The notes beneath the pieces are model-generated. The model searched no databases and was not told where the DNA came from. It saw only the letters and a program-made list of their open reading frames with translations. Source: Ignavibacteria bacterium (GTDB lineage: Bacteria > Bacteroidota > Ignavibacteria > Ignavibacteriales > Melioribacteraceae). From it: a stretch of DNA of 30,554 nucleotides. Positions 1 to 30,554 of this stretch are shown piece after piece. Made by a program: the position numbers and the translations under genes. Within the stretch, counting starts at the first letter, position 1. The number at the start of each line of letters is the position of its first letter. Location of the stretch: NCBI GenBank assembly GCA_011049495.1, contig DSBF01000034.1, positions 1 through 30,554 on the forward strand, in the 5' to 3' direction.

Positions 1-143
1 AAAGCTTTTTGATCACCCTTCTTGATTTTTTTAGCAAGTTCAATTTCTTCGTCGGCTGTTAGTAAATCTACTTTACCGATTTCCTGCAAATATTTATCTA
101 AGGATTGGCTTTCACGATTTGTAAATTGCTTAGTGATCTTCAA
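1..143 (-). CDS. rpoD: RNA polymerase sigma-70 family factor, RpoD-like, short Bacteroidetes/Chlorobi type lacking region 1.1 (5' part only; runs off window edge)
   Basis: Not in ORF track. Manual translation from TTG at 143-141 gives [47 protein letters not shown], a sigma region 1.2 motif ([21 protein letters not shown]). SD AGGAG lies 7 nt upstream and overlaps the TAG of the preceding gene. Confidence 0.88.
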
Positions 144-153
144 ATGAAAACTC

Positions 154-426
154 CTAATTGATTTCCGAATTAATTGAATCAACAATACCAACAATAGATG
201 CATCAACCGGTGCCATATCAACAGAAAGCGGAATTACCGCTTCGCTTGCGGTTATATAAAAAACAATTTCACCGGGACCTGCACCAATTGTATCTAATGC
301 AACTATTGGTCTGCCAATATTTTCTTTTTTAGAATTTATCGGTTGAACAAATTGCATTTTATAATTCTTCACCGAATCATACTTTCGAGTAGCCCAGATA
401 GTTCCTATAACTTTACCAAGTATCAT
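154..426 (-). CDS. EutN/CcmL family bacterial microcompartment vertex (BMC-P pentamer) protein, paralog 2
   Basis: 90 aa. [15 protein letters not shown]-terminus, [14 protein letters not shown] core and [12 protein letters not shown]-terminus are typical of BMC-P. Confidence 0.93.
401..417. repeat. 17-bp exact direct repeat shared by the 5' ends of the two BMC-P genes (second copy at 705-721)
   Basis: gttcctataactttacc occurs at 401-417 and 705-721 and encodes GKVIGT in both genes. Confidence 0.8.
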
Positions 427-430
427 TAAA

Positions 431-730
431 TTAATTCTTTAAAGTTTCTTGAAGATTATCTTTAACGCTAACATCTAATTTATCAACAATAGCCATTATT
501 ACGGCATCGACAGGTTTGTTTTTGGTAATATTTGTTTGTCTTGCCGAACTGCCCAGTGCGGCAAGAACAATTTCGCCAACACCGGCTCCAACGGAATCAA
601 CTGCAACAACAAAATTTTTGAGTGGTTTATAATCGAGATCTAATTCCCGGACAATTAAAAATTTTGCGCCGACTAAATTTTCATCTTTACGAGTTGACCA
701 AACTGTTCCTATAACTTTACCTAATAACAC
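431..730 (-). CDS. EutN/CcmL family bacterial microcompartment vertex (BMC-P pentamer) protein, paralog 1
   Basis: 99 aa, GTG start, SD GAGGTGA overlapping the PIN stop. Motifs LGKVIGTVWSTRKD, VAVDSVGAGVGEIVL, GSSAR and PVDAVIMAIVD. Confidence 0.95.
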   Translation of the reverse strand: MLLGKVIGTVWSTRKDENLVGAKFLIVRELDLDYKPLKNFVVAVDSVGAGVGEIVLAALGSSARQTNITKNKPVDAVIMAIVDKLDVSVKDNLQETLKN

Positions 731-738
731 TAATCACC

Positions 739-1125
739 TCACAAATTATTTGGATCAATTATTTTAATTCCGGTTAAAGAATATTTTTCCTTGTTATAAG
801 TTACAATCGGCAACTTGCTGATTTTTGCCGTTGCACAAAATAAAGCGTCTCTTACAGAATCAACTTTATCAATAAACTCATTAACCAACAAACTGTAACG
901 AGAATGAAAACCAAGAACATTAACCGAACGCATTAGTGCATCAACTAACTTTTTTTCTTCTTTTTTTCGAGAAGCAAAATATAACTCAGCGGAATTTATA
1001 ACAGTTGTAAAACAAATTCCACATTCCATAACTTTTTCTAAATCGGATTTTGTATTTTTTTCATGTGTTAAATGCTGAAATAAAACATCCGTATCAATCA
1101 TATATTCATTTTTCTTATTGCTCAT
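739..1125 (-). CDS. PIN-domain (VapC-like) protein, putative ribonuclease
   Basis: 128 aa with PIN motif order YMIDTDVL ... TTVINSAELY ... RDALFCATA ... PIVTYN. The first three acidic positions are kept; the fourth is Asn. Confidence 0.8.
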   Translation of the reverse strand: MSNKKNEYMIDTDVLFQHLTHEKNTKSDLEKVMECGICFTTVINSAELYFASRKKEEKKLVDALMRSVNVLGFHSRYSLLVNEFIDKVDSVRDALFCATAKISKLPIVTYNKEKYSLTGIKIIDPNNL

Positions 1126-1415
1126 ACAATAATTCTTTTAACAAAATCTGAATTTTTTAATTCCCCTTTTGAAATAAGAAAATCAAGAACAACGGCATCG
1201 GGCAAGGACTGCATTTCTTTTATTTTTACAAATGAGTGCAGATTAATTTTATTACTTATGGTAATTTTATTTTTATTATCAATACTTTCTGCGCTTGCTT
1301 CAACTATGCCTTTATTAACCAATGAGTTTATCTTTTCCTGCAGACCTGTAATGTTGCCTTCTTTATCCGGCACAAATTTGAAACCTTCCAAGAGAAACAA
1401 AAGAGAATCATTCAT
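1122..1415 (-). CDS. Hypothetical protein, 97 aa (possible PIN partner/antitoxin)
   Basis: ATG ORF overlapping the deoB stop by 8 nt and the PIN start by 4 nt (ATGA). I recognise no family. Confidence 0.7.
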   Translation of the reverse strand: MNDSLLFLLEGFKFVPDKEGNITGLQEKINSLVNKGIVEASAESIDNKNKITISNKINLHSFVKIKEMQSLPDAVVLDFLISKGELKNSDFVKRIIV

Positions 1416-2571
1416 TTAGAAAACTACTGCCCGATAAATTATTATTGATTTTGTAAAAATGAGCAACGGTTTGAGCCGCATCGGAAAATGTTTTCCTAAT
1501 TCCCAAATTTCTTCCGGCTTTGTTTTTCCGATAGAAAAGTAAAGGTACGTATTCTCTACTATGATCGGTACTTGGGGTAGTTGGATCATTACCATGATCA
1601 GCCGTTATAATTAATGCATCGGTTTCGTCCAGGTTTTCAAGAAAACTTGGAAGCCAATCATCGAATTCCCTAAGGGCGTTATAAAATCCAACCGTATCAT
1701 TTCGATGACCAAAGTATACATCAAAATCGACTAAGTTTATAAACACAAAGCTATTCTTCACGGCGCTTGTATAATGAATAAGTTTCGACATGCCCTCGGA
1801 ATTACTTTTGGCTTTTTCATTTACATCAATCCCGTTGTAATTAAAGAGATCACTTATCTTCCCGATTGCAATTGTTTGTATGTTATTCTGCTGAAGATAA
1901 TTCAGTATTGTATCTGAGGGAGGATTAAGCGAAAAATCTTTCCTGTTTGTTGTTCGATTGAAGTTACCCGGTTCGCCGATAAAAGGTCTGGCAATTACTC
2001 TTCCTACTGTATGTTGCCCTACTAAAACTTTATCGCGGGCAATTTGACAAATTTCGTATAGTCTTTCAACCGGAATAACATCTTCATGAGCGGCAATTTG
2101 AAAAACTGAATCCGCAGAAGTATAAACAATTGGGTAACCTGTCTTTACATGTTCAACACCGAGTTCATCAATAATTGCAGTTCCCGATGCCGGTTTATTG
2201 CCTAAAATTCCACTTACATTAGCTGCTTGTTTAAAATTTTCAACTACATCTTCCGGGAATCCGTTCGGATAATATGGAAAATCAAAATCAAGTTTAAGTC
2301 CGGCAATTTCCCAATGCCCCGTTGTGGAATCTTTTCCTTTAGACACTTCCTGCATTTTACCGTATGAAGCGAGAGGTTTAACTGACGGGGGGAGACCACT
2401 AATTTCAATTATGTTTCCTAAACCGAGCGATTGAAGGTTAGGGAGATTAAACTCTCCAATATGCTTTGCAATATTGGCAATGGTGTTGCTTCCTTCGTCG
2501 CCGTAATTACCGGCATCCGGCAATTCACCAACACCGACACCGTCAAGAATTATTATAAAAAAATTATTCAT
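1408..2571 (-). CDS. deoB: Phosphopentomutase
   Basis: 387 aa. Motifs IILDGVGVGELPDA..YGDEGSNT, GKDSTTGHWEIAG, YTSADSVFQIAAHE, RVIARPF, NLVDFD..FGHRND and TADHGNDPT..STDHSREYVP. Confidence 0.96.
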   Translation of the reverse strand: MNNFFIIILDGVGVGELPDAGNYGDEGSNTIANIAKHIGEFNLPNLQSLGLGNIIEISGLPPSVKPLASYGKMQEVSKGKDSTTGHWEIAGLKLDFDFPYYPNGFPEDVVENFKQAANVSGILGNKPASGTAIIDELGVEHVKTGYPIVYTSADSVFQIAAHEDVIPVERLYEICQIARDKVLVGQHTVGRVIARPFIGEPGNFNRTTNRKDFSLNPPSDTILNYLQQNNIQTIAIGKISDLFNYNGIDVNEKAKSNSEGMSKLIHYTSAVKNSFVFINLVDFDVYFGHRNDTVGFYNALREFDDWLPSFLENLDETDALIITADHGNDPTTPSTDHSREYVPLLFYRKNKAGRNLGIRKTFSDAAQTVAHFYKINNNLSGSSFLNE

Positions 2572-2573
2572 AA

Positions 2574-4481
2574 TTAATTTATACTCTTTACTGAATTTCC
2601 CCCTTTTTCAAGGGCTTTATTTAAGGCTAAGTTGGCATCACTTAATACAAGTTCAACATCGGTTTTATGTGACGCCGATGCAACACCAATCGATACAGTA
2701 AATGTTGTTTGTTTTGTTACAACTGCAATCGGTTTACGAGCAATTTTTATTCGTAACTTTTCGGACCATAAAAAAACATCTTTAGTAGTTGCATTAAAAA
2801 AGTAAACAGCAAATACTCGTTCATCCAAACGCCCGAATAAATTCAAAGGAGTAATTTCCTCGCGTATTGTATTAGCAATGGATTTTAGAACTTTCGGGAA
2901 AGGATTTCCTTCAAACAAAGAATCCTCTTCAATGAAATCGTCAATTTTAATTAAAGCAATTGCACCTTCGGCATTTAATTCATTCGCTTTAAATAAATCA
3001 TTTCTAAGTTGAGAAATAAATGCAGTGCTATTTAAAGCCCTTGTTTCAATATCAACCGATAAAAGAGATTTCAATATTTTCTGTGTAGAATAAGAATGCA
3101 CCATAAATGAAAATATCTTTGTCGATTGTTTCATGAATTGAACATCTTCAGTTGTATATAAATTTTTCTTCAGCGTTTCAAAACATAGTACACCGTAATT
3201 CTGATCATCGTAAACTAAAGGAATAGCGAGAAAAGAACCGTCAAAACTTATGTCTTCACTTTTTGTAAATCTGAAATACTCACCGGAAGAAGTATCATCG
3301 ATCTTAATCGGCATCCCGCTCAGTATGGCTTTTCCTACAATTGTTCCACCTAATTCAACTTCAAGATTTTCACCTATATATTTAAGTGTAGTTCTATTAA
3401 TAATTTTTGATGTTCTGAATTTTTGATCGGCAGGGTCGAAGTAAACAAAAGTAAAAGCACTCCAAGGAATTAATTCTGCAACTGCAGATTCCAACATATC
3501 AAAAAGTTCTTTCTCGTTGCTGAACCGTCTATCAATATTTAATACACCCAATAAAGATTTTAATCTTTGTTCGGCTTGCGATTCGGAAAATTTTTCTTCG
3601 AACAACGAAATTATTATTGATAGAACTCTTACAAATCTTCCCAAAGAATAAATAGTTTCTATCCCGAATGCATCATTTACCTTAGAGTCTAATGCAAGCA
3701 CACCGGCAAGTGATTTGCCATAGAATAAGGGAACACCAACAAAACTTTTTATACCCTGCTTAGAATTATAATAGCGAATAACATCTTTTTCTGCAGTAGA
3801 TGAAATATCAGTTAGTAGTTCCGGTTCTTCTTTTTTAACAATCTTACTTAATATGTCGTCTTCAATATCAAATTTTTGTTCCGTAATAAACTCACCGGAA
3901 CTAGAAACGAATTTCTCGAGTGTCAACCTTTCTTTATTTTTATTATACCAGAAGAAAATTGAAGTATGAGCCATAAATGCTTCTTTTACGACATTTAAAA
4001 TCTTTTCGAGGACAAAAGCAAACTGTTCATCATGAGATACGTTTTCAGGAAGTTCTTCTGTAGCAATAAATTCAAAATTTTGTTTCAGGTCTTGCGGTTT
4101 AAAAAAGTCTCTATTCTTAGAGACATTATCGCTAGGCACATAGTTTTCGCTAGTTATAACTTCAATTTTTTTTGTAGGGGAAACAATTTTAAAATCTTCT
4201 CCGTCATCAACTTCAAAAACGGATTTTGATTTTACGGAAGGTGTTTGTATCTCAACTTCATCGGATAATGAATCTTCAACAGTATTACTAAAAGATTCTT
4301 CTCTTACCGAATCGCGTAAGAAGATTATGAATCCAACATAAAGTACGAGTATAGCGGCGGTTATAATTTTTAGGACGAGATCATCTGCAAGAAACAGAAT
4401 TGTAATCAATACAGGAATAAGTGAAAATATCAAGATACGCTTTCTATTACGAATACTTATTCCCATAAAATTTTTTTGCAA
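2574..4481 (-). CDS. Membrane-anchored tandem-GAF protein with C-terminal degenerate GGDEF domain
   Basis: Two N-terminal hydrophobic segments, an acidic linker, and two GAF-like regions (SFVGVPL..GVLALDS; SFLAIPL..GVLCFET). The GGDEF-fold C-terminus (TVSIGVA, ANLALNKA..GGN) has RLDERVF in place of RxGG[D/E]EF. Start is TTG at 4481 or ATG at 4466. Confidence 0.8.
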   Translation of the reverse strand: MQKNFMGISIRNRKRILIFSLIPVLITILFLADDLVLKIITAAILVLYVGFIIFLRDSVREESFSNTVEDSLSDEVEIQTPSVKSKSVFEVDDGEDFKIVSPTKKIEVITSENYVPSDNVSKNRDFFKPQDLKQNFEFIATEELPENVSHDEQFAFVLEKILNVVKEAFMAHTSIFFWYNKNKERLTLEKFVSSSGEFITEQKFDIEDDILSKIVKKEEPELLTDISSTAEKDVIRYYNSKQGIKSFVGVPLFYGKSLAGVLALDSKVNDAFGIETIYSLGRFVRVLSIIISLFEEKFSESQAEQRLKSLLGVLNIDRRFSNEKELFDMLESAVAELIPWSAFTFVYFDPADQKFRTSKIINRTTLKYIGENLEVELGGTIVGKAILSGMPIKIDDTSSGEYFRFTKSEDISFDGSFLAIPLVYDDQNYGVLCFETLKKNLYTTEDVQFMKQSTKIFSFMVHSYSTQKILKSLLSVDIETRALNSTAFISQLRNDLFKANELNAEGAIALIKIDDFIEEDSLFEGNPFPKVLKSIANTIREEITPLNLFGRLDERVFAVYFFNATTKDVFLWSEKLRIKIARKPIAVVTKQTTFTVSIGVASASHKTDVELVLSDANLALNKALEKGGNSVKSIN

Positions 4482-4504
4482 TAATTAGTTGAAAAAGGCG
4501 ATGT

Positions 4505-4533
4505 ATTATAACAAAAGTTCAGTTAAATGTCAT
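4505..4533 (-). promoter_or_regulatory. Sigma70-type promoter heading the GAF-deoB-PIN-BMC-rpoD gene run
   Basis: Minus strand reads ATGACA (4533-4528), 17-nt spacer, TATAAT (4510-4505), with extended -10 TGn. Lies in the yihA/GAF intergenic region. Confidence 0.7.
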
Positions 4534-5114
4534 CAATAGAAGAGCTTACGAAGTCTGTTTACAATCTCTTTTTTCCCAGTTCCTTTCACTGCAGAGTGGA
4601 GCAGTAAATTATCCCCAAACGATACTTCCGGGAAGTATTCTAAAATTTCACTTTTACGTTTTGCTATTTCGCCTTGCTTAAGTTTATCAACTTTGTTTAG
4701 AATAATTGTAAAAGGAATATCGAGTGAGCTTAAAAAATCATTTAATACGATGTCAAGTTCGGTAGGATGATGACGTGCATCAATAAGATGAAACACAGTA
4801 ACTATTTGTCTTGAAGCTTGCAGGTATTCACCAATCAGCTTCTGCCATTTTTCCCTTTCCGTTCTAGAAACTTTTGCATATCCAAAACCCGGCAGGTCTA
4901 CAACATAAAATTTCTCATCAACAATGTAGTAGTTTATTGTTTTTGTTTTCCCGGGTGATGAACTTATCTTTGCAATATTTTTTCTACCGAAGATATTATT
5001 TATAAACGAAGATTTACCAACATTTGATCTGCCTGCTAAAACAATTTCTGGTAAGATCAACTTCGGAAGTTGATTTACTTTTGCAACAGATTTTATGAAT
5101 GAAATATTTTTCAT
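4533..5114 (-). CDS. yihA: Ribosome biogenesis GTP-binding protein YihA/YsxC (EngB)
   Basis: G1 GRSNVGKSS, G2 SSSPGKT, G3 DLPGFG, G4 NKVD. The likely start is ATG 5114 (MKNISF); the ORF track uses an in-frame TTG at 5132. Confidence 0.95.
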   Translation of the reverse strand: MKNISFIKSVAKVNQLPKLILPEIVLAGRSNVGKSSFINNIFGRKNIAKISSSPGKTKTINYYIVDEKFYVVDLPGFGYAKVSRTEREKWQKLIGEYLQASRQIVTVFHLIDARHHPTELDIVLNDFLSSLDIPFTIILNKVDKLKQGEIAKRKSEILEYFPEVSFGDNLLLHSAVKGTGKKEIVNRLRKLFY

Positions 5115-5118
5115 AGAT

Positions 5119-5151
5119 AAAAAAAAGAGCAACCGCTTGGTTACTCTTTTT
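5119..5151 (-). terminator. Intrinsic terminator downstream of rplQ
   Basis: Minus strand: AAAAA-GAGTAACC-AAGC-GGTTGCTC-TTTTTTTT. This is an 8-bp stem with one G-U pair, a 4-nt loop and a U8 tract. The A-tract on the other side makes it potentially bidirectional. Confidence 0.8.
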
Positions 5152-5176
5152 GCTTTAAAATCAATTTATGAACAAT

Positions 5177-5827
5177 CTATTTATCTTCTTTTTCTTCGGC
5201 AGCACTTTCATCAGTTTCGGAATCGGTTTTTTCTTCAGCAGTTTCAGATTTTACTTCTTCCTTTACTTCTTTTTTTGATTCTTCCGATTTCTTTTTAGAA
5301 GATGTTTTACGTTTGGTTGTTTCCTTTTCTGCTTTTTCTTCTTTATTGTCTTCTATAACTTCTGCTTCCTCGGCTTCTTCTTTCTTCGGAGCTTTTTTAG
5401 ATTTCTTTGCCTTTGCCTCTTCGGCAGTTTTTGATTCTTTAGTTTCTTTCTTTTTGGGAGCTGCAATTTCATTATAGTCAACAAGTTCAATAATTGCTAA
5501 TTCGGCAGCATCACCGGCTCTATATCCAAGCTTCACAACTCTTGTATAACCACCGGGACGATCACCGATTTTTTCTACAATTTCCGAGAATAATTCTTTC
5601 AGCACTTCTTTATCTTTAACAAATCGAGCAACATATCGTCTTGCACTTAGATCATTTTTCTTTGCTTTTGTAATCAATGGTTCAACAAATCTTTTGGTTT
5701 CTTTAGCCTTAGCAAGAGTTGTCTTAATTTTTTTATGTCTCAAAAGCTGAGTAGCCAATGCATTTAATGTAGCTAATCTGTGGCTGGCTGTTCTACCTAA
5801 TTTTCTACCTTTAACTCTATGTCTCAT
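5177..5827 (-). CDS. rplQ: 50S ribosomal protein L17 with long Lys/Glu-rich C-terminal tail
   Basis: MRHRVKGRKLGRTASHR...GGYTRVVKLG.R.GDAA core (about 120 aa) plus about 96 aa of low-complexity tail. Confidence 0.98.
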   Translation of the reverse strand: MRHRVKGRKLGRTASHRLATLNALATQLLRHKKIKTTLAKAKETKRFVEPLITKAKKNDLSARRYVARFVKDKEVLKELFSEIVEKIGDRPGGYTRVVKLGYRAGDAAELAIIELVDYNEIAAPKKKETKESKTAEEAKAKKSKKAPKKEEAEEAEVIEDNKEEKAEKETTKRKTSSKKKSEESKKEVKEEVKSETAEEKTDSETDESAAEEKEDK

Positions 5828-5848
5828 TATTAAACCTTACGGGATTTA

Positions 5849-6844
5849 TTAGTTTGTTTCAGTTTTTTCACGAATAAATTTATCGACGTCCATGCCGAAT
5901 TCAAGACCAAAATTTTCAACAATTTCAATCAATTCAGCAAGTGATTTTCTTCCGAAGTTTTTGAATTTAAGCATTTCACTTTCGTCTCTGCGCACGAGGT
6001 CTGCAAGAATTTTAATGTTGGCAGCTTTCAAACAATTATGCGAACGAACACTTAATTCCAGGTCATCAACATTAGTCAGCAGAATTTTTTTAATTCTTTC
6101 AGCTTCGGCATCTTTCTCACTTTCCACTTTATCTTCAACTTGTTCAACATCGAAGTTGATGAAAAGACTAACATGGTCACGCAAAATACTTGCTGCACTT
6201 GATAATGCATCCTCGGGTGTAATAGAACCGTCGGTTGTAACTTCTATAGTTAATTTTTCGAAATCATTACTTTCACCGATACGTACATTTTCAACATCGT
6301 AGCGAACATTTCTAATTGGAGTAAAAATAGAATCAATAGGAATTAGCCCAATAGTTTGATCCTGAATTTTTTGTTCGTTGCTTGGTATATATCCTTTACC
6401 GGTAGCAAAGCGTAATTCCATTATTAAGTTAGCGTCTTTATTTAGCGTTGCAATGTGAAGATCAGGATTAAGAATTTCAATATCGGCAGAAGCATCTTGT
6501 AAATCATTTGCAGTAAGTACACCCGGTCCTTTTAATGATAGTTCGATCTTATTCGCCTTCTTATTGATAATTTTCATTCGTACTTGTTTTAAATTAAGTA
6601 CGATCTCTGTAACATCTTCAACAATACCGGGTATTGAAGTGAATTCATGTAAAACACCTTCAATTTTCACAGCATTAATAGCCGCACCGGTTAATGAAGA
6701 TAAAAGAACTCTTCGAAGCGAATTTCCTAAAGTAACACCATAACCTCTTTCGAGGGGTTGCATAATGAATTTACCATAGCTTTCATTTGATGATTTTTCG
6801 TCAATTACTAATCCGTCGGGCAACTTTATAAAAGGATAGCTCAT
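5849..6844 (-). CDS. rpoA: RNA polymerase alpha subunit
   Basis: PLERGYGVTLGNSLRRVLLSSL, GVLHEFTSIPG, and CTD LELSVRSHNCLK...KNFGRKSL. Confidence 0.99.
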   Translation of the reverse strand: MSYPFIKLPDGLVIDEKSSNESYGKFIMQPLERGYGVTLGNSLRRVLLSSLTGAAINAVKIEGVLHEFTSIPGIVEDVTEIVLNLKQVRMKIINKKANKIELSLKGPGVLTANDLQDASADIEILNPDLHIATLNKDANLIMELRFATGKGYIPSNEQKIQDQTIGLIPIDSIFTPIRNVRYDVENVRIGESNDFEKLTIEVTTDGSITPEDALSSAASILRDHVSLFINFDVEQVEDKVESEKDAEAERIKKILLTNVDDLELSVRSHNCLKAANIKILADLVRRDESEMLKFKNFGRKSLAELIEIVENFGLEFGMDVDKFIREKTETN

Positions 6845-6880
6845 TTAGCTCCTCTTCTAATTTAATTCAAAATTTGTAAA

Positions 6881-7507
6881 TTACTTAGAGTACAACTCAA
6901 CAACTAACTGTTCATTAGCATTAAGAGGTATCTCTTCACGGGTAGGAATTTGTATAAAAGTTCCTGATAATCCCGCTTTATCAATTGTTAACCAATTGTA
7001 CATATTATCTTTAGTTTTACGTAAAGAATTATGAATTATATCTAATTTTTTACTTTTGTCACGAACAGTAATAACGTCACCAGGTGATAATGCGTAAGAA
7101 GGAATATCAACCACATGCCCGTTGACATCGAAATGTCTGTGCTTAACCATTTGTCTAGCTGCTTTTCTAGAGGGAGCAAATCCTAATCTAAAAACAATGT
7201 TATCCAATCTTCTTTCAAGTAGTTGGACTAAGTTTTCACCTGTAACACCTTTTTGACGATTAGCTTTTTCGAAATAATTTCTAAATTGAGTTTCAAGTAA
7301 ACCGTAAATTCTTTTGATTTTTTGTTTTTCTCTTAACTGTACTCCGTATTCAGAGAATTTTCCACGACGACTTAAACCGTGTTCTCCGGGAGGGAAATTT
7401 TTCTTTTCAATTTCACACTTTTCAGAATGACATTTCGATCCTTTTAGAAATAATTTCTGACGTTCTCTTCTGCACAATTTGCAGCTTGGTCCTGTATATC
7501 TGCCCAT
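6881..7507 (-). CDS. rpsD: 30S ribosomal protein S4 (Cys-containing zinc-type N-terminus)
   Basis: MGRYTGPSCKLCRRE...KC....CEIE, SEYGVQLREKQK, LERRLDN and EQLVVELYSK. Confidence 0.99.
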   Translation of the reverse strand: MGRYTGPSCKLCRRERQKLFLKGSKCHSEKCEIEKKNFPPGEHGLSRRGKFSEYGVQLREKQKIKRIYGLLETQFRNYFEKANRQKGVTGENLVQLLERRLDNIVFRLGFAPSRKAARQMVKHRHFDVNGHVVDIPSYALSPGDVITVRDKSKKLDIIHNSLRKTKDNMYNWLTIDKAGLSGTFIQIPTREEIPLNANEQLVVELYSK

Positions 7508-7525
7508 TAACTTTTTTTCTCCTCG

Positions 7526-7912
7526 TTAAACTCTTCTACGTTTTGGTGGTCTACAACCGTTATGCGGTATAGGTGTAATATCTTTAATCGAAAGGATTTG
7601 CAAACCGGCAGTATTGAGTGCTCTAATAGCAGCTTCTCTACCGGAACCTGGTCCTTTAACAAAAACATCAATTCTTCTCAGCCCCAGATCGTATGCTTCT
7701 TTAGCAGCCGCTTCAGCCGTAGTTTGCGCAGCATACGGTGTATTCTTTCGCGAACCTTTAAAACCGTTTTTACCGGCAGATGACCACGAAATCGTGTTAC
7801 CGTATATATCGGTTAATGTAACAATTACGTTATTGAAAGAAGCTTTAATATGAGCCACTCCAACCACGTCTACATGAACTTTCTTTTTTGTTTTTCTTTG
7901 AACTTTAGCCAA
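7526..7912 (-). CDS. rpsK: 30S ribosomal protein S11
   Basis: [41 protein letters not shown] start with SD GGAGG. Confidence 0.99.
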
Positions 7913-7935
7913 AACTAAATTCCTCCGTTATTAAA

Positions 7936-8319
7936 TTACTTCTTAGTAGGTGCTTTTTTCTTTCCTGCAACAGTTCTACGTTTACCTTTTCGGGTTCTAG
8001 AGTTAGTTCGGGTTCTTTGACCTCTTACAGGAAGTCCTCTTCTGTGTCTTAGACCTCGGTAACAACCTATATCCATTAATCTCTTAATATTTTGTTGAAC
8101 CTCACTGCGCAGAGCACCTTCTACTTTTATTTCCGCAGTCATTATTGAACGAATTTTTGCAACATCACTTTCATTCAATTCCGAAATCTTCATGTTAGGA
8201 TCAACTTGAGCTTTTTCTAAAATTTCTAAAGCAGTAGTTTGTCCAATTCCATAAATATAGGTTAACCCTACATAAGCTTTCTTATTTTTTGGTAAGTCAA
8301 CACCTGCAATACGAGCCAA
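7936..8319 (-). CDS. rpsM: 30S ribosomal protein S13
   Basis: [41 protein letters not shown] start with SD AAGGAGGT. Confidence 0.99.
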
Positions 8320-8338
8320 ACTAAGACCTCCTTATTTA

Positions 8339-8452
8339 TTAACCTTGACGTTGTTTGTGTTTTGGATTTTTACAAATAACTCTAACAACGCCTTTTCTTT
8401 TAATTACTTTACAATGTTCACAAATTTTTCTAACTGAAGCACGAACTTTCAT
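8339..8452 (-). CDS. rpmJ: 50S ribosomal protein L36 (zinc-binding C+ form)
   Basis: Not in ORF track. Manual translation gives [37 protein letters not shown] (37 aa). Confidence 0.98.
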
Positions 8453-8469
8453 TTTATCTCCGAATAAAA

Positions 8470-8688
8470 CTATTTATATCTATAAGTAATTCTGCCTTTA
8501 TTTAAATCGTATGGAGACATTTCAACAGCAACTTTGTCACCAACTAAAATTTTAATAAAGTGCATTCTCATTTTACCCGATATATGGGCTAAAATTTCAT
8601 GACCGTTATCAAGTTTCACTTTAAAATTAGCATTTGGCAGCGTATCAGTTACAACTCCGTCTACTTTTATTGGACCTTGTTTAGCCAT
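8470..8688 (-). CDS. infA: Translation initiation factor IF-1
   Basis: [50 protein letters not shown]. Confidence 0.99.
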
Positions 8689-8697
8689 ACCATCTAT

Positions 8698-9459
8698 TTA
8701 TATTTTTGATAAAATTTCTGCCTTTCCGTCAACTATTGCAACCGAATGTTCAAAATGACAGGATGCTTTACCGTCGCTTGTTAATACCGTCCAGCCATCA
8801 TCAGCAACATGAACATTATATTTACCTAAATTAATCATCGGCTCAATTGCAAAGGTCATTCCGTTTTTTATTACGGGACCAGTACCGGGTTTACCATAAT
8901 TTGGGATTTGAGGTTCTTCATGCAAATACTTTCCCATACCATGTCCGCAAAGATCTCTTACAACGGAAAATCCTGCCTTCTCAACATAATGTTGAATTGC
9001 ATACCCGATATCACCGATTCTATTACCGGCAACAGTTTGTTCTATCCCCAGATAAAGAGATTTTTCGGTAACTTCCATCAATCTCTTTTTATCTTCATCA
9101 AGTTCACCAATGGCAATTGAAATAGCTGCATCGCCAAAGTAACCATTTTTTTCAACTCCGACATCAACAGAGAGAATTTCACCATTTTGAAGAACTCTTT
9201 CACCAGGAATACCGTGAACAACTTCGTCATCAATTGAAGAACAAATAGACCCGGGAAAATCAAAGGAACCTGATTGTGAATAACCTTTGAAAGCCGGAAC
9301 AGCGTTATTACTTCTTATATAATCTTCAGCAATCTGATCTAATTCTAATGTTGTTTTTCCTTCTTCAGCGTATCTTTTAACTAATTGTAAAGTTTCAGCA
9401 ACAATCTTACAACTTTCTCTAATGTAATCGATTTCCTTTTTCGTTTTAATAAGAATCAC
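8698..9459 (-). CDS. map: Type I methionine aminopeptidase
   Basis: VVHGIP, VDVGV, GYFGDAA, CGHGMG..LHEEPQIPN, FAIEPMI, HFEHSV. GTG start. Confidence 0.98.
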   Translation of the reverse strand: MILIKTKKEIDYIRESCKIVAETLQLVKRYAEEGKTTLELDQIAEDYIRSNNAVPAFKGYSQSGSFDFPGSICSSIDDEVVHGIPGERVLQNGEILSVDVGVEKNGYFGDAAISIAIGELDEDKKRLMEVTEKSLYLGIEQTVAGNRIGDIGYAIQHYVEKAGFSVVRDLCGHGMGKYLHEEPQIPNYGKPGTGPVIKNGMTFAIEPMINLGKYNVHVADDGWTVLTSDGKASCHFEHSVAIVDGKAEILSKI

Positions 9460-9467
9460 AACAAAAC

Positions 9468-10805
9468 CTAACCTCTACGACCTCTAAGTTTACCTGATTT
9501 CATAAAACCATCGTAGTGTCGCATCAACAAATGCGATTCAATTTGATTTAGTGTATCAAGAGCAACACCTACCATAATTAGCAAACTTGTGCCACCGAAA
9601 AATTGTGAAAAGCTTCCTGAAACACCAAAACGATTTACAAATGCGGGAAGTATTGCAACAATTGCTAAGAATACTGAACCCGGCAATGTAATCTTTGTTA
9701 AAATATTATCTATAAATTCAGCAGTTTGTTTCCCCGGTCGAATACCCGGAACAAAGCCACCTTGTTTTTTCATATTTTCTGCTACGTCTTGCGGATTAAA
9801 TGCAATGGCAGTATAGAAATAAGTAAAGAACACAATCATCAAAGCGTATATGAATGAATACGTGAACGATGTGTAAACAAAATAACTTGCCAACGACTGC
9901 ATAAATTCATTATCAGGGAAAAATGCCAATACCGTATTTGGTATAAACATAATAGACTGTGCAAAGATAATAGGCATAACACCTGCTGTATTGACACGAA
10001 GCGGAATATATTGAGTTACACCACCATAAATTTTTCTACCGACAACTCTCTTTGCGTATTGTACAGGGATTCTTCTTGTACCTTGTGTTACAAGAACTAT
10101 TCCAGCAATTATAGCAACCATGAAGATGAGGACTACAATTTCAATAACAATGTTTCTAGTTCCGGCTGCAATTAATCTATATTCGTCCATCATTGCAAAA
10201 GGAAGTCTATTGATAATACCAATAAAAATGATCAATGAAATACCGTTACCAATTCCCTTCTCTGTAATTTGTTCACCCATCCACATCATAAATACTGTAC
10301 CGGCAACAAGAAATACCACAGCGGTAAACGTAAATCCAAAACCGGAAACCTCCGGCGAGATTATCGGGACACCGTTTGCAGTCATACTTGACAAATAAAT
10401 TGTTACACTCCATGCCTGCAACGTTGAGATAAAAACGGTACCATACCTCGTAAGCTGTGTAATTTTCTTTCTACCTTCTTCCCCTTCTCGCTGAAGTTTT
10501 TGGAAATACGGTACAACGGCACCAAGCAACTGAATAATAATAGATGCACTAATATACGGCATAATACCAAGTGCAAAGACAGCAGCATTAGAGAAAGCAC
10601 CGCCTACAAACAAATCATATAGTCCGAAAAGATTATCGGATGTTTGATTTGCCATAGCTTCAGAAAGAACACGGGCATCAACACCAGGTAAAGTGATATG
10701 AGCACCAATTCTTACAATCACTAAAAGAGCTAAGGTATAAAGAATTCTTTGTCTTAGCTCATGAATTTTAAAAATATTACGGAACGTATCTTGTAATTTT
10801 CCCAT
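9468..10805 (-). CDS. secY: Preprotein translocase SecY
   Basis: FALGIMPYISASIIIQLL, GIGNGISLIIF, RVNTAGVMPIIFA, GFVPGIRPG, FGGTSLLI.VGV. Confidence 0.99.
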   Translation of the reverse strand: MGKLQDTFRNIFKIHELRQRILYTLALLVIVRIGAHITLPGVDARVLSEAMANQTSDNLFGLYDLFVGGAFSNAAVFALGIMPYISASIIIQLLGAVVPYFQKLQREGEEGRKKITQLTRYGTVFISTLQAWSVTIYLSSMTANGVPIISPEVSGFGFTFTAVVFLVAGTVFMMWMGEQITEKGIGNGISLIIFIGIINRLPFAMMDEYRLIAAGTRNIVIEIVVLIFMVAIIAGIVLVTQGTRRIPVQYAKRVVGRKIYGGVTQYIPLRVNTAGVMPIIFAQSIMFIPNTVLAFFPDNEFMQSLASYFVYTSFTYSFIYALMIVFFTYFYTAIAFNPQDVAENMKKQGGFVPGIRPGKQTAEFIDNILTKITLPGSVFLAIVAILPAFVNRFGVSGSFSQFFGGTSLLIMVGVALDTLNQIESHLLMRHYDGFMKSGKLRGRRG

Positions 10806-11266
10806 TAAACTTTAGTCTCTTTAATAGTTCCACCAGCAGATTCAATTTTTTCTTTTGCAGATGCACTGAAAGCATTTGCTTCAACATCTAATTTAGCGGT
10901 AAGTTCGCCTTGACCTAATATTTTATAAGGACCCACTTTATTTATAACACCGGCTTTATAAAGAGCCACGGCATCAACTTTATTATTTTCTAACTTATTA
11001 TCATCAGCCAATTTTTGAAGAGAACTTACGTTTACAGCCTGATATTCTATTCTAAAACGATTTTTAAAACCTCTTTTAGGAACTCTTCTTTGAAGAGGCA
11101 TTTGACCGCCTTCAAACCATGCTCTATATTTAGCACCAGATCTAGATTTCTGTCCGTTCATACCGCGGGTAGAAGTACCTCCATAACCGGAGCCTTCACC
11201 GCGTCCGACTCGTTTTCTTTTTTTCTTTGATCCATCGGCATATTTAAGATTACTTAAGATATCCAT
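10805..11266 (-). CDS. rplO: 50S ribosomal protein L15
   Basis: RVGRGEGSGYGGTSTRGMNGQKSRSG, FEGGQMPL.RR.PKRGF. 1-nt TAATG overlap with secY. Confidence 0.99.
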   Translation of the reverse strand: MDILSNLKYADGSKKKRKRVGRGEGSGYGGTSTRGMNGQKSRSGAKYRAWFEGGQMPLQRRVPKRGFKNRFRIEYQAVNVSSLQKLADDNKLENNKVDAVALYKAGVINKVGPYKILGQGELTAKLDVEANAFSASAKEKIESAGGTIKETKV

Positions 11267-11275
11267 TTATTCCTC

Positions 11276-11470
11276 TTATTCTTCAATTTCAACAACATCA
11301 ACTAAGTGTGCTACTTTTTTAATCATACCTCTAATTTGAGGAGTATCGTTATGAAGTTTAAAATAATTCGGTCTTCCTAACCCCAAAGCTTCGATAGTTA
11401 GTTTTTGGTCTTTGGGTCTATCAATTACACTTTTAGTCTGAATAACTTTTATTTTTTTTGTTTTTGCCAT
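11276..11470 (-). CDS. rpmD: 50S ribosomal protein L30
   Basis: KSVIDRPKDQKLTIEALGL...DTPQIRGMIKKVAHLV. Confidence 0.97.
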   Translation of the reverse strand: MAKTKKIKVIQTKSVIDRPKDQKLTIEALGLGRPNYFKLHNDTPQIRGMIKKVAHLVDVVEIEE

Positions 11471-11486
11471 TATACTGCCTCAACAA

Positions 11487-11993
11487 TTAAGCGTTGAAAA
11501 GTTGATGAATTTCCATACCACGTCGACGAGCCATACTTGCCGCATCTATAAGACTGAGTAAACCATTTAAAGTTGCTTTAACTTGATTATGCGGATTAGA
11601 AGAACCAAGTGACTTTGTTAGAACATCTTGAATACCAGCAGATTCAAGAACTGCTCGCACACCGCCGCCGGCAATAAGTCCCGTACCGGGTGAAGCCGGT
11701 TTCAATAAAACCTTACCAGCGCCAAATTTTCCGAGTATTGGATGCGGAATTGTACCTTTTACAACAGGAACTTTATATACATTTTTCTTTGCATCATCAA
11801 TACCTTTTGAAATTGCATCGGTAACTTCATTTGCTTTTCCTAAGCCGACACCAACGTGACCATTACCGTCACCAACGACAACAATCGCATTAAAGCTGAA
11901 TCTTCTACCACCTTTTACAACTTTAGCAACACGATTAATGTGAACAACTTTTTCTTTAAGATTTTCGATTCCGGATACTTTTTTGTACCTCAA
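11487..11993 (-). CDS. rpsE: 30S ribosomal protein S5
   Basis: [45 protein letters not shown] start with SD AAGGAG 7 nt upstream. Confidence 0.99.
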
Positions 11994-12049
11994 TTTCTAG
12001 CTCCTTGCTTACAATAAATTTTCGATTCGTCTAAAATTTCTAAATAGCC

Positions 12050-12123
12050 TGGCTGCCGGGAGAGGATTCGAACCTCTACAGACGCCTCCAAAGGGCGTAG
12101 TCCTACCGTTAGACGACCCGGCA
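12050..12123 (-). tRNA. tRNA-Gln (anticodon UUG) with encoded CCA
   Basis: Reverse complement folds as TGCCGGG-TC-GTCT-AACGGTA-GGAC-T-ACGCC-CTTTGGA-GGCGT-CTGT-AGAGG-TTCGAAT-CCTCT-CCCGGCA-G-CCA (74 nt). Acceptor, anticodon and T stems are perfect; U1-A72 pair and G73 discriminator are present. Confidence 0.97.
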
Positions 12124-12128
12124 ATGAA

Positions 12129-12494
12129 TTAAATTTTCAATCCGCCCTCGCGGGCACCATCGGCAAGTGCTTTTACTCGTCCATGGTATCTATAAATATT
12201 TCTATCAAACAGTGCTGTTTTTATTCCTGCTTCTATTGCTTTTTTTGCGGCTAATGTTCCAACTACTTTACTTTCTTCTGTTTTTGATTTTGCATTTTTA
12301 ATTTCTTCTGCAATTTCTTTTGATAAAGAAGAAACAGAGAATATTGTTTTGCCGGCATTATCGTCAATAAATTGCACATAAATTTGGTTGAGACTTCTGA
12401 ATACATTCATTCTTGGTCTTTCGGCAGTTCCCCAAATTTTCTGCCTAACTCTAATTTTCTTTTTAGCTTTTTGTAATTCTGTTTTTCTTAACAT
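12129..12494 (-). CDS. rplR: 50S ribosomal protein L18
   Basis: [37 protein letters not shown]. Confidence 0.99.
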
Positions 12495-12512
12495 GGTTTA
12501 ACTAATCTCCCA

Positions 12513-13046
12513 TTAACCAGCAGTCTTACCGGCTTTTCTGATAATTGTTTCGTCAGAGTATTTTATACCTTTTCCTTTATAGGGTTCCGGTTTTCTAAAG
12601 GATCTGATTTTTGCAGCAACTAAACCGACTAATTCTTTATCAAAACCACTAATTTTGATTTGAGTTGGTGTTGGTACTTCAAGTGTTATAGTATCAGGCG
12701 GAACAAAATATATAGGGTGAGAATAACCTATATTTATAAATAAATTCTTCCCTTTTAATTCTGCTCGATAACCTACACCTACTATATCAAGTGTTTTGGA
12801 ATATCCTTCTGAAACTCCTATTACGATATTCTGAATTAGTGCTCTTGTAAGTCCATGCAAGGATTTACTTTCCTTAGAATCATCAGGTCTCAATACAGAA
12901 AGCTCTTGATCTTGGATTTCAATTTTCATTTTGGGATGAACATCTAATTGCATCTCTCCAAGTTTACCTTTTATAATAAGGCTTCCGTTCGATTGGCTAA
13001 CCTGAACGTCTTTAATATTAATTGGTTGTTTACCTACTCTAGACAA
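12513..13046 (-). CDS. rplF: 50S ribosomal protein L6
   Basis: MSRVGKQPI, GLTRALIQN, GVGYRA, IRSFRKPEPYKGKGIKY. TTG start. Confidence 0.99.
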   Translation of the reverse strand: MSRVGKQPINIKDVQVSQSNGSLIIKGKLGEMQLDVHPKMKIEIQDQELSVLRPDDSKESKSLHGLTRALIQNIVIGVSEGYSKTLDIVGVGYRAELKGKNLFINIGYSHPIYFVPPDTITLEVPTPTQIKISGFDKELVGLVAAKIRSFRKPEPYKGKGIKYSDETIIRKAGKTAG

Positions 13047-13068
13047 TTTACTTTCCTCTTTACAAAAT

Positions 13069-13464
13069 TTACCAAATGTGAGCTAGAACTTCACCGCCAA
13101 CAGCATCTCTTCTAGCTTGTTTATCGGAGACAATTCCTTTTGAAGTTGAAATTACAGCAATACCAAGACCATTTAAAACTCTAGGTACATCATCTTTTCC
13201 GCAGTATCTTCTCAAACCCGGTTTACTTACTTTTTCCAAACCGGTAATAGATGGGACACCGTTAATATATTGAAGATGAACTCTAAGAACATTTTGTTTA
13301 TTATCTTCAATTACATTATAATCTCTAATAAACTTGTTTTCCTTCATCAATTCAGCTATACGAATTTTAGTGTTAGAAGCAGGAATATCAACAAAACGTT
13401 TTTTTGCTTTAACAGCATTGCGAATTCTAGTCAAAAAATCTGATATAGGATCAGTCACCGACAT
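13069..13464 (-). CDS. rpsH: 30S ribosomal protein S8
   Basis: DPISDFLTRIRNA, VSKPGLRRY, NGLGIAVISTSKG, GGEVL. Confidence 0.99.
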   Translation of the reverse strand: MSVTDPISDFLTRIRNAVKAKKRFVDIPASNTKIRIAELMKENKFIRDYNVIEDNKQNVLRVHLQYINGVPSITGLEKVSKPGLRRYCGKDDVPRVLNGLGIAVISTSKGIVSDKQARRDAVGGEVLAHIW

Positions 13465-13483
13465 TTAAGATTCTCCTTCTGTG

Positions 13484-13753
13484 TTACCAACTTGATTTTT
13501 TTACGCCAGGTATTTCACCTTTAGATGCCATTTCACGAAGCACCAATCTTGAAATACCAAACTTTCTATAATAACCGCGAGATCTTCCGGTAAGTTGACA
13601 TCTGTTTCTCATACGAATAGCAGATGAATTCTTAGGAAGCAGTTGTAATGCATCATAATCTCCGGCTTCTTTTAATTCTTTACGAAGTTTTGCATACTTC
13701 TCTACTAATTTTTTTCTTTTTTCTTCTCGCGCAATTAAACTTTTTCTTGCCAT
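13484..13753 (-). CDS. rpsN: 30S ribosomal protein S14 (89-aa zinc-independent C- form)
   Basis: [37 protein letters not shown], with a single Cys. Confidence 0.98.
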
Positions 13754-13771
13754 TTTAACCCTAATTTATAA

Positions 13772-14416
13772 TTAGTTTGCTTCTTTTTTTCTAAACGGAA
13801 CTCCAAAGGCTGAAAGTAATTCAAACGCTTCGGCATCAGTTTTTGCATTTGTAACAAAAGTAACATCCATACCAAGTACTTTATTAATCTTATCAACATT
13901 AATTTCCGGGAAAATTATTTGCTCCTGTATACCAAGTGTATAATTACCGCGTCCGTCAAATGATTTGTCCGAAATTCCTCTAAAGTCTCTTACACGAGGC
14001 AGAGCAACATTTACAAGTCTATCCAAAAATTCATACATGCGAACTTTACGCAGCGTTACTTTCGCACCAATTTTCATTCCCTCTCTAAGTTTAAAGTTAG
14101 AGATTGATTTTTTTGCAGCTCTTATAGATGCTTTTTGACCGGTAATTAATTCAAGTTCTTTAACCGCTTCATCAAGAAGTTTTGAATCCTGCACTGCAGC
14201 ACCTACACCCATATTGACAACTATTTTTTCCAGTTTAGGTACTTGCATAATATTTTTGTACCTAAATTTTTCCTTAAGTTTAGGTATAATTTCGTCTTTA
14301 TAAACAGAAGCTAACCTTGAATTAATATTTTCAAAAGATTCAACTGCTGCTTCGGGTGCTTTCGCTTCAGTTTTCTTTACTTTTTTTTCAGTTTCTTTTT
14401 TTGTTTGCTTCGCCAT
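13772..14416 (-). CDS. rplE: 50S ribosomal protein L5 with about 32-aa N-terminal extension
   Basis: [54 protein letters not shown]. Confidence 0.99.
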
Positions 14417-14440
14417 TTTAATCTAAAACTCCTAGTATAA

Positions 14441-14767
14441 TTATGACAGCATTTCGCCGCTTACTTTACTGTATCTAACCGATCTTTTCTTACCGGTTTT
14501 ATCATCGATAATTATTTTTTTACCAACACGAGTTGCTTCACCAGATTTTGGGTCTACAAGCAAAACGTTTGAAACATTTATGGGCGCTTCTTTTTCGACA
14601 ATACCCCCTTGAGGATTTGATTGAGTGGGTTTAGAATGTCTTTTACGAATATTCACGCCTTCAATAATCACACGGTTTTCTTTTGGGTATACTTTAAGAA
14701 CTTTACCGGTTTTACCTTTGTAGTTTCCTGAAACAACTAACACAGTATCATTTTTATGAATTTTCAT
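14441..14767 (-). CDS. rplX: 50S ribosomal protein L24
   Basis: [46 protein letters not shown]. Confidence 0.99.
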
Positions 14768-14781
14768 TTTAATCCCATTAC

Positions 14782-15150
14782 TTATAAAACTTCTGGAGCC
14801 AGTGAAATAATTTTCATGAATTTTTTATCTCTAAGTTCGCGAGCAACCGGTCCAAAAATACGGGTTCCGCGTGGTTCATTTTGTGCATTTAACAAAACAG
14901 CAGCGTTTTCATCAAAACGAATATAAGAACCATCATCACGTTTTACTTCTTTTTTTGTTCTCACAATAACAGCTCTCGAAACCTCGCCTTTTTTTACACC
15001 GCCGCCTGGCATTGCAGCTTTAACTGAAACAACAATTAAATCGCCAATGCTGGCATATCTTCGATTGCTTCCGCCAATAACTCTGATACAACGAACTTTC
15101 TTTGCACCGGAATTATCTGCAACCACTAAATTTGTTTCTTCTTGAATCAT
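14782..15150 (-). CDS. rplN: 50S ribosomal protein L14
   Basis: [39 protein letters not shown]. Confidence 0.99.
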
Positions 15151-15177
15151 TTCTAATATACTCCTTAAAAGAAGCTA

Positions 15178-15438
15178 TTACTTAGCTTTTTCCACAATTT
15201 CAACCAAACGCCACTTTTTATTTTTGCTGTATGGTCTGCATTCTTGAATTTTTACAGTATCCCCTATTCCACATTGATTATTTTCGTCATGGATAAAAAT
15301 CTTTGTAGTTTTCTTAAAATATTTTCTATAGATAGGATGTGCCATTCTTCTTTCAATAGCAACAACTGCACTTTTCTCCATCTTGTTAGAAACTACTTGA
15401 CCAATTTTCGATCTTCTTGTTCCTCTAACTTGTTCCAT
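15178..15438 (-). CDS. rpsQ: 30S ribosomal protein S17
   Basis: [39 protein letters not shown]. Confidence 0.98.
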
Positions 15439-15453
15439 TAATTCGTAGAGCTC

Positions 15454-15672
15454 CTATTTATTTTCTTTTGCTAATTTTTGTTCTTGCAATTCTCTTTCTC
15501 GAAGAACAGTTTTCATTTTGGCAATATCATGTCGAACTTCTTTTAATTTGCTGGTATTAGTCAATTGTTTCAATTCATGTTGAAAACGCATATCAACAAG
15601 ATTTTTCTCTTCATCAACAATTCTTCTAAGAATTTCTTCTGTTGACATTTCACGTATTTCGTAAATCTTCAT
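15454..15672 (-). CDS. rpmC: 50S ribosomal protein L29
   Basis: MKIYEIREMSTEEI...RHDIAKMKTVLRER; canonical position. Confidence 0.96.
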   Translation of the reverse strand: MKIYEIREMSTEEILRRIVDEEKNLVDMRFQHELKQLTNTSKLKEVRHDIAKMKTVLRERELQEQKLAKENK

Positions 15673-15690
15673 TTCTCTGCCTTAAAATTT

Positions 15691-16110
15691 TTAATGTTCG
15701 TAATCAGGTCTTGTAACCGATTTAGTTTTAATAGGCAATTTGTGAGAAGCTAATTTTAATGCTTCCATTGCAATCTCTTTAGATACACCGGAAACCTCAA
15801 ACATAACTCTTCCGGGTTTTATAACAGCCACCCAAAACTCAGGGGCTCCTTTACCTTTACCCATTCTTGTCTCAAGGGGTTTCTTAGTTACAGGTTTATC
15901 CGGAAATATTCTGATCCAAACTTTACCGTCTCTTTTCATTTTACGAGTAAGGGCAACACGACATGCTTCAATTTGACGGTTAGTAATCCAACCGGCTTCC
16001 AAAGCTTTCAATCCGAAATCACCAAAACTAACCTGGCTGCCACGGTAAGCTTTTCCGCGTCTTCTTCCTCTATGTGCTTTTCTATATTTTACTCTTTTTG
16101 GCATTAACAT
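15691..16110 (-). CDS. rplP: 50S ribosomal protein L16
   Basis: [39 protein letters not shown]. Start corrected to ATG 16110 on SD (AGGAG) spacing. Confidence 0.98.
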
Positions 16111-16131
16111 GAGCAAAAACTCCTATTAGCT

Positions 16132-16773
16132 TTATTCAGATAAACGTTTTCCTAAAATCTCACCACGGCAAATCCAAACTTTAATACCAATTGCACCGTA
16201 GATTGTAAATGATGTTGATGTTGCATAATCAATATCTGCTCTTAATGTATGCAAAGGAATTCTACCTTCTTTATATTGTTCGGTACGTGCCATTTCGGCA
16301 CCTCCTAAACGCCCTGAACACATTATTTTAATTCCTTCGGCTCCCATTCTCATAGCAGAAGTTATTGCTGACTTCATCGCACGTCTAAAGGAAATTCTGC
16401 CTTGCAATTGTTGAGCAATATTATCGGCAACAAGTTGTGCATCTAACTCAGGTCTTTTGATTTCGGTTATCTGAACTTTAACTTCCTTATCGGTAACTTT
16501 TTTCAATTCTTCTTCAAGTTGAGCAATTTCTTTACCGCTTTTACCAATTACAACACCAGGTCTTGAAGTATGAATTGTTAGTATAACATTCTTGGATGTA
16601 CGGTCAATAATGATTCTTGAAATACCGGCTTTTTTTAACCTGCTCTTAACATAATTTCGTAATTTACGATCTTCTTCAAGTTTCGCGGCGTAACTTCCGT
16701 TTTCATACCAGTTTGATTCCCATCCGCGAATAATACCGACTCTAAAACCTATTGGATTAACTTTCTGACCCAA
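16132..16773 (-). CDS. rpsC: 30S ribosomal protein S3
   Basis: [40 protein letters not shown]. Start corrected to TTG 16773 with SD GGAGG 5 nt upstream. Confidence 0.98.
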
Positions 16774-16789
16774 AAATTCCTCCTGAGTA

Positions 16790-17134
16790 TTAAATTTTTG
16801 TACCAACAACCACAGTTAAGTGGTTTGATCTTTTTCTGATTCTATAAGCTCTGCCCATTGGTGCCGGCAGCATTCGTTTCAAAGTTGGACCTTGATTAAC
16901 AAAAGCCTCTTTAACCACAAGTTTTGCTATATCAACTTTCTCGTCTTCACTTTTATTATAAAGATTTGCAACCGCACTTCTTAAAACCTTTTCAGCATCC
17001 TTAGAAGCATGTTTAGGATTGAAATGCAAAATTTCAATAGCTTGTTCAACTGATTTACCTCTAATAAGATCAACAACTAATCTCATTTTACGAGGAGATG
17101 AACTTATATACCGATGTGTTGCTTTAGCTTCCAT
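16790..17134 (-). CDS. rplV: 50S ribosomal protein L22
   Basis: [37 protein letters not shown]. Confidence 0.99.
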
Positions 17135-17152
17135 TAAATATCCTCAATAACT

Positions 17153-17437
17153 TTACTTTTTTGATGCCTTTTCAGCTTTAGTTCCCGGATGACCTCTAAA
17201 TATTCTGGTCGGTGCAAACTCACCGAGTTTATGACCAACCATGTTTTCCGAAATATAGACCGGAATCATTTTATTACCATTATGAACTGCGATTGTATGT
17301 CCTACAAATTCAGGCGAAATGGTAGTTGATCTTGACCATGTTTTAATAATCTTTTTTTGATTCTTTTCGTTTAATTCTTGAACCTTTTTAAGAAGTTTTA
17401 CACTTATAAATGGTCCTTTTTTAACTGATCTTGGCAT
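17153..17437 (-). CDS. rpsS: 30S ribosomal protein S19
   Basis: [41 protein letters not shown]. Confidence 0.99.
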
Positions 17438-17447
17438 ATCTTAAACT

Positions 17448-18275
17448 CTAGCTTTTTCTTCTTTTAACAATATATTTATTAGATGGACTTTTTCTTTTTC
17501 TTGTTTTCAATCCTTTTGCTTTCTGACCCCATGGGGATACCGGATGCCCGCCTCCGGAAGTTCTGCCTTCACCACCACCCATTGGGTGATCTACCGGGTT
17601 CATTACAACACCGCGGACTTTTGGTCTTTTACCCAACCAGCGTGATCTACCTGCTTTTCCTAAACTAATATTTTCATGCACCGAATTTCCTACAGTACCA
17701 ATAGTAGCCATACATTCAATACTTACCATTCTAATTTCACCTGAGGGCAATTTTAATCTAGCATATTTACCTTCTTTGGCATTCAGCGAAATTTCAGTAC
17801 CAGCCGACCGTCCAATTTGAGCACCTTTACCAGGTTTAAGTTCTATGTTATGGATGATTGTTCCATCTGGAATATCTTTTAATTTAAGTGCGTTACCAAT
17901 TTTGATATCTGATTTAGAACCAGCAACAACAGTATCACCTACATTCAAACCATTAGGGGCAATTATGTATCTTTTTTCACCATCAGCATAATGCAGTAAA
18001 GCAATTCTAGCAGATCTATTTGGATCATATTCGATTGCAAAAACTTTTGCCGGTATATCGTATTTGTCTCTTTTGAAGTCAATTAAACGATATCTTCTTT
18101 TGTGTCCGCCGCCAATATGACGCGAAGTAATTCTACCTTTGTTATTTCTTCCACCGGATTTTTTTAACGGAGCAGTCAAAGCTTTCTCAGGCTTATCTTT
18201 TGAAACATTCTCAAAAGATGAGAAAGACATAAATCTTGTTCCGGGTGTATTTGGTTTTAATTTTCTAATAGCCAT
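17448..18275 (-). CDS. rplB: 50S ribosomal protein L2
   Basis: [52 protein letters not shown]. Confidence 0.99.
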
Positions 18276-18293
18276 TTAAAAAACTCCAATTCC

Positions 18294-18590
18294 TTAAGCT
18301 TCGCCAAATAAATCTATTGATTGACCTTCTTTCAATTTAACAATTGCCTTTTTGTATCTAGGGGTTTTACCGGTAAATCTGCCTTTACGAGTAAATTGTG
18401 TTCTGGTTTTCCCTTTATACTTAATAGTGTTGACATCAATAACATCAACATCAAATTTGTCTTTGATTGCCTTAATTATTTCAATTTTATTAGCGTTATA
18501 ATCCACTACAAAACCGTATTTATTGGTTTCCCTTTCTGAAATTTCAGTCATTTTTTCGGTTATCAATGGTCTTATTAAAACGTTTCGCAT
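18294..18590 (-). CDS. rplW: 50S ribosomal protein L23
   Basis: PLITEK, ANKIEI..AI...FDV.V..VNT, KKAIVKL..GQSI. Confidence 0.98.
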
Positions 18591-18604
18591 TTCTAGGCCA
18601 ATAA

Positions 18605-19231
18605 TTAGTTTAATGAATTTTGAATTTCTTCTACCGCACTTTTCTGTAGCAACAACAATTGATTATTAACTAAATCATAAGTTGATGCATTTGAAGCTTC
18701 CAAAATGCTTAATTTTGGTAAATTTCTACCTGATAAATAAACTTTTTGACGATTGCCAGCAGTTAATAGCAAAGTTTTCTTTCCATTAATTTTTAACGCA
18801 GATAAAATGTTTAACAATTCTTTTGTTTTTGGTGAATCAAAATCAAAATCTTCCACAACAATAATTTGATCTGCTTTTGCTTTGTATGACAGAGCTGATT
18901 TTCTTGCAAGTTGTAAAACTTTTTTATTCAATTTTTGTCGATAATTACGTGGTCTTGGTCCGAAAATGGTACCGCCGCCAACCCAAAGAGGTGATCTGGT
19001 TGTTCCGGCTCTTGCACCGCCTCTTCCTTTTTGTTTCCAAGGCTTTCTTCCTCCACCCCTAACTTCAGCTCTCTCTTTTGCCTTGTGTGTACCCTGTCTT
19101 TGGTTCGCTAAAAAAGCTTTCACTGCTAAATAAATAACATGATCATTAGGTTCTATGCCGAAAATATCATCGGATAATTCAACTTTGCTGCTTGATTTCG
19201 AACCGTCTATTTTATAAACATCAACTTTCAT
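18605..19231 (-). CDS. rplD: 50S ribosomal protein L4
   Basis: [42 protein letters not shown]. Confidence 0.99.
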
Positions 19232-19241
19232 TTCAGTACCA

Positions 19242-19862
19242 CTACTTATTAATTTCTAAGAATGAATTAATTGAGCCAGGAACAGCACCTTTTACCATAA
19301 TTATATTCTTTTCCGGTATAATCTTTACAACTTTTAATTTACCGCTGGTAACACGTTGATAACCGGTTCTTCCTGCCATTTTTGTACCTTTAAATACTTT
19401 TGAAGGATCGGAACTTGAACCAATGGAACCCGGTGCTCTTAATCTATCGCTTTGACCGTGAGTTGTACCACCTACACCTCTAAAACCGTGTCGACGCATA
19501 ACACCCTGAAATCCTTTACCTTTACTCATACCGGAAACCTTAACACTATCTCCCTCTTGAAAAATCTCAACATTAATAGAATCACCAATCTTGTAATCAT
19601 CACCATTAAAATTCTTAAATTCTCTCAATAACCGCGGTGGTTTTAAACCATTTTTTGAGAAAACAGCCAATTGAGCTTTAGCAGTTCTCTTTTCTTTCTT
19701 CTCACCAAAGCCAAGCTGAATAGCCGTGTAACCATCCTTATCCCTTGTTCTTATAGCGTAAACAGGACAGGGTCCAGCTTCAATTACTGTTACCGGAACA
19801 GACTTTCCATCCGGCAAAAATACCGAAGTCATTCCAAGTTTTTTTCCTAACAATCCGGGCAT
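19242..19862 (-). CDS. rplC: 50S ribosomal protein L3
   Basis: GLLGKKLGMT, PVTVIEAGP, SKGKGFQGVMRRHGF, RAPGSIG, VKGAVPG. Confidence 0.99.
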   Translation of the reverse strand: MPGLLGKKLGMTSVFLPDGKSVPVTVIEAGPCPVYAIRTRDKDGYTAIQLGFGEKKEKRTAKAQLAVFSKNGLKPPRLLREFKNFNGDDYKIGDSINVEIFQEGDSVKVSGMSKGKGFQGVMRRHGFRGVGGTTHGQSDRLRAPGSIGSSSDPSKVFKGTKMAGRTGYQRVTSGKLKVVKIIPEKNIIMVKGAVPGSINSFLEINK

Positions 19863-19873
19863 TTTAAAAATCC

Positions 19874-20182
19874 TTATAACTTAATCTCAATATCTACACC
19901 CGCCGGTATATCAAGTTTACTAAGAGAATCGACGGTTTTGTTATTCGAGTTATGAATATCAATAATTCTTTTGTGTGCTCTAATCTCAAATTGTTCACGC
20001 GATTTTTTATCTACGTGAGGAGATCTCAAAACAGTAAATACTGTTCTACGGGTTGGTAAGGGAATAGGACCAGAAACAACTGCACCCGTACTTTTAACAG
20101 TCTTAATAATCTTTTCAGTAGATTTATCTATCAGTATATGATCGTAAGATTTTAGCTTTATTCTGATCTTTTGACCTGGCAC
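19874..20182 (-). CDS. rpsJ: 30S ribosomal protein S10
   Basis: [33 protein letters not shown]. Start corrected to GTG 20182 with SD AAGGAG upstream. Confidence 0.98.
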
Positions 20183-20209
20183 TTTGAATCTCTCCTTATT
20201 ATTCACACA

Positions 20210-20235
20210 GAGAGAAGGTTATAAAACCTTCTCTC
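20210..20235. promoter_or_regulatory. Perfect 11-bp inverted repeat between tuf and rpsJ
   Basis: gagagaaggtt-ataa-aaccttctctc. No U-tract follows on the coding (minus) strand, so its function is uncertain. Confidence 0.6.
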
Positions 20236-20261
20236 AATAGAAAAATATCTTTATTAACTTA

Positions 20262-21470
20262 TTATTCAAATATCTTCGTTACTAAACCGGCACCAACTGT
20301 TCTACCGCCTTCACGGATAGCGAAACGAAGACCTTCTTCCATAGCAATTTCTGAAATAAGTGTAACTTTAAGTTTTACTTTATCACCAGGCATAACCATT
20401 TCAGTACCTTCGGGCAATTCAGCAACACCTGTTACGTCTGTTGTTCTAAAATAAAACTGTGGTCTGTAACCTTGGAAAAACGGAGTATGACGACCGCCTT
20501 CTTCTTTTGATAAAATATAAACTTCACCTTCAAATACTTTATGAGGAGTTATTGAGCCGGTTTTTGCTAGAACCATTCCTCTTTCAATTTCTTTTTTATC
20601 AATACCGCGCAACAAGATACCTGCATTATCACCAGCCATAGCGGAATCGAGTTCTTTTCTAAACATCTCGACACCTGTTACAACTGTCTTTTTGTGCATA
20701 CCTAAACCGATTAATTCAACTTCTTCTTGAATTTTAACTTGACCTCTTTCAACTCTACCGGTAGCAACAGTACCACGACCAGTAATTGAGAAAACGTCTT
20801 CGACAGGCATCAAGAAAGGTTTATCAATATCTCTTGTAGGAATAGGAACATAACTATCAACAGCATCCATAAGCTCCCAAATACAATTCAATCTTTCATC
20901 GGTATCCGGTACAGAATCATCATTAGCAGCTTCCAATGCGTGAAGTGCACTTCCCTTGATTATAGGTATTTCATCACCAGGGAATTCATATTCATTCAAT
21001 AAGTCTCTTAACTCAACTTCAACTAATTCCAATAATTCCGCATCATCAACCATATCAACTTTGTTCATGAACACTACAATTTTCGGAACACCTACTTGAC
21101 GAGCAAGCAGAATGTGCTCTCTTGTCTGAGGCATAGGACCATCTGTAGCAGCAACAACAAGAATAGCGCCGTCCATCTGAGCAGCACCGGTAATCATATT
21201 TTTAACGTAGTCAGCGTGTCCCGGACAGTCAACGTGAGCATAGTGTCTATTTGCTGTAGAATACTCAACGTGAGCAGTAGCAATAGTAATACCACGTTCT
21301 TTTTCTTCAGGTGCATTGTCAATACTATCAAATGTTCTTTTTTCGGATAATCCTCTCTTAGACAAAGCCATTGTGATAGCAGCGGTAAGTGTTGTTTTAC
21401 CGTGGTCTACGTGACCAATAGTACCTATGTTAACGTGAGGTTTACTCCTATCAAATTTTTCTTTTGCCAT
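20262..21470 (-). CDS. tuf: Elongation factor Tu
   Basis: [40 protein letters not shown]. Confidence 0.99.
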
Positions 21471-21518
21471 CGAATTCTCCTTCTTATTTTGCTATTTATT
21501 ATTGATTTCCAATTTTAA

Positions 21519-23621
21519 TTATACTGATGCTGCTGATTTTTTTGATCCGGTTTTTTCAGAAATCTCATCTGAAATTGATTTAGGAACTTCAGAATAATGA
21601 GAAAATTCCATTGAATATATTGCTCGACCTTGAGTCATCGATCTCAAGGTTGTTGCATACCCAAACATTTCTGCCAAAGGAACCAACCCGCGAATAACTT
21701 GTGCATCTTTTCTTGCTGAAAAACCTTCTATTTTTCCTCTTCTACTGTTTAGGTCTCCCATCACATCGCCTAAATACTCTTCAGGGGTAATTACCTCAAC
21801 CCTCATCATTGGCTCTAATAAAATAGGACTTGCTTTTCGCGCAGCATCTTTAAAAGCCATTGACCCGGCAACTTTAAATGACATTTCATCAGAATCAACA
21901 TCGTGATACGAACCATCAAACAATTTAATTTTAACGTCAACAACAGGATAACCCGCAATAACACCATTTCTCATAGCTTCTTGAATACCATTTGAAACCG
22001 CAGGGATATACTCTTTAGGCACAGACCCACCAACTATAGCATTTTCAAATTCATAACCTTTACCAGGTTCGTTAGGTGAAACTTCTATCCAAACATGACC
22101 AAATTTACCACGACCACCACTTTGCTTAACAAATTTTCCTTCTTGTTGAACAGACTTTGAAATAGTTTCTCGATAAGCAACCTGAGGTTTACCAACATTT
22201 GCCTCAACTTTAAATTCTCTTTTCATTCGATCTACAAGAATCTCCAAGTGAAGTTCGCCCATACCGCTAATCAAAGTTTGTCCGGTTTCACTATCAACTT
22301 TTACTTTGAATGTCGGGTCTTCATCAGATAATTTTGCTAATGCATCAGACAATTTATCTTGATCTGCTTTTGTTTTTGGTTCGATGGCAATCTCAATAAC
22401 CGGCAACGGGAAGTCCATTTTCTCTAAAACAATTGAATCTTTTTCTTCGCAAAGTGTATCGCCTGTTTTTGTGAATTTTAGACCGACAATCGCAGCAATA
22501 TCACCGGCTCTTAAATAATCTCGATCGGTTCTTGAGTTGGCATGCATTTCTAAAATTCGCCCAACTCTTTCTTTTTTATCAGAAATAGAATTATAAACAT
22601 ATGAGCCTGCATCTAATCTACCACTATAAACTCTAATGAAAGTAACCTTCCCAACAAAAGGATCGGTCATTATTTTAAAAGCTAAAGCAGAAAATTTAGC
22701 ATCTTCATCAGGTCTAACTAAAACTTTATCATCCTTATCAACATGATGAGCATAAATTTCTCCAACATCCTTGGGTGAAGGCAGGAAGTCAACGACTGCA
22801 TCAAGGAGTTTTTGAACACCTTTATTTTTGAAAGAAGAACCGCAAAGTACGGGTACAATTTTGTTAAGAATTGTAGCTTCGCGTAAAACTTTTTTAACTT
22901 CTGCCGAGGATAATTCTTCTCCATCTAAATATTTAACTAAAAGGGTATCGTCAATCTCAGAAACTGCTTCCAGCATTTGTGTTCTATATTTACTAGCAAG
23001 CGGCAGCAGATCATTAGGAATTTCTACATCTTCAAAAGTCGAACCGAAATTTTCTTCTTGATACATTCTAGCGGTCATTGTCATTAAATCTATAACACCG
23101 GTAAAAAGATCACCTTCGCCTATCGGCAAAGTTATCGGGACTGCATTGGCTCCAAGTCTTTCTTTCATCATTTGTATAACGTTATAATAATCAGCACCAA
23201 CTCGATCCATCTTATTCACGAATGCAATTCTTGGGACATTATATTTATCTGCTTGTCTCCAAACAGTTTCAGACTGTGGTTCAACACCCCCAACCGCACA
23301 GAAAAGAGCAACTGCTCCATCTAATACTCTTAGTGATCTTTCAACTTCTACTGTAAAATCAACGTGACCGGGAGTATCAATAATATTTATTTGATGATCT
23401 GCCCAATGGCATGAAGTTGCAGCAGAAGTAATGGTAATACCACGTTCTTTTTCTTGCTCCATCCAATCCATTGTTGCAGCGCCATCATGTACTTCACCCA
23501 TTCGATGCAATCTACCCGTGTAGAACAAAATTCTTTCGGTAGTAGTAGTTTTACCGGCATCGATATGAGCCATAATACCTATATTTCTTAATTTCGTTAT
23601 GTCGACTCTTTTTTCTGACAT
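21519..23621 (-). CDS. fusA: Elongation factor G
   Basis: [47 protein letters not shown]. Confidence 0.99.
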
Positions 23622-23647
23622 TTTAACTTCTTAGAACCTTTCTATTG

Positions 23648-24115
23648 TTACCACTTAAAATGAGCAAAAGCTTTATTCGCTTCAGCCATTCTATGTGTAT
23701 CTTCTTTTTTCTTAACTGAAGAACCTTCACCTTGTGAAGCAGCAATTAATTCTGCGGCTAATTTCAGAGCCATTGATTTATCTTTTCTGTCTCTCGAATA
23801 ATTCCTTATCCATCTCATAGCAAGAGAAGTTCTTCTTTGAGGTCGAACTTCCATCGGCACTTGATAAGTAGCACCGCCAACTCTCCTGCTTCGAACCTCA
23901 ACCATAGGCGAAACATTCTGAATCGCTTTTTGGAAAACTTCCAATGCTGGTTTTTTGGTTCTTTGTTCGATTATTTCAAAGCTATCATAAACCATATTCC
24001 GCGTAACCGATTTTTTACCATCAAGCATCATATAGTTAATAAACTTCGAAACCAAAATATCGTTGAATTTTGGATCGGGTTTTACAAATCTTTTTTCAGC
24101 TCTTCTTTTTCTCAT
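23648..24115 (-). CDS. rpsG: 30S ribosomal protein S7
   Basis: [34 protein letters not shown]. Confidence 0.99.
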
Positions 24116-24123
24116 ATCTCAAA

Positions 24124-24501
24124 TTATTTTGCTTTTGGTTTTTTAGTACCGTATTTAGAACGACCTTGTTTTCTATCTTCAACACCACTTGTATCAAGAG
24201 TACCACGAAGAATATGGTAACGAACTCCTGGTAAATCCTTTACTCTTCCGCCTCTAATTAAAACAATAGAGTGTTCTTGAAGGTTATGTCCTTCACCTGG
24301 AATATAAGCAGTAACCTCAATTTGATTTGTCAATCTTACTCTGGCAACTTTACGCAAAGCCGAATTAGGTTTTTTGGGAGTTGTAGTATAAACCCTGGTA
24401 CATACACCTCTTTTTTGGGGGCAATTTTGCAAAGCCGGAGCTTTACTTTTTACCTTAACCTCTTTTCTCCCTTTTCTAATCAACTGACTTATTGTCGGCA
24501 C
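24124..24501 (-). CDS. rpsL: 30S ribosomal protein S12
   Basis: [39 protein letters not shown] start with SD GGAGG. Confidence 0.99.
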
Positions 24502-24551
24502 TTATTTTCCTCCAAAATTTTGGGTCGTTTCGTATAAAAAAACAGACTCAA

Positions 24552-24580
24552 AATTTACCATTATTTTAATTTATTGTCAA
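24552..24580 (-). promoter_or_regulatory. Sigma70-type promoter of the str operon
   Basis: Minus strand reads TTGACA (24580-24575), 17-nt spacer, TAAATT (24557-24552) with extended -10 TGn, and AT-rich sequence upstream. Confidence 0.72.
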
Positions 24581-24618
24581 TATTCGCTACTTAAATATAA
24601 TTCGAAGAACCTAAGTAA

Positions 24619-27600
24619 TTACTTAGATTCTTCTATTTTTTCTTTAGTTTCTTCAACCGCTTCAATTTCGGGTTCATCGCCCACCACAATAAGTTTCTTG
24701 TATTTCTTAAGCCCGGTACCTGCCGGTATTAAATGACCCATAACAACATTTTCTTTTAAACCAATAAGTGTATCTTCTTTTGCTGTGATGGCAGCATTGG
24801 TTAATACTTTTGTTGTTTCTTGGAATGATGCGGCAGATATCCAACTTTCTGTTGAAAGTGCAGCTTGAGTAATTCCTAATAGAATATTATCAAAGGTTGC
24901 AGGATCGGCATCACGAACTTCAAGCGGAGCCTTGTCTTTCTTTTTCAGATCTGCATTTATCTCACGAACTTTTGCTTTTGTAATCAATTGACCGGTTTTC
25001 AATTTAGAATCTCCGGGTTCAACAACAAAGACCAAATGCTGAACTGTTTCATTTTCTTCATTGAACTTAACTCTATCAACAAGATCCTCATCAATAAAGG
25101 AGGTATCGCCGGAAGAAATGACGCGAAGTTTCTGTAGCATTTGTTTTACTATAACTTCAATGTGTTTATCATTTATCTTAACACCTTGTAATCGATATAC
25201 ATCTTGAATTTCGTTTACAAGATACTCTTGAACCGCATTAGTTCCTTTAATTTTAAGAATATCATGAGGATCAATCGGTCCATCGGTTATCTTTTCACCT
25301 GCCGGAATTTCATCTCCTTCTTGAACAAGAATGTGTTTTCCGTAAGGGACATTGTAAACCTTCTGAATCGATCCATCCAAAGAATCAACAATTATTTCTC
25401 GTGATCCTTTTTTCTTGGCTCCGAATTTAACTATACCCTCAATTTCAGAAACAACTGCAGGATCGTGAGGACTTCGAGCTTCAAACAATTCGGTTACTCT
25501 CGGAAGACCGCCGGTTATATCTCGTGTCTTCGAAGCTGATTTAGAAATCTTAGCCAAAATAGTACCAGCCTGAACTTTCTCTCCTTCATCAACAGATAAA
25601 TATGCCTTTGTCGGAAGGTTGAATACTTTTTGTTCACCACTGTCGGTTGTAATAACAATACTTGGTGTTAACGTTTTATCTTTAGATTCGGTAACAACTT
25701 TCTGAACGTGACCGGTTTGTTCATCTGCAACTTGCTGAATTGTTACGTTATCAATTAAATCAACAAATGATATGACCCCGGCTGAGTCGGTTAGTATTAA
25801 GGAATTGTAAGGATCGTGGTTATAAAGTGCTTGACCTTTTTTAACTTTTTGTCCGTCTTCAACCATAAGTTCGGCACCATAAGGAATATCGAACTTTTTA
25901 ATTTGTCTCATATCATCATCTAAAATTCCAATTGAGCCACGGCGACCAATAACAACTTTAACTTTTCCGAAGAAGTCGGTTTTTTCGGCATAATTAATTC
26001 GGTCAAATTTAACTTGACCGGAAATGTTAGTTTCAACTTGAGATTGTGAAGCAATACGAGAGGAAGTTCCACCTAAGTGGAATGTTCTTAATGTAAGCTG
26101 AGTTCCGGGTTCACCGATTGACTGAGCCGCAATAATTCCGACAGCTTCACCAATTTCTACTAAGTGACCTGTAGTAAGGTTACGACCATAACATTTAGAA
26201 CAAACGCCTCTTTTGGATTCGCAAGTAAGTACAGTTCTGATGTATACTGAATCAATATTGGAATCATCTATTCGTTCAGCAATTTCTTCTGTAATCATTT
26301 CTCCAGCTTCAATTATCAAATCATCTGTGCGGGGGTCATAAATATCTTCTTGTGCAACACGACCGATGATTCTTTCTGCAAGCGGTTCTCTTTCCAATTC
26401 AATATCTTTGAGGGCGGATATGTAAACACCTCTAATAGTTCCGCAATCAACCTCTGAAACAATCACATCCTGAGCAACGTCGCATAATCTTCTGGTTAAA
26501 TAACCAGCATCGGCTGTTTTCAACGCAGTATCAGCAAGACCTTTACGTGCACCGTGTGTTGAAATAAAGTATTCAAGCACCGATAAACCTTCCTTAAAGT
26601 TAGCGACAATCGGGTTCTCAATAATTTCGCCTGATTGACCAGTTAAACTTTTTTGAGGTTTCATCATAAGACCTCTCATGCCTGCAAGCTGCCTAACCTG
26701 CTCTTGAGAACCTCTTGCACCTGAGTCAACCATCATATGCACTGAGTTAAAACCACCTTGGTCGGTTCTAATTTTATCCATTAATGATTTAGCAACGTTA
26801 TTTGTGGTATGTGTCCAAACGTCAATAATCTTATTATACCTTTCGGCATCGGTAATCAATCCTTGCTCATGCTCATTTAAAATCTGGCTAACTTTAGCAT
26901 TTGAATCAGTAATTAATTTTTTCTTTTCTTCTGGTATAATCATATCGCTGTAGCTGATAGAGATACCAGCTGCAGTTGAATATCTATAACCGAGTTCTTT
27001 TAAATCATCCAGGAATTTAGCAGTCTTTTCGTTCCCGATTTTTATAAACATATTATAAATGAATCCACTGAATATCTTTTTAACAAGAAGCTCATTAAAG
27101 AAGCCCATTTCTTCGGGGACAATTTCATTAAATATAACTCTACCAACAGTTGTTTCAATAAATTCATTTTTGATCTTTACTTTAATCTTTGCATGAAGTT
27201 CTAAAACTTTAGTATTATAGGCAATCATAACTTCTTCCGGATTACTAAAGATCATTCCTTCTCCTTTAGCGCCTGCTTTAGTCTTGGTTAGATAGTAACA
27301 ACCAAGAACTATATCTTGAGTAGGAACAACAATTGGAGAACCATTCTGAGGAGATAATATATTGTGACTTGAAAGCATTAAAAGAGATGCTTCCAACTGC
27401 GCCTCATAAGATAAAGGCACGTGCACAGCCATTTGGTCACCGTCAAAGTCAGCGTTGAACGCAGTACAAACCATTGGATGCAACTGAATAGCTTTACCGT
27501 CGATTAAGATTGGTTGAAAAGCTTGTATACCTAGTCTATGCAATGTTGGTGCACGGTTAAGCAGAACCGGATGACCATCGATTAATTTTTCAAGTATATC

Positions 27601-28860
27601 CCAAATTACAGGATCTTTTCTATCAACTGCTTTACGAGAACTTTTTACAGTTTTGTAATGTCCTCTTTCAATCAATTTACGAATTATAAACGGCTTGAAA
27701 AGTTCAACAGCCATGTCCTTCGGCAAACCGCATTGATGCAGTTTCAATTCGGGACCAACAACAATTACAGAACGACCCGAATAATCAACACGTTTACCGA
27801 GCAAGTTTTGACGGAAACGACCCTGCTTACCTTTAAGCATATCGCTTAAAGATTTCAATGGTCTGTTACCATCACTTCTTACCGCACTTGTTCTTCTGGA
27901 ATTATCAAAAAGTGCATCGACAGATTCTTGAAGCATTCTTTTTTCGTTACGTAAGATTACTTCAGGAGCTTTAATGTCAATTAATCTTTTTAATCTGTTG
28001 TTGCGGATAATTACTCTTCTGTAAAGATCATTAAGATCGGATGTAGCAAATCTTCCACCTTCAAGCGGAACAAGAGGTCTTAGTTCAGGTGGAATGACAG
28101 GTACAACACTCTGTACCATCCACTCAGGTTTATTAGGAACTTTACCTTCTCGCTCTCTGAAAGCTTCCAAAACACGAAGTCTTTTTAGAAGATCATTTCT
28201 TTTTTGCTGTGAAGTTTCTTCTTTAAGTTGAGCTTTCAATTCCAAAAATGTTTGTTCAACATTGGTAGCTTTTAAAAGAATTTTGACAGCTTCACCACCA
28301 ATTTTTGCAATGAACTTCTTCGGATCATCATTTTCTAATGAATCATTTTCATGAGGAAGCGAACTAAGAATTTCGAAATATTGATCTTCCGAAATTAAGT
28401 CTAAAAAATTAAGTCCGGTTGGACCGGGATTAATTACAACATAGGATTCGTAGTAAATTATTTTTTCTAATTCTTTAGTAGTAAGCCCTATAATGTTACC
28501 AATTTTGGACGGAAGAGCTTTAAAGAACCAGATATGAACAACCGGAACTGCAAGTGCGATATGCCCCATTCGCTCTCTACGCACAGCTTTTAAAGTAACT
28601 TCAACACCGCATCTATCGCAAACAATTCCTTTATATCTAATACCTTTATATTTTCCGCATGCACATTCCCAATCTTTCACCGGACCGAAAATCTTCTCAC
28701 AAAACAAACCATCTTTTTCTGGTCTAAAAGAACGATAATTAATAGTTTCCGGTTTAGTAACTTCACCGTGTGATCTTGACAAAATATCATCAGGACTAGC
28801 TAAACTAATTGTCAATTGGTTAATGTGTTTAATTTTATGTTCTTGAGCTTTAAATCTCAT
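24619..28860 (-). CDS. rpoC: RNA polymerase beta' subunit
   Basis: N-terminal Zn finger (ECACGKYK...CDRC), catalytic NADFDGD, trigger loop QLTLRTFH, and a second Zn site (LTCE...CSKCYG). Confidence 0.99.
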
Positions 28861-28883
28861 GTGAATCTCCTAAAAAAGTTTAA

Positions 28884-30554
28884 CTAGTTAATTTTGATAT
28901 CCAGTGCTAATCCTTGCAATTCTTTTATCAGAACGCTAAAGGCTTCCGGTATATTAGGTTCCGGAAGATTTTCACCTTTAACGATTGCCTCATAAGTTTT
29001 TGCTCTACCTGTAACATCGTCACTTTTTACCGTTAAGATTTCCTGCAGAACATGAGCTGCACCGTATCCTTCAAGTGCCCAGACTTCCATTTCACCAAAC
29101 CTCTGACCGCCAAACTGAGCTTTACCGCCAAGAGGCTGTTGAGTAATAAGCGAATATGGCCCAATGGAACGAGCATGGATTTTATCGTCTATCATATGTC
29201 CTAGTTTCAACATATATATATAACCGCATGTAACTTTTTGATGGAATCTTTCACCGCTTCTTCCATCATGTAACCAGGTTTTACTTCCTTTATCCAATCC
29301 GGCTTTTTCCATCCATTCTTCAACTTCTTGAACAGATGCACTATCAAAAATCGGAGTTTCAAATTTCAGTCCAAGCTGCTGACCAACCCAGCCAAGCGCT
29401 GTTTCATAAAGCTGACCGAGATTCATACGGGAAGGAACACCAAGCGGGTTAAGAATAATATCTACCGGAGTTCCATCTTCGTGGAAAGGCATATCTTCGA
29501 CAGGAACAACTTTTGCCACAACACCCTTGTTTCCGTGACGACCAGCCATTTTATCACCAACTGTAATCTTACGTTTTTTAGCAACGTATACTTTAGCTAA
29601 TTGAACTATTCCCGGAGGAAGTTCATCACCCGACAGAATTTTCTGTTTTTCTCTCTTATATTCTTCTTCCATTTCAGACTTTAGGTAGAAGTAATTCTTA
29701 AATAGAGTTTTTACCATTTCATTGGTTTTTTTATTGTCGAACCAATCTTGTGTATAATCTAATTTAGTAACATCTTCAATGTTTGAGTAAGTATCTTCTG
29801 TGATAACAGTACCGCTTCTCAATACAACACTACCGTCAAGATCTCTGATTCCCGAAGTAGATTTCCCTTCGGAAATTTGAGTAAGTTTTTTAACTAACTT
29901 TTTGTAATGGGTTTCAACTTTACGACTATACTCATGCTCTAAAACATCAAGCTGCTTCTTTTCTATTTTCTTTGAATCAGCATCTTTTCTTTTTCTACTA
30001 AACAAGCGAGTTTTTATAACGACACCTTTCAATCCCGGAGGTGCTTTTAAGGAAGCGTCTTTAACATCACCGGCTTTATCACCAAAGATTGCCTTGAGAA
30101 GTTTTTCTTCAGGAGTCGGATCGGTTTCACCTTTGGGGGTAATTTTACCGATTAAAATATCACCTTCTTTAACTTCGGCACCTTCTCTGACAATACCATT
30201 TTCATCTAAGTCTTTTGTTGCTTCTTCACTTACATTAGGAATATCGCGTGTTAATTCTTCTTCACCTCTTTTTGTTTCTCTAACCTGTAATTCAAATTCT
30301 TCAATATGAATTGATGTGTAAACATCCTCGGAAACCAATCGTTCACTTAATACAATAGCATCTTCAAAGTTGTATCCGCGCCAAGGCATAAAGGCAACTG
30401 CTACGTTTTTACCGAGAGCTAATTCACCGTTTTCTGTTGCCGGTCCGTCAGCAATCACATCACCTTTTTTAATAATTTGACCAGTATTAACAATCGGTTT
30501 TTGGTTAAAACAAGTTTCTTGGTTAGTACCAGAAAACTTAATTAAATTGTACTC
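28884..30554 (-). CDS. rpoB: RNA polymerase beta subunit (3' part; starts beyond right edge)
   Basis: [34 protein letters not shown]. The frame stays open from 30458 to the window end ([20 protein letters not shown]...). Confidence 0.99.

Follow-up and report, generated by a model that had tools for sequence, protein, structure and literature searches.

Two microcompartment vertex genes lie directly upstream of rpoD in a conserved co-directional gene array of Ignavibacteria

The window analysed here, 30,554 nucleotides from an Ignavibacteria bacterium (DSBF01000034.1, assembly GCA_011049495.1), is a whole contig and carries seven genes at its beginning, all on the minus strand. The first in the direction of transcription encodes a protein with two GAF domains and a degenerate GGDEF domain (2574..4466; Pfam GAF_2, 1.5e-20, and GGDEF, 1.8e-11). 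It is followed by deoB, encoding phosphopentomutase (1408..2571; NCBIfam NF003766, 531 bits; cut-off, 256), by an ORF of 97 amino acids with no Pfam match (1122..1415), and by a sporadically inserted gene for a VapC-like PIN-domain protein (739..1125; PF01850, 2.7e-08), of which the 97-aa product is the putative antitoxin partner. Next come two genes for EutN/CcmL vertex proteins of bacterial microcompartments (BMCs), here called BMC-P1 (431..730; PF03319, 7.4e-31) and BMC-P2 (154..426; PF03319, 1.1e-26), and finally the 5' end of rpoD (1..143; Sigma70_r1_2, 5.1e-17), encoding a short primary sigma factor of the Bacteroidota type. Pfam and NCBIfam agree on these families, as assigned in an earlier note on this DNA.

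The ORF calls also reproduce exactly the tight packing reported there. A gap of 2 nt separates the GGDEF-like gene from deoB, deoB overlaps the 97-aa ORF by 8 nt, and the 97-aa ORF overlaps the PIN gene by 4 nt (ATGA); gaps of 8, 4 and 10 nt follow the PIN gene, BMC-P1 and BMC-P2, respectively. All six junctions therefore span -8 to +10 nt on one strand. The Shine-Dalgarno sequence of BMC-P1 (TGAGGTGA) overlaps the stop codon of the PIN gene, and that of rpoD (TAGGAG) overlaps the stop codon of BMC-P2. The conserved start of the GGDEF-like gene is the ATG at 4466 rather than the TTG at 4481. rpoD begins with a TTG at 143 and is truncated by the contig end, the remainder of the gene lying on contig C9.

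The earlier note had treated these seven genes as a bounded unit, a limit that does not hold at either end. Only 51 nt upstream lies engB (ysxC; 4533..5114, minus strand; TIGR03598, E 2.8e-61), encoding a ribosome-biogenesis GTPase, while on C9 an NlpC/P60 gene begins 5 nt past the rpoD stop codon with no terminator between them. The engB ATG is in turn 8 nt past an intrinsic terminator that follows rplQ (5122..5151, minus strand; 13-bp stem, 4-nt loop and T-run) and closes the ribosomal-protein alpha operon. The proposed array would run rpoA–rplQ, then engB, then GAF/dead-GGDEF–deoB–(97-aa/PIN pair)–BMC-P–BMC-P–rpoD–NlpC/P60.

Transcription probably restarts after the rplQ terminator, at a conserved promoter just downstream of engB. 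A promoter-like element at this position (ATGACA-17-TG-n-TATAAT; 4505..4533, minus strand) matches 11 of 12 positions plus the TG of a consensus that may not be that of the host, and is the best match across the 5.4 kb scanned; the engB stop codon overlaps its -35-like hexamer. The near-consensus extended -10 site noted earlier is thereby borne out, and its box is conserved in relatives: within the family, most loci have TTT-nn-TAT(T/A)AT approximately 25-32 nt past the engB stop codon, and other families have TATATTTG-type boxes. Reading the box as a -10 element is uncertain, because TATAAT is not enriched upstream of this genome's genes, where TAnnTTTG peaks instead at -50 to -30. Promoter-like matches as a whole are not enriched (7 observed versus 20.2 +/- 4.7 in shuffles).

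From this promoter a transcript would continue through the tightly coupled genes to rpoD. No convincing terminator was found among the seven genes, where the only hairpins have stems of 5-7 bp and lie within coding sequence (4124-4107, 1479-1463 and 505-492), in line with the earlier claim that none intervenes. Contigs of X1-X4, the only RNA-labelled runs with this locus, cross every junction, but contigs of 100-218 kb at flat depth mark these runs as containing genomic DNA, which makes them unusable as transcript evidence. The gap before rpoD, 10 nt here, is -4 to 21 nt in 24 of the 26 genomes of the order and therefore holds no intergenic rpoD promoter; rpoD would have to be transcribed through both BMC-P genes, although promoters within the upstream ORFs may contribute.

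Such internal promoters are central to a rather unlikely alternative, in which the gene order persists by inertia beside the ribosomal-protein supercluster, the genes form several units, and the main promoter of rpoD lies within the coding sequence of BMC-P or PIN. The macromolecular-synthesis operon of E. coli, rpsU-dnaG-rpoD, has internal promoters and is processed, and in the window weak promoter-like matches occur inside the 97-aa ORF (1303-1275) and the GGDEF-like gene. Gaps upstream of BMC-P1 vary in other lineages; where PIN is missing, 50-410 nt precede BMC-P1, which could provide space for a separate promoter. Against this, junctions of -8 to +10 nt with Shine-Dalgarno sequences set within stop codons point to a polycistronic message, and outside the order the core genes stay adjacent after loss of the engB and NlpC/P60 flanks, an argument against pure inertia. 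As in E. coli, the primary sigma gene is distal in a tightly packed operon behind functionally unrelated genes, but the partner genes here are entirely different.

Conservation of gene order had been named beforehand as a test that could refute the co-transcribed unit, and the order is kept in close relatives and well beyond. BMC-P–BMC-P–rpoD adjacency occurs in 26/26 genomes of the order, in 19/20 loci from other families of the class, in 12/17 loci from other classes, and in 71/79 named loci, among them Stygiobacter electus and MAGs of Ignavibacterium album and Melioribacter roseus. The placement is seen across Ignavibacteria, Kryptoniota-labelled MAGs and other classes of Bacteroidota. BMC-P2 stands in tandem after BMC-P1 in every locus examined, the Shine-Dalgarno sequence and TTG/GTG start of rpoD are conserved in relatives, and this rpoD is the sole RpoD-like gene in three genomes (G034, G027 and G194). 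Within the order, engB is syntenic in all loci that reach that far, and NlpC/P60 follows rpoD in all 26. Locus tags of cultured M. roseus run in the same sense: ribosomal protein L17 is MROS_0188, YsxC 0187, a 'diguanylate cyclase' 0186, RpoD 0180 and spr 0179 (PMC5492636, Table S2). That BMC-P–BMC-P–rpoD is kept over several classes while both flanks change is more than hitch-hiking predicts, and leaves room for a functional tie.

The genes between the two ends of the core are less constant. PIN is present in 12 of 26 loci of the order and 31 of 80 named loci, and the 97-aa ORF occurs only where PIN does. deoB is found in 14 of the 20 loci of the class outside the order and is absent from the other six. 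Four genomes of the order cleanly lack the BMC-P pair and keep rplQ–engB–GGDEF-like–(deoB)–rpoD; three of these have no canonical BMC-H or BMC-T gene, and the fourth (G040) has a different BMC locus. Conversely, canonical BMC-H genes are present in all 32 genomes that carry the pair. These patterns suggest a persistent backbone of the GGDEF-like gene followed by rpoD, between which deoB, the VapBC-like pair and the BMC-P pair would be three dispensable modules.

It is therefore highly unlikely that the seven genes form one dedicated system in which sensor, nucleoside salvage, RNase and vertex proteins jointly control, or depend on, sigma factor expression. The tight coupling of the genes and the very wide conservation of GGDEF-like–…–BMC-P–BMC-P–rpoD would fit such a system, but its modules are lost independently, even from otherwise intact arrays, the presence of the BMC-P pair tracks other shell genes rather than rpoD or the sensor, and no interaction is predicted or known. 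Nothing in this analysis points to joint action of the seven products. Nor is there support for the proposed single unit that would tie nucleotide recycling and microcompartment capping to the expression of the sigma factor, since PIN, deoB and the BMC-P pair come and go independently. We propose instead that the seven genes probably belong to a long, conserved array of co-directional housekeeping genes, in which two vertex genes of the fragmented BMC type FRAG1 are embedded.

The PIN/97-aa pair resembles VapBC type II toxin-antitoxin systems in that a small upstream ORF overlaps the PIN gene by ATGA and the pair is patchily distributed among close relatives. It differs in that the 97-aa partner belongs to no recognisable antitoxin family and the pair lacks its own intergenic promoter in this array. 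Atlas leads connecting the 97-aa ORF with winged-helix proteins have scores below 0.8 and are unreliable.

Both BMC-P proteins are full-length members of PF03319 (106.9 and 93.6 bits; curated cut-off, 25). BMC-P1 matches the H. ochraceum shell pentamer 5V74 over its full length (E 3.9e-25) and is 63-97% identical across the phylum and its classes; BMC-P2 also matches solved pentamers. This unusual conservation, together with the invariant position before rpoD, could indicate that the paralogues were co-opted for a sigma factor-connected job outside a shell. We consider this improbable in the extreme, given that both score as ordinary BMC-P proteins that match a shell pentamer, that all pair-bearing genomes have canonical BMC-H genes, and that several pair-less genomes have no shell genes.

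The pair fits two of the three pentamer genes of FRAG1. As described by Sutter et al. 2021 (PMC8217296, Supplementary Data 2), FRAG1 is made up purely of shell genes, which are dispersed across several sites of the genome: a triplet of BMC-P genes, two BMC-H genes, of which one carries a long C-terminal extension, and a PduS/PduT-like pair. It is most prominent in Ignavibacteria and also occurs in Kryptonia, Rhodothermaeota and Chlorobi. The same scattered set is seen in the present genome and in relatives. Of the three PF03319 genes of this genome, two lie in the window and the third on contig C531, with a BMC-H pair on C580 and a PduS-like gene beside a tandem-domain BMC-T on C253. The same dispersed triplet is seen in relatives, where the other shell genes also have fixed addresses: upp–relA/spoT–ruvX–BMC-H–BMC-H in 7/7 loci, PduS-like–BMC-T in 5/5 and DUF3098–BMC-P–dprA in 6/6. 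Pfam supports the families of the orthologues of the BMC-H pair and of the PduS-like and BMC-T genes in one relative (G003). No signature enzyme or AldDh adjoins the shell genes, whose neighbours are housekeeping genes.

Two of the three BMC-P genes are fixed directly upstream of rpoD here, a feature that sets the locus apart from the FRAG1 account: the available text and supplement of PMC8217296 make no mention of a position upstream of rpoD, of deoB or of the GGDEF-like gene, and the words 'sigma' and 'pentomutase' do not appear in them. The earlier note knew of no described system with this composition. This needs amending for the BMC-P pair, which belongs to a described type, and stands for its fixed position before rpoD, which is not mentioned in the literature searched. 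Obligately distal satellites of shell paralogues are known elsewhere, for example ccmK3/ccmK4 in beta-carboxysomes and, for type I HO loci, a satellite with two BMC-P genes (PMC8217296). The present pair is likewise encoded apart from other shell genes, probably for separate regulation, but it is embedded in an operon-like housekeeping array and lacks any 'main' locus.

The neighbouring deoB raises the question of whether it and the two BMC-P genes are a fragment of an SPU-like nucleoside/deoxyribose-phosphate BMC, with deoB feeding (deoxy)ribose-5-phosphate to an encapsulated DeoC aldolase. deoB–BMC-P–BMC-P does persist without an adjacent rpoD and GGDEF-like gene (Rhodothermales, LCP-89 and family f50), and SPU BMCs have been proposed to process the products of DNA degradation (PMC8217296). 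This origin is nonetheless quite unlikely: several lineages keep the BMC-P pair with no deoB at the locus, deoB is retained in genomes that lost the pair, DeoC-family genes are at least 13 kb from any shell gene, one such gene occurs in a genome without shell genes (G031), and the phosphotransacylase PduL was not found in five relatives. The locus was not assigned to the SPU BMCs, as DeoC (PF01791) and a metabolosome core were not found beside the shell genes.

FRAG-type BMCs have been described as enigmatic, since they comprise shell genes alone, with neither identified cargo nor a logic to their loci. The placement of the FRAG1 genes gives this fragmentation a pattern, in which shell genes would sit in constitutive housekeeping operons instead of substrate-induced ones: two vertex genes before rpoD, hexamers behind relA/spoT–ruvX, and a third pentamer before dprA. 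Placed before rpoD, the vertex genes would be expressed constitutively, at housekeeping level and in step with rpoD transcription. In M. roseus, the FRAG1 BMC-H proteins MROS_1898 and MROS_1899 were detected in acetate-respiring as well as maltose-fermenting cells (PMC5492636, Table S2). A more speculative and, in our estimate, unlikely extension would make FRAG1 an organelle that is constitutive and coupled to growth state. Transcription of its vertex genes would be obligatorily shared with the primary sigma gene and that of its hexamer genes with relA/spoT–ruvX; deoB, as a recurrent neighbour, would point to pentose-phosphate or nucleoside substrates, and the conserved membrane GAF/dead-GGDEF protein might tune the rpoD unit. 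The pattern gives predictions that can be tested in cultured M. roseus, I. album and S. electus.

The GGDEF-like protein has DERVF at the aligned active-site position. The signature is degenerate and variable in 48/48 orthologues, which keep only the preceding R and the F. Assignment as a diguanylate cyclase was rejected, as DERVF departs from the GG(D/E)EF signature. Inspection by eye indicates two N-terminal hydrophobic helices. We flag this conserved membrane GAF/pseudo-GGDEF protein as a persistent upstream partner of rpoD in the lineage.

The window is one complete contig (C1, 30.5 kb) of a MAG of 592 contigs, and every long open reading frame (ORF) in it lies on the minus strand. Positions 5177-30554 hold an rpoB/C–S10–spc–alpha ribosomal-protein supercluster ending in rpoA and rplQ, behind which stands a strong intrinsic terminator with a 13-bp stem (5151-5122). 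engB/ysxC begins at ATG 5114, 8 nt past this terminator. The seven genes beyond it were found to have the order and exactly the junction distances reported in the earlier note, and Pfam and NCBIfam searches confirmed each of its gene families. The first, with its conserved start at ATG 4466, encodes a 630-aa GAF/GGDEF-like protein made up of two hydrophobic helices at the N-terminus, a pair of GAF domains and a GGDEF domain. The GGDEF signature reads DERVF in the window and is degenerate and variable in all 48 aligned orthologues; the label 'pseudo-GGDEF' is therefore correct. There follow deoB (531 bits), a 97-aa ORF that matches no family, a PIN protein gene, two EutN/CcmL (BMC-P) genes, and the 5' part of rpoD. 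The latter starts at TTG 143, its AGGAG overlaps the preceding TAG stop, and it covers the region-1.2 start of an RpoD of the short Bacteroidota type.

The earlier note had proposed comparison of gene order among relatives as a check, and the order proved conserved, much more widely than could be known from the window. Across 26 genomes from four families of the same order, rpoA–rplQ–engB–GGDEF-like–deoB–[97-aa/PIN]–BMC-P1–BMC-P2–rpoD is kept at every locus over the stretch that its contig covers, the bracketed pair being present in 12 of the 26. For 13 more families of the class, BMC-P1–BMC-P2–rpoD (the triad) is found at 19 of 20 loci; 19 of the 20 have the GGDEF-like gene upstream and 14 have deoB there, and the link to engB and the ribosomal-protein genes survives in one family only. 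Of 17 loci in other classes of the phylum, 12 have the triad side by side, four, from family f50, keep deoB–BMC-P–BMC-P with rpoD 4 kb off, and one has no rpoD nearby. The genes between BMC-P2 and rpoD in f50, an opposite-strand pcm and a GH3-family gene, were dismissed as unrelated insertions. Among 80 named loci (Melioribacteraceae, Ignavibacteriaceae, Stygiobacter electus 09-Me, Kryptoniota, Rhodothermales, LCP-89, and MAGs labelled Ignavibacterium album and Melioribacter roseus), 71 of the 79 that were readable carry the triad; the other eight, which include Rhodothermales and LCP-89 loci, carry either deoB–BMC-P–BMC-P or just the BMC-P pair. Six loci from other families and classes (L077, L078, L084-L087) have a conserved small ORF of ~70 aa between the GGDEF-like gene and BMC-P1, zinc-ribbon-like with CxxC…CxC motifs and the N-terminus MAKNQFADK….

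The remainder of rpoD lies at the end of another contig of this genome, C9. At 4708-5379 and downstream on C9, an NlpC/P60 (spr-like) gene begins 5 nt behind the rpoD stop, followed on the same strand by fumC, a 111-aa ORF and tkt, and no terminator-like site was found on that strand. The rpoD–NlpC/P60 junction is kept in all 26 order-level loci. The unit had been proposed to end at rpoD; the array instead runs on into NlpC/P60. At 24 of the 26 loci the gap between BMC-P2 and rpoD spans -4 to 21 nt, with a conserved Shine-Dalgarno sequence, so rpoD cannot have an intergenic promoter in those 24. In three relatives (G034, G027 and G194) the rpoD behind the BMC-P pair is the only RpoD-like gene, and it is therefore the housekeeping sigma factor; genomes of family f1, including this one (C99, 3215-4072), have an RpoD-like paralogue of ~77% identity that is absent from those three. 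Within the order the start codon of rpoD is TTG or GTG, placed immediately at KITKQ, while in other classes the start is ATG-R-Q-L-K-I-S-K-Q, as in Bacteroidetes. At one locus (L063, genome G028) the BMC-P pair is followed by two tandem rpoD-like N-termini, which may be a local duplication.

The locus is best read as an operon-like housekeeping array in which two vertex genes of FRAG1, the fragmented BMC type of Sutter et al. 2021, would be transcribed together with rpoD. A promoter-like site at 4533-4505 (ATGACA-17-TATAAT with TG, 11 of 12 positions) is the best match in 5.4 kb and occupies the sole gap longer than 10 nt; hairpins inside the coding sequences of the array are weak (5-7 bp). 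Promoter-like matches are overall rarer than in shuffles, so the case for a promoter is one of position and conservation. In the same family, most loci have a TTT-nn-TAT(T/A)AT box 25-32 nt past the engB stop, with ATGA(A/C)A ahead of it, and TATATTTG-type boxes stand at that place in other families of the order. No shared box is visible upstream of BMC-P1 in the intergenic regions of lineages that lack PIN. Genome-wide, over 848 ORF-free upstream regions, TATAAT is depleted (156 versus 282 in shuffles), and a peak at -50 to -30 is formed by TAnnTTTG, CTATTTT, TAATTTG and TAttTT-type words. The k-mer and PWM search was noisy, the upstream regions being ~70% A+T; its results suggest that this genome of the Ignavibacteria has a -7 box of Bacteroidota-like type. 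The element at 4533-4505 may thus be read by a Bacteroidota-like sigma factor.

Four metatranscriptome-labelled runs (X1-X4) hold a ~98% identical strain whose contigs cross every junction, one contig of 4.75 kb stretching from the GGDEF-like gene across rpoD to a point 1.2 kb past the window. The same runs yield contigs 100-218 kb long, and PIN is covered as deeply as the ribosomal-protein genes, at an even depth of ~8. Because of these long contigs and flat depth we take X1-X4 to be DNA, and the junction-crossing contigs do not demonstrate a transcript. At 5175-5180 the contigs of all four aligned runs break at the rplQ stop codon, leaving loose ends of 21-24 nt, each similar to the reverse complement of the others; this may be due to a spot beside the terminator that varies between strains or is prone to hairpins.

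The earlier note had interpreted the seven genes as one co-transcribed system tying nucleotide recycling and microcompartment capping to sigma factor expression. Such an integrated system is not supported, as the modules come and go independently. Four genomes of the same order (G014, G031, G005 and G040) lack the BMC-P pair while rpoA–rplQ–engB–GGDEF-like–deoB–rpoD remains, with the order GGDEF-like–rpoD in G014. No BMC-domain match was found in G014 or G031 and one weak match in G005; G040 has a different BMC locus, with 10 matches to BMC domains and only one BMC-P gene. Among other genomes without the pair, G029 has no BMC-H, G017 (95% complete) has the canonical BMC-H pair, and G030, G032, G035 and G038 have only a divergent BMC-H pair and no BMC-P gene at all. 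The divergent pair (E 1e-16 to 1e-20) also occurs in G040, and these five genomes appear to have hexamer genes that lack vertex partners. The BMC-P pair is accompanied by the canonical BMC-H pair in 32 of the 32 genomes that carry it, and by BMC-T in 30 of them. From this co-presence, the BMC-P pair travels with the other shell genes rather than with rpoD, deoB or the sensor. The 97-aa/PIN pair, in its sporadic occurrence, resembles a toxin-antitoxin insert. A complex prediction for the two proteins (score 0.00, partner pLDDT ~38) is evidence neither for nor against binding, and an Atlas search with the 97-aa protein gave only sub-threshold winged-helix leads (scores <=0.78, TM <=0.41). Module gain and loss thus argue against an obligate seven-gene system; the locus would rather be a persistent GGDEF-like…rpoD backbone carrying optional inserts.

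A minority reading is that deoB and the BMC-P genes belong to a nucleoside compartment, since their adjacency recalls the SPU type and recurs even without adjacent rpoD. However, several lineages have no deoB at the locus, and genomes that lost the BMC-P pair keep deoB. No DeoC-family gene lies closer than 13 kb to a shell gene, a shell-less genome also has a DeoC-family gene, and PduL was not found in the five relatives searched.

The housekeeping-array reading extends to the other shell genes, whose neighbourhoods are just as conserved. FRAG1 consists of shell genes only, is fragmented and is most prominent in Ignavibacteria; it comprises a BMC-P triplet and two BMC-H genes, one of them extended, often joined by a PduS/PduT pair (Sutter et al. 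2021, Supplementary Data 2, PMC8217296). This genome matches that pattern: a third BMC-P gene lies on C531, a BMC-H pair, one member with a long C-terminal extension, on C580, and a tandem-domain BMC-T beside a PduS-like gene on C253. The neighbourhood comparison covers these three contigs and the loci L110-L112 and L193-L210. The arrangement upp–(TPR)–relA/spoT–ruvX–BMC-H–BMC-H(ext) is found at 7/7 loci, (PP2C phosphatase)–PduS-like–BMC-T at 5/5 and DUF3098–BMC-P3–dprA at 6/6, each also in this genome. BMC-H1 is 92-99% identical across the order. Many BMC-P satellite loci had already been noted in M. roseus (Axen et al. 2014, PMC4207490), and neither that study nor Sutter et al. 2021 mentions a sigma factor. 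A fixed position within housekeeping operons (rpoD, relA–ruvX, dprA) is new for FRAG1 shell genes, in that we found no earlier description. Membrane-fraction proteomics of cultured M. roseus (PMC5492636 Table S2), among whose listed proteins the small BMC-P proteins do not appear, detected the BMC-H proteins MROS_1898 and MROS_1899, the GGDEF-like MROS_0186, RpoD (MROS_0180) and spr (MROS_0179). All were seen under both acetate respiration and maltose fermentation except spr, which had two zero replicates in one triplet, and these data are consistent with constitutive expression.

Follow-up and report, generated by a model that had tools for sequence, protein, structure and literature searches.

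A tRNA-Gln(UUG) gene between rplR and rpsE in the spc operon of Ignavibacteria, probably matured from the ribosomal protein transcript

Several bacterial tRNA genes are transcribed together with genes for the translation machinery. In the tufB operon of Escherichia coli (thrU-tyrU-glyT-thrT-tufB) and in metY-rimP-nusA-infB, one growth-rate-controlled promoter drives both tRNA and protein synthesis. In mitochondria, excision of tRNAs from polycistronic RNA is said to create the mRNA ends, a tRNA punctuation that Ojala and colleagues reportedly described in 1981. In the case of E. coli secG-leuU, a tRNA is co-transcribed with a protein gene, and RNase P parts the tRNA from the upstream mRNA (Mohanty & Kushner 2008, PMC2241853). 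A second, endonucleolytic cut falls in an A/U-rich region after the CCA, and the upstream mRNA is left without a protective 3' end (PMC2241853). Here we analyse a tRNA gene placed inside the spc operon, whose gene order is among the most conserved in bacteria. In our full-text literature search, no account of a tRNA at the rplR-rpsE junction turned up.

The window, by which we mean the whole stretch of DNA analysed (30,554 nucleotides), belongs to a metagenome-assembled genome (MAG) of 592 contigs, estimated to be 93.5% complete with 4.8% contamination, and of 34.6% G+C. ARAGORN finds a single tRNA in these 30.5 kb, a tRNA-Gln with anticodon ttg, and the Rfam match to RF00005 is full length and scores 59.7 bits, where the gathering score is 29 (Table 1). 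Around rplR and rpsE, Pfam places L6, L30, L15 and SecY in the canonical spc order. At least five genes lie 3' of the tRNA, namely rpsE, rpmD, rplO and secY, all recognised by Pfam, and a fifth open reading frame that is probably map. The rplR-rpsE junction measures 135 nt, against -1 to 24 nt for the ten other spc junctions of the window, and it is the only one of the eleven to hold a tRNA. A preliminary description of this DNA had proposed an intact, CCA-bearing tRNA-Gln(UUG) on the operon strand, separated by TTCAT from the rplR TAA and by 56 nt from the rpsE TTG, with a Shine-Dalgarno sequence proper to rpsE. ARAGORN and Rfam agree on the gene and its coordinates are correct, the two spacers match base for base, and the GGAG is present.

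Table 1. Coordinates of the rplR-tRNA-rpsE region in the window
Feature	Coordinates	Strand	Basis and remarks
rplR (ribosomal protein L18)	12129..12494	(-)	stop TAA 12131-12129; ORF list; PF00861 131.6 bits
5' leader TTCAT, 5 nt, from rplR stop to tRNA +1	12124..12128	(-)	sequence; base -1 = U
tRNA-Gln(UUG), 'type B'	12050..12123	(-)	71-nt body 12053-12123 + encoded CCA 12050-12052; ARAGORN, RF00005, covariation
3' trailer = rpsE 5' UTR, 56 nt, A/U-rich, weakly structured	11994..12049	(-)	GGAG Shine-Dalgarno 12001-12004
rpsE (ribosomal protein S5)	11487..11993	(-)	TTG start 11993-11991; ORF list; PF00333 + PF03719

Read on the operon strand, the tRNA has U1-A72 and G73, followed by the encoded CCA. 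When the tRNA is aligned across 30 genomes of the same order, 99.6% of the pair cells hold standard pairs, and 10 of the 21 pairs have changed on both sides. None of 500 shuffles matches the observed pairing and covariation, and slid registers drop to about 50% pairing. The arms of the cloverleaf form in a fold of the 191-nt context, and the z-score of the whole-region fold (-0.68) indicates no structure beyond the cloverleaf.

The gene appears to be needed as well as intact. Among the 31 tRNAs that ARAGORN finds in the MAG, Gln(UUG) occurs at the rplR-rpsE junction only, so that the copy count called for by the preliminary description is one; a single Gln(CUG) lies on contig C551. CAA represents 73% of Gln codons genome-wide (long open reading frames), and 21 of the 27 Gln codons in the six ribosomal protein genes flanking the tRNA. 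In three closed genomes, G003 (same genus), G021 and G028, the covariance model recovers the embedded gene as the only tRNA-Gln of any anticodon, the next matches being tRNA-Glu, Arg and Asn, while G012 and G153 carry one Gln(CUG) besides it. Because it is the sole Gln(UUG) gene of the MAG and the sole tRNA-Gln of three closed relatives, and because CAA is the main Gln codon, the embedded tRNA is, on this comparative evidence, a working and essential gene and not a relic.

One genome departs from this description. In G092 (C46:24847-24917; 62% G+C locally), the embedded tRNA has a Gln-type body with U1-A72 and G73, and its anticodon loop, CUGUGGA, reads GUG (His). A search of that assembly found no other Gln(UUG) gene and no canonical one, and its six spc ribosomal protein genes contain no CAA and 29 CAG. 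Either the GUG anticodon is a base error of the MAG, or the anticodon has shifted under a relaxed need for CAA decoding.

The distribution of the arrangement was examined at several depths. Within the window's order, tRNA-Gln(UUG) lies just upstream of rpsE in all 30 genomes with an S5 match (4 families, 26 genera). For the class, S5 coordinates were compared with tRNA-model coordinates in an even sample of 151 genomes from 27 families. The tRNA adjoins rpsE in all sampled members of 13 of the 27 families, or about half of the class (f1, f3, f4, f5, f7, f11, f13, f16, f18, f25, f26 and f27 from the class sample, and f2 from the order sample); in the 14 other families of the class sample, the tRNA is elsewhere and none was found beside rpsE. 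When the sequences themselves are checked, 50 of 50 loci from embedded families have the tRNA in the interval from the L18 stop to the S5 start; none of 20 loci from non-embedded families does, and there rplR and rpsE are 15 to 82 nt apart. Beyond the class, 30 genomes from 24 further families of the phylum have no tRNA between rplR and rpsE, with gaps of 6 to 119 nt; in relatives without an embedded tRNA, the gap thus spans 6 to 119 nt and is mostly below 50 nt.

A wider scan covered about 185,000 species genomes with a narrow pattern, which requires an L18-like C-terminus and, at most about 30 nt beyond it, the T-arm of a tRNA, and gave at least 120 matches. Among the matches listed, 35 loci are beside rplR/rpsE, all of them tRNA-Gln(UUG), and the other 85 are in unrelated places. 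Twenty-five of these 35 are in records labelled Ignavibacteriota, including Ignavibacterium album and Melioribacteraceae; the remaining listed loci are in six unclassified Bacteroidota, one Ca. Kapaibacterium and three bins labelled Chitinophagaceae or Synechococcus. The last three (L222, L279 and L290, in bins labelled Synechococcus sp., Chitinophaga pinensis and Chitinophagaceae) are near-identical, Ignavibacteria-like rplR-tRNA-rpsE loci whose S5 is 75% identical to that of the window, and the bins are probably mislabelled or contaminated. One locus, L278 (uncultured Ignavibacteriaceae MAG, about positions 330 to 740), has two tRNAs between rplR and rpsE: Gln(UUG) and, some 66 nt later, a near-copy with anticodon CUG. 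Within the operon, the gene has been duplicated in tandem and one anticodon has changed.

In a tree of six proteins (805 columns), all embedded genomes fall inside one clade of 56 rows (SH-aLRT 98), which also takes in five families without an embedded tRNA. The free tree needs six changes, at least three of them forced by well-supported branches. Monophyly of the embedded set is not rejected by an AU test (p = 0.26), and a single gain, with or without later losses, is compatible with this outcome. As far as these sequences tell, the placement is old and dates back to the ancestor of one large branch within Ignavibacteria.

Two kinds of tRNA-Gln(UUG) can be distinguished in the class. The first (type A) is canonical and E. 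coli-like, 72 nt long, with acceptor UGGGGCG and D arm GCCAAGCGGUAAGGC; it is free-standing, elsewhere in the genome, in non-embedded genomes. The embedded tRNA (type B) does not have this canonical body (72 nt, GCCAAGCGGUAAGGC D arm). It is 71 nt long, with acceptor UGCCGGG, D stem GUCU/GGAC and a variable loop of 4 nt. Its D stem is identical to that of the clade's tRNA-Glu, and its body resembles the clade's Gln(CUG) gene. The anticodon UUG, U1-A72, G73 and G10 are present in the sequence and the alignment. The identity set of E. coli tRNA-Gln includes G3-C70, and the 3-70 pair is C-G in the embedded tRNA (set quoted in PMC3927822).

A model of type A scores at least 84 bits in every non-embedded family, apart from a weaker match of 73.6 bits in G036 (f10). 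In embedded genomes this model finds no type A gene, the best match (at most 70 bits) being the embedded tRNA itself. Since type A and embedded type B never co-occur within the sample, the canonical gene has been replaced by the embedded one, and not supplemented. Family f6 holds exceptions to the general rule: G147 (C1:2186217-2186287, L124) and G045 (C28, L180) carry a free-standing type B, so that type B also exists outside the spc operon. In the same family, G066 has no type A match, and the other genomes carry type A.

The preliminary description had taken U1-A72 as the element recognised by GatCAB. The pair is indeed there, but it does not imply the GatCAB route, as the window's genome encodes both GlnRS (614 bits) and GatB. 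The idea that the type or position of the tRNA tracks the charging pathway was dropped: GlnRS is present or absent in both groups, with no correlation. It is found in embedded families f1, f3, f4, f5, f13, f16, f18 and f25 and not in f7 and f11; among non-embedded families, it is found in f8, f12, f14, f20 and f24 and not in f6, f9, f10, f21 and f22. The GlnRS match of G091 (C1:44563-45645) contains four in-frame TGA codons and covers model positions 1 to 362 only; it may be a broken gene or reflect a problem of sequence quality.

How the tRNA is transcribed is the next question, and signals were sought on both sides of the gene. Sigma-70-like sites around the tRNA are at background, with 4 observed and 3.9 expected from shuffles, for a consensus from which that of Ignavibacteria may differ. 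The scan found no terminator on the operon strand beside the tRNA. The Bacteroidota-type motif TAnnTTTG, which may not be the consensus of Ignavibacteria, does not occur on the operon strand between 11900 and 13100. These scans bear out the preliminary description, in which no promoter or terminator had been seen to flank the tRNA.

Across the clade (50 loci), the leaders between the rplR stop and the tRNA are 4 to 184 nt long, with a median of 10; they reach 25 to 85 nt in f5, f7, f11 and f18. Within the window's order they are mostly 4 to 11 nt, too short for a promoter to fit between the genes. The upper extreme comes from L038 (G039:C7), where the apparent distance of 184 nt from the L18 stop to the tRNA is far above that of every other locus. 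The base at -1 is U (T in the DNA) in 38 of the 50 loci, and U is favoured at this position in RNase P substrates. CCA is encoded in just 12 of the 50, so that the relatives need CCA addition.

On the other side of the gene, the trailers are short, A/U-rich and nearly unstructured, with a conserved GGAG 7 to 8 nt before the S5 start; in the window, the trailer has a minimum free energy of -7.7 kcal/mol and no hairpin followed by a U-run. The rpsE start is TTG in 24 of the 30 order-level genomes, always 7 to 8 nt after GGAG, and ATG, GTG and TTG are used about equally in non-embedded relatives. Family f7 has longer trailers (83 to 89 nt in L034, L035, L036 and L050) that share a conserved A/T-rich block of approximate sequence GATTTTTAATTTTTTTTTATATATATTTGTAA. 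Within the block lies TATATTTG, a match to the Bacteroidota -7 consensus TAnnTTTG, and in f7 alone the block may serve rpsE as an internal promoter.

The enzymes that the maturation of such a tRNA would call on are largely found in the window's genome. It encodes the RNA of RNase P (248 bits), RNase E/G, RNase Y and an enzyme of the CCA-adding family. For RNase Z, the family model stays below threshold (75 bits against a cut-off of 293), with matches to metallo-beta-lactamases only.

Four metatranscriptome runs from sludge and reactors contain the stretch, and the evidence they provide consists of contigs without read ends, in which DNA carry-over is possible. In runs X1 and X2, contigs of 2882 and 1607 nt cover distal genes, rpsE and all of the trailer and enter the tRNA, ending at 12097 in its conserved core. 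In X7, a contig of 227 nt (12094-12320) joins the 3' end of rplR and the leader to 30 nt of the tRNA, where the tool asks for 31. Another strain is represented in X2 by a contig with an L18-like C-terminus (K-F-stop) and the tRNA 19 nt later. There is no rplR-side contig in X1, X2 and X5, and such gaps prove nothing. In these same three runs, depth ranges from 38 to 710 in the tRNA bin and from 6.6 to 10.7 over rpsE, and the tRNA bin is 6- to 28-fold as deep as its flanks, with the reservation that tRNA k-mers are common to related strains; in X7, the depth of the flanks varies widely between bins. Contigs and depth together fit a co-transcript plus a stable tRNA that accumulates.

Co-transcription followed by RNase P excision is the best reading of these data, because flanking signals are lacking, the enzymes are encoded and contigs bridge both junctions. 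The sole tRNA-Gln(UUG) would be made as part of the long spc ribosomal protein transcript, with no transcription signals of its own. RNase P would cut at the 5' end of the tRNA, predicted to fall 5 nt beyond the stop codon of rplR. Within the A/U-rich trailer, the cut would be the work of an endonuclease (RNase E/G or RNase Y, possibly an RNase Z-like enzyme), and the 3' end would be trimmed to the encoded CCA, or completed by CCA addition in relatives that do not encode it. Excision would divide the transcript in two, rplN...rplR on one side and rpsE...secY... on the other, the latter keeping its own Shine-Dalgarno sequence. We give this reading, which agrees with the preliminary proposal that the tRNA matures from the polycistronic mRNA, a probability of about three in four. 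The co-transcript itself is supported but not proven, and any effect of the split on mRNA stability is inferred.

Alternatively, the tRNA may form an independent or additional transcription unit, served by a promoter inside the coding sequence of rplR (or rplF) and including or not rpsE and the distal genes. The supply of tRNA would then be independent of the main spc promoter. Such a promoter would account for the fact that a single tRNA gene presumably must yield far more RNA copies than a usual mRNA, and for the depth of the tRNA bin far above its flanks, though the stability of tRNA explains the latter too. The promoter consensus of Ignavibacteria may differ from those scanned, and rplR does contain a sigma-70-like site at 12367-12340 (TTGACG, 16 nt, AATATT). 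However, sites of this kind are no more numerous than in shuffled sequence, and TTGACG coincides with the conserved I-D-D codons of L18. The f7 block suggests that internal promoters may arise at this junction, but the window has no TAnnTTTG on the operon strand in the region scanned, the short leaders exclude an intergenic promoter in its order, and contigs from RNA libraries join rplR to the tRNA. An internal promoter is therefore unlikely in our opinion, though worth keeping in mind.

A different view is that the position itself has been selected for regulation. Cleavage by RNase P would be modulated by ribosomes that terminate 5 nt upstream, would give the proximal and distal halves of the spc mRNA different stabilities and would couple Gln-tRNA supply to ribosome synthesis. 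The tRNA is kept at this place in every sampled genome of 13 families, none of which was found to have the canonical tRNA-Gln gene, and on physical grounds a ribosome at the rplR stop would be expected to mask the first acceptor-stem bases. Once RNase P has cut the E. coli secG-leuU transcript, the upstream mRNA decays and its half-life is below 30 s (PMC2241853). The length of the leader, however, is not conserved (4 to 184 nt, and 25 to 85 nt in four families), sister lineages thrive with a canonical junction of 15 to 82 nt and a free-standing tRNA, and the free tree suggests several losses or replacements of the arrangement. The competition between terminating ribosomes and tRNA folding or RNase P, put forward in the preliminary description, finds no support, as a leader as short as 5 nt belongs to the window's order and not to the clade as a whole. 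Selection of the position for regulation thus seems quite improbable.

Lastly, although the genome is a fragmented MAG (592 contigs, 4.8% contamination), we practically dismiss an assembly error, contamination by a foreign contig or a tRNA pseudogene dating from an integration event, because closed genomes share the arrangement, as do 50 of 50 relatives that were assembled independently and checked by sequence, compensatory changes keep the cloverleaf of what is the sole Gln(UUG) gene, and the tRNA has high depth in RNA libraries.

What would follow for the cell depends on the mode of transcription. Should the gene lack its own promoter, the cut is unavoidable, as the main Gln codon is read by this tRNA alone. 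The locus offers a natural test case for the effect of RNase P cleavage inside a long essential mRNA on its two halves. A more ambitious proposal can be built on this: in about half of Ignavibacteria, the only CAA-reading tRNA would be obtainable solely by cutting the spc mRNA, which would make RNase P indispensable for processing the mRNA of an essential operon; the cut would give the L14...L18 part and the S5...SecY part unequal lifetimes or yields and would tie Gln-tRNA supply to ribosome production, the replacement by the Glu-like type B being part of the adaptation. Taken as a whole, we find this proposal speculative and rather doubtful. Independently of it, a stable RNA gene fixed in a clade within so conserved a gene order is a useful lineage marker for Ignavibacteria, and the mutual exclusion of embedded type B and free-standing type A records the clean replacement of an essential tRNA gene.

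The arrangement belongs to the known class of mixed tRNA-mRNA operons, in which co-transcription of the tRNA and its excision by RNase P are the textbook mechanism. The closest studied case is secG-leuU, where the tRNA is likewise on the same strand as a protein gene. There, however, leuU is the last gene and is followed by a Rho-independent terminator, whereas the tRNA described here, known from sequence, is internal, with at least five genes downstream and no terminator. In the tufB and metY operons, the tRNAs come first in the transcript, and other gene copies make them redundant; here the tRNA is in the middle of the operon and is the only gene for its anticodon. As in mitochondrial punctuation, excision would generate both the end of the preceding mRNA and the start of the following one, but the tRNA occupies only one of eleven junctions and would leave a 56-nt UTR with a Shine-Dalgarno sequence, and the arrangement is not genome-wide. 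Punctuation of the organelle type was accordingly rejected as a description of the window, where the one tRNA in 30.5 kb leaves ten spc junctions tRNA-free. Compared with the canonical spc operon (rplN...rplR-rpsE-rpmD-rplO-secY), finally, gene content and order are identical, and the difference lies in the 135 nt, tRNA included, that separate rplR from rpsE.
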